DNA of 61,114 nt from a virus (lineage: Duplodnaviria; Caudoviricetes), in the IMG/VR virus record IMGVR_UViG_3300044691_000260, positions 1 to 61,114 of that record. The stretch is one strand, 5' to 3'. Positions 1 through 61,114 of this stretch are shown in pieces. Under the pieces are notes generated by a model that was not told where the DNA came from, did not search any database, and saw only the letters and a program-made list of their open reading frames with translations. The stretch's first letter is position 1, and every line of letters starts with the position of its first letter. Both the position numbers and the translations under genes were made by a program.

Positions 1-127
1 GTAGGTCCGACACCCCTACTGCCGCCCCGTCGGAGGCGGCACAAGGCCCCCGGTACTCCCTGGCATCCCCTGCCCAGGTTGAGTATCGGGGGCCTGCTTT
101 TTTGTGCCCAAAATCAGATGTTCAGCA
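1..127. repeat. Terminal direct repeat, identical to 60988-61114 (circular contig overlap)
   Basis: First and last 127 nt are identical. 127 is a common assembler k-mer, so this is most likely assembly overlap of a circle. Confidence 0.95.
44..103 (+). terminator. Intrinsic terminator after holin / end of late operon
   Basis: aggcccccggtactc...gagtatcgggggcct stem followed by gctttttt; lies just downstream of the holin stop across the circular junction. Confidence 0.75.
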
Positions 128-605
128 CCGCGCCGTAGGTGCGCGCGGTGCTCAGAGAGACCACCTGCGGGACACGGTTCGCGACGGACACCTGATACTG
201 AGTGTGCCCGTCAGGCACGCCGGCGACGGCGAAGTCGATGTCGCACCCCCACACGAACCCTGTCTGCGGCGTGACAGCGGCGTCGCTTGCCCCGAGCGTG
301 CCCGTCGCGACGGTTCGCCCGCTCTCGTCCCGCACAGTGACGGTGGCACCCGTAGCGAGGTCGGAGTAGCTGCCGATCCCGTAGCAGCCGCCGTCCCCGT
401 TCGCCTGGATCAGATCCCCACTGTTCAGCATCGACACCGCCCCGTTGAGTGTGAACGTCGTCGGTGAGGCCGGTGCCGCCACCACGGCGGCCACCGTGCC
501 ACCGACCACCAGGATCGCGGCGCCTACCGCGGCGAGCATCCACCCGCGCCGCGGACGACGTGGTGCCGGCTGGGTGTCCGTGGGGTGGTCCTGGATCTCG
601 GTCAT
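114..605 (-). CDS. Membrane-anchored/secreted hypothetical protein
   Basis: Basic stretch plus hydrophobic helix (RRGWMLAAVGAAILVVGG), then a beta-rich domain with two Cys; high GC3 codon usage. Confidence 0.75.
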   Translation of the reverse strand: MTEIQDHPTDTQPAPRRPRRGWMLAAVGAAILVVGGTVAAVVAAPASPTTFTLNGAVSMLNSGDLIQANGDGGCYGIGSYSDLATGATVTVRDESGRTVATGTLGASDAAVTPQTGFVWGCDIDFAVAGVPDGHTQYQVSVANRVPQVVSLSTARTYGAVLNI

Positions 606-698
606 GGCTGGGCTCCTGGTTGCGGGCGCCCGATGGGGCGCGCTTGGTATGTACTCGCGTTGACCATGTGGTCTGTTACCGGCGTGACCGGAATGTGA

Positions 699-969
699 CA
701 GGGCCCGGTAGGCGGGGGGTGCCTACCGGGCCCTGACGTTCCCGCGGCTGGTGACCTGCAGGCGGAACTGCCCAGCCGCGGGCTGGAAGTGCGCCGCGGG
801 GGGTCGGCGCACCGATCTGGGGAAGACGGGGCCCCGGGTGCGTGCAGCGCGGAGCCAAGGCCAACCGGATCGGGCAGCGCCGGGGGTGTTCAAGCTGTCC
901 GATCCGGTTGGGGTTGAACACCCAGTCGGCGCGGCGCCATCGGGAGGCGGGCGCAACCGACCGGGCAGC
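699..969. ncRNA. Candidate structured RNA / attenuator (several strong hairpins and interleaved inverted repeats)
   Basis: Stems 699-713/721-735, 741-751/772-782, 789-796/805-812, 861-878/894-911 and 884-893/914-923; no convincing ORF. Confidence 0.5.
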
Positions 970-1199
970 TATCGGGGGTGGGGCTTGTACATCACGGCGC
1001 ACAGGTTGCAGTCGAAGAGCGGTTCGTGGCGCGTCTGCGTGCCGACGATGCGAACGAGCTCGCACACGAACTCCACGGGAGTGCCGGTGTAGGGCAGCGC
1101 GGGTGGTAGGTAGGTCAGGTGCCTGACTCCGCCGAACGTCACCGGCATGTAGCAGGTGGCGGTGTCGAAGGCCGTTTCTCGGTGCACGGTGATGGTCAT
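969..1199 (-). CDS. Small hypothetical protein with C-terminal CxxC
   Basis: 76 aa; ATGA overlap with the upstream ORF, SD-like ggagga. Confidence 0.65.
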   Translation of the reverse strand: MTITVHRETAFDTATCYMPVTFGGVRHLTYLPPALPYTGTPVEFVCELVRIVGTQTRHEPLFDCNLCAVMYKPHPR

Positions 1200-1336
1200 T
1201 CGTCGTCCTCCTGCTCGGTGACGGAAGCCGCGTCCTGCTCGACCTTCGCCTGCTCGACCTTCGCCTGCTCGTCGTCCTGTGCGGGTTCGTACGGTTCGTC
1301 GGGACCAGCGCCAGAGTTACTGAACCGGCAACTCAC
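1196..1336 (-). CDS. 46-aa acidic peptide with EQAKV tandem duplication
   Basis: GTGA overlap with the upstream stop and ATGA overlap with the downstream start; 15-bp tandem repeat at about 1233-1270. Confidence 0.55.
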   Translation of the reverse strand: MSCRFSNSGAGPDEPYEPAQDDEQAKVEQAKVEQDAASVTEQEDDE

Positions 1337-1572
1337 GACGTGCCACTTTCGTGGTTGGAGATGCGATACCGCTCGGCGATCGCGTCCCGGACAGCCATGC
1401 TGAGATCGATGGCTTCCTTGATGGGCAGAATGATCGGGTCGCCTCCGCCGATGGAGATTCCCAGCCAGGTGCCATCCGGTCTTTCCAGGAGCCCCATGAT
1501 CACCGAGACGGTGCTGCCATCGAGCGCCTTGCCCTGAACTGGCCAGGTGGTGCGCCACTCGTAGTCCGCCAT
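1333..1572 (-). CDS. Hypothetical protein divergent from the XRE regulator
   Basis: ATG at 1572 preceded by cgggagg SD; 79 aa (MADYEWRTTW...). Confidence 0.7.
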   Translation of the reverse strand: MADYEWRTTWPVQGKALDGSTVSVIMGLLERPDGTWLGISIGGGDPIILPIKEAIDLSMAVRDAIAERYRISNHESGTS

Positions 1573-1594
1573 CCCGTAGCCTCCCGATAGGGCC

Positions 1595-1710
1595 TGGTTC
1601 CATTGGTTCCACTTGGTTCCGTGTCTAGTATCGTCGCGGAACCAAGTGAGACTCAATGACCCAAACGGGTGACCTTCGAAGAGGGGCAAAGAGTGCGTAT
1701 CCTGTGGTTC
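1595..1710. promoter_or_regulatory. Divergent promoter/operator with TGGTTCC repeats
   Basis: TGGTTCC at 1595, 1604 and 1614; perfect 12-bp inverted repeat 1610-1621/1637-1648; TATCCT -10 at 1698-1703, 7 nt before ATG 1711. Confidence 0.7.
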
Positions 1711-2547
1711 ATGGCCGGAACCACGAAAAGCATCGCGCTAGGCGCCGAGCTGCGTAAGGCACGGCAAGCCGTCAAGGGACTGACGCTAAGGGCGCTCGCC
1801 GAGCAACTTGGCATCTCCCACCCGACAGTCGGCCGATGGGAGCGCGGGGAACGAGTCCCGGCGCCAGAAGACATCTCGGCGTACCTAACCCAGGTCGGCG
1901 CGCCAACTGAAGTCCGGGACGCCCTGATCGAGATGTCCCGCGACGCCGACAGCGCCCACTGGCTGTCCATCGGGATCCCCGACCAAGGGCGGCAACTGCG
2001 GGCTCTGCTCGACCTTGAGGCGTCCGCGACCCGCGTCACCACAGTCAGCCCGCTCCTGGTTCCGGGCATGCTGCAGACTGGGGCTTACGCGCGCGACATC
2101 ATGGTCGAGGGCGGTGTCCCCGCCGACGAGATCGAGACCCGTGTCGCGGTCCGCAGCGGGCGTCGCGAGGCCATCACTCGTAGCCGTGAGCCTCTGAAGC
2201 TGAGGGCGTTCATCGGTGAGGGTGTGCTCGAGCAGTCCATCGGCGGCCCGGACGTCATGCGTGATCAACTGCAGGCGCTGATCGAGCACGGGGAGCGGCC
2301 GAACATCGAGCTGCACGTGATCCCCGCGGCGACCAGTTGGCACGCCGGTTTGGAGGGCCCGTTCTCGCTCTACGAGTTCGCTGACCGCGAGACCGTGGTC
2401 CACGTCGAGAACCGCGTGAGCGGCCTGTTCATGCCCGACGACGGTCGGGCGTATGAGAGTTCCCTACCCAGGGTTCAGGAAATCGCGATGAGCCCGGCTG
2501 AGACGGCCAGGCTCATCGCCAAGGTGTCATCAACGGCGAGGAGATAA
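1711..2547 (+). CDS. XRE-HTH + DUF5753 regulator (WhiJ/Scr1-like)
   Basis: LGAELRKARQ...ISHPTVGRWERG HTH; LVPGMLQTGAYAR, FIGEGVL, IGGPDVMRDQL and MSPAET motifs typical of DUF5753. Confidence 0.9.
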   Translation: MAGTTKSIALGAELRKARQAVKGLTLRALAEQLGISHPTVGRWERGERVPAPEDISAYLTQVGAPTEVRDALIEMSRDADSAHWLSIGIPDQGRQLRALLDLEASATRVTTVSPLLVPGMLQTGAYARDIMVEGGVPADEIETRVAVRSGRREAITRSREPLKLRAFIGEGVLEQSIGGPDVMRDQLQALIEHGERPNIELHVIPAATSWHAGLEGPFSLYEFADRETVVHVENRVSGLFMPDDGRAYESSLPRVQEIAMSPAETARLIAKVSSTARR

Positions 2548-2552
2548 CAGGG

Positions 2553-2747
2553 ATGACGATAGCGGACAGGTCCGACACCTGGTCGAAGTCGAGCTACAGC
2601 ACGAACACCGACAACTGCGTCGAGGTCTCTCACGGCGCGCTGCCAGGTGTTGGAGTGCGGGACACGAAGGACCGTGCGGGCGGCCACCTGGCCGTCCCGG
2701 CGTCGAGCTGGGCAGCATTCACCCTCGAGGTGAAGGCTCGCAGCTGA
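2553..2747 (+). CDS. DUF397 protein (BldB/Scr2-like)
   Basis: WSKSSYS...NCVEV...VGVRDTKD...WAAF signature. Confidence 0.92.
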   Translation: MTIADRSDTWSKSSYSTNTDNCVEVSHGALPGVGVRDTKDRAGGHLAVPASSWAAFTLEVKARS

Positions 2748-2765
2748 CCAGTCGGTGAGAGCAGT

Positions 2766-2809
2766 AGAAGGCCCAGTGCCCCAATGAGAGGGGGCACTGG
2801 GCCTTCTTT
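2766..2809 (+). terminator. Intrinsic terminator after DUF397 gene
   Basis: 17-bp perfect stem agaaggcccagtgcccc / ggggcactgggccttct followed by tt. Confidence 0.8.
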
Positions 2810-2856
2810 GTGTGCGTATGTGGACCGTTTACGGACCTTGGTGGGTGGGAGAGACG

Positions 2857-2891
2857 AAAACGCCAGGCCGGAAGTTGCTCCCGACCTGGCG
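2857..2891 (-). terminator. Terminator replacing the host tRNA terminator upon integration
   Basis: cgccaggccgg / ccgacctggcg stem with a T4 tail on the minus strand, directly downstream of the tRNA 3' fragment. Confidence 0.7.
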
Positions 2892-2896
2892 GTGCA

Positions 2897-2934
2897 GTGC
2901 CCTCAGCAGGACTCGAACCTGCGACCTAGAGATT
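2897..2934 (-). mobile_element. attP: attP core = 3' half of a tRNA gene (probably tRNA-Arg)
   Basis: Minus strand AATCTCTAGGTCGCAGGTTCGAGTCCTGCTGAGGGCAC: anticodon 3' stem, T-arm GGTTCGAGTCC and acceptor strand; adjacent to the integrase. Isotype is inferred from the acceptor stem only. Confidence 0.85.
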
Positions 2935-3059
2935 CTCAGGAGACCATCTCGATCAGTCCCGATTAGCGTGTCCACCTGGTAAAGCAGTCCCACCTAGCCA
3001 CGATCAATCGCACCTATTCACGATTGTAAGTGGACCATTAATGGACCACGGCTCGAACC

Positions 3060-4289
3060 TCAACCCTCGACCTGGTCGAACAGCGACTCCAACGAGTCCG
3101 CTGTCCCTGCGTTGGCGACGCGCTTCCGCCGGTAGTGCTCCTCAACCACCTTCGCGCTGTTCCCCAACTGGTCCCCGATCGCCGTCGACACGATGTCCGC
3201 GTCACCGAGGTGCGTGCCGACCGTGTGCCGGAACACATGCGAGCTGACGTCCTCGTAGCCGATGGCGTCGCACGCCGCCCGGAACCGCTTCCCCACATTC
3301 GACGGATCCACCAACGCACCATTCCACGCCGGGAACAGGACACCCCCGCCGGACTCCAGTTTCCGCCGGCGCCACATCTCTACCGACCACATCGGCACCA
3401 CCAGAATCAGCGCTGACCCGTCGCCCTTCCGCTCTGGCACCCGCACGATCCCCTGACCGGCGATCCGGACAAGGTGATGGTCGACAACAACCCGGCGGGT
3501 CTTCAGGTCGACGTCTTCGCCGGTGACCGCGAGGATCTCGCTGATCCGCACACCAGTGGCAAGCATGCCCTCGGCGATGTCCGGCAGGTCTGTCCACGCC
3601 CGAGCCCTCGGGCCCAACTGCGACACGTCACCCTTGCCCGCCGTGTACGTGCGCAGCTTCGTCATGAAGTCCGTGCGCTGTGCTGGCTCGAGCACGGTGA
3701 TGGCTTTCTTCTTCCCGCCACGCTCGACAGTGTCGACCTGCTTGACCGGGTTGATCCCCTCCGCGCCTGCGAACACCGCACCGTGCCGGACCCCGTACCC
3801 GCAGATCCCACCGAGGACGACCTTCAGGCGTTTCGCTGTGGCGAACCCGACGTCGTCGTGCACGGTCTTGATGCGCTCGTCGCAGCACGTCACGGACACT
3901 TCGCTCGCAGACAGCTCGTACATCGCGTCACGGATGTAGTTGTTCACGGTGTCGCGGTAGTCGTACAGCGTCTTCGGCGCGCGCAACCCGAGGTTGACCT
4001 TCCGCTCGAGGTCGGCGAGCCACTTATCTGCGATATACCCGAACCGGGTGTCACCGGAGAACCCCTTCTTCCCGGTGGCCTCGTTCTTCAGCCCGGTGAT
4101 GTGCTCCTTCAACGCGTTGATGGCCTTCGTCTCCGAAGCCCCCCGCCTACGAGGCCGACGGGTCCGGCCGTTCCCCATCCGGACACGGGTGCGCGCCTCA
4201 TAGACAGCGGGCCGGCCCTTCGCCTTCTCGGCGATCAAGGTGACGTGGATCGTGCCGTGCGCGCCGATCGGTGTCCGCGGTCTAGCCAC
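3060..4289 (-). CDS. int: Tyrosine integrase
   Basis: TGVRISEIL, HVFRHTVGT, LGNS and EHY catalytic motifs; 409 aa. Confidence 0.95.
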   Translation of the reverse strand: MARPRTPIGAHGTIHVTLIAEKAKGRPAVYEARTRVRMGNGRTRRPRRRGASETKAINALKEHITGLKNEATGKKGFSGDTRFGYIADKWLADLERKVNLGLRAPKTLYDYRDTVNNYIRDAMYELSASEVSVTCCDERIKTVHDDVGFATAKRLKVVLGGICGYGVRHGAVFAGAEGINPVKQVDTVERGGKKKAITVLEPAQRTDFMTKLRTYTAGKGDVSQLGPRARAWTDLPDIAEGMLATGVRISEILAVTGEDVDLKTRRVVVDHHLVRIAGQGIVRVPERKGDGSALILVVPMWSVEMWRRRKLESGGGVLFPAWNGALVDPSNVGKRFRAACDAIGYEDVSSHVFRHTVGTHLGDADIVSTAIGDQLGNSAKVVEEHYRRKRVANAGTADSLESLFDQVEG

Positions 4290-4295
4290 GGTGAC

Positions 4296-5000
4296 CTACA
4301 GAACGCACAGCGACAGCAGCGGGCGCAGCCTGATCGGGAGGAGACATTCCGGGCCGCTCTGGGTGGGTCGGAGTGTCGGGGGCTCTGTTGTCGACGACGT
4401 GGTCACGGTCGACAGCGACGTGACCGGCAGTGGCAGCGTGTAAGAGAGGGTAACGGCGGTGGTGGAAGCACTCGTGGTGGGTTCCGGTGTAGGTCTCTGC
4501 GTGGCCGCGGGGGATGCCGTCGATCTGCCCGGTGGTGCCGATGTGGGCCCGGGGTTTGTGGTGGTGGTGCCGGAACTGGTCGGTGCAGTTGATGTCGTGG
4601 CCCGCAGTGTGGTCGAGTTCGGCGGCAGCGCGGTCACTGTGTCGGGTCCGGTGGAGAACGGGATGGTGATTGCGGCGATCGCGGTGACCACGGCTGCCGT
4701 GCCTGCTGTAAGCGCTATCCCGGTCGTCATGGAATGCCCCTTCGTCCAGGTGACAGTGGCCACGGGGGCGAGCAGGGACACGAGCCAGAGCCGGCGGCGC
4801 AGCTCCTGCGGCGGGAGAGCCGCCAGCCGCTCGGCTTCCTCGTGTGCGTCGAGTCTGCGCTTCAACTTCCTTAGCTTGGTCAGCGCGTAGGCACTGAAGG
4901 CGCTGAAGGCGAGAAGTACCAGGGCAAAGCTGAGTAAGAGGAGATACTGGGGCATACCGACACAGTCGCCCTCTGGGTAGTGGTTGTGACACTTCTCCAT
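4296..5000 (-). CDS. Membrane protein with Thr/Pro-rich stalk, in the immunity operon
   Basis: Hydrophobic helices, long T/P/S-rich region, C-terminal Cys pair. Confidence 0.7.
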   Translation of the reverse strand: MEKCHNHYPEGDCVGMPQYLLLLSFALVLLAFSAFSAYALTKLRKLKRRLDAHEEAERLAALPPQELRRRLWLVSLLAPVATVTWTKGHSMTTGIALTAGTAAVVTAIAAITIPFSTGPDTVTALPPNSTTLRATTSTAPTSSGTTTTNPGPTSAPPGRSTASPAATQRPTPEPTTSASTTAVTLSYTLPLPVTSLSTVTTSSTTEPPTLRPTQSGPECLLPIRLRPLLSLCVL

Positions 5001-5012
5001 CCTTTCGCAACA

Positions 5013-5432
5013 CTAAGTACCCTCTTGGTCCATTGGTAAGCCTTGCCTGTCTTGACTTTCAGCGATGCGGGTCCGGCGTTGGAAGATTTTCGCCCACCGG
5101 TTTTCCTCCGGGAGCTCGGTGATGTCCATGAGTGCTTCCTCGACCTCGTCGCGGAGGACCCGTTCGTAGAGGTGCGCGTCTCCCTGGTCGCGCAGGGTCG
5201 GGGGGCGGCCTTCCTCGAGGAGGCCGCGGGCGCTTCCCGAGACCCAGCCGGCGGCCTTGTCGAGTCCGCCCAGGGTCTTCGTGCGTGGCATGTCGATCAG
5301 CGCGCGCTCGACTCGTTGCACCGTCTTCACTGCCAGTCCGCCAGCTGCGGCGAACTCCTCTTGGGTCTGGTCGAGTTCACCCCGCCGGTCCATGACGCCC
5401 TGTCCAAGCCTCTTTAAGTCTCTTGCGGCCAT
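5013..5432 (-). CDS. Immunity repressor (XRE HTH)
   Basis: MAARDLKRLGQ...TQEEFAAAGGLAVKTVQRVER HTH; divergent from the Cro-like gene, upstream of int. Confidence 0.8.
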   Translation of the reverse strand: MAARDLKRLGQGVMDRRGELDQTQEEFAAAGGLAVKTVQRVERALIDMPRTKTLGGLDKAAGWVSGSARGLLEEGRPPTLRDQGDAHLYERVLRDEVEEALMDITELPEENRWAKIFQRRTRIAESQDRQGLPMDQEGT

Positions 5433-5630
5433 ATTCGGAGTGTGGCGGGGTGGGCGCGTCTTGTCTACCTGGGGCAGGCATTTCTTGCGTCGACGCTGTG
5501 TGCGTTCGAGCACCCTGTACCGCATGGCAGCCTCCCTGTGTTGGGACTCTTTATACCTCTTAAAGTCTCTTGCGGCAAGTCTTGACCCTAAAAGTCCTAG
5601 AAAGTCTTGTGCTCCGCCTCGTGAAGTCCT
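5409..5630. promoter_or_regulatory. Lysis/lysogeny switch operators
   Basis: 21-bp repeat cctctt(t/a)aagtctcttgcggc at 5409 and 5556; several further AAGTC units between 5563 and 5628; AT-rich. Confidence 0.7.
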
Positions 5631-5642
5631 ACAGTGACTCCC

Positions 5643-5861
5643 ATGCCAAAACCCAGAGGCCACAACATCGAGGCCCGCCGACTACGGCTCGGGATGAAGC
5701 GCAGCGAACTCGCCACCAAGGTGGGACTCCACTACAAGACGATCTTCGGGCTCGAAAAGGAGCACCAGACCGGCTCACAGGAGAGCTTCCAGCGCATCGC
5801 GACAGTCCTCGGTCTGGAACTCGAAGACGTCATGGACACATCCCATGCCGGCGCCGCGTGA
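5643..5861 (+). CDS. Cro-like XRE HTH protein
   Basis: RRLRLGMKRSELATKVGLHYKTIFGLEK HTH. Confidence 0.8.
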   Translation: MPKPRGHNIEARRLRLGMKRSELATKVGLHYKTIFGLEKEHQTGSQESFQRIATVLGLELEDVMDTSHAGAA

Positions 5862-5964
5862 CAACCACCCCGCGGCAGCCGTATCCCACGCCGCGACCGG
5901 AGCCAGTGCGCCCGATACCGCCGCCCCGCAAGACGAAAACCCGAACCCGGATCGCAGGTGCGAA

Positions 5965-6153
5965 ATGAGCCAGGTCACCAGGCAGGCATGGAACCCCCGG
6001 GAAGTCGCCGCGGCTCTCGGCATCGGGTACCAGAAGGCCCTCGACCTGATCCACGATGGCGTCATCGGCCACGTCCGCGCCGGTCATTTCATCCTCGTGC
6101 CCGACGAGGAACTGAAACGGTTCCTCGCCCCCGGTATCAAGCGCTCCGCCTAA
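5965..6153 (+). CDS. Excisionase-like HTH (HTH_17)
   Basis: WNPREVAAALGIGYQKALDLIHDGVI...VPDEELKRFL. Confidence 0.75.
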   Translation: MSQVTRQAWNPREVAAALGIGYQKALDLIHDGVIGHVRAGHFILVPDEELKRFLAPGIKRSA

Positions 6154-6169
6154 CCCCCGAAAGGAGGCA

Positions 6170-6910
6170 GTGATGTCTAACCTTGATCTGTTCGCCGGCG
6201 CCGGAGACGGAGTTGACCCGTCGCACTTCGGCCTCACCGAAGACGGTGTGCCGTACGTCGTCGCCAGCAAGTTCGCTGCGGCTCTCGGCTACTCGAAGAC
6301 GCAGAACGCGACCGACTCCCTCGACCCCGAGGAAAAGGGTTACGCCGTGACCGTGACCCCTGGCGGCACGCAGCGGGTCGGCGTGATCTACGAGGACGGG
6401 ATCTGGGAGCTGATCTTCCGGTCGACGCTTCCGTCCGCGAAGGCCATCAAACTCCGGGTGAAGTCGATCCTCCGTCAGCTTCGGCAGACGGGCGTGGTCG
6501 ACACCCGCGAGAAGCCGCTCACGGAGATCGAGGTGGCCCGGAAGTACCTCGCCGCACTCGAGCGGGTCGCGGAGCTCGAGCCCGCCGCGCAGTCCTGGGA
6601 GACCTTGGCTGACGCGTCTGGTGACTACTCGATGCGCGAGGCCGCTCAGATCCTCGACCGGGACCCGGCCATCAAGACCGGCCAGAACCGGCTTTCCAGG
6701 TACCTCCGGGAGATTGGGTGGGTCGACCGCCACGGCACCCCCTACCAGCGAACCGTGGACCCCTCATTTCTAGTTCTCCGGACCCGAAGCTACGACCACC
6801 CGCGCACCGGCGAAGCACAGGTGACCAGCCAGATCCGGATCACTGTCAAGGGTTTGCACGCGCTCCACAAGCGGCTCGGCGGGTCTGGCCCGCTGCTGCT
6901 CGCTGCCTGA
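6170..6910 (+). CDS. Antirepressor (Bro-N + ANT/KilAC)
   Basis: TPGGTQRVGVIYEDGIWELIFRS (Bro-N); SMREAAQIL, GQNRL and QIRITVKG (ANT). Confidence 0.88.
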   Translation: MMSNLDLFAGAGDGVDPSHFGLTEDGVPYVVASKFAAALGYSKTQNATDSLDPEEKGYAVTVTPGGTQRVGVIYEDGIWELIFRSTLPSAKAIKLRVKSILRQLRQTGVVDTREKPLTEIEVARKYLAALERVAELEPAAQSWETLADASGDYSMREAAQILDRDPAIKTGQNRLSRYLREIGWVDRHGTPYQRTVDPSFLVLRTRSYDHPRTGEAQVTSQIRITVKGLHALHKRLGGSGPLLLAA

Positions 6911-7187
6911 GCACAGAAAGAAGCCCGGTGCGTGAACACCGGGCTCTAACCACAGGAGAGGTACCTCCCATGATCGTCATCAGTGTCTCATCTGGCAGGC
7001 ATCGCCGCACCAAGGGCGGTAAGCACCGGGCCACCCCGCTCCAGGAGTTGACCCGCACGGTCACGCGCGCGGTCGCGTACCTGCTGGGCCGGCGGTCGTA
7101 TCCGCCGCTTCACTGCAAGGTGAACCGTTCGCAGGACACGCTCCGTTTCGCCCCGGTCTCGGCGCCGGAGTTGTCGGCGGTGGCGTC

Positions 7188-7484
7188 GTGACTCACGCCG
7201 ACCAGCACCCGCTTGCGGGGCAGACCGTCACCGTCAACACCCTGCTCCCGGTTCACGGGCGGTCCGACAACAGCTTCGAGTACCGCATCGAGGACCGGCA
7301 GGACCGCGTGTTCGGGCAGTCGTGGATGTACGCCGAGGGGAACCCGGCGGCGCTGTTGTACGCGATGAGGTCAGGGTTTTCCAACCTTCCGCTGGACAAC
7401 GAGGTCCTGTACGGAAAGGACCCCAGCGGCATGGGGCACATCGTGCACGTCTCGGAGATCGCGGTTGAGGGTGACCTCTCGTGA
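7188..7484 (+). CDS. Hypothetical protein
   Basis: Coupled ORF with high GC3. Confidence 0.65.
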   Translation: MTHADQHPLAGQTVTVNTLLPVHGRSDNSFEYRIEDRQDRVFGQSWMYAEGNPAALLYAMRSGFSNLPLDNEVLYGKDPSGMGHIVHVSEIAVEGDLS

Positions 7485-8187
7485 GTGTGCGGCTGGAGTT
7501 GACCGCCGAGGAGCGGCACGACCGTGCGACGCACGCGGGGGACCAGGTGGACAAGCTCCGGATCAACGTCATCACCGCGCTGGTGATCGTGGGTGTGATC
7601 GCGGGGCTGGCGTACTTCGGGTACGCCGCTGTCGCCTACACCATGAACCTGCTGGGGGTGTGGTGGTGATGCGGATCTTGTTGGTGGTGAAGGACTTCTT
7701 CGCGGAGTGGCTGTACACGCTGTGCGAAAACCACATCGAGAAGGTGGACGCCAAGGTGTGGGCGACCATGCAGGTTATCGGTCCGTGCCCCGACTGCGGA
7801 CAGCATTTGGATCAGGACGGTTTTGGGGACCACACGGAAGAGTGCCGCTACGCGACGCTCGGGAATGAGTTGTCATCGTGAGCAAGTTCAAGCGGATCAT
7901 CGCGCAGACCGTGGGGGATCAGCGCACCAAGAAGGACAAGGCGAAGGACGATTTCGATCAGGTGGTCGGTAACACGGTCCCGAAGAAGACCAACGACCCG
8001 AAGGGTGGCAAGTGATGGGCACGCTCACGTTGCAGGACCGTACGGGTGATGTGTGGGTGCAGCCGGATTCCTCTGTGGACTCGTGGAACGCCGCCGGGCA
8101 CGCGGTGCGGCAGGAGTGGCAGCGGCACCAGGTGGAGTTGGCGTGGGGACCAGTCATCGAGGTCATCGAACCGAAGGACGGCAAGTG

Positions 8188-8550
8188 ATGCGCAGCGTCG
8201 ACGCAGACATGAACACCCGCATCAACGGCCTGACGCGGTGGGTAAGAGGGAGCGACGAGGCAGCCATGCGCGCCGCTGGTGGGCTGGTTTTGGGTAGTCG
8301 GCATTGGTTGTACAGCAAGCAGTTCCACGCTTTGTGCACCAACGAGTACGAGGGCGTCTTCTATATCGACTGGGCCGCAACGGACTACGCGCTCAAGCGG
8401 GAAGACCTTCTTGGGTCGTCTGGTGAGATCGCGCTCCTGAAGTGGGCCGTCGTGATCGCCCGTGACCTGTTCGGGGCGTCCAGTCTCGACCGCAACAACC
8501 GTGAAGCCGTTCTGGACGCGCTCGCTGCGGGCTGGGGGATGACGCGATGA
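8188..8550 (+). CDS. Hypothetical protein
   Basis: TGATG-coupled start, high GC3. Confidence 0.6.
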   Translation: MRSVDADMNTRINGLTRWVRGSDEAAMRAAGGLVLGSRHWLYSKQFHALCTNEYEGVFYIDWAATDYALKREDLLGSSGEIALLKWAVVIARDLFGASSLDRNNREAVLDALAAGWGMTR

Positions 8551-9323
8551 ACGCCACCGCTGCTGTGTACCTGATCATCCTCCTCGCCGTGGTGGCGTCC
8601 GTTCCGCTGATGGCAGCCACCCACCACCTCCCGCACATGCCGAGGAAGTGGCACCAGTGACCGAAGGGATCGACCACCCGAACCGTTTCGTCATCCGGGC
8701 GCAGATCGCGAAGGCTCTCCTGATGCCACGGCCGGAACCGGCGTCTCTCCAAGAAAGCCAGCAGTCCGAACAGGACGCCATCGTCGACGCTGACTTGGTG
8801 ATGCCGTTCATCGACAAGCTGATCACCACGAACCGGAACCTGCACGCACTGCTGAAGGCACGGGATTTCCAGATCGACCGAGAGCGGGAGAAGGCTCGCA
8901 AACTCACACCGCCCTCACCGAAAACCCCACCTAACTGGGTACCGAAACCGGGGGAGATGGTCACCGGTTCGCACCGTGACGGTGTGACACTGACTGGGTT
9001 TTTTGAGGGTCCCGTGGAGTTGAGCCAACTCGCCCGGATCACCCTCAGCCAACCCGGCGCGACACCCGCGATGGTCGCGTACGTTCTCGCTGCCACGGTC
9101 CGCCCCGCTGGGTCAGCGCGGGTGAGTGCGTCATGACCGCTGTGTTCGTGTGGATCGACAGCGCAGCTGGGCTGGTCCTCGCTGCCCTCGTGATCTACCT
9201 GGCGGTGGACTTGTTCCGGCCACGCAAACGCCTCAACGACAAGCCCTACGCGCAGCTGCCCGACCGGTGGACTCCCGCCGAATCCGTAGCCGCCGCTACC
9301 CCCAAGACAGGACGGAAATCCCA

Positions 9324-9869
9324 GTGACCAACCACAACTCCGACGAATACGACGACGGCCACACCATCGACTACGGGCCTCTCCAGTCGCAGCCGCCGAA
9401 GAAGAAGCGCAGGACCCTGAAGATCGTCGGCATCACGTTCGGCGCTGTCGTCGCGATCATCATCTTCGGCGGTGTCATGGCAGCAGGGACCGGCGCCACC
9501 GTCACCAAGGTCCCCACACAGACCGCACCCACCATCGCACCGACGGAGACAGCGACCGCGCCGGCACCACCCGCGCCCACCCCGGCACCGGTCGCGCCCA
9601 TCGCACCGGCCCCGACCGGCCCGGTGACGACGTTCTCCGATGGCACCTACCAGGTCGGTGTGGACATCGCACCCGGCCGGTACAAGACCGCTGGTGCGGA
9701 CCCGTCGCTGTTCGCGAACAACTGCTACACGGAGCGGGAATCCAACGACTCCGGGGAGTTCTCGGCGATCATCGCGAACAACAACACCGTCGGCCCGTAC
9801 TCGGTGACAGTGCGCAAGGGTGAGTTCTTCAAGGCCGATGGTTGCTTGCCGTTCACCAAGGTCGGCTGA
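9324..9869 (+). CDS. Membrane-anchored Pro-rich protein with actinobacterial lipoprotein-like C-domain
   Basis: KKKRR + TM helix + PAP linker + FSDGTYQVGVDIAPGRYKT...CYTER. Confidence 0.75.
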   Translation: MTNHNSDEYDDGHTIDYGPLQSQPPKKKRRTLKIVGITFGAVVAIIIFGGVMAAGTGATVTKVPTQTAPTIAPTETATAPAPPAPTPAPVAPIAPAPTGPVTTFSDGTYQVGVDIAPGRYKTAGADPSLFANNCYTERESNDSGEFSAIIANNNTVGPYSVTVRKGEFFKADGCLPFTKVG

Positions 9870-10543
9870 CTCTGATGCTGAAGTGCAGGTGGCACGAGGC
9901 CCAGGCGATCGTGAAATGGACCACGTCCGGTCTGATCACCGTGCCCCTGTGCGAGCACTGCTTCCTCGACTGGTTTGACCGGGCAGACAAGGTGTACGTC
10001 GCCTGTTACCAGTGGTCCGCCTACGAGGGTTTGGTTCTCTACCCGCAGCGTCTGGAATGGACGAACAAAGCAGCAAGGGCGCGGTACGGGAACACATCGG
10101 ATCAGGTACTTCAGTTGAGGGGCGCGGCATGAGCATCGCGGAGATCAAGGCGAACTGCCCGGACCGCGCGAACCACCAGGAAGGCCCGAAAGTCGTCGCT
10201 GAGTGGGAAGTGTGGGCGTCGACCATGTGGAAGTCGCACATCCGCACGGACTGTCCTTCCTGCGGGTTGACCGAACACCTCCGTAAAGCCCGGGAGTTTT
10301 TCGGGGCGAGGACGTTGATCCAATCCGTGGTGTTGGCGTGCCACGCGGGAATCATCCGGAGGGAACCATGACCGTTGTTCTGATGGCTTCCCGCTACCCA
10401 CCCTGCCCTGTGTGCGGCACGGAAAGGTGGGTGCGGCTCCGCACCGCCGGGTCGGTCAACCGGCGCCGTGTCGTCCAGTGCCCCCACTGCGGGCCCATGC
10501 AACTCCCCATCGGTATCCCCACGAACGGATCTCGGAGCACCAC

Positions 10544-11125
10544 ATGACAGACAACGAAGACCTGGTGTTGGAGGTCGCGACATTGAAGGTGGTGTCGGAG
10601 GTCTTCATCAAGCGCTACGCCGATTCCCGCGCCGAGCTCGGCGCTACCATGAAGCGCGGGGATCGGCTCACCGCGTGGTCCCCGCTGGACGGCGCCCCGA
10701 AGATCGGATCCGTCACCCTCACCGACCCGAAGAACACCGCCCGCATCGGGCACCGTGCCGCGTTCGAAGCGTGGGTGTCGGACAACTACCCGGGTGACAT
10801 CGCCTACGACTTCGAGATCCTCCCGAACACGGATCAGGAAGTCATTACCTGCCTGTACGACCACGCCCCGCATCTGCTGAAGAAGATCGTGAAGATCAAC
10901 CGGGACCTGGAGAAGCAGGTGTGCGTTGACTCCGCTGCACTCGGCGTGCCCGTCGGGCCGTCGGGCGAGGCGGACGTTCCGGGGGTTGTGGTGTCGTGCA
11001 CGGAGCCGGTGGTGTCGTGCCTCCCGGCCAAGGGCGCGGTCGCCGCGGTGATCGACCTGTTCCGGTCGGGCCGGCTCACCCTCGAAGACTTCTCGCCCCG
11101 CGAGCTTCCCGGGGGTGCGGCATGA
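10544..11125 (+). CDS. Hypothetical protein (recombination module)
   Basis: 193-aa coupled ORF directly before the SSAP. Confidence 0.7.
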   Translation: MTDNEDLVLEVATLKVVSEVFIKRYADSRAELGATMKRGDRLTAWSPLDGAPKIGSVTLTDPKNTARIGHRAAFEAWVSDNYPGDIAYDFEILPNTDQEVITCLYDHAPHLLKKIVKINRDLEKQVCVDSAALGVPVGPSGEADVPGVVVSCTEPVVSCLPAKGAVAAVIDLFRSGRLTLEDFSPRELPGGAA

Positions 11126-11787
11126 ACCCGGAGATCTCGGCTGCTTTGAGGGCGGACTTCGAGCCGGAGAAAATCGGCCACCTCCCGAAGATCACATGCC
11201 CGAAGTGCCGAGAAGGGACCTGTTCGGAGCACACCCGCAAGAACTGCAAGACGTGCGGGAACTACCTCGGCAAGCACATCCACATCCAGTACGTCGGCCA
11301 CGCCCACGTCCGCGAACGACTGCTAGACGTGGACACGACCTGGAACTGGGAGCCGATGGCTCTCGATGGCATGGGGCTCCCCGCACTGGACGCGTCCGGT
11401 GGCCTGTGGATCCGCCTCACCGTCGACAACGTCACCCGCCCCGGGTACGGGCACGCCGGACAGAAACGAGGCGGAGACGCCATCAAGGAAGCCATCGGTG
11501 ACGCGCTCCGCAACGCCGCGATGTCGTTCGGTGTGGCGCTCCCGATGTGGATGAAGGAAACCCCCGCACCGGTCGCGGACACCGCCCCCACACCGGACCC
11601 AGTGTTGGACGAGACAGCTCGAGCGAGCTTGTCCCGGAACCTGTGCCTCGCCGCCGGCGCGAAGAAGCGGATGAATTTCGCCACGGTTGAGGAGGAGTTC
11701 AAGAAGTGGTCTGGTGGGGCGAAGTTCCGGGAAGCTGAGACTGCGCAGCTTGAGGGCTTCCTTGAGGTTCTGCGGAGTGCCGCATGA
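11122..11787 (+). CDS. Rad52/Sak-like single-strand annealing protein with Zn-finger insert
   Basis: YVGHAHVRERL...WNWE...KEAIGDALRNAAMSFGV. Confidence 0.75.
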   Translation: MNPEISAALRADFEPEKIGHLPKITCPKCREGTCSEHTRKNCKTCGNYLGKHIHIQYVGHAHVRERLLDVDTTWNWEPMALDGMGLPALDASGGLWIRLTVDNVTRPGYGHAGQKRGGDAIKEAIGDALRNAAMSFGVALPMWMKETPAPVADTAPTPDPVLDETARASLSRNLCLAAGAKKRMNFATVEEEFKKWSGGAKFREAETAQLEGFLEVLRSAA

Positions 11788-12152
11788 CCGACCAAGCGCC
11801 CCTGAGTCCAGTCGAAGCCGGTCGTGCGCTGTGGCAGATCGGCGAGGACATCAAGACGAAGACCGATGACCTGATCGCCCTGCGCAAGGACAAGCCCTAC
11901 CTGGCGCGGGCGAAGCGGGCGGCCTATGCGCGCTCGTTCCTCGGAGCCCGTGAAGGCACCCAGGAGTTCAAGAAGCAGATGGCGATCATGGACTCCGACG
12001 AAGCCCAGTTCCAGCTTGAGGTTCATGAGCAGGAGATGGAGGCGTGCAAGGACAAGTTGCATGAGCTCCGGGACCGGTCGGAGATCGGCCGGTCGATCAA
12101 CTCGAATCTGAAGGAAGAACTTCGCACCTTCAACCAGACGGGGCAGGTATGA
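11784..12152 (+). CDS. Hypothetical coiled-coil protein
   Basis: Coupled ORF, helical and charged. Confidence 0.65.
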   Translation: MTDQAPLSPVEAGRALWQIGEDIKTKTDDLIALRKDKPYLARAKRAAYARSFLGAREGTQEFKKQMAIMDSDEAQFQLEVHEQEMEACKDKLHELRDRSEIGRSINSNLKEELRTFNQTGQV

Positions 12153-12763
12153 AACGCACCGAGCTGAAGCGGACGGGTTTCAAGCGGGCCGAGCTCGGCC
12201 GTGACCATGTTGTTCCGCCGCGCCGGACGCCTACCTCCCCGGGTCGTACACCGCGCAAGGTCGACGAGGCGCTCATCGTCCACAAGTACTTGTCTGGTCG
12301 TTCGCAGCAGTCGGTGTGCCGGGAGTTCGGGATCAACTCGACGCGCCTCGGGAAGATCTTCACGGCGCATGGGGTGAAGCCACGCAAGCCGGGGCGCCCG
12401 AAGTTGGGGACGACGAGGGTCGCGGAGAACAACGGCCGTGAGGTTGTCCGTAAGCGGGTTGGTGATGGGGGCTGTGAGGTCCGTATCGACATGGTGTGTA
12501 CGGGTGCGGCGCAGGAGTGGCACCACCGCCGCAACAGGTCGCAGGGCGGCACCTGGGACGCATCCAACGGGCTCAAGGCGTGTTCGCGATGCCACCACGC
12601 GATCACCACCGCCGCGTCCCGGTACACCGAGTTCGCCGCCAACGGGTGGATCGTCCGGTCCACCGAGAACTGGGCCAAGAAGCGTGTGCTGTACCGGGGC
12701 CGTTGGGCTCTGCTCGACGACACCGGAGACGTCCGCTACGAACCGATCAAGGAGGCATCGTGA
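12149..12763 (+). CDS. HNH endonuclease with N-terminal HTH
   Basis: CEV..C...WHHRRNRSQGG...NGLKACSRCH. Confidence 0.8.
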   Translation: MKRTELKRTGFKRAELGRDHVVPPRRTPTSPGRTPRKVDEALIVHKYLSGRSQQSVCREFGINSTRLGKIFTAHGVKPRKPGRPKLGTTRVAENNGREVVRKRVGDGGCEVRIDMVCTGAAQEWHHRRNRSQGGTWDASNGLKACSRCHHAITTAASRYTEFAANGWIVRSTENWAKKRVLYRGRWALLDDTGDVRYEPIKEAS

Positions 12764-13131
12764 ACTCGGAGATCGACCAGCCGCCACCCTGCCGCGAAGA
12801 CCCAGATCGCTGGTTCCCGATAGGCCAAGGCCCGGCCATCCAAAGGCAAATCGCCGATGCTAAAGCGGTGTGCCGCGCCTGCCCGTTCATGGTGCCGTGC
12901 CTGACAGCGGCGCTCACCGAGCACCGCTTGGACGGGATCTGGGGCGGATACACCTGGGACGAACGCAAGATGATGCGCGGCGTACCAGAGTCCGCGAACC
13001 GGTTTAAGGAGATCGACGCCAAGATCCGCGACCTCGACCACCTCGACCAGTACGCCGTAGCGAAGACACTGCACCTCGACCTGTCCGTCGTCCGCCGTGT
13101 CCGCCACGCCCCGCAAGCGGTACCGCGGTGA
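12760..13131 (+). CDS. whiB: WhiB-family transcription factor
   Basis: C..DPDRWFP...AKAVCRACP...C...GIWGG...ER. Confidence 0.9.
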   Translation: MNSEIDQPPPCREDPDRWFPIGQGPAIQRQIADAKAVCRACPFMVPCLTAALTEHRLDGIWGGYTWDERKMMRGVPESANRFKEIDAKIRDLDHLDQYAVAKTLHLDLSVVRRVRHAPQAVPR

Positions 13132-13409
13132 GTATCCGGGTGCGCCTGACCGCCCCCAGCCGGCCCGACTGCTCACCGGTCTGGGCACAGCGGCTGTGGG
13201 TGCTGTGTTGGCGCGGTCAGATGCCCATCGAAGCGTTGGCCGCGGTCGACCCAGCGCAGCGGGACGCTCTCCTCACCGAGCTGTGGAAGCTCGGCTGGAG
13301 TGATGTGGAGATCGCCACCCACACCCGCATGACCACCTACACCACCGGTCGCATCCGAGCTCGCCTCGGACTCGCGGCGCACCGAGCCCCGAAGGGAGCG
13401 GCTGCCTGA
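13128..13409 (+). CDS. Small HTH-like protein
   Basis: GWSDVEIATHTRMTTYTTGRIRARLGL. Confidence 0.6.
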   Translation: MSIRVRLTAPSRPDCSPVWAQRLWVLCWRGQMPIEALAAVDPAQRDALLTELWKLGWSDVEIATHTRMTTYTTGRIRARLGLAAHRAPKGAAA

Positions 13410-14002
13410 TGGCCGTATCGAAACGACTGCGGTTCGAGATCCTCCGCCGCGACAACCACGCCTGCCGGTACTGCGGCGCCGCGGCGCCGGACGTTCCGAT
13501 GACAGTGGACCACGTCGTCCCCACCGCCCTCGGTGGATCAGACGACCCGTCCAACTTGGTCGCCGCATGCAAGGACTGCAACGCAGGGAAGTCAGCCAGT
13601 GCGCCGGACGCTCCGATCGTCGCGGACGTGGCTGCTGATGCTCTGCGGTGGGCGAAGGCACTCGAGGTTGCGGCGAACGCGATGCTTACCGACCTCTGGG
13701 GCAGGGAAGAGCTGTTCTCACAGTTCAAGAGCTATTGGGGCATTTGGCAGAACGACAACGGCGACACGATCGAACTTCCGCGAAACTGGCGCAAGACCGT
13801 GGAGTCGTTCATCGGAGTTGGGCTGCCCGTGGCCGTCCTGCTGGAGTGCATCCGAATCGCCATGGACGCGCCGAAGGTCCGGCCAGAAGACACCTTTCGG
13901 TACATGTGCGGGACTGCTTGGGCTCGCGTGAAGAGGCTGCAGGAATCGACCCACTCACAGGTAGCTGGCCGAGTGGCCGCCACCGACCCGGGGGGGACCT
14001 GA
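13409..14002 (+). CDS. HNH endonuclease domain protein
   Basis: RFEILRRDNHACRYCG...VDHVVP..LGG....NLVAACKDCN. Confidence 0.9.
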   Translation: MAVSKRLRFEILRRDNHACRYCGAAAPDVPMTVDHVVPTALGGSDDPSNLVAACKDCNAGKSASAPDAPIVADVAADALRWAKALEVAANAMLTDLWGREELFSQFKSYWGIWQNDNGDTIELPRNWRKTVESFIGVGLPVAVLLECIRIAMDAPKVRPEDTFRYMCGTAWARVKRLQESTHSQVAGRVAATDPGGT

Positions 14003-14799
14003 TGGCCCGTATTCGAAACATCAAGCCTGAGTTCTTCACCTCCGAGTCGGTCGCTGAGCTGACGTTCAGGCAGCGCCTCACATGGATCGGGCTCTGGACC
14101 CACAGCGACAACTTCGGGCGCGCTCGGGACAACGTGCGGGTCATCAAGGGCGCGGTGTGGCCGATCGATGACGTGTCGTACGAGGACATCGAGGAGGACC
14201 TTTCCGCGCTCGCTGAGCAGAGCCGAATAGTTCGCTACGAGGTCGATGGGAAGCGGTACTTGGAGGTCACTAATTGGGGTGAGCACCAGTACGGAGCGTT
14301 CAAGGGGGAGCCCAAGAACCCCGGTCCGGAAATGTCTCGACAGGATCCAAACTTTTCTGGATACACAGGTGAGGATTCACCTGTGGACAACCCGCCCGAA
14401 GGAGGTGGAAGTGGTGCTCTACCAGGAGATCAAGAAAAGTCTGGACACGTTCAAGGGTTTTCTCGAAGTGGTCCAGAAAAATCCTCCGGTATTCAGGGGT
14501 CAGGTGTCAGGGGACAGGGGAGGGGTACGGGAGAAAAGTCTTCACGCCCACCAGCACGCTGCCTCAAACACCTCGACCACTCCGACCCGCCTCCCTGCGG
14601 TCGCTGCGCTGACGCCCGCCGCTCCGCACAGGACTGGGACGCCGAGCAGAACGCCACCAACTCAGCCGCCCGCGGCGCTCAAAGCTTCTGTCGTCTCTGC
14701 GACGGAGACGGCTGGCGCTACCAACCCGGTGGCGCCGCCCACGGACTCACCTCCGAACGCTGCGACCACATCCCCCGGAACCAGGTGACCGCGTCATGA
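14002..14799 (+). CDS. Phage replication initiator
   Basis: MARIRNIKPEFF...LTWIGLWTHSDNFGR N-domain; low-complexity iteron linker; Cys-rich C-terminus. Confidence 0.8.
   Translation: MARIRNIKPEFFTSESVAELTFRQRLTWIGLWTHSDNFGRARDNVRVIKGAVWPIDDVSYEDIEEDLSALAEQSRIVRYEVDGKRYLEVTNWGEHQYGAFKGEPKNPGPEMSRQDPNFSGYTGEDSPVDNPPEGGGSGALPGDQEKSGHVQGFSRSGPEKSSGIQGSGVRGQGRGTGEKSSRPPARCLKHLDHSDPPPCGRCADARRSAQDWDAEQNATNSAARGAQSFCRLCDGDGWRYQPGGAAHGLTSERCDHIPRNQVTAS
14325..14487. other. Probable replication origin (iterons + DnaA box)
   Basis: Five 16-bp TC..TCT(c/g)GA-like units at 14325, 14346, 14430, 14451 and 14472 (21-bp phase); TGTGGACAA at 14382-14390. Confidence 0.7.
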
Positions 14800-15035
14800 C
14801 CGAGTGGGCTGAGCGCCGCCACTTCCACGACCTCGAGTGGCGCATGGAACGAGCCGAAGCAGAAACCGTCGCGTGCACCGAGCCGGGGTGCGAGGTTCCC
14901 GCCGGCGAGACGTGCCGCAACCTCGACGACGGATTGCCACTCGGCCGGCTCCCGGCACATCACCGCCGCATGAAGGCCGCGGCTCTCGCCGCCGCCGCGA
15001 CACCTTCGATCGACGAGGAGCCCTCAGATGCCTGA
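14796..15035 (+). CDS. Small Zn-finger protein
   Basis: C...GC...AGETC...H..R pattern. Confidence 0.6.
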   Translation: MTEWAERRHFHDLEWRMERAEAETVACTEPGCEVPAGETCRNLDDGLPLGRLPAHHRRMKAAALAAAATPSIDEEPSDA

Positions 15036-16041
15036 AACCACCGTCCCCGGTACCGGAACCCTCGGAGGGGCTGAAAGTCCCTCAGGCGCCGCCACGTCGG
15101 CCAGCAGTGACCATTCCGACCGGCTCGCCGCCGAGGTGTACGCGTTCATCTGCGACGGCGACGCCTTCGCCAACCTCCCCGACTGCGAAGCGTGCGGCGG
15201 TTGCGGCAAGGACACCCGGGGGACCGAGTTCGCTGACGAACCGGCCACACCGGACGCCGTGCTCGCGGCGCTCAAGCCGCCGCCATGGTGGGCCGTCGAA
15301 CACTGCTGCGAAGCCGGAGCCACGGCGTATCCGAACCCGTGCATCTGGCACGCGGTGTCCGAGTGAGCACCCACGACGAGATCGTCGAGCAGGCAGCGGA
15401 GTTCATCTGGGAGTTCATACACGGCAACTGGGGCGTGTACGCGGACGTTCAGGAGTTGGCCGCTGGCCTGGCCGACGCCGGGCTGATCATCGACTCCGCC
15501 AACGCCAAGCACGAGTGCGACGAGGTGTTGGTGAACACCATTCGCAGTCTCGGCGTCAGCATCGCGAAACGCGAGGAAGAACGGGACACCCTGGCGTGGC
15601 TGCACGCCGAAGCCGTGTGGAAGCGGGACCAGACAGCCGAAGCCCTTCGTGGGGCCGCGATCGTGATTTGCGACCAGCGGGACCGCATCGACAAGGCTCT
15701 CGCGCTGCTCGCTGACACCGCGCTGATGCCAATGACCATCGGCGACTACCAGGCGCTTAAGTTCGACGTTCGCGCCGCGCTCACCGGCGGTGCCGAATGA
15801 GCGACGAGCGTCTTCACTTCACCATCACTGCCCGCGACGAGATGGCCGTAGTCGTGCAAGACACCTTGGACCGGTGGGCAGAGCTGACGTACCGCCGTGT
15901 CTCCGCGCACCGCCCCGACCGCATGGGAACCGTCGTCTTGGGTGTGCTGTTGCCGTACGACGAGGAGATCGGTGAGCGGGTCAAGGACTCCGACGGCGTG
16001 ATCTGGACGGTCCTCGCCGAGTCGATCCGGGGGTGCTCTGA

Positions 16042-16290
16042 ATGAGCGCTGATGACCATGGGGACTACAGCACCTACGTCAACTATCACTGTCGCTGCGA
16101 GGCCTGCAAGTTGGCGAACAGGGACACCATGCGCAAGCAACGCGAACGGCGGGCGAGCCGAGGAGTCCCGATCTCGACGCCGCACGGCCGTGAGTCCACT
16201 TACTCGAATTGGTGCTGCCGCTGCGGTGCGTGCAGGCAGGCGCATACCGCGTACTGCGCTGCGAAGAAGAGCAGGAAGGCAGTCACGTGA
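16042..16290 (+). CDS. Cys-rich protein with two HG..STY....CRC..C repeats
   Basis: Duplicated Zn-binding motif common in actinophages. Confidence 0.65.
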   Translation: MSADDHGDYSTYVNYHCRCEACKLANRDTMRKQRERRASRGVPISTPHGRESTYSNWCCRCGACRQAHTAYCAAKKSRKAVT

Positions 16291-16591
16291 GCGCTGACGA
16301 CATGTACGACCAAGCCGCCCAAGCGGAGTTCAACCAGACGCGCCGGGAGTTTGACCACATCGATCTCCGGTGGAAACCCATGACCGCGGGGGACCGGGAC
16401 GTGGTGATGCGGGCAGCGGCGCGGATGCGGAAAGCCGCAGAGCTGCTGGCGAACCCGACACCGGAGGAACGGTGCGAACGCTACGACCTTCCGGTAAACG
16501 GCTGTGATCACTGCCGTCGGGAGCTGGCCAGGGTTCACGAAGGACATCGCCGACAACTGGATGCCGGACGAGGTCGAGGGTGGTGTTCTCG

Positions 16592-16978
16592 GTGACTGAA
16601 GGCGCAGCGCGGAAACGGTCCCGGTCGTCGGCGAAGGCGGCCGGCGCCCGGTTCGAACGGACGATCGCCGACTACCTCGCGGTGCACATCGACGACCGGA
16701 TCGACCGCAGGGTGAAGACCGGCGCGAAAGACCGCGGAGACCTTGGCGGGATCCGGACGGTGCATGGCCGGGTGGTGGCTGAGCTGAAGGACACGGCGCG
16801 GGTGAACCTCGCCGGGTGGGCAGCCGAAGCCGAGACGGAGCGCGGCAACGATGACGCTCTCGTAGGCCTGACGATCTCGAAGCGGCACGGTGTCGGCAAC
16901 CCTGGCTCGCAGTGGGTGCACATGACTGTTGACGACCTGGTCGCCCTGTTGACGGGCGAGAGGCCGGGGGCAGCGTGA
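16592..16978 (+). CDS. Holliday-junction resolvase-like (PD-D/ExK)
   Basis: SAKAAGARFERTIADYL...GAKDRGDL...AELKD. Confidence 0.75.
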   Translation: MTEGAARKRSRSSAKAAGARFERTIADYLAVHIDDRIDRRVKTGAKDRGDLGGIRTVHGRVVAELKDTARVNLAGWAAEAETERGNDDALVGLTISKRHGVGNPGSQWVHMTVDDLVALLTGERPGAA

Positions 16979-16985
16979 TGGGTGC

Positions 16986-17189
16986 TCAGTCTGGGTCGGG
17001 ATCGGCAGATGCGGAGGTCAGGTATCGCCGGTTCTTCCGGATGTACTCCTTCAGCAGGTCGCGGACGACCTCGGAGATCCGGTCGCCCTTGGCTTCGGCG
17101 ATGGCCTTCGCTTCGTCCCACACCACGGGCTTCATGCGGACGTTGAAAGATTTCATGTTCTCGGGGGTCACGGCAACGAGTGTACCCAC
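16986..17189 (-). CDS. Ribbon-helix-helix DNA-binding protein
   Basis: FNVRMKPVVWDEAKAIAEAKGDRISEVVRDLLKEY. Confidence 0.75.
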   Translation of the reverse strand: MGTLVAVTPENMKSFNVRMKPVVWDEAKAIAEAKGDRISEVVRDLLKEYIRKNRRYLTSASADPDPD

Positions 17190-17252
17190 AAACGGCGTTA
17201 CGGGAAGTAGTTGGCCGAAGGTCTTGTTTGTGGGTACAACTAGGCCTACATT
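17181..17252 (+). promoter_or_regulatory. Sigma-A-like promoter with inverted-repeat operator
   Basis: TTGTTT(17224)-N17-TACATT(17247); 13-bp perfect inverted repeat 17181-17193/17226-17238. Confidence 0.7.
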
Positions 17253-17290
17253 CGTATGAACAACCAGTCGCGCCGAGCAGGGAGAACGCC

Positions 17291-17570
17291 ATGAACATCG
17301 TCACCAAGATCGTCGAAGCGGTCCGCGAGTACATGGCAGCCCTGAACGAGACGATGCCGCAGCTCGCCGGCGACACTGAGGCCCCGCGCCCCGTCGTCGT
17401 GAAGGACACCTTCGGCAAACGTCGGCCGCTACGCCGCGCTCCGCGGTGACCACTCCGGCCGCAACTGGCGCGTCGAGAACGCCGTCACCGACCGCCGCTA
17501 CATCGTCCACAACGTCCACACCGACGAGACCCGCGTCGTCGACCACACCGCCCTCACGTCTCTCTACTGA
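17291..17570 (+). pseudogene. Small gene interrupted by a +1 A insertion
   Basis: ggcAAAc at 17417; removing one A gives a continuous high-GC3 frame to TGA 17570. Confidence 0.55.
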
Positions 17571-17984
17571 CCTACCCGCCCTACTGGCAGACACCCGGTG
17601 TTCGAGTCCCGGGAGGGCACGTCCGAAGTCCTTGCCGAAGCTCCCCGTAACCCCGAAGGAGAAGTAGCCGTGCCGAAGTGGCTGTACACCCTGGACCTGT
17701 CGGATGTGTTCCACGCCGACGACGTCCCGCTCCCGACGAAGGCCCGAACCATCGCGGACCGGATCGAGAAGTCTCGCTTCTTCGACAAGGCCTGGACCTC
17801 CGCCCTGTCCGACGTGGCTGACCAGCTCCGCGATCTCGCTGAGGACGAGCGGGATGACGTTGAGGAGTTCGACCTGATCATGAACGACCTCTACGACTAC
17901 GCCGACGCTGAGCGCGTGTGGGTTGACACGTTCCTGAAGCCTGCCCGTGTCCCTGCTCTCGCCACCGAAGAGGAGGTCTGACTC

Positions 17985-18374
17985 ATGGAGTCGACTGACT
18001 GGATCAAGCCAGGAGCAGACATCCTGGTGTACCGGGATGGAGGCAGTGGCCCGACGACGTTGTTCCGGACCACGGTCGCGTTGGTGAGGGCGAAGTCGTT
18101 CCTTGTCGAGGATGTCCGCATCACACCGATCAAGTTCGAAACGCTGGCCTCCAGTCGTGTGCCGTCCGGTTGGGGTGGTTTCCAGTACCGCGCGGTTCAC
18201 CCGGATAGCGATACCGCGAAGGCCCTGTATGCCTCCGAGAGGCGGGAGCGGATTCTCGCCCGCGCCGCTGCTGTCGTCGGTTACCCGACGGCCACTGACC
18301 CGGTCCAGCTGGATCTGGCGATCCACACCCTGACGGTGTGGCGCGACTACCTGGCCACCGAAGAGGAGAAGTAA
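17985..18374 (+). CDS. Hypothetical protein
   Basis: gaggagg SD, high GC3. Confidence 0.65.
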   Translation: MESTDWIKPGADILVYRDGGSGPTTLFRTTVALVRAKSFLVEDVRITPIKFETLASSRVPSGWGGFQYRAVHPDSDTAKALYASERRERILARAAAVVGYPTATDPVQLDLAIHTLTVWRDYLATEEEK

Positions 18375-19086
18375 CCCGAAATGGACGAGATCCCGATTGC
18401 TGAACTTCCCCGCCACAAGCTGTGCACGACTTGCCGTGAGCACGTCGGGGAGATCGCCGAGTTGCGCAGGCAGGCCGACTACTTGGAGAGCTTGGTTCGT
18501 GAGTGCTCGTCGATCCCGAAGGAGCAGTCGTGAGTGTCCCGGTTCCTTCTCAGGGTGACCGAGTAGTAGTCACGATGCTCGACTCCGGTTACGAGTGCAG
18601 CGAAGAGCTGGTCCATGTCGGCGGCGAGTACGCGTCGAAGTCGTGGGTGGATCAGGGCATCGCGACTGTGGAGATCACGGGTCGATTCGCGACCAGCAAG
18701 TGGGGTCAGACGCACGAGTACGACGCCAACGGACTGCTGTGGACGAAGGAGAAGGCAAGCCATGAGTGACATCTGTTCGTGTGGCAATCGGTTCGACGGA
18801 GACAACTTGTGCATGAAGTCCGCATGTCAGGAGGAGGGCATGGAGCCTGTTACCCCTGTGTCTCGGGCTGACCGACTCGTCCAGGCCGCCACGAAGGCCG
18901 CGGAGCCTGTCTACGAGGCGACGATGTGCACCCTCGCCGGCTGCTGCGGGGACTTCGAGGGAGCGGTCAAAGCGTCTGTGGTTGCCGTACTACGGGAACT
19001 GGCCCGGGAGTACTACGGCCGTCCTGGCTGGAGCGACAACGGTGACGAGTTCGACGCTCTCGCTGACACCCTGGAGGAGAACCGAG

Positions 19087-19425
19087 ATGCCTGAACGCAT
19101 CCAACGCCGCCGCTCCCTCGGCTACCGCATGCCCAAGGGTGCCGTGTACGTCGGTAGGTCCACACGTTGGGGTAACCCCTTCGTCGTCGGCGCCCTGCTG
19201 TCCGACTGTCTTCGCGACGCGCCCCGAGCGCAGATCATCGTGGACGCCAAGCAGGCCACCGACCTGTACGACCTCCACACCGGTCCGATGGGGAACTACG
19301 AGCTCGACGTGGACGAGGTCCGTTGTCTGCTCGGCGGCAAGGACTTGGCGTGCTGGTGCCCGATAGGCCAACCGTGCCACGGAGACATTCTGCTTGCTGT
19401 AGCGAACCCGGGGGACGAGTCATGA
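19087..19425 (+). CDS. DUF4326-family protein
   Basis: AVYVGRSTRWGNPF...LGGKDLACWC...PCHGDIL. Confidence 0.85.
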   Translation: MPERIQRRRSLGYRMPKGAVYVGRSTRWGNPFVVGALLSDCLRDAPRAQIIVDAKQATDLYDLHTGPMGNYELDVDEVRCLLGGKDLACWCPIGQPCHGDILLAVANPGDES

Positions 19426-19965
19426 CCGCGCGGGGCATCTTCGCCGAGGGATCGAAGTCCCGCTGGCGGGTAGCGGAACTCCTCAACCGCCTCCCGGGGC
19501 AGTGCTGGGCTGACCTGGTCGGCTGGGTGCTGGGACACAACAGCGCCGAGACGAAGTCCCCCTGGTCTCCGATCGGTTGGGCTTGCCGGTCTGACTTCGC
19601 GGAGACGGGGACCTGCTACTGCGGGAAGCTCCGCACCCCCGAAGCGTCCGAGACCGTCCAGGGAGACGAGTCATGACCGAACCCGAAACCCCGTTGCCTG
19701 CCGAGTGGACGGTGACCGTCGGCATCCCCGCCGACTCCTCGCCCGCACTCCGCGACTCGCTGTTCAACACGATCGCGAAAGCTGCGCACGACTGGGAGCC
19801 GAAGGACCGCGACGGCTGGGACATCTCCGTGTCCGGCCACCCGTCGCCGTGGGACCGCATCGACCGGGCGCAGGCGCTCGCCGAGGAGATGCTTGGCCAG
19901 TTGGTGGACGGCCCTGAGCGCGGAGACGTGGTGGAGATCCTCGCGGCTCTTCGGGGGGACGACCA

Positions 19966-20549
19966 GTGACCACCGAACCCGCCGACTGGCAGCGCAAGTA
20001 TGAGGACCTGCTTGCTCAGCGTGACTCGTGGTGGGGTCACGTGAGCATGGCAGTGAGGGACTCCAACGCTGAACGGGACGCGCTCCAAGCCCCGCCTCGA
20101 CGCGGTGGACGCGATGTGGCTCCAGTGCCGCCAGGACTACTACCGGCTGGTGCACGCCATCGGCTGTATCGAAGATGACGCCGTGGACGAGGTGCTGGCC
20201 GAAGGGACGCGACTGTTCGACGAGTTGGCCGTGCACCAGCGGGACGTCGTCACCAGTTGGAAGCCCCCGCCTTGACACCGCCGAAGACCGCATCGACGCC
20301 GCACTCGCGCTGCACTCCGAGTTCCGGATCTACGGCGAGTGCGACCACCAGCACAACGAAGACGACCCCGGCGTGAAGTCCATTGAGAACGTGGGCTTGA
20401 CCTGCGAGGACGGCTATGAGTACTCGATCTGCCGGGAGTGTTGCACAGCTGGTTCGGGCTACCAGTCGGAGGACTGCGCCGAGCATGACCGTGTCTTCTG
20501 CTGGCCCTGCAAGACCTCCGCTGCCCTGAAGGGGGAGACCCAACCGTGA
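19966..20549 (+). pseudogene. Gene with two +1 frameshifts in C runs
   Basis: High-GC3 frame jumps at 20090-20093 (C4) and 20264-20268 (C5). Confidence 0.55.
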
Positions 20550-22450
20550 GCTACGAATCCCGCGTCTACGACCTCAACCACGACGATGCCGTCTTCGGCC
20601 CGGAGCCGTGCGTCGTTCTCGTCGTCACCGGCACCCACGACGTGTCTCGCCTCGTCAACGTCCTCTCGCAGGGCGTCATCGAACAGATCGGCCTGGCCGC
20701 GCAGATCCGCCGGCAGGTCAAAGCCTCGAAGGGTGGACGTCTTGCTCTGGCGCTGCTGAAGCGGCACGGCGGGCCGGACTTCCTTGAAAAGCTCCCCGCC
20801 TCTACCTCTAAGGACGGAACCCCCAATGAGCAGTGACAGCGAAAACCGCCCGCAGCACGCGAAGAACGAACTGATCCCGATCTGGCAGACGGACTTCCTT
20901 GCCCGCTGGATGGTTTCCGTCGGCAGCACGGTCGACGAGAACGACCCGCACACCGGTTGGGCGGACATCGACGCTGACGCCCGTACGGGCATGGTCACGT
21001 TCGGGGACGAGTACACCCCGGCGGAGGCGCGGCTGATCGCGCAGGCTCTGTTCGCTGCCGCTGACCACGCCGAGAACTTCGGGAACCGGGCACAGTCGCT
21101 GATGTTCGACCTGACCTGCGCAGGCAACCTCCCGGAGCTGGCCGAGTTGCCGGTTGAGACTCAGCGCGCGGTCCGCCACGCGCTCATGGCGGCGGGTCAC
21201 AGGTACCGGAAGCAGCAGCACCAAGCGTCGGCGGAGGTGCAGGGCTGATGTCTGACCCCACCCTCGCTGAGATCCGTGGCTTGATTCGGGAGCACGACCT
21301 TCACACCAGCCCCGACTCTGGGCAGACGGTGGCGCTCATCCGCGACGTCGTCGAGCAGGCGGTCAGGAACCTGGAGGACGAGGATGTCTGACCCCACCCC
21401 AACCCCGACCGAACAGCGCAACGCCATGGTGGACGGCATCACTGCCGCTGCTACCGCGATGCACGAGGGACTTCTCAGGAACGCCAAGGCCATCACCGAG
21501 GCGTGGTACTCAGCCGCGCAACTCCCCAACTTCCCGAAGGGCACCGCCATGGCCACCACTCCCGATCACCTGGACCGCGTCTACACGAAGTACGGCGACG
21601 AGAAGCCCTACACCGACCAGGACACCTTGCAGCAGAAGCTGTGGTCCGTGGTGGACCGCGAGGTCGGGCCGAACGAGGCCGACTTGGTCACCTCGAAGCT
21701 CGTCCAAGCCGTCGAGGAGCACATCACGAAGGTCGGTGTCCGCCGGTGAGCGACCCCAGCCCAAACCCTCGCGCTGCGTCGGCTCTGCTGTCCGGTGCTC
21801 TCGCCCGCCTCGACGTCATCCACCCCGAAGCGTTGCGTGGCCCGGTGCGGGACATCCTGCGGGCAGGCATCGAGATGTGCGTGATGTCGCGGTCCCTGCT
21901 CGGCCAGCCGATCCAGTACACGTTGGACCTCGCCAAGGCGATCGTGGACACCCCGGAGGACCCTCATGTTTGACCCACCTCAACGAAAGATCGAAACCGT
22001 CACTCGTGGTGGGCGGATACAGGTCATCGTCACCGAGTCGCCATTTGACTACAGCGACGAGAACGTTGACGCTGCCGCCCGTGCGTACCTCAACGGGACG
22101 TTCTCCGTCACCTCGTGGACACGGCAGGGCGGCAAGGACGACTTCCGCCGCCGCGTCGAAGCCCGGGTCGATGAACTCCTAGATGCCACCCCCGCTTCTC
22201 CTTCGGTGTCTGTACCAACACCAACCCCGACCGCGGCCAACGGGAAGCACGAGACGTGGGCTGAGCGCGTCGTGGCGGCTGCTGCGGGCGCGATGGGCTC
22301 CGACGTAGCGGTAGACCTCGGAGAGCACCGTGACGTCGCTACAGCGGTCCTGAGGGAGTTGGCGACCCAGCTCGACGAGACGCTGTTCAAGCACGTCGAC
22401 TCCATCGCCCCTGCGCTTCGGATCCTGGCTGACGAGATCGAGAGGACCCC

Positions 22451-23638
22451 ATGACCGTCCCGGGAAGCCCCGCCCTTGCGCCTGCCCCAGAGCCAGGACC
22501 TGACCGCGAGCAACTTCGTAAGCAGATCGCCGAGGAACTGTGGACTGGCCGCGCGGGTCGCGACTACGAGGCGACCGACAAGGTCATGCCCATCGTGGAC
22601 AAGCTCCTCACCAAACTGGCTGACACTGAGCGCCGCCGGTCCTACCAAGAGTGGGCATCCACCCTTCATTTCGAGGGGTTGAGGGAGCACAAGTACGCCA
22701 GGGAAGCAGCGGAGGAGGAGTTGGGCCAGTGGCGCGCGTCCTTCGGGGAGTCGGCGTTACGTGACTCCGTCGAGTCGTTCAACCAGGTCCGTCGGGAGTT
22801 GGCTACCACCCGCGAAGAACGCCGCGTGTTGTGGCACCTGCTGAAGCTTTCGACGAAGCGCCGCTGGCTCGAGACAGGCGCGATCATGGACGCAGCGCGG
22901 CGAGACTGGAACCTGCTGAACAGCGTGATCGAGGCGAAGGACGAACTCTTCGGCCGCTCCGACGACGCCGACGCTCCAAGCGAAACTGCCCCTGTCTTGG
23001 CGCGTGCTGCTGACGCACCAAGTGAACTGGTCACACTGCCCTCCGACTGGGTGGCTCGGATCGACAAGGCGTTCGCGTCGGCGTGGCACTACAACTCGGC
23101 CCGCTCGTTCGTGATCGCGGAAATCGAGGGTTGGGGTACAGCTACCCAACCCACTAGCCCGATGCAGTCGAACGTTCAGCCGGGAACCGTCACCATCAAC
23201 GGTGTCAGGCGTGAGACCGTCGACCCGGATGACGGCTCCGGTATCCGCTTCCCTGAGGGCTACACCCCCGTCCGGGACACCCCCGACAACTGCGGTGAGT
23301 GCGGCCAGCACTGGGACGACCACACCGGTACCCAGAGCGGCCTGTGCGTCACAGTTCCGCCGAGCGAGTGCCCGTGTGGCATCGGTTCGGGTCGGCTCGC
23401 ACACGACAGTGATGACCCGAAGTGCGTCTATCACGTCGCCGCTCCTTCCCCGGAGGAGAAGCAAGCAACCGCCCGCCCAAGCGAGGAGTTCCGTAACGGC
23501 ATCGACTGGTGCCCTCAGTGCCGCATCGACGTCGGCACGCTTCGGTACACCCACGGCTCGTACGGACCTGAGCGCTGCGGAAACTGCGACACCGACCTGA
23601 TCCGCCGTCCTGCTGGTGGTACCGGGGACCCGACATGA
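22451..23638 (+). CDS. Mosaic hypothetical protein (coiled coil + Cys-rich modules)
   Basis: 395-aa coupled ORF. Confidence 0.6.
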   Translation: MTVPGSPALAPAPEPGPDREQLRKQIAEELWTGRAGRDYEATDKVMPIVDKLLTKLADTERRRSYQEWASTLHFEGLREHKYAREAAEEELGQWRASFGESALRDSVESFNQVRRELATTREERRVLWHLLKLSTKRRWLETGAIMDAARRDWNLLNSVIEAKDELFGRSDDADAPSETAPVLARAADAPSELVTLPSDWVARIDKAFASAWHYNSARSFVIAEIEGWGTATQPTSPMQSNVQPGTVTINGVRRETVDPDDGSGIRFPEGYTPVRDTPDNCGECGQHWDDHTGTQSGLCVTVPPSECPCGIGSGRLAHDSDDPKCVYHVAAPSPEEKQATARPSEEFRNGIDWCPQCRIDVGTLRYTHGSYGPERCGNCDTDLIRRPAGGTGDPT

Positions 23639-24573
23639 CCCGGCCGGCGGATGTGGCGGAGCTTTGCGCCGGCCCGGGAGGCTGGGGTGTCGGCGCCGCC
23701 ATGACCGGCTACGAGGGACGCATGGTGGGTCTGGACGTCAACGCCGATGCGTGCCGGACCGCCACCGCGGCGGGCCATGAGCGGATCTGCGCTGACGTGT
23801 CGACCTACCCCACTGCTCTGTTCTCGAGGGTGGACGGGCTGATCGGGTCACCGCCGTGCCCTCCGTGGTCGCAGTCCGGAAGCCGCCTCGGCCCGCTGGA
23901 TAGGTCGCTGGCACTGGCGCGGATCGGGGCGTTTGCCGCCCACCGCACGCCCGCGGTGGAGCAGTGGAACGACGACCGGTCGTTCCTGTCCGCCGAACCG
24001 ATGCGGTGGGCTGTGGCGCTCCGCCCCCGCTGGATCGCCCTCGAGCAGGTGCCGGGTGCTCTGGCGCTGTGGCAGCACATCGGCGGCCACCTCGAAACCA
24101 TGGGCTACACCGTCGCCACCGGGGTACTGCGCGCTGACGCGTACGGGGTGCCGCAGACCCGGCGCCGCGCGGTCCTCATCGCCCGCCGCGACGCCATCCC
24201 CGCGGGCCTGCCGGCACCCACCCACCAAGCCCACGGAACCACCGGCCCGCTCCCTGCCGCGGTCACCATGCACAACGCGATCGGCTGGGGACTCACCGAC
24301 CGGCCGGCGTGGACCGTCACCGGAGGAGGCACCCGAACCGGCGGCGCCGAAGTGTTCGGGAACGCGAAGTGCCGGACACAGATCGGCAACCGCCGACCTA
24401 CCGTCGCCGAATGCGCCGTCCTCCAGTCCTTCCCCGCGGACTACCCGTTCACGGGCGACACCGCCGGCTCCCGCCACCAGCAGGTGGGCGACGCGATACC
24501 CCCACTGCTGGCCGCGGCGATCCTCCGCCCCCTGATCGCTTCCCCCGCTCTGTCTGAGAGGTCCGCGGCGTGA
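23635..24573 (+). CDS. DNA (cytosine-5) methyltransferase
   Basis: ELCAGPGG (motif I), GSPPC (IV), EQV (VI), YGVPQTRRR (VIII), QSFP and QVGDAIPP (X). Confidence 0.9.
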   Translation: MTRPADVAELCAGPGGWGVGAAMTGYEGRMVGLDVNADACRTATAAGHERICADVSTYPTALFSRVDGLIGSPPCPPWSQSGSRLGPLDRSLALARIGAFAAHRTPAVEQWNDDRSFLSAEPMRWAVALRPRWIALEQVPGALALWQHIGGHLETMGYTVATGVLRADAYGVPQTRRRAVLIARRDAIPAGLPAPTHQAHGTTGPLPAAVTMHNAIGWGLTDRPAWTVTGGGTRTGGAEVFGNAKCRTQIGNRRPTVAECAVLQSFPADYPFTGDTAGSRHQQVGDAIPPLLAAAILRPLIASPALSERSAA

Positions 24574-26518
24574 CTGTTCCCAGTGTCCCTACCCCACCCC
24601 CCAGCCCAGTACAGCCAGCAACCGAGTTGTTCAAGCGTGCGCCCGGTGGTGGGACCGCTTACCTGAAGGCAGAGGAGACAGCAGTGACAGAGGGCGAGAA
24701 CGGGCATCTTCCAGCCGAGCCGTTGGCTTCTGGCGCGGCGGTGATCTTCGAAGCGTGGCGGATGCTCGGCCCCGGAGCGACGCCGCAGAACGCGGCTGGT
24801 GTGCTGGCGCAGGCCCTGATCGATGCTGGGTGGGGCCCTGTCGCGGCCCCTTCTGTTGCGGTACAGCCCGAATACCCAGCGAACATGGTCAAGATCCTCG
24901 CTCAGTTGCTGGAGCAGTACTACGAGCACGGCGTGGGGCAGGACTGCGTCAACTACGAGGAGTCCGCGAAACGGTTCGTCGCGGGCTGGACCCCGGCTTC
25001 TACAGCACCACCAGCACCCCAACCCGAAACCGAGTGGGGCTACAGGACGCCAGGCGACGACTTCGTCACGCAGTCTGCCGAGGAGGTAGCTCGCCGCTGG
25101 GTGGCGTTCGCTCACCCCGGCATGCGCACTCTCGTCTCCCGCACGGTGGGCCCGTGGACGGCGGTGACCGAATGACCGCCCGGTACCCCGAAGACCTCCC
25201 TGGGGCGACGTGATGGCAACGAGACCCGGACACCCCAGCACCCACGGCCACCACATCAACCACATCACCTGCGGCAGCAGCTACCACCGCCAGTGCAACG
25301 GCTTCTCCGGTGACGGCTATGACACCTACCTCTGTGGGTGCTGCTGCCACGACCTCGACAGCTACCCCAAGTCCGTCACCGACGCCGACCGCGCCTGGAT
25401 CCAACGCGTCACCGCCCTCCCTGTCCCTTCCCCCGAAGACCTGGAGAAGCCCAATGGCCACTGATACCCGAAAGATCTCCGTCGGAGACAAGCTGAAGTT
25501 CCTTGGCGAGAAGCAGCGCTACAAGGTCCAGGCCGTCAGCGGAGATGGGAGGTGGGCGGTGTGCACGAAGCCGTTCAACCTCCAGCGCACGGTGGTGTAC
25601 ACGGTGGTGGACTTCGTCGACGGCGTGCGCGGTGTCGACAACTACGGCGGCCTCGGATACGAGACGGCCGAGCACTGCGAGCGGGCGTGCGCGATGTTCG
25701 AGTCCGGCGACGCCGAGCACTCCCGCCGCCACCCGCCGATCCCGCTGCGGATCAACTACCCGCTGTCCGTGCTCGCTGTCCCTTCCCCTGAGGAGACCAC
25801 CGATGGCCAGTGAGTACCCGTGCGCCGGCTTTACCATGCCGCAACCGGCGGACACCCCGTACGAAGGGTTCTTACCCTGCTACCGAGGTGGCCACCCCTG
25901 CGATGTCACCGTGGAGACGAGGGAGACGGACACCGACACCACTACCGAGTGTCGTTGTCGGTGCTGCGGTGACCTGAAGTGGATGTCCTGCACACCCCCC
26001 AACGTGTTCTCCGGGGGTTCGGGTACAGACCTACCAGACGCAGAGAAGAAGCAGCGATGAGCAGACGATGGAACTTCAGGGCCGCCAACGATGACCTTCT
26101 CGAAGTCGTCACCAACTACGACGACACGGTCCGCTTCCACGTGTCCGACGAGGACGAGGGCCACTACCTCGACGTCCCGCTGTCCGCGATCCCCTCGCTC
26201 ATGGAGCACCTTCAGAGCGCGGTTGAAGGGCTGGCCGCATGATCCACGACCCCGCCGGCGAGCAGGAGAAGGCGTCATGACACCCGTCCGCGTACTGCTC
26301 GACAACTACACGCGCACCTACCCGATGAACCGGTCAGCGAACGAGCTAGCGGACGTCCTCCGAGGCATCCTCATGATCCATACCCCAGACCTTGACGGGT
26401 TCTGCGTGGTGTGCCTCGACGCGGAGCGGGACCTTCCGCTGTCGTTCCCCTGCGACACCGTGTGTTTGATCATCAATGCGGTGGATCCGGGTATCGCTGG
26501 CGGACAGGCGGTACAGCC

Positions 26519-26941
26519 GTGACCCCTTCGGGTGAGCTGAGAGAAGCAGCAGCACTCCTCCGATCCCGCGCCGGGAAGGCAACCCCAGGGCCGTGGACAG
26601 CAGGGGAGCCGTGGCAGATCACGGGCAACCCGGACCCGGTTCAGACGGTCACCGCAGTCGGCGAACACCATCAGCACGTCGACGTCGCCGGGTATCGGGT
26701 GCAGACGGAGGACTACGGCGACGACGGAGGCATCGACCCGGGTGACGCCGAGTGGATCGCCATGATGTCCCCGGCCGTTGCCGAACCGCTGGCCGCGATG
26801 TTCGATCACGCCGCTGATGTAGCCGACCGCATGGACCGCCACTCTCCCGGTGGCCAGTGCCGTGAGGACCAGTACGTGCACTCCGTCGTGTGCGCTTTGG
26901 CTGTATCTCGTTCCATCACCAAAGCACAGGAGGCACCGTGA
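26519..26941 (+). CDS. Ead/Ea22-like protein
   Basis: ATPGPW and DAEWIAMMSP motifs. Confidence 0.55.
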   Translation: MTPSGELREAAALLRSRAGKATPGPWTAGEPWQITGNPDPVQTVTAVGEHHQHVDVAGYRVQTEDYGDDGGIDPGDAEWIAMMSPAVAEPLAAMFDHAADVADRMDRHSPGGQCREDQYVHSVVCALAVSRSITKAQEAP

Positions 26942-27267
26942 GCTCCTACACGGCAGCGTTCGGGCAACGTCTACAGGAGGCCCGCGTCGCGGCTGAGATG
27001 TCGCAGACGGGCCTCGGCGACCTCGTCGGCGTGTCTCGAGCAAGCATCGCGAACATCGAGGCAGGACGGCAGGCGGTCAGGGCCGAACAGGTCGTTGAGC
27101 TCGGTGCGGTGCTCGCCGTGGACCCTCGTGGTCTCCTCGTCGGCTGGGCACCGACTTCAGCACCAATGCCCAAGTCGGCGTTGTCCAGCAAAAAGCTCGC
27201 CAGCATCGCAGATGACCTCCGCAAAGCCGCGGACATCCTCAACCCCACCAAAGCGCAGGAGGCATAG
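26938..27267 (+). CDS. XRE-family HTH protein
   Basis: FGQRLQEARVAAEMSQTGLGDLVGVSRASIANIEAG. Confidence 0.85.
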   Translation: MSSYTAAFGQRLQEARVAAEMSQTGLGDLVGVSRASIANIEAGRQAVRAEQVVELGAVLAVDPRGLLVGWAPTSAPMPKSALSSKKLASIADDLRKAADILNPTKAQEA

Positions 27268-27511
27268 ACCATGACCCTCAGAATCGATCCTGCGAAGCCG
27301 CCGAAGCGGGCGCACACCTACTACGCGTGCGTGAAGTGCGGCACCATCAACGACGACTACACGGCGTTCGCCGCTGGCTCGCTGGACCACCCAAAGTACT
27401 ACTGCCTCGGCGCCTGCATCCCGCTGCGTTCGCGGTTCCGGCTGTGGCGTCAGGAGCGGGCCTACTTGCGCGTATGTCGTCGATCCTCGGCCCGTTTGGC
27501 TGCCACTAAAG

Positions 27512-27961
27512 CAGGAGGAGACCAGCCGTGATCGACAACTTCGACGGCATCATGCCGGTTATGCCTGTTCAATGCGGGTGTGGCAGGTGGGTGGAGCTGA
27601 ACGACACCAGGGGCTGCCACGACTGCCACGACAGGGTGCTGCGGTGCAAGGCGTGCGCCCGCGAGCACAAGGACGAGCACGTCGACGAGGACGAGGAAGC
27701 AGGAGGAGACCACGTTCAGGGTCTCCAGCATGTCGCCGTGCTGCCTGCCGTTGGCGTGCGCCCGGCGGGTTCCAGGAGGAGACCAGCGACCCGGCGTCCG
27801 GGGTTCGTGTGGCTCGTCCTCGGTACCGCGAGCGACGTAGGGAGTGTCTTCACGCACTGGGCGCCGTTCGAAGTGCTGACGCTGCCGCTTCTGATCATCG
27901 CAATGTTGACCGTCACGGCGGATCGGTTCTCCGCGAGACGTCGCAATCCAGGAGGAGACCA
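27512..27961 (+). repeat. Four copies of CAGGAGGAGACCA
   Basis: Exact 13-mer at 27512, 27700, 27773 and 27949. Confidence 0.9.
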
Positions 27962-29058
27962 GTGACCGAGCCGGCAGCGGCACGCTACGTCGCCCGCGAG
28001 AACACCCCCACCTTCGAATGGCACGTCGTCGACACCGACAGCGAGGAAGTGGCGGCCTCGTACACGTTCGAGATCTCCGACAGGGCGCACCTCTGCGCAG
28101 GAGTAGTCCACGGCGCCAACGGAGCGCGAAATGCTGCTACTACATCCAGGGCCGCCACGACTCGCGATCTTCGCGTTCAGCACCACCTTCTCTGCCTCTT
28201 CGAGCCTTCCCCTCCGGGTCCATGTCGCGCCCAATACGGGCCAGAGCTGCGCCATGACTGAGAGGTTCTTCGCACACGCCTCAGCGATGCCGCGGGCGTA
28301 ACCTGCGGGCCTCAGCGGCACGACGGCGGCCGTGTGCAGCTACCCCGGCCCACCATTCCCGACCCTGCGTTGTGGGTTGGTCACTTCGGTGGTGTACCGA
28401 GCCGAGTCAAGAAACGCCTTCATCCGAGGCGACAGGCCAGAAAGTCATGGGGACCTTCCGGCAGATGTAGCGGGGTTTCATGGTGCCAACACCGGTCGGG
28501 ATGGATTGTTCTTGCAGTACGCATGGAGAGAGGAGAGATCGATGGCTGAGTTGGAGTGCCACTGCAACCTCTGCGCAGGCGTCGTCCGTGGCGCCAACGG
28601 AGCGACCTGGTCCGACCTGGTAGCCCAACCGGTCCACGCACATGTGGACATCACCTGCTGCCACTACTTCAACGGCCACCACACCACGGACTGCAAGAAC
28701 CACCCGTCACGGCAGGTGACCCGATGACGCTCCCCAACGACTTCAACCCCCTCGACGACAAATACCGGTACTGCGTCTACTGCTTCGCCGACTGCTGGCC
28801 TGAACCAGAGAACCAACGGCACGGCCCTAACTGCCCTGTGGTCACGGGGTTGTTCCCCGTGATGGAGATGGAACGCCTCCCTGACGGAACCTTCGGCGGG
28901 TGCTCCTACTGCGCCGTCCCGTTGAAACTGGGGGACGTGTACGTCCTCGTCAACGACGACACGGGCACCGTCACCAAGGGACGCCCGACGACAGGATGGG
29001 TTGTGTGCCTCGGGTGCGCTGCTGTTGGTGCTGACCCGCGAGTGGAAGGGAACCAGCC

Positions 29059-29874
29059 GTGATCCACCTCTGTGCCGCCTGTGGTGGCCCGCGTAACTCC
29101 AACCGGTGGCTGTGCTCCAACCCTGACCCGAAGAACCCGGGGTGTCAGGAGGACCTTGAGCGGCGTCTTCGGACGATGCCTGAGCTGTGGGCTGATCTGG
29201 AGACGACGTTGACCCGTCAGGATGTGATCGGCGGCGATGGCGGCCGGAAGTCCAGCGAGTCAGCGATGGTGTTCAAGTCGTCCGCCGACGAAGCCAAAAC
29301 CCTCCTGCGGGAGACGGTGACGGCGTGGGTGAGTGTGTTCGCTGACCTTACCGCGGAGCCCCTGCCGCGCGGCGCCGACTCCCACGTTCTCGTCGCGGCA
29401 CGCTGGCTTCACGCGCACCTCCCGATGATCCTCAAATCAGACGACTCCGTGCAGCTCGCCGACGAACTCGGGCATGCGGTGGAGGTAGCTAACCGAGCGG
29501 TTGACCGACCGGCGGTGATGCTCGGCCTCGGGAAGTGCCAGGACGAGTGGTGCGAGCGGTTCATGTACGTCCCGCAGGAGGGCAGGTGGGCCGACCAGTA
29601 CCAGTGCCGCTGCGGTGCGGTGTACGAGCTTCCTGAGTTGCTGGCCGGGTTGGCGACGAAAGCGGAGGAGGCGTTGGTGTCGTCGAAGGTCGCGAGGGAC
29701 TGGGTGCTGATGCTGCTGGGGAAGCGGATCTCGCAATCCACTTTCGCGACGTGGTGCGCGAGGGACAAACTCAAGCAGGTGGACTGGACGGCAGCCGGCG
29801 AGAAGGCGTACCGCTTTGGTGACGTACGCGATCAGGCTTTGGTGTGGGTAACGAAAGGGAAGGCAGCAGCATGA
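29059..29874 (+). CDS. Zn-ribbon + C-terminal HTH protein (putative late regulator)
   Basis: CxxC motifs, PELWADL, terminal TFATWCARDKL...YRFGDV. Confidence 0.6.
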   Translation: MIHLCAACGGPRNSNRWLCSNPDPKNPGCQEDLERRLRTMPELWADLETTLTRQDVIGGDGGRKSSESAMVFKSSADEAKTLLRETVTAWVSVFADLTAEPLPRGADSHVLVAARWLHAHLPMILKSDDSVQLADELGHAVEVANRAVDRPAVMLGLGKCQDEWCERFMYVPQEGRWADQYQCRCGAVYELPELLAGLATKAEEALVSSKVARDWVLMLLGKRISQSTFATWCARDKLKQVDWTAAGEKAYRFGDVRDQALVWVTKGKAAA

Positions 29875-30368
29875 CGGACCAGCCGCCGCAGTCTCCGGTG
29901 GAAGCGATGGAGGCGAGCGTGGGGTACATCAAGTCGGTGTACGGGGGTCCGATCTCGCCCGGCTACATCACGTCGATGAAGCCGCTGACGTTCGGGTTCT
30001 ACACGCCTGTCCCGCAGACGGAGGAGGAGAAGGCAGCGACCGCCGTGTGGGCCGCTGAGCGCGAAGCTAAGGCCGCGCGGCAGGCAGCCCGCCACCTTGT
30101 ACTGGCCGCGTCGGCGGAGCCGCTCGTAGCGGCTCTGGCTGACCTCCACAAGCCGGTGCTGAGGTCCGGCGGCGAGATCGAGTGTCAGGGTTGCGACGCT
30201 GAGGGCTACGAGTGGGAGTACCCGTCGTGGCCGTGTAGGACGTGGGAACTGCTCGACAAGACAGCACCGTAGTTCGCTGTTTCGTTGCCCTGTATGGGAT
30301 AATGGCTTAGAGCCCCGGCGAGCATGCGACTGCCCCCGGGGCCGTGGCCGACTACAAAGGAGTCAGCA

Positions 30369-30641
30369 ATGACAGATTCTAAGCGACCTCGGTTAACCCC
30401 CGAGCAGCGCTCCCAGAGTGCGCGGATCGCAGCGCTCACCCGATGGTCTAAGGAAGATCCCGCCGCGACCGCCGCCCGCGGCCAGGCCGGGCTACTGGCG
30501 CGCTTCGAACGCGAGGTAGATCCGAACAACGAACTCCCACCGGCTGAGCGATCCCGGCGCGCTGTCGCCGCCCGTAAAGCGCACATGGCGAGACTGGCGC
30601 ATCGCGGCCATCCTCGTAGGGCTCGCGGACTTCGACCGTGA
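30369..30641 (+). CDS. Arg/Ala-rich hypothetical protein, 3' end fused by deletion
   Basis: Own promoter (GATAAT) and aaaggag SD; a headless high-GC3 frame continues 30601-30840. Confidence 0.55.
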   Translation: MTDSKRPRLTPEQRSQSARIAALTRWSKEDPAATAARGQAGLLARFEREVDPNNELPPAERSRRAVAARKAHMARLAHRGHPRRARGLRP

Positions 30642-31572
30642 CTTCCGCAAGGCCCGGCAGGAGGCCGCCGATCAGCGAGCCCGCGCTGACCAAGCGGAAG
30701 CCAAGGTCGACAAGATGAAGGACGCGGTCATCGCCATCTACACCCACGAGAACAAGTACAAGACGTGGCCGGTGGAAGTGGTCGATCTTGTCCAAGACCT
30801 GTGGGATGCGACGCACGGGCGGGAGCTGCCCCGTGGATGAGTTGGTTGCTTTCCTCAAGGACCGGCTGCAAGAGCTGGAAGCGGAGTCTGAGGTAATCCA
30901 CGACCGGGAATGCGACAGCTGCCCCTCATGCTGCTACCTACCCGGCCCGTGCGTCTGCGGTGTGCCTGTTCGGGTGCTGGCTGACGTAGCCAGCAAGCGG
31001 CAGATCCTCAACGGGCCTCACTCGGGTGGCGGCCCGGATCACCACGACGAGTGGGCGCATACCGTCCGTCTCCTCGCTCTGCCCTACCAGTCCCATTCCC
31101 TGTACCAAGAGAGCTGGAAACCAGCATGACCGAGACTGGCTTGCCAGAGACCTTGCCGCCGGGGGACTGGTCCTGGCTCTTCGGAAGACCCCGAGTCGCC
31201 GGGCCGCCACCATTCACCGTGCGCCTGGCTGGCCCGTCCGTGCCGGGCTTCAGCGGTATCACGATCCATCAGAAGCCCGGCAAGGTCCCGCCGTGCCTCG
31301 CCGGTCCGAACTGGGCAAAAGGTGCCTCGTGATCACTCCTCCGTTGCGTCGGGGTACCGCAGCGAAGCTAGGACTACGACCCCCACGCCGCGTCCGAGTC
31401 GCCTCCTGACGACCAAACGCCACCTGACCGAGCAAGAGGCCGAGGAACTGAAGGCGCGCTGGCTGAAGGCGATGGAGAGTCCACGAATCGAGGTGCTTCA
31501 CGACCCGCCGACCGACACGAAGTGGATCAAGTTCGAGCCCGTTCGTCGCCCATGGTGGAAGAGGAGAACAGC

Positions 31573-32004
31573 ATGATCTTGGCCGGTTACGAGTTCAGTG
31601 AGCCCTCGTACGACGGAATCGGAGGGGAGGTCAACGTGGGCAGTAGTTCGGGCATGGACGTGACCAAAGCGAACCTGGCGACCATACGGATGCTTGTCGA
31701 CGGAGGCGCGGTCATTGTCCCGGTGACGGCCTACGACCCACCAAGGCTCTCCGTGCAGGTCCTCGGCTACGAAATGCGGCTTCCGGTTCCACCCGTGACC
31801 GTGGGGCAGACACACCTCGTGGGCATCACCGACAACGAGTTCATGTGCCTCCGAGGCTACCGAAGGCCCGTCCCGGGGTTCACTGCCTTCGCGGAAGTGC
31901 ACGTCAGGGCGGGTCAAGCGTCCGTGTTGGACTCGGACATCACGCCCGTGACACGCCGTGACGACCCCGACGTTGCCGATCGTGCCTGGCGTGTGAGATA
32001 TTGA
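31573..32004 (+). CDS. Hypothetical protein
   Basis: aggag SD, coupled. Confidence 0.55.
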   Translation: MILAGYEFSEPSYDGIGGEVNVGSSSGMDVTKANLATIRMLVDGGAVIVPVTAYDPPRLSVQVLGYEMRLPVPPVTVGQTHLVGITDNEFMCLRGYRRPVPGFTAFAEVHVRAGQASVLDSDITPVTRRDDPDVADRAWRVRY

Positions 32005-32056
32005 CCTCTAGATCATAAGACCGCTGGCTCCAAGGGCGGTCACACAGAGTCCCCGA

Positions 32057-32093
32057 CGAAGCCCCGACCAGGCTGCAACTGGCCGGGGCTTCT
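32057..32093 (+). terminator. Hairpin terminator at the early/late boundary
   Basis: gaagccccg...cggggcttc stem in an intergenic gap. Confidence 0.55.
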
Positions 32094-32649
32094 CGCGTAC
32101 CTGAACTCTCTGACCTGCGGGAAGTCTCGTCTGCTCGCCCTACGTGACACGCAACCTAGGTTGACACTTGGGAGGTCGTCGTGACTTCACCCATCATCGC
32201 CACCGACACCATCGTTGCTCAGGCTCAGCGGGACCTCGACGCCGCCAATCGCCTGATCGACAGAGCCCTCGACCTCCGCAACCGGTCGGCCTTCAACTCG
32301 CAGTGGTCCCTTCGCATGAAGGCCCTGCGGACGCTCGCGGCTGATGAGCGTGCCCGCGAGAACTGGCCGTGAACGGCTTCCACGGCGTCGAACTGCCCTT
32401 CTGCGGCGACCTAGCCGCCATGCTCCACACACCTCCGGGAGAGGCCGCTATGACGCAACGCTGGCCCCTCGAGGACGACGACGACGAACCACGCGGCTAC
32501 GTCAACGGTGGATGGCTCCAGCCGGCGAGCACGGTCGCGTTCTCCGCTGCTGGCGCCCCTGAGGTTGTGTGGACAGCTGAAGAGTCAGCGCGGCTGGCGG
32601 AGCACCTCAAGCGCGAGAACGGGCGCCCTGAGTTCGACGAGGGCTAGCG

Positions 32650-33021
32650 ATGACGGTCACCGAGTCGGCGGGAGAGTCGGCCAGCGCGGGCCGTTCGGGC
32701 AGCGTATGGCGCGCGGTGGCTCAACGGGTCTACACCGAAGAGGACTACTGCTGGCTCTGTGGTGAGTTCGTCGACCAGCGGCTCTACTCGACCCACCCGA
32801 AGTCACGAAGCGCGGATCACTTGGTCCAGAAGCAGCATGGCGGCCCGCGGAATGACCGAGCCAACTGCCGCCTCGCGCACTTCGGCTGCAACTCCGGCCG
32901 CTCCAATGCCCTCCGCGGCCTCCCAGTCGACGCGTGTGCCTGCTCCGTCGGGTACCCGTGCGCGAGGCTCAACCCCAACCAGCCACGCGGATACGTCGAA
33001 CTGGACCCCGCGTCGATCTGA
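32650..33021 (+). CDS. HNH endonuclease (packaging-associated)
   Basis: CWLCG...SADH...HGG...NCRLAHFGCNS. Confidence 0.85.
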   Translation: MTVTESAGESASAGRSGSVWRAVAQRVYTEEDYCWLCGEFVDQRLYSTHPKSRSADHLVQKQHGGPRNDRANCRLAHFGCNSGRSNALRGLPVDACACSVGYPCARLNPNQPRGYVELDPASI

Positions 33022-33181
33022 ATGGCGGCCCGATGAGTCGGTACCCGATCGTCTGGCTTCTCGACGTCGTGTTCAGCGCTTGGCACAAGCTGCCTGGCGT
33101 CCACCACTGCCCGTGGTGCCGAGCGTCGAACCTCTGACCAACCAAACACCCAACCGAACAACTAACCAACCGGAGAACGCC

Positions 33182-33580
33182 ATGACCGAAACCAAGTCAG
33201 CCCCGCCGATGCAGCGCTTCGAAGTCTCCATCCTCGGAGAACTCATGGACATCGACGCTGCCTACTACGCCCTGAACCCGGGTGGTGACCTGATCGAGTT
33301 CAAGGACTCGAACCACAAGATCGTCCTCACCGTTCAGAAGGCCAGCCTGTCGTACGTGCTGAAGCTCCCGAACCTCGCGTCCGAGGACAAGGCAGCGATC
33401 TTGCGGGACAACCGGGTCCATGCCGCCCGGAACCAGATCGACGCAGTGCGAACCCAAGCGATGCAGGCCGCCGAACACTTCGCCCGCGAGGAAGCGACCG
33501 CGAACGCCGAACTGGTGGTCGCGCTGCAGGACCAGGACCAGGGCGCCGCTGCCATCTACGCGAACGGCGGCCCAGTGTGA
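33182..33580 (+). CDS. Hypothetical protein
   Basis: ggag SD, high GC3. Confidence 0.6.
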   Translation: MTETKSAPPMQRFEVSILGELMDIDAAYYALNPGGDLIEFKDSNHKIVLTVQKASLSYVLKLPNLASEDKAAILRDNRVHAARNQIDAVRTQAMQAAEHFAREEATANAELVVALQDQDQGAAAIYANGGPV

Positions 33581-34240
33581 GTACCTTCGCGATCCTGGTC
33601 CGCTTCGACGTACCCGACGACATGGCGTTCGAAGACGCCGCGGTGCCCGCCATGGACGCGCTCAGAACCCTCTCGCCGCTGCCCGCGACCAACGTGACCG
33701 CCTTCGCTCTCGGCGCCGCTGAGGCGATCCTCGCGGCAGGCGGGATGGGCTCGCACCCCGACCGCCTACTCAATGACACCGGTGACGGCCCGCTGTACCC
33801 GTGCCGAGAAGCGCCCGGCCGCGACTGCCCGCCGAGCTACAACGGCGTGTGCGGCGACCGGCTCTGCGCCCGGTTCGAGTCCGACGACGAAAGCGTGTGG
33901 CGATCGTGTGGCGCCTGGAGCAGTTCCTCCCAGGGCAGCACCCGGCAGCGTGGACAGCATCACACGTCCTCATCGGGCGGCTGCCTCACCGTCCTACTCG
34001 GATGGCTGATCGTCCACCTGGTGTGGGGACTGTGGCGCTGACACAGTGCATGTCCTGGCAAGAGCACTACCGCGAAGCTGAGCGCCTACTCGCCGGCGTG
34101 CACGACGCCTTCGGCAAGCGCGACCTGAACGACGGCGACCGCATCATCGTCGAGATGGCCAGGGTCCATGCGTTGCTGGCCACGGTGCGGGTTGAACCGC
34201 AAATCACAGACCACATGCTTACCCAGTGAAGGACACCCCC

Positions 34241-34399
34241 TTGCTCACGCTCGACGCACCCCAGCAGACCACCGTCCGCGACCTCGACAGCGAGCCGCTC
34301 GGCTGCCCGCTGGTCAGCGAGGACCTGATCTGCCCGATGACAGGTAATGGCAGCTGCCCGACTGACCCTGCACGTCAGGCCAAGTGCCCGTCCTGCTGA
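34241..34399 (+). CDS. 52-aa Cys-rich peptide
   Basis: aagga SD + TTG; MLTLDAPQQ...CPLVSEDLICPMTGNGSCPTDPARQAKCPSC*; below the ORF-track cutoff. Confidence 0.6.
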   Translation: MLTLDAPQQTTVRDLDSEPLGCPLVSEDLICPMTGNGSCPTDPARQAKCPSC

Positions 34400-34415
34400 C
34401 CTGAGGAGACCGAGC

Positions 34416-34777
34416 GTGCGCTACTTCTACGACACCGAGTTCCTCGAAGACGGCAAGACCATCGAACTGATCAGCATCGGCATCGTGTGCGAAGACGGCT
34501 GTGGGCCGACTACTCGGCCTACGACCACGTCGCCCTGTGCCAGCTCTGGGGCACGATGATGGACCTCCCAGACGGCATGCCCATGTGGACCCACGACCTC
34601 GAACAACTGTGGGTCAACGCAGGTAGGCCCACCAAGCCGGAGCAGGCAGAGGGCCAGCACAACGCACTCGAAGACGCGCGCTGGAACGCCAAGCTGTACG
34701 CCGCCTGCACGCCGCCTAAGCCTGTGTCGCTCAGCATCGCGGAGATGGCAGCACGCGGCATGTGGCCACTGGCCTGA
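34416..34777 (+). pseudogene. 3'-5' exoribonuclease (DEDDh, Rv2179c/RNase AS-like) with internal deletion and frameshift
   Basis: RYFYDTEFLEDGKTIELISIG in one frame; LWADYSAYDHV...HNALEDARW in another; junction near 34498. Confidence 0.75.
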
Positions 34778-34780
34778 CCC

Positions 34781-35284
34781 ATGCGTCTGGTCTTCCTCTG
34801 TGGTCCACCGTGTAGCGGCAAGACCACCATGGCCCACACCCTGGCGGTGCTTGAGCGTGGTGATGTGGTGATCGACTACGACGACATAGCCCGCGACCTC
34901 GGCTCACCTGACCGGTGGCAGCACGTGGAGCCATGGCGCACACAGGCAGAGCAGGAGATGCAGCACGCCATCACCCGCGCACACCACACGACCAGCACGG
35001 GCACGGCATGGGTCATCCGCACAGCACCACGACCAGCACACCGTCAGCGCCTCGCACAGACCTACAAGGCCCCGGTGTACCTGCTTGACCCAGGCGAGCC
35101 ACTGTGCCGGCAGAGGGCAGCACAGGCAGGCAGACCAAGCGGCACACGCAAGACCATAGGCACCTGGTACCACCGCTACACACCATGGAGTGGTGACCGT
35201 GACCCGACCGAGCTCGACCAGTCATGGGTGGGTGTCAACAAGGTGCACCGTGGGGTGGTTGATCTCGACCCATGGTCAAACTGA
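34781..35284 (+). CDS. P-loop AAA/kinase-like protein
   Basis: GPPCSGKTT Walker A, VVIDYD. Confidence 0.8.
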   Translation: MRLVFLCGPPCSGKTTMAHTLAVLERGDVVIDYDDIARDLGSPDRWQHVEPWRTQAEQEMQHAITRAHHTTSTGTAWVIRTAPRPAHRQRLAQTYKAPVYLLDPGEPLCRQRAAQAGRPSGTRKTIGTWYHRYTPWSGDRDPTELDQSWVGVNKVHRGVVDLDPWSN

Positions 35285-35460
35285 CGTTTCCGCAGGTCAG
35301 AGCCACGTAGAAAAGATCATGAGAAAGTTTGACCCGATGGGTTGACATATCGAAGTTGATCAGATGTTGATCACCGAAGATCTTTTTAAGATCCACTACG
35401 GTGACCCCGCTCCCACGCCTCCCTGGAAATCTCCCCCCGCGGTGCTGATGGAGGTTCGTC
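35285..35460. other. Probable cos/packaging region
   Basis: AT-rich gap with repeated TTGA units directly upstream of the terminase small subunit in an HNH + HK97-type packaging module. Confidence 0.5.
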
Positions 35461-35991
35461 ATGGGTGATGCGAAGGCCAATGAGCGTGCTCGACGGTACC
35501 GCAGGCACAGGTCAGGTGACCATTCTCTGTGTTTGATCGGGAACTGCAAGGTCGTCACGGCTGAGTCCGTGACGGATGCCGTGACGGCTGAGTTGCCCGT
35601 GACGGCGTCACGTGACCGTGTCGAGGTGTGTGGGCTCGCTGAGCGTGGTCAGGGCCTGTGGGACGCCATGACGGCCTCGTGGGCGCCCTCTCCGATCCTC
35701 CGTGAGCAACTACTCGAGCTGTGTCGCATGGCGGACCGGTTGGAGAAGTTGGACCGGCAGTTGAAGGGCGAGGACTGGCTCCGGTTCTGGGCGCGGAACG
35801 ACGACGGCACTGAGGTCACGGTGTTCGTCGACAAGGTGCTGTCCGAAGCGCGTGAGCTCGCTACCGCGTTTCGGGTGCTTGGTGCTGACCTCGTTAAGGC
35901 CGCCGGCGCGGTCAAGCCTCCGGTGAAGGGTGGTGGAGCTCTTGCCTCCGTCACCAGGCTCCTTGACGCTAAGCGACCGGCCGCGGGTTGA
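35461..35991 (+). CDS. Terminase small subunit
   Basis: Position; RGQGLW...LLELCRMADRLEKL...EARE helical pattern. Confidence 0.75.
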   Translation: MGDAKANERARRYRRHRSGDHSLCLIGNCKVVTAESVTDAVTAELPVTASRDRVEVCGLAERGQGLWDAMTASWAPSPILREQLLELCRMADRLEKLDRQLKGEDWLRFWARNDDGTEVTVFVDKVLSEARELATAFRVLGADLVKAAGAVKPPVKGGGALASVTRLLDAKRPAAG

Positions 35992-37453
35992 GGTTGGACC
36001 TCAGTACGTCTCGAGTTACGGCGTCGCCGCGGTTGAGGTCGCGCGTCTCGGCGGGTTGATTCTCGACCGGTGGCAGTGCGATTCGCTTGAGCTGATGCTG
36101 TCCGTCCGGGCGGATGGGAAGTGGGCGTGTTTCGAGTTCGCTGAGATCGTGTCCCGGCAGAACGGTAAGGGCTCGATTCTTGAGGCCCGGGTGCTGGTGG
36201 GGCTGTTGATCCTCGGTGAGCAGCTGATCATGTGGTCGGCGCATGAGTACAAGACCGCGATGGAGGCGTTCCGGCGGGTCCGGACGTTGCTGTGGGCGAT
36301 GGGGGAGAAGCTCGGGGACAACCTCGTCGAGGTCGACGGGATCCAGATCAAGATCTCCAACACCAACGGTGAAGAGTCGTTCGAGCGGTTGGACACTGGG
36401 GCGCGGATCAAGTTCATCGCCCGGTCCAAGGGGTCGGGCCGTGGGTTCTCGGGTGACTGCAACATCGTCGATGAGACGTTCGCGTACACCGATGACCAGC
36501 ATTCGGCGCTGATGCCGACAATGTCGGCCCGCCCGAACCCGCAGATCATCTACACATCGTCCCCGCCGCTGACGGGGGACACCGGGGAGATCCTGTTCCG
36601 CCTCCGTGCCCGCGCCGAGAAGGGCAACAGCACCCGGCTCGGCTACCGGGACTGGGGGCTCGAGGGCACAGCGAACGAGCTGAAAGAGATCGACCTCGAC
36701 AGCCGTGATCTGTGGGCCCGCTCCAACCCGGCGTACAAGATCCGGATCGTTGAGGAGTTCGTCCAGTCGGAGCGGGAATCGATGTCGGACGAGAAGTTCG
36801 CCATCGAACGGCTCGGTTTGTGGCCGAAAGAGCTCTCCGGTGGCAACGCGATCGACCCCGGCGACTGGTTGGCGACCCTGGACGCCACTTCGTCGTTCGT
36901 GGGTGACATCGCGATCGGTGTGGACATCTCCCCGAAGCGGGACTACGCCGCGGTCGCGATCTGGGGGCTCCGCGAAGACGGGTTGGGCCACGGACAGATC
37001 GTCACCTACAAGCCAGGTGTCGATTGGCTGCTGGGTAGCGCGTTGGAGTGGCGGACCGCGAAGAACCCCGTCGGGGTCGGAATGGGCCGCACAACCCACG
37101 CCTCGCTCGAAGCGGAGCTTGAAAAGGCCGATGTGCGCCGGCCAGACAAGGCCGACGAGCCTTGCTACGGGGATCTCGCGGTGCTGAACGCCACGGAGAT
37201 GACCGCGGCCACCGGGCAGATCTTGGACGCGATCAAGTACGCGACGTTCCGGCAGATCGGTCAGCGCGAGCTTGACGCGTCGGTTGCCGGGTCGAAGACG
37301 AAAGAAACCAACGAGGCGACCGTGCTGGTCCGCAAGGATCTCGACTCGGACACGTCACCGCTGGCGGCGCTGATGATCGCGCGCTACGTGTACGAAACGC
37401 GGGCGCATCTCGTGCAGAACGCCAATTATGACGTACTTGATTCTGTTTTCTGA
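35930..37453 (+). CDS. Terminase large subunit
   Basis: SRQNGKG Walker A, GRGFSGD..VDE Walker B, IGVDISP nuclease; exact start uncertain. Confidence 0.93.
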   Translation: MVELLPPSPGSLTLSDRPRVEVGPQYVSSYGVAAVEVARLGGLILDRWQCDSLELMLSVRADGKWACFEFAEIVSRQNGKGSILEARVLVGLLILGEQLIMWSAHEYKTAMEAFRRVRTLLWAMGEKLGDNLVEVDGIQIKISNTNGEESFERLDTGARIKFIARSKGSGRGFSGDCNIVDETFAYTDDQHSALMPTMSARPNPQIIYTSSPPLTGDTGEILFRLRARAEKGNSTRLGYRDWGLEGTANELKEIDLDSRDLWARSNPAYKIRIVEEFVQSERESMSDEKFAIERLGLWPKELSGGNAIDPGDWLATLDATSSFVGDIAIGVDISPKRDYAAVAIWGLREDGLGHGQIVTYKPGVDWLLGSALEWRTAKNPVGVGMGRTTHASLEAELEKADVRRPDKADEPCYGDLAVLNATEMTAATGQILDAIKYATFRQIGQRELDASVAGSKTKETNEATVLVRKDLDSDTSPLAALMIARYVYETRAHLVQNANYDVLDSVF

Positions 37454-37471
37454 AGGGTATCGGTGTAACTG

Positions 37472-37654
37472 GTGAACGAGTTGCTGATCACCCTGCTCGA
37501 AGTCGTTGGGCTGCTGTTGTTGGCGGCCGGCGCGATCCTCGGTTTGCTGCCGGTCATTGGTGGGGCGGCGTTCGCTGTCGGTGGTGTTGTTGTCCTTGCC
37601 GGTGCGGCGTTCGCGAATCGTCCAGAGAAGAATCCGAAGCCTGAGGGGCGGTAG
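37472..37654 (+). CDS. Small two-TM membrane protein
   Basis: Hydrophobic 60-aa ORF between terminase and portal. Confidence 0.7.
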   Translation: MNELLITLLEVVGLLLLAAGAILGLLPVIGGAAFAVGGVVVLAGAAFANRPEKNPKPEGR

Positions 37655-37657
37655 TCC

Positions 37658-38851
37658 ATGACGCTCTTCAGTCGGCAGCAGCGTGGTCTGTCCATCCCCG
37701 CGGAGGCGTATGTGCAGCCTCGTTCGATGGGGCGGCCGGGTATTCCGGCGGTGACGTCGGATACGGCGATGCGGCACTCCGCGGTGTGGGCGTGTCTGCG
37801 TCTGCGGGCGAATCTGGTGTCGACGATGCCGGTGGATGTGTTCCGCCGGGTGAATGGGCAGCAGATCGAGGTTCCGAAGCCGCCGATCCTCGTCAACCCC
37901 GGCGGGGAGCGGGTGGACATCCAGGAGTGGCTGTACTCGTCGCAGGTGGACTTGGACCGCGCCGGGAACGCGTTCGGTTTGATCACCGAGCGGGACGGCG
38001 TGAACATGCCGCGGCGGATCGACCTGCAGCCGGTGAATGAGTGCTCCTACGTCATCCAGAACGGCAAGGAGTGGTACCGGATCTCGGGTGTGCTGTACGA
38101 CCCGAAGGATGTGTGGCACGAACGCCAGTACACGGTGTCCGGGCTGCCTGTGGGTCTTTCACCGGTGGCGTACGCCGCGTGGTCCATCTCGGAGTACTTG
38201 TCCATCCAGGATTTCGCGTTGGACTGGTTCGGTAACGGTGGTGTGCCGCTGGCGCACCTGAAGAACAACGCGAAGGTCATCGAGCCCGACGCGGCAGCGA
38301 AGATCAAGGAACGGTTCAAGGCTTCAGTCCAGGCCGGTGACGTGTTCGTCTCCGGTAACGACTGGGAGTACAACATGATCCAGGCGCAGCAGGCCGGGTC
38401 GTCGTGGCTTGAGGCGAAGCAGTATTCCATTGGGGACGTGGCGAGGTTCTTCGACTGCCCCGGTGACTTGATCGACGCTGCTGTGCAGTCGGGGAGCATC
38501 ACGTATGCGTCGATTTCGCAGCGGAACCTGCAGTTCCTGATCATGCACCTCGGTCCGGCGATCATCCGCCGCGAAGGGGCGCTTGGGCGGCTGCTGTCGA
38601 ACCCGCGGTACGTGAAGATGAACACCGATGCGTTGATGCGCCTGGACCCTTTGACCCGCGCGCAAATGATCAAGGAGCAGGTTGACTCTCGCTCGCTGAC
38701 GCCCGATGAGGCCCGCGAGCTCGACAACCGTGCCCCGTTGACTCAGGCCCAGACAGATCAGTTCCTCACTTTCTGGCCGCCTCGCGGTTCGACGGTGGAA
38801 GCGGGCAGTGGGCTCGTAACAGTCAAGCCCGCGGCCGGAAACGCGCCGTAA
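37658..38851 (+). CDS. HK97-family portal protein
   Basis: SAVWAC, GNAF, GLSPV, VARFF and TPDEARELDN motifs. Confidence 0.93.
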   Translation: MTLFSRQQRGLSIPAEAYVQPRSMGRPGIPAVTSDTAMRHSAVWACLRLRANLVSTMPVDVFRRVNGQQIEVPKPPILVNPGGERVDIQEWLYSSQVDLDRAGNAFGLITERDGVNMPRRIDLQPVNECSYVIQNGKEWYRISGVLYDPKDVWHERQYTVSGLPVGLSPVAYAAWSISEYLSIQDFALDWFGNGGVPLAHLKNNAKVIEPDAAAKIKERFKASVQAGDVFVSGNDWEYNMIQAQQAGSSWLEAKQYSIGDVARFFDCPGDLIDAAVQSGSITYASISQRNLQFLIMHLGPAIIRREGALGRLLSNPRYVKMNTDALMRLDPLTRAQMIKEQVDSRSLTPDEARELDNRAPLTQAQTDQFLTFWPPRGSTVEAGSGLVTVKPAAGNAP

Positions 38852-39681
38852 TGGCCGAGCGAAGGAGTAATCAGGTGGATCCGAACGTGCTCCAGCGACG
38901 CGCCGCCGCGGCTGGCGAAAACCCCGGCGAGATCCCGTGTGGCGAGTGGCACCGGCAGCCGTTCTCAGCGCAGATGCGTGCGGAGACGGTGATCTGGAAT
39001 GGCGCCGAGAAGGTGAAGCTGTCCGGGAATGCGTCGGTCGTGGAGAAGGCGTACCGGATGTACGACATGTTCGGCGAGTACGACGAGATCGTCGACCAGG
39101 CTGCGTTCGCGAAAACCCTGTCTCGGAAGCCGGATGTGGCGTATCTGGTGAACCACGGTGGTGTCACCATGGCCCGCACGTCCGCTGGGTCGCTGATGCT
39201 GGCCGCGGACTCGCAGGGTCTGCAGACGGAGGCGTACGTCAACCCGAAACGGTCCGACGTTAACGATCTCCTCCTGGCGATCGAGGACCGTGACGTGACG
39301 GAGATGTCCTTCGCGTTCCGGATCATCGACGGCCAGTGGAACGACGACTACTCCGAATTCCGGATCCTCGAGATCGACCTGGACCGCGGTGACGTGTCCG
39401 CCGTCAACTACGGCGCCAACCCGTACACGTCGGTGGCCGCGAGGCAGACGGAGATCCTTAACGACCTCCAGCGACTCCCTTCCGGTGCCCAGCGGGCCGC
39501 GGTGGAGATGCTGCAGGAGTCGAGGGCCTCCCTCGAGCGCCCCGCGGTGGTCGTCGAGCAGGAAGCCGCGCCGGAGGTAGACACGCGCGCGGCCGTCGAG
39601 GTTGAGGCGCCCGTCGTGCCGGCTGGGCCGCAGGGTCGCTCGCTGGCGCTGATCACGGCGCTCCTCGAGTTGAAGGACTGA
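38851..39681 (+). CDS. HK97-family prohead protease
   Basis: LVNH, MSFAF and DVSAVNYGANP. Confidence 0.9.
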   Translation: MAERRSNQVDPNVLQRRAAAAGENPGEIPCGEWHRQPFSAQMRAETVIWNGAEKVKLSGNASVVEKAYRMYDMFGEYDEIVDQAAFAKTLSRKPDVAYLVNHGGVTMARTSAGSLMLAADSQGLQTEAYVNPKRSDVNDLLLAIEDRDVTEMSFAFRIIDGQWNDDYSEFRILEIDLDRGDVSAVNYGANPYTSVAARQTEILNDLQRLPSGAQRAAVEMLQESRASLERPAVVVEQEAAPEVDTRAAVEVEAPVVPAGPQGRSLALITALLELKD

Positions 39682-39696
39682 CAAAAGGTTTCCAGC

Positions 39697-39793
39697 TAAG
39701 CCGACACTCAAATCGGTAAGCGCGGATTGGTTTCACCAGTAAGCCGACACTCAAATCGGTAACTGCCCCTCGCATGGACGGCACTCAGACCGG
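39697..39793 (+). repeat. Repeated hairpin motif upstream of the capsid gene
   Basis: taagccgacactcaaatcggtaa at 39697 and 39740; degenerate cggcactcagaccg near 39779. Confidence 0.85.
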
Positions 39794-39851
39794 GATCGCG
39801 AGGCCATCGCCCATTTCCCCCAGCAATGCCTACCGAAAGGGAGGTTTCGTC

Positions 39852-41264
39852 GTGGTTATCGACGAGATCATCACCAAGATCGAGGTGGAGCAGGACATGG
39901 CGACGAAGGCCCGTGACAAGGCCATCGCCGAGGTCCAGGCCATCGTGGCCAACGCCACCCAGGAAGGCCGGGGTACCTGTACTCCGGACGAGGACGAGCG
40001 CATCAAGGAACTCTTCGCGATCAAGGAGCGCAAGGCCGCCGACCTCGTCGGTATCGCCTCGAAGCTCGACAACGCGAAGCGCGCGAAGACCGCCGAGCTC
40101 GAGGTCACCACCGCGGTCGAGGAGCGCCACTCCACCGGCGTTCAGACCCGCAAGTACGACCAGGTGGCCCGTGTCGGCACCGAAGAGCGCACCTACCACA
40201 AGGGAAGCGACCGCAAGGGTTCGCAGTTCGTGCGGGACGTCGCGAAGCAGTTCCTCTTCCGCGACCTCGAGGCCGAACAGCGCCTCGTGCGGCACATGCA
40301 GGAAGAGCGTGTCGAGCGCGCGCAGTACCTGACTCGTGCGGCCGGCACCGGCGCGTTCTCCGGTCTGGTGGTCCCGCAGTACCTGACGGACATGTACGCG
40401 CCGGCGGTGGCGAACCTCCGCCCGTTCGCGGACATCTGCAACCACCACGACCTGCCCTCCGAGGGCATGACGGTCAACATCTCCCGCATCACCACCGCGT
40501 CGTCGGTGGCGCTGCAGGCGACGGAGAACACGGGCGTGTCGGAGACCGACATGGACGACACCCTTCTCACGGAGAACGTCCAGACCGCCGCGGGTCAGCA
40601 GACCCTGTCCCGCCAGGCTCTCGAGCGCGGTACCGGAATCGAAGAGGTCGCCCTCGGTGACCTGTACAAGCGGTACGCCACCTCGCTCGACAACACCCTG
40701 ATCAACCAGGCGACGACCGGTCTGGCGGCAGTCGCGACGACCACCACCTACACCGACTCGTCGCCGACCGTCCCCGAGCTGTACCCGAAGCTGCTGGGTG
40801 CTGCCGCAGGCGTCGAGGGTGCCCTGCTCGGTCAGGCTGTCCCGTCGCACGTGATCATGCACTCCCGCCGCTGGTACTGGATGCAGTCGCAGGTTGGCCC
40901 GAACTGGCCGACCATCCAACAGCCCGGGATCGACACCCAGGCCGCCGGCTCGAACAACGCTGTCCGGTACGGCACGGGTTCGCGTGGTGTGCTGCCGAAC
41001 GGCATGCAGGCAGTGGTGGACAACAACATCTCCACCCTGGGTGGTACCAGCACGACCGAGGACGCGATCTACGTGGTCCCGCAGGACGAGTGCCACCTGT
41101 GGGAAGACCCGCAGGCGCCGGTGTTCATCCGCGCGGAGCAGGCCAAGGCAGCCAGCCTCGGTGTCCTGCTGGTGCTGTACGGCTACTACGCGTACAGCCT
41201 GCGCCGCTACGCCAACGCGATGCAGTCGATCACGGGCACTGGCCTCGTGACTCCTGCGTTCTGA
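39852..41264 (+). CDS. Major capsid protein (HK97 fold with N-terminal delta domain)
   Basis: Position, coiled-coil N-terminus, GLVVPQYL motif. Confidence 0.9.
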   Translation: MVIDEIITKIEVEQDMATKARDKAIAEVQAIVANATQEGRGTCTPDEDERIKELFAIKERKAADLVGIASKLDNAKRAKTAELEVTTAVEERHSTGVQTRKYDQVARVGTEERTYHKGSDRKGSQFVRDVAKQFLFRDLEAEQRLVRHMQEERVERAQYLTRAAGTGAFSGLVVPQYLTDMYAPAVANLRPFADICNHHDLPSEGMTVNISRITTASSVALQATENTGVSETDMDDTLLTENVQTAAGQQTLSRQALERGTGIEEVALGDLYKRYATSLDNTLINQATTGLAAVATTTTYTDSSPTVPELYPKLLGAAAGVEGALLGQAVPSHVIMHSRRWYWMQSQVGPNWPTIQQPGIDTQAAGSNNAVRYGTGSRGVLPNGMQAVVDNNISTLGGTSTTEDAIYVVPQDECHLWEDPQAPVFIRAEQAKAASLGVLLVLYGYYAYSLRRYANAMQSITGTGLVTPAF

Positions 41265-41285
41265 TCTGAAACGGAGCTGACCACC

Positions 41286-41669
41286 ATGGCCACGATCGCC
41301 ACCAGCAGCGGGAACTCCTTCCCGAACTCCGCGAGCCTGTCCTCGGCGCAAACCGGGAACGGGCAGTCCACGAACATCGTGGACCGCGGAGGCTCCACCA
41401 ACCCTGCTCTGGTGACGATCGTGACCACGATCGGCGCCACCCCCACCTGCACCTACCTCCTCGAGGTATCCGCGGATGGGGTCGACTGGTTCCCGGGGCT
41501 GTACGCGGACGCCGCGACCCCGGGAACCACCGCCGTCACGGCCTTCACGGTCACCACGGCAACCACGAACCGCAAGATCATGGCCGCCGGTCAGCCGTGG
41601 CGGTACCTGCGGATCACGTACAGCGCCAACACGAACGTCACCTCCACCGCGTCGGTGTGGACGTTCTGA
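41286..41669 (+). CDS. Putative capsid decoration protein
   Basis: Beta-rich, LEVSADGVDW and RYLRITY; directly after the MCP. Confidence 0.55.
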   Translation: MATIATSSGNSFPNSASLSSAQTGNGQSTNIVDRGGSTNPALVTIVTTIGATPTCTYLLEVSADGVDWFPGLYADAATPGTTAVTAFTVTTATTNRKIMAAGQPWRYLRITYSANTNVTSTASVWTF

Positions 41670-41672
41670 CCG

Positions 41673-42194
41673 GTGAAACTAGTCAGGTCGTGGCCGGCGC
41701 GGATCCCCGCAGGCCGCTCATACGTGGTGGACCAGATCGACCGGTTGGTCATCGACAACCACGACTACCGGGCGCTCGCCGAGCTCGACGACGATGTTCT
41801 CCTCCTCGAGTGGGACATCGCGGCGAGCAAAGAGGACATCGAGTTCTTCGCCCGCCGCGCGAAAGCCACCCCAGGTGACGTCCTCGTGGCCCCGTACTTG
41901 CTGTACACCCCTGAACCGGTGTGGGCACACAGGTCATGGCCCGGCGGGACCATGACACCCGAAGGTGCCGCACCGGTAGCTACAGGCGCGAAAACCTGCA
42001 ACCTGTTCGGCCTCGGCCTCGTGTACCTACCCCGCGAACTCATCGCCCGGTTCTGCGAATCCGGTTGGGCAAACCACTTCGGGGACGTCGAGTTCTCCAT
42101 GTGGCACTACCACAACGTCAAGACAGAAGTACCGATCGCGTGGGCTGTGCAGCCTGTGCACCTCAACCACCCAGGAGTGACCAATGTCGGATGA
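41673..42194 (+). CDS. Glycosyltransferase-like (GT-A) protein
   Basis: VLLLEWDI (DxD-like), FGLGLVYLPRELI, GDVEFS and VHL. Confidence 0.5.
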   Translation: MKLVRSWPARIPAGRSYVVDQIDRLVIDNHDYRALAELDDDVLLLEWDIAASKEDIEFFARRAKATPGDVLVAPYLLYTPEPVWAHRSWPGGTMTPEGAAPVATGAKTCNLFGLGLVYLPRELIARFCESGWANHFGDVEFSMWHYHNVKTEVPIAWAVQPVHLNHPGVTNVG

Positions 42195-42432
42195 CGACGC
42201 CAACAGCAGGACCATCGCCGCGTTGCTTCGGGAGCGTTCCATGCTCGCCGGCCGCGGCTACGACGAGCGTGTCGCGCAGGTCGACGCGGAACTGAAGGTC
42301 CGCGGCTACGACGCCCCGAAGGACCCGATCCAGGAAGCCCCGAAGGACCCGGTGAAGCGGGACGCGGACCCGTCCAAGCAGGCACCGCAGGGCCGGTCGG
42401 CGACCCCGCCGAAGACCGCGAAGACCGACTAG
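42184..42432 (+). CDS. Small head-associated hypothetical protein
   Basis: IAALLRER...RVAQVDAEL. Confidence 0.65.
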   Translation: MSDDDANSRTIAALLRERSMLAGRGYDERVAQVDAELKVRGYDAPKDPIQEAPKDPVKRDADPSKQAPQGRSATPPKTAKTD

Positions 42433-42450
42433 TTCCAGGCGGGGGGAGCT

Positions 42451-43353
42451 ATGGCACTGAAGTTGGCGTGTTCGTTCGATGAGTCAGGTTCCACTGTTTT
42501 CGACATGTCCGGCAACGGCAACAATTTCAACCTCACCACCGATGCAACCCGGGTAGTGGGGCACACGAACGGTGGGATCCAGCCGGCCACGACCGCGACA
42601 GTGCCGTTGCCGAACGTGGGACAGACAGATGAACGTACCGTCTGCATGTGGATCAAGGGCGCCGTTCCGGATGGGTACGCGATCCAGTGGTACGACCCCA
42701 CCGCCAATTCGGGTGCCGGGTCGGGGGCGTTCGGGATCCTGTTCAACATGGGCAACATCTGCATCCAGGCCCGCAATGCAGCGGATGTGTTCACACGCGC
42801 TGAGGTTCCGTGGCCTGACACGACAACGTGGCATCACGTCGCTGGTACGTACGGTGGCGGGGCCGTGAAGCTGTACCTCGACGGGGTGCTAGCTGATCAG
42901 CAGTCCCTCGTTGGCCCACTGCGGATCAGCAACGCGCCGACGTTGTTCGGTGGCTGGGCTTCGCTAGGTTCTTTCGACGACCTACGTGTGTACGACATCG
43001 CACTCGGGGCGTCATCCATTGTCGCGGCGAGGGACACGCCAGTCGCCTCGAGCGATCTGGCGTCAGCAGCGAACCTGTCAGTGGCTACAGCCTTTTTGGC
43101 GCGGGTGACCGCGGCGATGATGCAGTACGGGGTGACCATCGCGAAAGCGATCCTCGCAGCGGGAAGCCCGTCGTCGGAAGACAAAGCCCGGCTTATCTTG
43201 TCTCAGGCGGCACTGACTGACCCTGCGTCGTATGGGCAGCAGTTCGCGTGGGCTTTGGGTTCCGACTTGGCTGTGGACGCCACAGTGGACGACGACACGA
43301 TCCGGCAGATGGTCCAGGCCAGCTGGAACGTCATCGCGAAAGTGCCTATCTAG
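42451..43353 (+). CDS. LamG/concanavalin-like domain protein
   Basis: FDESGSTVFDMSGNG, WHHVAGTY..VKLYLDG and FDDLRVYDIAL. Confidence 0.85.
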   Translation: MALKLACSFDESGSTVFDMSGNGNNFNLTTDATRVVGHTNGGIQPATTATVPLPNVGQTDERTVCMWIKGAVPDGYAIQWYDPTANSGAGSGAFGILFNMGNICIQARNAADVFTRAEVPWPDTTTWHHVAGTYGGGAVKLYLDGVLADQQSLVGPLRISNAPTLFGGWASLGSFDDLRVYDIALGASSIVAARDTPVASSDLASAANLSVATAFLARVTAAMMQYGVTIAKAILAAGSPSSEDKARLILSQAALTDPASYGQQFAWALGSDLAVDATVDDDTIRQMVQASWNVIAKVPI

Positions 43354-43371
43354 TAAGGCAGGTGATCCCGC

Positions 43372-44052
43372 ATGGCCCCGATTGCGGCGTACGGGTTCAG
43401 CGCAGGCGCAGGTTCCACGGTCACCGACGATTCCGGCAACGGTCACACCCTCACTGTCGGATCAGGCAGTTACACCGCCAGTGGACACACGGGGCCCGGT
43501 TTCCAGAACACCGGCGGTGGTGCCACAACGGGAGCCTCTGGCTCTGTCCCCGCGGTTACTGGTTCGACGTGCACGGTCATGGCGTGGGTGAAGCCGTCCG
43601 CGTTGCCCGCGCTCGGCGTGCACATGATCTGCGGGTCTCTGCAAACCGGCGGCTCAACGGATTTCGCCATCTACACGCAACGCGGCGATTTCAGCACCCA
43701 CAATGTTCTGCAAGGCAACGCTCGAATCAGCGGTGGCCTGATCGCCGCCAACGGGGCCGCGCTAACTGTAGGCACGTGGGCTCACGTCGCTTTGACGTTC
43801 GACGGCACCAACCTCAAGTTGTACAAGGACGGCACTCTCGTCACCACGGTGGCGAACACGGGAACCCTGAGCAACACGGCCACTCTCTACGTCGCGGGCA
43901 TGGCGTCCGCTGGCACAGGCGCGGTCACTGTCGACGACGCGAGGTATTTCAGCACGGACGAGTCAGCGAACATCACGACGTGGATGAATACGCCTATCGC
44001 GCCACCTGACGTCCCCATCTACCAGATGTCCCAATACGGAAGCTTCCACTGA
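43372..44052 (+). CDS. LamG-like domain protein
   Basis: TVMAWVKP, WAHVALTFDGTNLKLYKDG and VDDARYF. Confidence 0.85.
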   Translation: MAPIAAYGFSAGAGSTVTDDSGNGHTLTVGSGSYTASGHTGPGFQNTGGGATTGASGSVPAVTGSTCTVMAWVKPSALPALGVHMICGSLQTGGSTDFAIYTQRGDFSTHNVLQGNARISGGLIAANGAALTVGTWAHVALTFDGTNLKLYKDGTLVTTVANTGTLSNTATLYVAGMASAGTGAVTVDDARYFSTDESANITTWMNTPIAPPDVPIYQMSQYGSFH

Positions 44053-44065
44053 AGGAGACCCAGTC

Positions 44066-44533
44066 ATGGCGCGTTTCTCGGCGCAGTTGAAGAGCACGGC
44101 GGCGCTGGCCGTGGACACCGAATTCGCGTGGCTCATGGCCTCCGCGGGCACCGGTTTCAAGCTCCGGCGAGTGACCCTCGGTGTCGTCGCCGGCGCCTCC
44201 ACCCCCACCTCCCAGCAGTTGACCGTGGGACTAAACCGGGTCACCACCGCAGGCACCACCCCGACCGCGGGCATGACCCCGAACAAGCTTGACCCGAACA
44301 CCAACTCCGCCGGCGCGGTGTGGAACTCCGCGTATTCCGCGGCCCCCACCAAGACCGCGAACGACTTCTTCCGGGCGTCGTTCAACTCCCAGTCCGGGGT
44401 GGACCTTCCGTGGGAACTGATGGAGGAGCTCGCGGTGGCGCTCGGAACGACGAACGGTATCGCGTTCGTCAACCGTGACAACGCGCTCCCCACGTCGCAC
44501 TCGCTGACCATCTCGGTCGAGTGGGAAGAGTAG
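44066..44533 (+). CDS. Hypothetical virion protein
   Basis: Beta-rich, ends in VEWEE. Confidence 0.7.
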   Translation: MARFSAQLKSTAALAVDTEFAWLMASAGTGFKLRRVTLGVVAGASTPTSQQLTVGLNRVTTAGTTPTAGMTPNKLDPNTNSAGAVWNSAYSAAPTKTANDFFRASFNSQSGVDLPWELMEELAVALGTTNGIAFVNRDNALPTSHSLTISVEWEE

Positions 44534-44589
44534 GCCCCCGCTCGCTGGTGCTGCCGTAACTGCTTCACCTTCAGCGACGGGAGTAGTCC

Positions 44590-45468
44590 ATGATGCGTCG
44601 CTGGCGAAATCTGTCGTTCCGTCGCCAGCGACGATTCGACCCGCCCTGGGTGGCCGCGACCGCGCCGGCCCCGACCGTGCCGACTCCGTTCACGGATCAG
44701 GCGGGGAACCGGCCTCGCTGGGCACCTGCCGTTCGGCGTGGACGATTCATCCAGGTACCGCCCCCTCAGGTGGTTGTCCAGGTAGCACCTGTTCCCGGGT
44801 TTCGCGACCAAGCCGGTTGGCGCCCGCGGTGGGCTCCCTCGCTGAGGCGAGGGAAGTTCACGGCGGTTCCGCCCACCCAGGTCAACACGCAGGGCTGGAT
44901 AGATCAGGCCGGTGCCCGGCCACGGTCGGTGCCGCTGGCGCGCCGGGGTCGGTTCCAGACGTTCGTACCCGCGGCTTCCGCCATCGTCGCCCCGGTGCTG
45001 ACCCCGAGCATCATCCGGCAGGCCCGGCGCCCATCGCTCCCCGTTCGCCGCGGTGAGTTCTCCACGCCCGTGCCGGCACCTCAGGTGCAGATCACGCCGG
45101 CGCTCATACCGCGGATCAAACGCCACTCTTGGGCGAAGGCGACCCCGGTTCGGCGGGGGCACTTCCTGATCGTCCCGCCGGCGCCGGTAGCTGCAGCGCC
45201 GTCAGTGTGGTCACCGAAGGCGGTACGGCAGACCTCGCGGCGAGTGGTCATCACGCGCCGCGGCCGTTTCCTCTCGATCCCGATGGTGGGCGCGACACCG
45301 ACAGCCCCGGGGTTCATCTGTCAGGACTTCGCGGCCACTACCAGCGTCACCGCGTACGCCGGAACGTCCACAACAGACGCCTATGCGGGCTCTACGTCCG
45401 TTGACGCGTACGCAGCCACCTTGTCCGTCGACATCTACTCGGCTACGGCCGTCATCTGCGGGAGGTGA
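44590..45468 (+). CDS. Arg/Pro-rich repeat protein (RRGxF repeats)
   Basis: About 7 RRG(R/K/E/H)F-type units, then a DAYAG-like 9-aa repeat tail. Confidence 0.7.
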   Translation: MMRRWRNLSFRRQRRFDPPWVAATAPAPTVPTPFTDQAGNRPRWAPAVRRGRFIQVPPPQVVVQVAPVPGFRDQAGWRPRWAPSLRRGKFTAVPPTQVNTQGWIDQAGARPRSVPLARRGRFQTFVPAASAIVAPVLTPSIIRQARRPSLPVRRGEFSTPVPAPQVQITPALIPRIKRHSWAKATPVRRGHFLIVPPAPVAAAPSVWSPKAVRQTSRRVVITRRGRFLSIPMVGATPTAPGFICQDFAATTSVTAYAGTSTTDAYAGSTSVDAYAATLSVDIYSATAVICGR

Positions 45469-45472
45469 ACTT

Positions 45473-45820
45473 GTGGCGTCCAGCATTCCGCTCGCGCTGA
45501 ACGAGAACAACGACGAGAACGTGAAAGTCGTCGCCACCACCAACGTCCCCACCTTGGGTACCACGTTGGACATCACAGGGTTCACCATCGAGGCGTTCCT
45601 GAAGCTGACCGCGGCGACAGCGGACGCGGACGCGAGCACCTGGAAAGGGTCCACGGCGACCTCTGAAGTGACGATCACCGACGCCCCGAACGGGAAGTTC
45701 ACGGTCGCGATCCCCGCCGCATCGCTCACCACCGACAAGAAGTGGTGGCGCGCGGACGCAGTGTCCGGCGGGAAACGGAAAACCATCGCGTACGGCGTCG
45801 TCACTGTGACTGACCTGTGA
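45473..45820 (+). CDS. BppU-N-like/Ig-like virion protein
   Basis: LDITGFTIEA...ITDAPNGKFTVAIP. Confidence 0.5.
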   Translation: MASSIPLALNENNDENVKVVATTNVPTLGTTLDITGFTIEAFLKLTAATADADASTWKGSTATSEVTITDAPNGKFTVAIPAASLTTDKKWWRADAVSGGKRKTIAYGVVTVTDL

Positions 45821-45832
45821 GGGGGAACGGCG

Positions 45833-46639
45833 ATGGCGATTGACGTCGGCGACACCTACCGCTGCAGCTTCACCAACACCTCCCCATCGGGTGGGCTGGT
45901 CAGCTCCGGGGACATGAAACTCACCGTCATCCTTCCCGACGACACCCAAACCGTTATCGACCCGGTCACCCCTATCAGCACCGGGGTGTACCAGTACGAC
46001 TTCCCCACCACCCAACCCGGCCGGCACGTCGCCCAATGGCAAGGGACCGGGGCAGGGCCGGGCGCGTACGTGGAGATCTTCGACGTCCGCACCCTCACCC
46101 CCGGCTACCTGATCTCCCTGGCCGCGGCGAAGAAGCAGCTGAGGATCCCGCCGATTGACACCACGTTCGACGAGGACATCCGCGGCTTCATCGAGTCCGC
46201 GACTGACGCTGTGGAGCGGATCCGCGGCGAGGCGATCGTCAAGCAGACCATCACCGAAGAGCATGAGGTCCGCACCGGGCGGATCGCGCTCAACAAGCCG
46301 CCAGTGGTGCAACTCGTGTCGGTGGTCAGCACAGACGGGGTCATCACCTGGCCGGCGGCGAACCTTCTGATCAGCCCCGCGGGTGTGGTGTCCACGAAAT
46401 ACCTCGGCGGGTTCCTGTCCCTCGACGGGTTCATCAGGGTGGTGTACAAAGCCGGATACCAGATCATCCCGGAGTCGTTCATCACCGCGACCGGGTTCAT
46501 CGTCGAACACCTGTGGCAGACACGCCGCGGCTCGAAAGGCAGCCCTACCGTCGGCGGGGTGTCTGTTCCTGGTATCGGGTTCTTGGTCCCGTATCAGGCG
46601 ATGGAGTTGCTGGGCAACGGGACAGGCGGGTTCGCCTGA
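45833..46639 (+). CDS. Head-tail connector (gp6-like) with N-terminal Ig-like domain
   Basis: LISLAAAKKQLRI...FIESAT..VE...VVYKAGY. Confidence 0.8.
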   Translation: MAIDVGDTYRCSFTNTSPSGGLVSSGDMKLTVILPDDTQTVIDPVTPISTGVYQYDFPTTQPGRHVAQWQGTGAGPGAYVEIFDVRTLTPGYLISLAAAKKQLRIPPIDTTFDEDIRGFIESATDAVERIRGEAIVKQTITEEHEVRTGRIALNKPPVVQLVSVVSTDGVITWPAANLLISPAGVVSTKYLGGFLSLDGFIRVVYKAGYQIIPESFITATGFIVEHLWQTRRGSKGSPTVGGVSVPGIGFLVPYQAMELLGNGTGGFA

Positions 46640-47103
46640 TGGTCCAAACCATGCTTCCCCAAGCCATCGACGCGATTGTGACGCTCTTCAAAGCGCAAGG
46701 GCTGACCGTGTGGGATGGGCCGATCATCACCGGCGACTACAGCGACGCCGTGTACGTCGGATTCGATGGCGACTACACCGGCGAAGAGAAAGCAGCCTCC
46801 ACGATCCAGGCGTGGGCAGGGATCGGCAACCGCGCGCGCAAGGAAGAATTGGACATCGTCTGCTCCATCTGCACGATGACCGGCGACGCTGCGTCTTGGA
46901 AAACTCCGCGCGACACGGCTGTCGCGATCCTTGCGACTGTCGGGCAAGTGCTCCGCTCCGATCCGTCCATCGGGCTCGGGCCACCGACGATTTCCGCTGA
47001 CTTCGTCGCCGAGTTGTGGCCCGGGGAGTTCTTCCAAGAGACCGGGCCCGCCGGGTACCAGATCCGGATCGTGTTCACCATCCACATCAAAACCCGCGTG
47101 TAG
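46639..47103 (+). CDS. Tail terminator/completion protein
   Basis: Position; VWDGP and LRSDPSIG. Confidence 0.65.
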   Translation: MVQTMLPQAIDAIVTLFKAQGLTVWDGPIITGDYSDAVYVGFDGDYTGEEKAASTIQAWAGIGNRARKEELDIVCSICTMTGDAASWKTPRDTAVAILATVGQVLRSDPSIGLGPPTISADFVAELWPGEFFQETGPAGYQIRIVFTIHIKTRV

Positions 47104-47112
47104 GGAGCAAAA

Positions 47113-47355
47113 ATGCCCAGGTTCCGCCTGATCCTCGACCACCCCGTCGACGTGTACCAGCCTGCCGGCGGCGCGAGCTCGCTGCAGGTCGAACCAGGGG
47201 ACCTCGTCGAAGCGCCCGGTGTGCTCGGTGAGGAACTCGAGGACGCGTACGTCGTCGGTACGGGTGATGACGCCCGCTTGTGGCCGAAGGCCCTGTGGGA
47301 ACTCGACAAGCCTGCTGCCGCGCCCGCGGCTTCGGCCGTAGCGAAGGAGAAGTAA
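47113..47355 (+). CDS. Small hypothetical protein
   Basis: gggag SD; typical small gene before the tail tube. Confidence 0.6.
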   Translation: MPRFRLILDHPVDVYQPAGGASSLQVEPGDLVEAPGVLGEELEDAYVVGTGDDARLWPKALWELDKPAAAPAASAVAKEK

Positions 47356-47356
47356 C

Positions 47357-48385
47357 GTGCCCACGGGATCAGGTCTTGACAGCCAAATCATGTTCGGGCA
47401 AGAGACAGTGTGGGGTACGGGGGTGACCCCGACTCGGTCCATCGAGTTCAACTCGGAGACCGTGAAGTTCGACCCCACCTGGTTGGAACCGAACTCGCTC
47501 CACAAGGGAATCAAGTACAAGAGGCAGAACCGGGCGTCGATCTCCCGGACTTCGGTGTCCGGCGACGTCGCGTTCGACATCAACACTCTGGGCATGGGCA
47601 TGCTGGTCCGGAACATGCTTGGCTCCGCGACCGCCACCACCACCCTGATCTCCGGGTCTGCGTACAAGCAGATCCATACCCCGGGCGACTTCCGAGGCAT
47701 GGGCATCACTGTCCAGGTTGGGCGTCCGGAGCCGGGTACTGGGACCGTGGTGCCGTTCACCTACGACGGCTGCAAGGTGTCCAAGTGGGCGTTCTCCTTG
47801 AAGGACAACGACACCCCCAACTTGCAGCTCAGCTTCGACGGGCAGGGCGAGACCACGGCCACCGCTCTCGCGACGCCCGCGTTCCTGTCCGGATCGACCA
47901 CCTACAACTTCTCCCAGGCTGTGCTGAAGCTGGGCGGTACCGCATCTACGAGCGCGGGTGAGACCACCATCGCGGGCGGGACTCCGATCGCGGCGATCGC
48001 GAAGGACATCTCCCTCGCCGGGGCCGTCCCGATGGCGAACCAGCGGTTCGGGCTCGGCAACGGCGGCCAGAAAAACGAGCAGTTGGAGAACGGTATCCCC
48101 ACCATCACGGGGAAGCTGTCGACGGAGTTCGCGAAGACGGAGCTCTACACCCCGTTCCAGGCTGGGACGGCGATGTGCCTGCAGCTTGACCTCGTCGGCG
48201 CCACGCTGGGTGCGACCACGTACCTGTTCTCGATCATCATCCCGGCGATCAAGATCAAGGCCGCGCCGCCGAACGTCAGCGGCCCGGACCTCGTGCAGAT
48301 GAGCACGGACTTCGAGGTCTACAGCAACGAAGTGGACCCGGTGATCCAGTTCAAGATCATCTCCACGGAAGCCACCGTCGTCTAA
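47357..48385 (+). CDS. Major tail (tube) protein
   Basis: GQETVWGTGVTP and FTYDGCKV; position. Confidence 0.85.
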   Translation: MPTGSGLDSQIMFGQETVWGTGVTPTRSIEFNSETVKFDPTWLEPNSLHKGIKYKRQNRASISRTSVSGDVAFDINTLGMGMLVRNMLGSATATTTLISGSAYKQIHTPGDFRGMGITVQVGRPEPGTGTVVPFTYDGCKVSKWAFSLKDNDTPNLQLSFDGQGETTATALATPAFLSGSTTYNFSQAVLKLGGTASTSAGETTIAGGTPIAAIAKDISLAGAVPMANQRFGLGNGGQKNEQLENGIPTITGKLSTEFAKTELYTPFQAGTAMCLQLDLVGATLGATTYLFSIIIPAIKIKAAPPNVSGPDLVQMSTDFEVYSNEVDPVIQFKIISTEATVV

Positions 48386-48410
48386 CTCGCTGATAGGTAA
48401 GGAGAACACG

Positions 48411-48965
48411 ATGGGTGAACTCCGTATCTCCATGGCGATCGAAGGCGCGGATCGGTACCGCGAACTGGCGAAGAAGCTCCGTGGGCCGGCGAAGAAGAAG
48501 CTCCGCGCCGACCTGCGGACACAGATCAACGAAGCCGGGAAGCCGGTACTGGATGAGGTTCGGGAGCGTGTACGCACGCTCCCGATCAACTCAGGTCACG
48601 GTGGTGGTAACGCGCAGCGCAGGTCGTTCAACGTGTCGAAGGCCCGCACTGAACGAGCCATCAAGAACGCGGCGAAACGGCCCGCTGGGTTGCGGGAGAC
48701 GATCGCGAAAGCCACGAAACTCCAGATCACCGCTAAGGGTGTGCGGTTCGTGGTCGCATCGTCCGCTCTCCCCGCCGATCAAGTGTCGCTTCCACGGCAC
48801 CTGGATTCGGTCAAGGGATGGCGGCACCCGACGTTCGCTCACAAGCCGTGGGTGGACCAGAAGGGCCAACCCTGGTTCGCGTCGACCATCTCCAAGCGGG
48901 CACCGCAGTTCCGACGAGCTGCGCTGAACGCGATCGACCAGACCATCGAAGAGCTAGAGAAATAA
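48411..48965 (+). CDS. HK97 gp10-like neck protein
   Basis: Basic; GLRETIA and WRHP..QPWF. Confidence 0.55.
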   Translation: MGELRISMAIEGADRYRELAKKLRGPAKKKLRADLRTQINEAGKPVLDEVRERVRTLPINSGHGGGNAQRRSFNVSKARTERAIKNAAKRPAGLRETIAKATKLQITAKGVRFVVASSALPADQVSLPRHLDSVKGWRHPTFAHKPWVDQKGQPWFASTISKRAPQFRRAALNAIDQTIEELEK

Positions 48966-48989
48966 CCAACTAGGCAGGGGAACCAAAGC

Positions 48990-49444
48990 ATGCTGCACAA
49001 GATCGAAGACGAAGAGTATGAGTTCGACGGCGAGTTCACCCTCGAAGAGGCTGAGCTTTTCTACGACATCGCGAAGATCGGCATGAACGAGCTGAACGGG
49101 GAACTCCGCAAGGGGAACCCATACGCGCAGAGGGTGTTCATGTTCGTGCTGATGAAGCGCGGCGGGAAGAAGATCCGCATCGAGGACGTCCGCAAACTGC
49201 AGGTGTCTTCGTGGCAGATTGTCCCCGCCGAGGTTGCGGAATCGGGTGACGACGACGCCACGGCGGAGCCGACCGAGGACCCTACCCCGAGTGGTGGAGC
49301 AACCCCAAAGCCCGCTACCAGCGCTACAAAGTAGCGATGTCTTTCCGGTTCTCATTGAGGCCGGTGGATATGCGTGCGTTGACCCTTTCCGAATTCGACG
49401 ACTACGCGCGAGGCGTCGACGACCTGGCTAAGGGCGGTGCGTAG
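48990..49444 (+). CDS. Tail assembly chaperone (G stop 49334; G-T by -1 frameshift to 49444)
   Basis: GAC-CCT-A at 49278-49284; the -1 frame is open to TAG 49444 and encodes LRPVDMRALTLSEF. Confidence 0.75.
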
Positions 49445-50145
49445 TGGACACCAAGAAGTGCTACCGCTGCAAGGTCGTCCACCCGGTCGCCGCGTTCAAC
49501 AAGAACCGGCGCACCAAGGACGGGCTGCAGGCGTACTGCCGCGAATGCAGCAAGGTGTTCGCGGAGCAGTCGCAGGCTGCCCACGCCGAAGCGATCCGGT
49601 TGCGGTTTGACGAGAAGCTAGCTCGGGTGCCGCAGGAAGGCGCCACCAAGGAGTGCCGCGTCTGTGGCGTTACGAAGCCACTGCTGGGGTTCTACGCGCA
49701 CCGCTCCACTAAGGACGGACGGGCGAACCACTGCTCCGACTGTGCGAAGAAGAACCAGCGGGAGTGGAACGAGCGGAACAAGGACAAGATCCGGGCCAAC
49801 AACGAGAAGCGGCAGGCCGATCCGGTTAGGCGTCAGCGAGGGCTGCGTCAGATGCGCGCGAACTGGCTTAAGAACTACGGACTGACTCCAGAGTCGTACG
49901 AGGGTCTCCTGCAGTCACAGGGTGGCGTCTGCGCTATCTGTGGGTTGCCAGGCCAGACCTGGGCGGAGCGCAACCTTCACGTCGACCATGACCACGCGAG
50001 CCTGGAGATTCGTGGGCTCCTCTGTGGCCGGTGCAACGTAGGACTCGGGTTCTTCTCCGACAACGTTGAGATGCTGAAGAAGGCGATCTCCTACCTCAAC
50101 GAACCGCCCATGCGGGACTTCGAAGGAAGACGTGAGGTGTCGTAG
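49444..50145 (+). CDS. Endonuclease VII-family nuclease with two Zn-ribbon repeats
   Basis: YGLT..Y..L..QGGVCAIC...VDHDH...RGLLC..CN..LG. Confidence 0.88.
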   Translation: MDTKKCYRCKVVHPVAAFNKNRRTKDGLQAYCRECSKVFAEQSQAAHAEAIRLRFDEKLARVPQEGATKECRVCGVTKPLLGFYAHRSTKDGRANHCSDCAKKNQREWNERNKDKIRANNEKRQADPVRRQRGLRQMRANWLKNYGLTPESYEGLLQSQGGVCAICGLPGQTWAERNLHVDHDHASLEIRGLLCGRCNVGLGFFSDNVEMLKKAISYLNEPPMRDFEGRREVS

Positions 50146-53100
50146 TGACGAACGACCTCTCGTTCCAAATAATCGCGCTCGACCGGGCAAGTGCGACATT
50201 CGTTCAGGTTGCCGACCAGCTCGATCGACTGGCCGGTCGGCTGGACAAGCTTGACGGTAAGAACGTTAACGTCAACGTGGACGTCAAGACTGACGACTCC
50301 ACTGCGGGCCTGAACGTCCTCGACACGCGGTTCCAGCAGATGGCCGCAGGGATCATCGCGGCGTCTCCGCTTGCGGGTGTCGCGATCCTCGGCGGTATCG
50401 GCGCCGGGTTCATCGGTGCTGCGGTGTTGGCTCAGAAGTCCAATGCGGACATTCAGACCACGTACAAGGGTTTGTGGGACAACGTCGTCGATACGACGAA
50501 GTCCGCAACCAACTCGCTGGTGCCTGCGATCGTGAACGCGGGCAAGTCGGTGAACGCGGAGTTCATCACTCTCGCCCCGACGATCAGCGCGGCGTTCTCA
50601 TCGGCCGGCCCGGACATCGCCGCTACGGCCCGTGCCGTGGACAACTTCGCGCACAACTCTGTCCCCGGTGTGTCGCAGGCGATGCAGCAGAGCCTCCCCG
50701 TTTTCCAGGGCATCGCCACAGCCTCGGGGACTGTGGGTCAGGCTGTCGGGGACATGGCGGCGAGTGTCGGCCAGCACGCGCAGGAATACGGCACCGTCAT
50801 GACGTCGGTGGGCAGCATCACATCCTCGGCGCTCGGTGGTGCCACCGTCATCGTCAACGACTTGGGTGCGGCGTGGGCGCAGAACGCACCGACGATCAAC
50901 ACGGCAGTCGACGGCGTCACCACGGGCATCGGCGGGCTCGCTAACGGAGTGCTGCCCGTCCTCTCCTTCGCGCTGGGCACAGCGGCGGGGGCGATCAAGG
51001 ACATCACTGGGATCCTCGGGCCACTCGCCCCCGTGATCGGTGCAACTGCCGCCGCGGCAGGTCTCTTGTGGGTTGGGTTCAAGATCTCGAGCGCGGTTAC
51101 GTCTGGCATCAAGTCGGTGGGGACCTCTGTCGCCGACATGGGCGCTGCGCTGGAGAAGAACGCGGAGAAGAGTGCCGCCTACATCGCAGGCATGGAAGGT
51201 GTCGCGGTGGAGTCGTCCGTCGCAGCGTCCTCGGTGAAAGCGGCAGGTATCGCAGCTAGCACTTCGGCGACAGGGTTCGGGTTGGCCGCGACGGCGGCGG
51301 CTGGTTGGCTCGGGCCGGCGTTGATTATTGGGACCACCTTGCTGGGTTTGTTCTCCGGTTCGGAGGACAAGGCGTCTGCGTCCGCTGCGGACCTCAGCGG
51401 CGGGCTGGGCTCTGTCACGTCCGCGCTGCAGAACAGCAACGGCGCGATCGACGCGGCGGTCGTCAGGGCGCTTCAGGCGGACCCAGCTTTCAAGACGGCG
51501 GCGGACGCGACCAAGCAGTTCGGTCTGTCTCAGACTGATCTCATCAATGAGGTGACTCAGGGCGGACCAGCGCTTGACCAGTTGAAGACCCGGCTGCAGG
51601 GCATCATCGATGCCAGCCATGTGAAGGTCGCTACGGGGCGCTCCGGACTTGTTGATACCGGTGAACTCACCGACGCAGGGAAGGCAGCACAGACTGCCCT
51701 GGGGGCCCTGAACAACCTCAGCACTGGCTACGCCGCTTCGCAGCAGGCTGCCGCTACCGCGGCTACCGCGTTGAAAGACCACGCTGATGCTCTGGTGAGT
51801 TCTAGTGAAGGGCAGGCTGCGGCGGCTCGGGTGGCGAAGGCCCTGGGTCTCAGCCTGGGCGATGTGCGGAACGGGTTCCAGGCTGTCGCTGCGTCGAGCA
51901 CCGAAGCCAACGGGTCCATTGCTGAGATCACCGCGAGTTTCGTGAAGAACGCGACTGCGAGCGGGCAGGCTGCGGTGGCCATTGCGGATCACTTTAAGTC
52001 AGCTGACGCTGCTGTTGTCACCGCGCACCAAGGGGTCACGGACGCCACTCAGAACTACCAGAAGTCTCTTGTGTCCATCGGGGACGCTCAGCACTCCTAC
52101 GCGCAAGCGGCGCAGGGTATTGCGGACGCTCAGTACGCGGTGGGTACGGCGGAGCGCGGTGTTCAGGACGCGATGGCTGGTGTAGTGACAGCACGGGCGG
52201 CGTACGCAACTGCTCAGAAGACTGAGCTCACGAACGAGCTCGCGCTGAACAAGGCCCGTGAGCAAGCCGTGGAAGACCTCAAGTCGCTTCACCTGCAGCT
52301 CGCGGATCAGGGTACGTCGGAGGAGTCCGCGAACGTCCGGCTGTTCGACTCCACCCAGTCCGCTGCCGGGCTTGGGGTCACCCCGGGCAACGCCGCGGGC
52401 ATCGCCGGCACGAAGGTCACCGCGGCGAACGAGGCGCAGGTGAAGGCCGCGATCGATCTGGTGTCGGCGCAGAACGCTGTCAACGACACCATGAATACTG
52501 GCGCGAATCTGCGTGTGCAGGTCGCGGCGGCGGACAAGGCCGGTGTCAACGGAGCCGCGGGTGTGGTGTCGGCGCAGACGGCGTTGGTGTCGTCGCAGCA
52601 GGCCGTGAACACGGCGTACCTGGCGATCGGCAAAGCACAGCAAGGTGTTGTGGACGCTGACAGGGCCCTCGCCAAGGCGCACCAGGGTGTAACTGACGCG
52701 GCGTACGCCGAGCAGAAAGCGCACCTCGCGGTTGTCGACGCGCAGAACGCGTCATCGAAGTCAGCGGCAGCGCTGCAGAAGGCGAAGATCGACCTGACTG
52801 CCGCAATCGCCGCAGACAGCCGAACGTTCGACATCAACACGAAGGCAGGCCAGGAAAACCTGACCCTGCTGCAGACGTTGTGGACCGCTATTCAGACAGA
52901 GGGCGGCCCGAAGCAGGACCAGTACAACAAACTGGTCGACGCCACCACCACCGCGTTCGGTGGAAGCCGACAAGCAGCGATCGACTACCTGAAGTCGATC
53001 AACGATATCCCGCAGGACTTCAAGTACTCCGTGACCGCGGTCGCACAGATGGACATGACACCGATCCAGAAATGGTCTGACGGCTACTTCAAGGGCGGTT

Positions 53101-54083
53101 TCAGGTCGCTCGGTGGCCCGGTTGGCATGGCGGACGGTGGCCCGGTCAAGGGCGGCAGTGGCCCGCGAGCTGACGACGTTCCCCTCTGGGCGTCCGGCGG
53201 CGAGTACATGCAGCCGGCGCACGTGGTGGATCACTACGGCGTCGGGTTCATGAATGCCGTCAGGGACAGGAAGATCCCGAAGTACGCAGACGGTGGGCAG
53301 ATCATCGCTGGGAACTTCCTCGGCGCGGTCGCAGGAGCCCAGTACGAATCGGTCATCAACACCGCTGGCGTGATGGGGTTTCCGCATCCTCCACCGCTTC
53401 CGGTGTATGTGGCCCCGGCACCTAGTTCGGTCGGGGGTTTCACCGGTGGAGGCGGCCCGAACGGTGTGATCCCAACGGGCCAGCACCTTGCCTTGATCGA
53501 TGCGGCGTTGGCGGCGGACGGGATCGCGAAGGCTGACTGGGCTCGGTGGGAAGCTGGGATGAACGTCCTCATCGAGCGGGAGTCGTCCTGGAACGCGAAC
53601 ATCGTGAACACGTGGGACAGCAACGCGAAGGCGGGTCACCCGTCCGGTGGTCTGACTCAGACGATCATCGGAACGTTCGAGTCCAACCGGAACCATTCCT
53701 TGCCGGACAACATGTTCGACCCGGTGGCGAACATCGCCGCGTCGATCAACTACATCCGGCATACCTACGGGGATATCTCTCGGGTGCAGCAAGCGAACCC
53801 GAATCTCCCCAAAAAGGGTTACGACAATGGTGGCGCTCTGGAACCAGGGTGGTCCTCTGTCTACAACGGAACGGGGAAGCCTGAGAACGTCCGCACCGCT
53901 GGTGCTGAGGACGCTCTCATGACTGCGGTGAAGGAGCTGACGGCAGCTGTGGCTAACCAGCAGGGCGGCGGCATGATGACGGCGAAGCTGTTCGCGCATG
54001 ACGGGACGTTCATGGGCATGGTGTCCGGTCAGGTGAAGCAGACCGTCACCGGTATCACCCGCCAGTTCGGTCCGCTGACGTGA
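50145..54083 (+). CDS. Tape measure protein with C-terminal lytic transglycosylase
   Basis: 1312 aa, Ala-rich helical; IERESSWN, GLTQ and DPVANIAASINYI. Confidence 0.92.
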   Translation: MTNDLSFQIIALDRASATFVQVADQLDRLAGRLDKLDGKNVNVNVDVKTDDSTAGLNVLDTRFQQMAAGIIAASPLAGVAILGGIGAGFIGAAVLAQKSNADIQTTYKGLWDNVVDTTKSATNSLVPAIVNAGKSVNAEFITLAPTISAAFSSAGPDIAATARAVDNFAHNSVPGVSQAMQQSLPVFQGIATASGTVGQAVGDMAASVGQHAQEYGTVMTSVGSITSSALGGATVIVNDLGAAWAQNAPTINTAVDGVTTGIGGLANGVLPVLSFALGTAAGAIKDITGILGPLAPVIGATAAAAGLLWVGFKISSAVTSGIKSVGTSVADMGAALEKNAEKSAAYIAGMEGVAVESSVAASSVKAAGIAASTSATGFGLAATAAAGWLGPALIIGTTLLGLFSGSEDKASASAADLSGGLGSVTSALQNSNGAIDAAVVRALQADPAFKTAADATKQFGLSQTDLINEVTQGGPALDQLKTRLQGIIDASHVKVATGRSGLVDTGELTDAGKAAQTALGALNNLSTGYAASQQAAATAATALKDHADALVSSSEGQAAAARVAKALGLSLGDVRNGFQAVAASSTEANGSIAEITASFVKNATASGQAAVAIADHFKSADAAVVTAHQGVTDATQNYQKSLVSIGDAQHSYAQAAQGIADAQYAVGTAERGVQDAMAGVVTARAAYATAQKTELTNELALNKAREQAVEDLKSLHLQLADQGTSEESANVRLFDSTQSAAGLGVTPGNAAGIAGTKVTAANEAQVKAAIDLVSAQNAVNDTMNTGANLRVQVAAADKAGVNGAAGVVSAQTALVSSQQAVNTAYLAIGKAQQGVVDADRALAKAHQGVTDAAYAEQKAHLAVVDAQNASSKSAAALQKAKIDLTAAIAADSRTFDINTKAGQENLTLLQTLWTAIQTEGGPKQDQYNKLVDATTTAFGGSRQAAIDYLKSINDIPQDFKYSVTAVAQMDMTPIQKWSDGYFKGGFRSLGGPVGMADGGPVKGGSGPRADDVPLWASGGEYMQPAHVVDHYGVGFMNAVRDRKIPKYADGGQIIAGNFLGAVAGAQYESVINTAGVMGFPHPPPLPVYVAPAPSSVGGFTGGGGPNGVIPTGQHLALIDAALAADGIAKADWARWEAGMNVLIERESSWNANIVNTWDSNAKAGHPSGGLTQTIIGTFESNRNHSLPDNMFDPVANIAASINYIRHTYGDISRVQQANPNLPKKGYDNGGALEPGWSSVYNGTGKPENVRTAGAEDALMTAVKELTAAVANQQGGGMMTAKLFAHDGTFMGMVSGQVKQTVTGITRQFGPLT

Positions 54084-54934
54084 CCGCGGAAATCACCCAG
54101 TTCGTGGATCCGTTCGGGGTTGTCACGACCCTGGACGTGGACTGGCAAGCTAAGGGCCGGTTTATGCCGGAGGTGTTGCACGAGGAGGACGGGGTACCCG
54201 GGCAGCCGGGTGCCCGTCACCGCGCGTCCCGCCACAAGGAGCACGACTTCACGATCCGTATCACCATCTCCGCGGCCGACGAACCCGGGCTCCGCACTGC
54301 TCAGCGGGCGATGGTTTCGTCGATGGACCCCACCCGCGGGGAAGGGACCATCCGGGTCACCTCTCCCCTCGCGGATGTGCGGGAGATCCCGGTGTACTAC
54401 GTCGACGGCTTGCAGATGGATGAGTCACCGGGCGCGTCCGGGCCGACGATGCAGCAGTGCGACGTCACGTTCCGGGCTTACGACCCGTACTGGCGGGACC
54501 CTTCGGACGTGTCAGGGACGTTCACGATCGGCGCGGCCCCGACGTTTTTCCCCATCTTCCCCATCCGGCTGGCGGCAAGTCAGATCGCCGCCTCACAACC
54601 GGTGCTGAACGGTGGGGACGTCGACACGTGGCCGGTGATCACCCTCGTGGGTCCGGGCGGGGCGATCACGCTACGGAACCTCACCACAGGGAAGTCCACG
54701 GTGTTCTCCACTGTGGCTTTGGGAGCGGGGGAGTCCATCGTGATCGACACACGCCCCGGGGTGAAGACCGTCACCAAGAACGACGGGTCGAACTTGTTCT
54801 CTGACTTGGACCCGACGACAGCTCTGTGGTCACTGCAGCCTGGGTCCAACTCGGTCCAGTTGGAGATGTCGGGTGCTTCGGTGGGGGCGTCCTCGTTGGT
54901 GTTCGCGTACCGGCAGAAGTACCTGAGCCCATGA
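54080..54934 (+). CDS. Distal tail protein
   Basis: FRAYDPYW, NGGDVDTWPVI and LWSLQPGSN. Confidence 0.85.
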   Translation: MTAEITQFVDPFGVVTTLDVDWQAKGRFMPEVLHEEDGVPGQPGARHRASRHKEHDFTIRITISAADEPGLRTAQRAMVSSMDPTRGEGTIRVTSPLADVREIPVYYVDGLQMDESPGASGPTMQQCDVTFRAYDPYWRDPSDVSGTFTIGAAPTFFPIFPIRLAASQIAASQPVLNGGDVDTWPVITLVGPGGAITLRNLTTGKSTVFSTVALGAGESIVIDTRPGVKTVTKNDGSNLFSDLDPTTALWSLQPGSNSVQLEMSGASVGASSLVFAYRQKYLSP

Positions 54935-56097
54935 GCATGTTCGAGTGGACGATCTACGTCCAGGACGACATGGGGCGCCGGCAAGGGGAAGTGGACGACT
55001 ACATCTCCGCGGTCCTCACCCCCATCTACTGCGACGTGGGTTCGTGGACTCTGGTGGTGGACCGCCGTTCGAAGGCCGCAGCTGATTTGACGATCCCGAA
55101 GTGGGGGATCACGGTCTACCGCAACGGGGTGTACCAGTTCTCCGGGCCCACCGATGGCGCGGACCACAAAGTGGACCAGTCCGCCGAACAGGTCACCATC
55201 ACCGGGTTCACGGAGAACACGTACTTCACGCACCGGATCGCGTCACCATCGCCGGCGGAAACTGTCCCGCCGTACACGATGCAGATCTCCGACGTCCGCA
55301 CCGGGCCGTGCTCCACGGTCCTCACCGGGTACGTTGCGGCGAACCTTGGCCCGAACGCGATCCCGACTCGGCAACACCCGGGGCTGGTGATGGCACCGGA
55401 TCCTGTTGTGGGGGCCACGGTCCGTGGGGAAGCCCGGTGGGACGCGAACCTGCTGGCGCTGATGCAGCCGCTCGCGGTGACGGGTGGTATCGGTTTCCAG
55501 TTGGTGCGGGTTAACGGTGTGCTGACGTTTCAGACGTTCCTACCTACAGACCGGACCACGTCGGTCGCGTTCTCCATCGACCTCGGGAACCTCGCTGGCT
55601 TCGAATACTCGAGCATCGCACCAACAGCGAACTACATCTACGTTGGCGCGTCCGGCACCGGGACAGCGCGGATCATCCAAGAGTTCCAGGACTCCGCGTC
55701 CATCGCGAAATGGGGGCGCCGCGAAGGACCATTGGCCAGCCAGTCGGACACCTCCAGCACCACCGTGATCGCACAGGCAGGGAAGGACGCCCTCACTCAG
55801 GGGCAAGAGCAGGCGATGGTGTCCGCGACGATCCTCGAGAAACCGACCCTCATGTACGGCACCCACTACGCCCTCGGCGACAAGGTCACCGTGCAACTCG
55901 AGGGACCCGCGGCGACACCGTACGCAGTGGACGGCCGGATCACGGACATCCTCCGATCCGTCGAGATCAGCCTGTCCGTGGACGGGCCGCAGACCATCAC
56001 TCCGATCATCGGGAACGCCGACCGCAACGAAGTTTTCCGCCTGTTCCGTGCTTTCCGGCAGCTCGCGCGGCGGACCAACAAGCTTGAGAGGCAGTGA
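54931..56097 (+). CDS. Minor tail / baseplate hub (ReqiPepy6 Gp37-like)
   Basis: GSWTL, FSGP, WGRRE and YGTHYALGDKV. Confidence 0.8.
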   Translation: MSMFEWTIYVQDDMGRRQGEVDDYISAVLTPIYCDVGSWTLVVDRRSKAAADLTIPKWGITVYRNGVYQFSGPTDGADHKVDQSAEQVTITGFTENTYFTHRIASPSPAETVPPYTMQISDVRTGPCSTVLTGYVAANLGPNAIPTRQHPGLVMAPDPVVGATVRGEARWDANLLALMQPLAVTGGIGFQLVRVNGVLTFQTFLPTDRTTSVAFSIDLGNLAGFEYSSIAPTANYIYVGASGTGTARIIQEFQDSASIAKWGRREGPLASQSDTSSTTVIAQAGKDALTQGQEQAMVSATILEKPTLMYGTHYALGDKVTVQLEGPAATPYAVDGRITDILRSVEISLSVDGPQTITPIIGNADRNEVFRLFRAFRQLARRTNKLERQ

Positions 56098-57116
56098 TGG
56101 CGACAGCGTTCGATTCATTCGCCCCGTTCGACACGGGCCCCGGTTCCGTTGTCTCCGAAGACGGCTGGCGCGCCATGATGCAGCGGGGCAGCATCTCCGG
56201 TGTCATCCGCGGTATCGGAAACGAGCTCTTGCCGTTCGGTGACTCGTCGGGCCGGCAGGTGAAGGTCCCGACTGGTGAGGCTTGGATTCAGGCGTATTGG
56301 GGTGGTGTCACTTCTGGTACGAAGACTCTCCCGATCGCGGCGAACGCGTCTGGTTCGACGAGGTATGACCTCGTTGTGGCGCGCGCGGAGTGGACCACCA
56401 ACAACGATGTCGAGTTGGATGTGATCACCGGGACCGGTTCGGTGGTTCCTGATGTCACCCGTAACACGACTCGGTGGGAGATCCCGCTAGCCGTGGTGAC
56501 GGTCATCAACGGCGCCTCCACGATCACCGCGGCGCAGGTGCAGGACGCACGCCAGTGGGGCGGACCCCCGGTCACCACGGTCACGGATGATTTCCTGTAC
56601 TACGGGGACAAGCTGTCGACGTGCCAGCGGATCAACTGCAACGGCGACGCAGCTGTCGTCGCGTCCACAGGGTATTTCTCGCAGATGCGGTCCCTGGGTG
56701 AGCAGACCGTCAGCCAGATCCGCATGTACTGCGGGGTGCAACTCACCGGTGGTGCGGTGTCGGTGCGGATCTTCCACGGGTACCGGCCCGACCAGCTGAC
56801 GTCCATCATCGACCCGGTCGGGTTGAGTTTCGCCTCGCCGTCGACGATCACCACCGGAACTTTCACCCCAGTCACGTTCCGCGCCGGCCAGTACGTTGTG
56901 GTGGTCATTCTCGGGAACGCTTCCGCTGCGGGTATTTCTCTCGCCGGCACGGTGTCGGCTACCTCGGGTGGTGTGACGAACCTGCTGAACCCGTCTGCCA
57001 CCGTGACCATGACGTGTGGGTTCAAGGGAAGCATGTCGTCTATGCCGACGACCCTGAACATCATCGACGGGTCGTGGGGGAAGCGCGACCGGTTCTTCTG
57101 GGCAAGTCTCCTGTAG
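56097..57116 (+). CDS. Minor tail protein
   Basis: VKVPTGEAWIQ, RYDLVV and WEIPLAVV..DAR. Confidence 0.75.
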   Translation: MATAFDSFAPFDTGPGSVVSEDGWRAMMQRGSISGVIRGIGNELLPFGDSSGRQVKVPTGEAWIQAYWGGVTSGTKTLPIAANASGSTRYDLVVARAEWTTNNDVELDVITGTGSVVPDVTRNTTRWEIPLAVVTVINGASTITAAQVQDARQWGGPPVTTVTDDFLYYGDKLSTCQRINCNGDAAVVASTGYFSQMRSLGEQTVSQIRMYCGVQLTGGAVSVRIFHGYRPDQLTSIIDPVGLSFASPSTITTGTFTPVTFRAGQYVVVVILGNASAAGISLAGTVSATSGGVTNLLNPSATVTMTCGFKGSMSSMPTTLNIIDGSWGKRDRFFWASLL

Positions 57117-57142
57117 TTCCAGGACAAACAGGAGGTGGCAAC

Positions 57143-57550
57143 GTGACCATTCGGGCTACGTACTTCCAGCGTTTCGTGTCGTTCCTCGTGTACGCGTTCC
57201 TGGCCGGCGCTGGCGCCGGGGCTGTGCTGGCACCACCCGCGGCGATGCAGGCCACGTCCGCGCACGTCGTGATCACGGTGTGGGCGGCTCTCATGTTCGG
57301 AGGTGGTTCCGCCGGGATGTACTCCGTGGTCTCGGGGAACATCCTCCCCGAACTCGTGGGGCTCCCGGCGTTGATCGGTGGTGTGTTGGTGTTCGTGATT
57401 GTCCTCGGTATCCGAGTCAGCTCCGGGGCACTTCCCAGCGTCAGCGGGTCCGTGATACTCGCTTTGCTGTTGGTCGGGTTCGCTGGGCTGCTCCTTCTTC
57501 GCGCTATCGAGCTTCGCGCCCTCATTCGTGCCGTAGAAAGAGGGAAGTGA
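57143..57550 (+). CDS. Four-TM membrane protein (holin-like)
   Basis: Four hydrophobic helices, strong SD. Confidence 0.65.
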   Translation: MTIRATYFQRFVSFLVYAFLAGAGAGAVLAPPAAMQATSAHVVITVWAALMFGGGSAGMYSVVSGNILPELVGLPALIGGVLVFVIVLGIRVSSGALPSVSGSVILALLLVGFAGLLLLRAIELRALIRAVERGK

Positions 57551-57849
57551 TGGAACTCAGCTCACTCCTCACAGGTGGTGGTGTCGCCGCCGCTGTGGCG
57601 GTGGTGATCCTGGGCCTCATCAAAGCGGTCGACACGTACCGCAAAACGGGGAGCACCAAAGAGAACGACCTCGTGACGCAGCTCCACGAGCTCAACGCAG
57701 CAGAGTCCACGCGCAACACCGTGCTCACTGACAAGCTGGATGCTCTCCGTGGGCGCTTTGACGACGCTGTGGAGCAAAACGCGAAACTGCGGGTTCTTCT
57801 TATCCAACATTCTATCGAGATCCCCATTGGGCTGGCTGATGCTCCATGA
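57550..57849 (+). CDS. Single-TM coiled-coil protein (lysis cassette)
   Basis: N-terminal TM, then heptad pattern. Confidence 0.65.
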   Translation: MELSSLLTGGGVAAAVAVVILGLIKAVDTYRKTGSTKENDLVTQLHELNAAESTRNTVLTDKLDALRGRFDDAVEQNAKLRVLLIQHSIEIPIGLADAP

Positions 57850-58637
57850 CCCCGAAAGAGAACCTCACCCCGGAGTTCCGCGAGAAAAGTGAAGAGCTAG
57901 ACCAAGCCCGGTCCGAGTCCACAAGGGCACGCTGGTTGACGATCGCGCTGGTCGTGTTCGCGGCTCTCACCATCACCGCGTTCACCGCGGTCGGGCTGCT
58001 GACATCCGCAGACCGCGCCGCGACTGCCACCAACGCCGGCGACATCGTAGCGATCCGGCAAGACCTGAAGTCCGTGTGCAGGCAGGCTGACCCCGCGTCG
58101 CTGCCCACGTCGGAGCAGGACAAGTGCTACCGCGCTGAAGCCAACTTGCCGCCGCAGTCCCCGCCGACCGTAGTCACGGTCCCGGGGAAAGACGGTGTCA
58201 CACCGTCCGATGTGTACCTGCTCGCGCTGATCCGGTCCGTGATCGCGGAGAACCCGCCGAAGGATGGCCACACGCCGACGGCGGAGGAACTCCTCGCGCT
58301 GATCAAGCCACTCATCCCCGCCCCAGTCCCCGGCGCTGATGGAGTGACCCCGTCGGATGACCGTCTCCTCGCCCTGATTCGCCCGCTGATTCCTGCCCCG
58401 GTTCCTGGCACGGATGGTGTCGACGGCACCAATGGAACGAACGGCACGGACGGGAAACAAGGCCCGCAGGGGTGGGGTGTCACGGATCAACGGTTCGTCC
58501 TCGACGACTCCGGGGCCTGCGTGGACCGGACGACGTACACCAACCCCGCCGACGGCACCACAAGAGTGCAGGACACCCCTGCCGGTCCAGCGTCGTGCCC
58601 CATCCCTGACCCGACTACCCCGACACCACCGAATTGA
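57846..58637 (+). CDS. Membrane-anchored repeat/collagen-like protein
   Basis: TM; three DG.TP...LLALI repeats; Gly-X-Y run; Cys pairs. Confidence 0.7.
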   Translation: MTPKENLTPEFREKSEELDQARSESTRARWLTIALVVFAALTITAFTAVGLLTSADRAATATNAGDIVAIRQDLKSVCRQADPASLPTSEQDKCYRAEANLPPQSPPTVVTVPGKDGVTPSDVYLLALIRSVIAENPPKDGHTPTAEELLALIKPLIPAPVPGADGVTPSDDRLLALIRPLIPAPVPGTDGVDGTNGTNGTDGKQGPQGWGVTDQRFVLDDSGACVDRTTYTNPADGTTRVQDTPAGPASCPIPDPTTPTPPN

Positions 58638-58647
58638 GGACCCAAGC

Positions 58648-59661
58648 ATGACGACTCCGACGACTCGTAAGCTCGGCCGGCTCCCGAACCAGGGACGCGA
58701 CAGGGTCACCCTCACAGCCGAGCACATGGGCGCCACCTACACCCCGCCGGCGTCCCTGGACTACTTCTCGCACGTCATGCCCAGCACGTGGGGCATGGAC
58801 GGCAACGACTCCGTCGGCGACTGCACCTGCGCCGACGTTGATCATGAGGTGAAGCTGCTGCAGGTCGCCGCGGGGAACCGCGAGGTCGTGTCGACGACGA
58901 AGGAGATCCTGGCCGCGTACTCCGCGATCACCGGATACACCCCGGCCGACCCGAACACCGACCAGGGCGCGGAGATGCAGGCCGTCCGCGAGTACTGGCA
59001 GAAAACCGGGTTCCGGCTCGGCGGCCAGACGCACCAGATCGCGCTGTTCGCGGATCTCGATGTCCGCAACCTGAACCTGGTGAAGTACGCGTTGCAGCAG
59101 TTCGGCGCGGTCGGGCTCGGCGTGAACTTCCCGTCCAGCGCGATGGACCAGTTCGACGCCGGCGAGCCGTGGACGGTTGTCAAGGGTTCGCAGATCGAAG
59201 GCGGGCACGCGATCGCCCTCGTCGGGTACGACTCGACGTGGCTGTACATCCTCACGTGGGGGAAGGTGCAGAAGGTTGACCCGGCGTGGTTCGCCGCGTA
59301 CGTCGAGGAAGCATGGGTCGCACTGAGCCAGGACTTCGTCAACGTCTCCACGGGGCACGACCCGCTCGGCGGGGTGCTGTACGACCTCGGCCAGCAGTTC
59401 CAGGAGGTCACCAAGAAGGTGAACCCGTTTCCTGCACCCGGGCCCGCTCCCGTCCCACCCGCTCCGGGACCTGTGCCTGTCCCTACGCCTGCACCTGTAC
59501 CGGTCCCAACTCCAGCTCCGAGCCCTGCTCCGGGCCCTGTGGACGGCGCTGATGCGGCTCTGGTCGCGGCGCTGAAGCCGTGGGCCGCGAAGCACCACGT
59601 GACCGACAACGCCGCCGCGGCGAAGGCGTTCCTGGCGTGGGAGAAAGCGAAGGGCCTGTGA
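58648..59661 (+). CDS. Papain-like (C1) cysteine protease with Pro-rich linker
   Basis: MDGNDSVGDCTCA (catalytic Cys), GGHAIALVGYD (His) and ILTWG. Confidence 0.75.
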   Translation: MTTPTTRKLGRLPNQGRDRVTLTAEHMGATYTPPASLDYFSHVMPSTWGMDGNDSVGDCTCADVDHEVKLLQVAAGNREVVSTTKEILAAYSAITGYTPADPNTDQGAEMQAVREYWQKTGFRLGGQTHQIALFADLDVRNLNLVKYALQQFGAVGLGVNFPSSAMDQFDAGEPWTVVKGSQIEGGHAIALVGYDSTWLYILTWGKVQKVDPAWFAAYVEEAWVALSQDFVNVSTGHDPLGGVLYDLGQQFQEVTKKVNPFPAPGPAPVPPAPGPVPVPTPAPVPVPTPAPSPAPGPVDGADAALVAALKPWAAKHHVTDNAAAAKAFLAWEKAKGL

Positions 59662-59882
59662 CCGCGCAGCTGCCCTCAGTCGGCCGGGTCGTGCACTACG
59701 CCGACCAGGCCGGCGAGTGCACTGCGGCCACGATCACCGGTGTCCGTATGGAGACCATCGCGCCGACACAGGAGATCGACCTAGTGGCGTTCTCGGACGT
59801 CGCGGTGACGTTCCACCAGCACGTCTTCCCCGACCACACCGATCGCACCCCAGGCACCTGGCATTGGCCAGAGAGGAGCTAG
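59658..59882 (+). CDS. Conserved small phage protein
   Basis: PSVGRVVHY...GTWHWPER. Confidence 0.75.
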   Translation: MTAQLPSVGRVVHYADQAGECTAATITGVRMETIAPTQEIDLVAFSDVAVTFHQHVFPDHTDRTPGTWHWPERS

Positions 59883-59884
59883 CC

Positions 59885-60745
59885 GTGGCACTCACCTCCA
59901 TCGGCAAGTGGGCCGACTACTCCGGTGGCCGGCCTACTGGCGCCGCACTCAAAGCTGCGGGTTTCATCGGCGCGATCCGGTACGTCGGGCTCGGTGCCGC
60001 AGGGAAACGCGTCACCGCTGCCGAGTACAAGGATCTCACCGGCGCTGGGCTGCAGGTGCTGCTTGTCGCCGAACTGGGGACCACGGACACGTGGGGCACC
60101 TCGACCGACGACGACTATGCCCGCGGGAAAGCCAACGCACTAGCTGCGCTGGCCGATGCCCGCGCGGCCGGCGTCCCCGACTCGGTTGGGATCGCCGGTG
60201 CATCCGACGCGCACACCACAGCGCAGTGGCAGATCAACGACACCGTCATCTACATCTCCGCGTTCCGGGACGTCCTCGGCCTCGCCCGCGCCGGCCACTA
60301 CGGGTTCAGCGACTCTCAGACCGCGGTGCACGTCGCGGGTGTCGCGTCGTGGTACTGGCGTTGCGGGACCCAACCCACGGAGACGTGGGTCGCGTTCTGG
60401 CAGCGGAACTCAGGCACCACCACCGTCACCGTCTCCGGCGTCCAGTGCGACGTCAACGAGCAGTACCTACCGATTGGAGCACCCGACATGCTTCTCACCG
60501 ACAACGTCCGTATGCCGAACTGGGCAGGCGTGGACACCCCGGCCACGGTCAAGACCGTGAACAACTGCCTCGCCGAGGACAACATCCGCATCCAGCAGAT
60601 CGCGGCCGCCGTCGCCGGACTCACGTCCGCGCTCGCCGCGGCGACCACCAACCCTGCGATCACCCCCCAGATGGTCACCGACGCGATCAACGCTGCGGTG
60701 GCCGCTCACGTCAAGGTCAGCATCGACGTCAGCCCCACCGCGTAG
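59885..60745 (+). CDS. Endolysin, DUF1906/GH25-like glycoside hydrolase
   Basis: DYS..RP..LKAAGFIGAIRY, GHYG and CDVN. Confidence 0.8.
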   Translation: MALTSIGKWADYSGGRPTGAALKAAGFIGAIRYVGLGAAGKRVTAAEYKDLTGAGLQVLLVAELGTTDTWGTSTDDDYARGKANALAALADARAAGVPDSVGIAGASDAHTTAQWQINDTVIYISAFRDVLGLARAGHYGFSDSQTAVHVAGVASWYWRCGTQPTETWVAFWQRNSGTTTVTVSGVQCDVNEQYLPIGAPDMLLTDNVRMPNWAGVDTPATVKTVNNCLAEDNIRIQQIAAAVAGLTSALAAATTNPAITPQMVTDAINAAVAAHVKVSIDVSPTA

Positions 60746-60796
60746 CTCATGGGCCAACACCGGCACCCACTCAACGAACCCCTGATCGGAGAAACC

Positions 60797-60991
60797 ATGC
60801 TCGCCACTCTCGCGAAGTACAAGAAGGTCGTCACGGCGATCCTCGCTCAGCTGCCCGCCCCCGTCGTCCTCGGCATCCTCGCCGCGGTCGGTGTTCACGT
60901 GCCCGCGGGCATCGTGGCCGCGATCCTGGCCGCTGTCGCCGCGATCGTCACCCCCGTCGCGGTCGGCGTCGTCAAGAACACCACCCCGTAG
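60797..60991 (+). CDS. Holin
   Basis: 64-aa two-TM protein after the endolysin, ending VKN. Confidence 0.7.
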   Translation: MLATLAKYKKVVTAILAQLPAPVVLGILAAVGVHVPAGIVAAILAAVAAIVTPVAVGVVKNTTP

Positions 60992-61114
60992 GTCCGACAC
61001 CCCTACTGCCGCCCCGTCGGAGGCGGCACAAGGCCCCCGGTACTCCCTGGCATCCCCTGCCCAGGTTGAGTATCGGGGGCCTGCTTTTTTGTGCCCAAAA
61101 TCAGATGTTCAGCA

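Follow-up and report, generated by a model that had tools for sequence, protein, structure and literature searches.

What is the role of the densely structured stretch at positions 699-968, which separates co-directional genes in the genome of a temperate phage? The DNA analyzed here (the window, meaning the whole stretch of 61,114 nt) represents a complete temperate phage with relatives in Amycolatopsis, and the 11 runs listed as holding its sequence are all soil or freshwater metagenome DNA. Within this 61-kb genome, region 699-968 lies between a three-gene operon of small ORFs and a membrane-protein gene, all on the minus strand. The operon starts with an ORF79-family small protein (1333-1572, minus), encoded divergently from an XRE regulator with a DUF5753 domain (1669-2547, plus; DUF5753 2.1e-51, HTH_31 2e-13) and its DUF397 partner (2553-2747, plus; DUF397 6.9e-19), and a repeat-rich divergent promoter region at 1573-1668 is separate from the structured stretch. 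The ORF79-family protein shares 29% identity (E 5e-5, pairwise) with a 76-aa protein found between the XRE gene and the hairpin in other Amycolatopsis loci. It is followed by an acidic small ORF of 46 aa (1196-1336, minus), whose GTG start overlaps the preceding stop codon and whose own stop overlaps the ATG of the last gene, ORF76 (969-1199, minus); the three genes are translationally coupled. ORF76 is without a known family and, in a collection of 5.8 billion proteins, matched only two, itself and the homologue from the close relative L007. On the far side of the structured stretch, a 163-aa protein with one predicted membrane span is encoded at 114-605 (minus); it is 92% identical to its L007 homologue, and its Pfam matches were all sub-threshold. 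The spacer in front of this gene (606-698, minus) carries an AGGAG 8 nt upstream of the ATG. A consensus scan for sigma-70-like promoters returned 0 sites in window positions 1-3000.

The non-coding region 699-968 comprises an array of five G+C-rich hairpins, each independent of the others; relatives have eight. Read along the minus strand, it opens with hairpin T1 (920-966), whose stem base lies 3 nt from the ORF76 stop codon and which has a C-rich apical loop. Hairpin T2 (856-916) follows after 3 nt; its 23-nt arms, 856-878 and 894-916, are 87% complementary and extend the A/A' pairing of the original prediction, and its loop holds a run of five C. Beyond a 42-nt linker (814-855), H3 (788-813) consists of a perfect 8-bp stem, 789-796/805-812, with a closing G-U pair and a six-C run in the loop; H2 (741-782) combines an 11-bp outer stem, 741-751/772-782, with a 4-bp inner stem; and H1 (699-735) has a perfect 15-bp stem, 699-713/721-735, and a C-rich 7-nt loop. 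H3, H2 and H1 are separated by 5 nt each, the array stems range from 9 to 23 bp, and the last hairpin ends 93 nt upstream of the membrane-protein gene. The three perfect hairpins of 15, 11 and 8 bp that had been proposed from the letters are all present (699-735, 741-782 and 789-812), as is the B/B' complementarity (884-893 with 914-923, 10/10), in which B is placed in the T2 loop and B' overlaps the T1 base by 4 nt. The second A-like copy said to abut the stop codon of ORF 969-1199 was likewise recovered, at 950-969, with 75% identity to 859-878 over 20 nt, a likeness between the T1 5' arm and the T2 3' arm. The hairpin at 920-966, directly after the ORF76 stop, was absent from the earlier list.

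The hairpins and repeats are far from chance. Folding of positions 606-968 gave z-scores of -5.35 on the plus and -6.71 on the minus strand, and none of 100 shuffled sequences folded as well. These 270 nt hold four of the 12 distinct perfect hairpins of the 61-kb genome (stem of at least 10 bp, loop of at most 25 nt). When 270-nt segments were ranked by GC-corrected folding energy, those overlapping the region came 1st, 3rd and 4th of 677 on the plus strand, and none was among the top eight on the minus strand. Taken alone, B/B' is weak evidence, because the region is so G+C-rich that a perfect 10-bp inverted repeat at this spacing would arise by chance with a probability that we roughly estimate at several percent.

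Homologous copies of the array were found at two places in one Amycolatopsis MAG (G001), with eight hairpins each and with stems kept by compensatory changes. The copy on contig C180 shares exactly positions 699-968 with the window and is flanked by unrelated genes; the 606-698 spacer is kept only in L007 and not in this copy. As judged from these sequence comparisons, the module is a discrete unit with sharp boundaries, H1 being its last hairpin and 3' boundary. Its history is mosaic: the window is 93.5% identical to L007 over positions 1-845 and 71.5% identical over 847-2735, with the breakpoint at about 846, inside the module. In alignments with both relatives, L007 and L012, an 80-nt deletion in the window has eliminated hairpin 4 altogether, along with the greater part of hairpin 3 and the 5' arm of hairpin 5, leaving the 42-nt linker between T2 and H3 where the relatives have three hairpins. 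Across the three homologues compared (window, L007 and L012), 97.3% of 292 cells were paired, and compensatory changes keep the hairpins: seven of 109 pairs had changed on both sides, a number reached by one of 500 shuffles, with slid controls giving 0-2. Variable columns were rarer in paired than in unpaired positions (17% vs 29%, Fisher p = 0.03), and the same held for variation between L007 and L012 (8.7% vs 20.3%, p = 0.003).

The individual hairpins contribute differently to this pattern. Among the three homologues, T2 has three pairs changed on both sides, H2 one U-A to C-G double change and H1 one C-G to G-C flip, together with one A-C mismatch in L012, where conservation of the H1 loop is also absent. 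The H3 stem is invariant, with a 2-nt indel in its loop; T1 has one internal G-U pair conserved in all three; and a 14-nt stretch of the H2 loop is kept in the diverged G001 copy on contig C161. T1 begins 2-4 nt after the upstream stop codon in the window, L012 and a further locus, L069, and in L007 the ORF reads through T1. The number of hairpins per array varies among loci (1, 2, 3, 5 or 8). Module-length matches were found neither in the 146 other genus genomes nor in the remaining 400 genomes sampled from the family; 14 other genus genomes matched over short stretches only, 30-71 nt in length. A blastn search of window positions 1-3000 against the phage collection returned only a 38-nt tRNA-Arg piece. 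Among viral contigs, ORF76 as a single-protein query found nothing, ORF76 and ORF79 alignments found only the L007 contig, and the exact pattern of the most conserved block likewise hit only the L007 contig there and none of the metagenome contigs. The membrane-protein query led to one viral contig and one MAG, both carrying the same prophage. In the contigs of runs X3-X6, those of relatives break within the module, and a few low-depth variants were seen.

T1 stands out as a member of a wider family, which we defined by a covariance model, R2. This model gave 140 matches in 81 of 147 Amycolatopsis genomes, with at most five T1 copies per genome. The window itself scored 46.2 bits (912-973, minus; E 2.6e-7), a match that exists partly by construction because the window row belonged to the training alignment, and had no plus-strand match. 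Eighteen independent family members scored 50-62 bits, and R2 was strand-specific, with 50-66 bits on the forward and 25-37 bits on the reverse strand of the same sites. In the 18 members that had no part in training, 98.7% of the 234 cells were paired and five of 13 pairs (24 cells) had changed on both sides, a cell number that 0 of 500 shuffles reached and for which slid controls gave 0, although covariance-model matches are by their nature selected for pairing. Two alignments, A11 with 16 rows and the model-based A13, replaced a MAFFT alignment (A10) of ten short hairpins with misregistered 3' arms. G-U cells outnumbered all other non-standard cells by 15 to 4 in A11 and by 8 to 3 in A13, both sets being biased toward pairing; in A11, 10 of the 16 rows were chosen by a pattern that forces complementarity in part of the stem.

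In its genomic setting, T1 usually lies on the downstream side of small genes whose transcription diverges from that of an XRE regulator. Among the best 30 T1 family loci, 11 of which are training places, an XRE homologue lies within 1.5 kb upstream in 20 and is divergent in 18, which bears out the earlier proposal of a link to XRE/DUF397-type loci. The gene order of the window, XRE on the plus strand and then ORF79, the acidic ORF, ORF76 and T1 on the minus strand, was matched in 18 of these 30. Moreover, 21 of 64 ORF90-family genes have an R2 match within 2.5 kb, in 21 of 21 cases downstream and on the same strand, which speaks for a sense orientation of the hairpin. The C-rich loop motif of T1 and its flanks are kept while the stems change, and elsewhere in the family the distance from the end of the ORF to the hairpin is 26-51 nt or more. 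Six T1-family loci were without any match near threshold in Rfam 15. The non-T1 hairpins of the array are lineage-specific additions, among them a diverged duplicate of T1 and one hairpin resembling host-gene terminators.

In the reading that we prefer, at a probability of roughly 0.55, the array is a cluster of transcript-end or insulator hairpins without a U-tract that acts on the sense RNA. It would function as RNA transcribed in the sense of the two flanking genes (minus strand), where the hairpin stack would stop or pause RNA polymerase or, alternatively, would block 3'-to-5' exonucleases after termination or cleavage farther downstream. The message of the upstream small ORFs would thereby be stable and sharply bounded, and read-through into the membrane-protein gene would be kept low, in which case expression of this gene would have to rely on start signals of its own within 606-698. 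We infer an RNA 3' end at the array, the minus strand as the acting strand for H1-H3 and an effect on the downstream gene; the putative gating of read-through into the membrane gene at 114-605, already part of the original prediction, is plausible. Hairpin clusters near stop codons have been proposed as termination units, with passages of PMC8355165 specifying hairpins that start at most 80 nt from the stop codon and neighbours less than 15 nt apart; with T1 3 nt after the stop and gaps of 3, 5 and 5 nt, the array conforms to this layout except for the 42 nt between T2 and H3. According to part of PMC8269248, transcript ends with strong hairpins and low read-through are unusually frequent at the XRE-DUF397 units of Streptomyces. 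The G+C-rich hairpin of a canonical terminator is present five times over. In addition, H1-like stems occur in 15 of 147 genomes (two for the reversed-pattern control), and one type, near-identical to H1, lies directly after host-gene stop codons and is followed by T-rich tails. A model of the H3-H2-H1 segment (R1), run across the genus, found only such H1-like hairpins.

Several observations temper the view of the array as a transcript end. None of its stems is followed by a U-tract, the 10 nt 3' of each stem on the sense strand containing at most three U, and a terminator scan of positions 1-3000 flagged only 2861-2891 (minus) and nothing in the array. The title of PMC3993855 states that the RNA polymerase of mycobacteria needs a U-tract at intrinsic terminators, which argues against simple intrinsic termination at these hairpins. 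Five to eight hairpins also exceed the needs of a terminator, which counts against our main reading, and termination does not account for the conservation of the T1 apical loop motif and flanks. Furthermore, the plus strand folds as well as the minus strand (110 vs 117 consensus pairs), two internal mismatches on the minus strand would be G-U pairs on the plus strand, and genome-wide the plus strand is the stronger outlier, leaving the strand of H1-H3 uncertain.

Given the conservation of its loop, T1 may, as a tentative proposal of low probability, be a cis-regulatory RNA motif, not described before, that belongs to the XRE/DUF397 (WhiJ-type) loci of Amycolatopsis and its prophages. Such a motif could be read by a protein or another RNA and control processing or read-through from the small divergent genes into variable downstream effectors, in which case the five to eight hairpins of the phage array would amount to an enlarged form with several copies, serving to gate the membrane protein tightly.

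A rather unlikely explanation holds that the array yields a stable non-coding RNA or a 3'-UTR-derived small RNA, whose C-rich apical loops bind a protein or else base-pair with G-rich (Shine-Dalgarno-like) stretches in phage or host messages, in the manner of the actinobacterial 6C RNA. Unpaired minus-strand bases are 43-48% C and 17-18% G, runs of five or six C occupy the apical loops of T2, H3 and H1, and across the T1 family it is the C-rich loop motif with its flanks that persists while stems change; yet a C-rich strand gives C-rich loops by composition alone, and the H1 loop is not conserved in L012. The best sub-threshold Rfam matches were two to the Streptomyces small RNA Scr3202, which has a C-rich loop; they scored 25.2 and 23.8 bits, where the threshold is 52. 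The 6C family, which we take to be RF01066, gave no match at E up to 10, and with 0 promoter-like sites in 1-3000 the C-rich loops are the sole resemblance, so that membership in this family was rejected. In PMC6486639, 6C is reported to bind targets via C-rich loops.

The mutually exclusive stems at the heart of the original prediction fared less well. In that scenario, which we consider improbable, the choice between A/A' and B/B', possibly coupled to ribosomes that terminate at the neighbouring stop codon, would make the element a conditional attenuator or RNA switch that decides on read-through into the membrane gene. The perfect B/B' match in the window, the likeness between T1 5' arm and T2 3' arm, and the near-equal energies of the two folds on the plus strand (-43.5 vs -42.1 kcal/mol) would suit such a device, and with the stop codon only 3 nt from the T1 base a terminating ribosome would cover the T1 5' arm. 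In both L007 and L012, however, B/B' retains only 4/10 Watson-Crick pairs, and the same two segments share no complementary run of at least 6 nt, so that the data do not support a conserved switch. When B/B' is forced, the fold is less stable than that with A/A' by 7.4 kcal/mol on the minus (sense) strand and by 1.4 kcal/mol on the plus strand. The spacing between stop and hairpin is not kept either, given the L007 ORF that runs through T1 and the longer distances elsewhere in the family, and three to six more hairpins follow T1 and T2, whatever these do. Rfam 15 offered no riboswitch or non-coding RNA family at gathering score in window positions 1-5000 and 600-1000; its best hit was the 25.2-bit one to Scr3202. 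In sum, the element is real and conserved, and the switch architecture is peculiar to this one genome.

We also give little credence to a role at the level of DNA, in which the hairpins would be protein-binding palindromes, a recombination linker of mosaic phage modules or a small mobile palindromic element, with RNA folding incidental. Sharp module boundaries with unrelated flanks on C180, a mosaic breakpoint and an 80-nt deletion inside the module, variable array length and the about equal folding of both strands are what such an element might show, and symmetric half-site changes in a protein-binding palindrome would mimic compensatory changes. Against it, T1 family members show strand specificity and without exception share the orientation of their upstream genes, G-U is tolerated far more than other mismatches, the palindromes (37-60 bp) are longer than usual operators, and a separate repeat-rich divergent promoter region exists at 1573-1668. 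Copy number is also low: the whole module occupies two sites of a single genome and was found in none of the 146 other genus genomes, and T1 has five copies or fewer per genome. The module ends lack a visible target-site duplication, and their imperfect inversion stems only from the likeness of the two terminal hairpins. A REP/BIME-like or MITE-like repeat was rejected on these grounds of copy number (two module places in G001) and missing duplication. On layout, we dropped a retron (no reverse transcriptase nearby), CRISPR (no tandem repeats), a cos/pac site (terminase genes about 35 kb away) and arm-type integrase sites (attP 2 kb away).

A hidden protein-coding frame across the region is extremely improbable: open frames do cross it in the window (676-1065, minus, 129 codons; 751-1092, plus, 113 codons), as well as in L007 and L012, but frames this long are expected by chance at such G+C by our estimate, neither has a Pfam or PHROG match, and no frame is conserved across the module indels of 1, 2 and 80 nt, which are not multiples of three. 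GC content by codon position is flat in the region, without third-position bias (0.71/0.74/0.80 vs 0.58/0.47/0.88 in ORF76), and the 51 substitutions between window and L012 show no periodicity (16/17/18 by position mod 3). By these sequence measures, region 699-968 is non-coding, as had been claimed.

Few regulators of actinomycetes are as abundant and as poorly understood as XRE-DUF397 pairs, which in Streptomyces have been tied to development and antibiotic production, as stated in parts of PMC8269248, PMC10364602 and PMC6262351. A strand-specific hairpin family that lies outside Rfam and holds a fixed place in XRE loci, with matches in 81 of 147 genomes, offers a concrete starting point for learning how such units are delimited or controlled through RNA. 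A naturally "amplified" form of it, the phage array, is a candidate portable insulator for high-G+C hosts.

Among known systems, the array resembles the hairpin-cluster or U-tract-less ("I-shaped", "HS-U-lack") ends of G+C-rich bacteria outlined in passages of PMC8355165 and PMC8269248, which share stable G+C-rich hairpins a few nt apart, right after the stop codon and without a U-tract. It differs in extent, comprising five to eight hairpins over 270-350 nt where the clusters in that portion of PMC8355165 average three; moreover, it is kept as a unit beside unrelated genes and has a conserved T1 loop with conserved flanks. Judging by its title, Ingham et al. 1995 describes early-region terminators of the actinophage phiC31 without poly-U, similarly hairpins of an actinomycete phage that lack a U tail. 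With 6C RNA (PMC6486639) and Scr3202 (RF02833) the array shares stable hairpins with C-rich apical loops and a high-G+C Gram-positive setting; unlike them, it lies between genes of one strand, had no promoter of its own found, and left 6C unmatched and Scr3202 at 25 bits vs 52. Canonical intrinsic (L-shaped) terminators are likewise G+C-rich stem-loops after a gene, and H1 is nearly the same as the host post-stop hairpins with T-rich tails, but the five hairpins of the array have no U-tract, whereas the hairpin-plus-T-run terminators that the phage uses at 45-103 and 2861-2891 do have T-runs. Intercistronic stabilising hairpins are exemplified by the REP elements between malE and malF and by the hairpins of the puf operon. 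In contrast to REP elements, the array is not a dispersed high-copy repeat; in common with both, it places stem-loops between co-directional genes, where they would protect the upstream message and uncouple expression. By analogy, we think that the array may work like these intercistronic stabilising hairpins.

The element under study is a hairpin array on the minus strand (699-968), and every component listed for it in the original prediction was recovered in place. In 5' to 3' order on the minus strand, its five hairpins are T1 (920-966), T2 (856-916, formed by the predicted A/A' repeat), H3, H2 and H1, of which T1, beginning 3 nt past the stop codon of the upstream gene ORF76, comes in addition to those already listed. 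Folding was unusually stable, with z scores of -5.35 on the plus and -6.71 on the minus strand and 0 of 100 shuffles as stable, and 4 of the 12 perfect hairpins of the whole genome (stem of at least 10 bp) fall within these 270 nt. On the plus strand, 270-nt windows overlapping the array ranked 1st, 3rd and 4th of 677; on the minus strand, none was among the top 8. The claim that the element is non-coding holds, as GC content by codon position is flat (0.71/0.74/0.80), the 51 substitutions split 16/17/18 by position modulo 3, the indels measure 1, 2 and 80 nt, and the long open frames across the array had no Pfam or PHROG match.

The surrounding phage is temperate and, at 61,114 bp, forms a complete IMG/VR record whose terminal repeat measures 127 bp. 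It carries a minus-strand tyrosine integrase gene (3060-4289), adjoined by a 38-nt tRNA-Arg fragment (2897-2934) that is 94.7% identical to a phage tRNA-Arg gene. ARAGORN found no whole tRNA in the window, and the fragment is likely the attP core, which would imply integration into a host tRNA-Arg gene. Large plus-strand ORFs at 35-61 kb are read as putative structural and lysis genes. We infer Amycolatopsis as the host from the closest relative, a prophage whose MAG bears the title Amycolatopsis sp.; loci L007, the related prophage copy on contig C96 of MAG G001, and L010 represent the same prophage, 1 nt apart. Upstream of the array, the minus-strand ORF79 (1572-1333), a 46-aa acidic ORF (1336-1196) and ORF76 (1199-969) overlap in their start and stop codons and form one operon, divergent from an XRE(DUF5753)/DUF397 pair (1669-2747). 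The intervening region (1573-1668) is rich in GGTTCC/GGAACC repeats, with a perfect 12-bp inverted repeat (1610-1648) among them, and may serve the XRE regulator as its operator. Downstream of the array, a minus-strand gene (605-114) encodes a 163-aa protein that spans the membrane once; it converges with the late genes, which end in a hairpin-plus-T-run terminator at ~45-103. A perfect 10-bp hairpin (124-152) lies inside the 3' end of this gene, just before its stop codon. At the other end, the ATG is replaced by ACG in L007 (2998-3066, equivalent to window 605-537), the first in-frame ATG, GTG or TTG there is the codon matching window Met23, and 4 of the first 22 codons differ, all with amino-acid changes, so that the true start in both phages may be an internal Met.

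The module as a whole is rare, being found in three places: the window, L007 and a second G001 copy on contig C180 (L012). Within the genus, 15 of 147 genomes matched, with matches longer than 71 nt in G001 only, and the single match among 401 genomes of a family-level sample was again G001. Identity between window and L007 is 93.5% over 1-845 and falls to 71.5% over 847-2735; this breakpoint at ~846, within the array, coincides with an 80-nt stretch missing from the window (L007 2689-2769), and the array may be a recombination joint between phage modules. The C180 copy, 85% identical to L007 across the module, has exactly 699-968 in common with the window and nothing further. Its flanking proteins are unrelated to those around the window's array, comprising a GntR/UTRA regulator upstream on the opposite strand, a 90-aa ORF whose stop codon abuts the module and, after the module, a 222-aa membrane protein and a tyrosine integrase. 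This island (L032, C180 10466-15441) and a prophage end in another species (L100, G068:C1 8400-12973) both lie near an aldehyde-dehydrogenase gene with very similar N-termini and may share an integration neighbourhood. For the three copies, RNAalifold gave eight separate hairpins in L007 and L012, of which the window retains T1, T2, H3, H2 and H1. In the local helices, 97.3% of 292 cells were paired, and 7 of 109 pairs were changed on both sides, a level reached by 1 of 500 shuffles (slid controls, 0-2); columns were variable in 17% of paired compared to 29% of unpaired cases (p = 0.03). As evidence of covariation among homologues, named in advance as a check on the fold, these results alone are suggestive, not decisive: only three copies were compared, and over half of the module two of the three are closely similar.

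A broader comparison came from T1. On G001 contig C161, a paralogue of the 90-aa ORF (89% identity) precedes a diverged form of the module with three hairpins (one T1-like, one with a C-rich loop and one H2-like, keeping 14 nt of the H2 loop), and T1-like hairpins recur 3' of other members of this ORF family. A loose T1 pattern matched 47 sites in 39 of 147 genomes, with 16 matches for the reversed control. Among the 16 hairpins of the training alignment, 98.1% of 208 cells were paired and 7 of 13 pairs double-changed (0 of 500 shuffles), a pair count that is partly circular, as 10 of the 16 rows were picked by a pattern forcing part of the stem to be complementary. The covariance model built from these hairpins (R2) matched 81 of 147 Amycolatopsis genomes, at 140 sites in total and at most five per genome, and only 9 of 151 genomes of a family-level sample, with weaker scores (E up to 1e-4). 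It is strand-specific, scoring 50-66 bits forward compared to 25-37 bits for the reverse strand of the same sites; the window's T1, itself a training row, scored 46.2 bits on the minus strand. For 18 members outside training, 98.7% of 234 cells were paired and 5 of 13 pairs (24 cells) double-changed, the number of cells being reached by 0 of 500 shuffles and slid controls giving 0; as model matches these members are selected for pairing, and varied stems with matching partners are plain in their sequences. Besides a C-rich motif in the apical loop, the family conserves a few nucleotides that flank the stem on both sides. At least four places (including L101, L115, L123 and G106:C1:7611657-7611815) carry tandem pairs with a spacing of 85-125 nt, indicating that multi-hairpin arrays arose more than once. 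Six family loci had no Rfam match, and the family is absent from Rfam 15; we did not meet it in the literature searched, where no search was aimed at it, and do not claim it as unpublished.

The neighbourhoods of these hairpins bear out the predicted link to the XRE/DUF397 pair. Among the best 30 of the 140 loci, 11 of them training places, an XRE homologue lies within 1.5 kb upstream in 20 and is divergent in 18 of these; DUF397 follows beyond the XRE gene in 7, an ORF79-related small protein stands between XRE gene and hairpin in 9, and the 90-aa ORF family is present in 5. Conversely, of 64 matches to that ORF family, 21 have a family hairpin within 2.5 kb, in all 21 downstream on the same strand (7 of these are training places). 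The G068 prophage end, with the same layout as the window's, runs from tail genes and a GH25 lysin through an opposite-strand PadR-like gene, T1, an acidic small ORF and a 90-aa-family ORF to a divergent XRE-type gene and then host genes. The array is real, conserved and non-coding, and T1, its first unit, is a member of a hairpin family associated with XRE loci in Amycolatopsis.

As to function, the likeliest role, to which we give a probability of roughly 0.55, is that of a boundary: the array would mark the end of the small-ORF transcript and shield the membrane-protein gene downstream. For T1, action on the sense strand is favoured by the strand-specific model, the co-orientation with upstream genes, the excess of G-U over other non-standard cells (15 vs 4 in the training alignment, 8 vs 3 in the members outside it) and an internal G-U pair kept in all three module copies; for H1-H3, either strand may be the acting one. 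Of 147 genomes, 15 contain H1-like stems (2 for the control). One type of these stems lies directly 3' of the stop codons of an orthologous host gene, with T-rich tails after it. Among the 15 Amycolatopsis genomes of L039-L053, at least 10 conserve a perfect ~31-nt palindrome that shares its outer stem with H1, at apparently one orthologous locus. An alternative that we keep alive is a 6C-like small RNA, since C makes up 43-48% of the unpaired bases on the sense strand and several loops consist of C-runs. Less well does the proposed switch between mutually exclusive stems survive: the alternative stem B/B' (884-893 with 914-923) pairs 10/10 in the window and 4/10 by Watson-Crick pairs in both L007 and L012, which offer no complement of at least 6 nt between the equivalent segments, and imposing it on the window is unfavourable by 7.4 kcal/mol for the sense strand and by 1.4 kcal/mol for the plus strand. 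The spacing from stop codon to T1 is not kept either, as the L007 ORF76 homologue (2341-2616) has GAG for the window's TAG stop and is 15 codons longer, reaching the T1 3' arm, and many family members have 26-51 nt or more between the end of the upstream ORF and the hairpin. There is therefore no support for a conserved switch, and one peculiar to the window's lineage could still exist.

Returning to the reading as a boundary, T-rich tails are absent from all five window hairpins; the phage has hairpin-plus-T-run terminators at 45-103 and, on the minus strand just before the attP fragment, at 2861-2891. Mycobacterial RNA polymerase, according to the title of one study, needs a U-tract (PMC3993855). 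Clusters of hairpins near stop codons, three on average, have been proposed as termination units (PMC8355165), and a Streptomyces study describes a class of structured transcript ends lacking U-tracts; these could be terminators of the I-shaped type or result from trimming after Rho-dependent termination (PMC8269248). Given the missing tails and these reports, we call the array a transcript-end or barrier element and not a proven terminator. The same study reports for Streptomyces XRE-DUF397 units an unusual abundance of strong bidirectional hairpin ends at which read-through is low (PMC8269248). With a perfect 17-bp hairpin 3' of the DUF397 gene (2766-2807) and the T-run hairpin at 2861-2891, the XRE-DUF397 unit of the window is framed by strong hairpins in the way described for Streptomyces.
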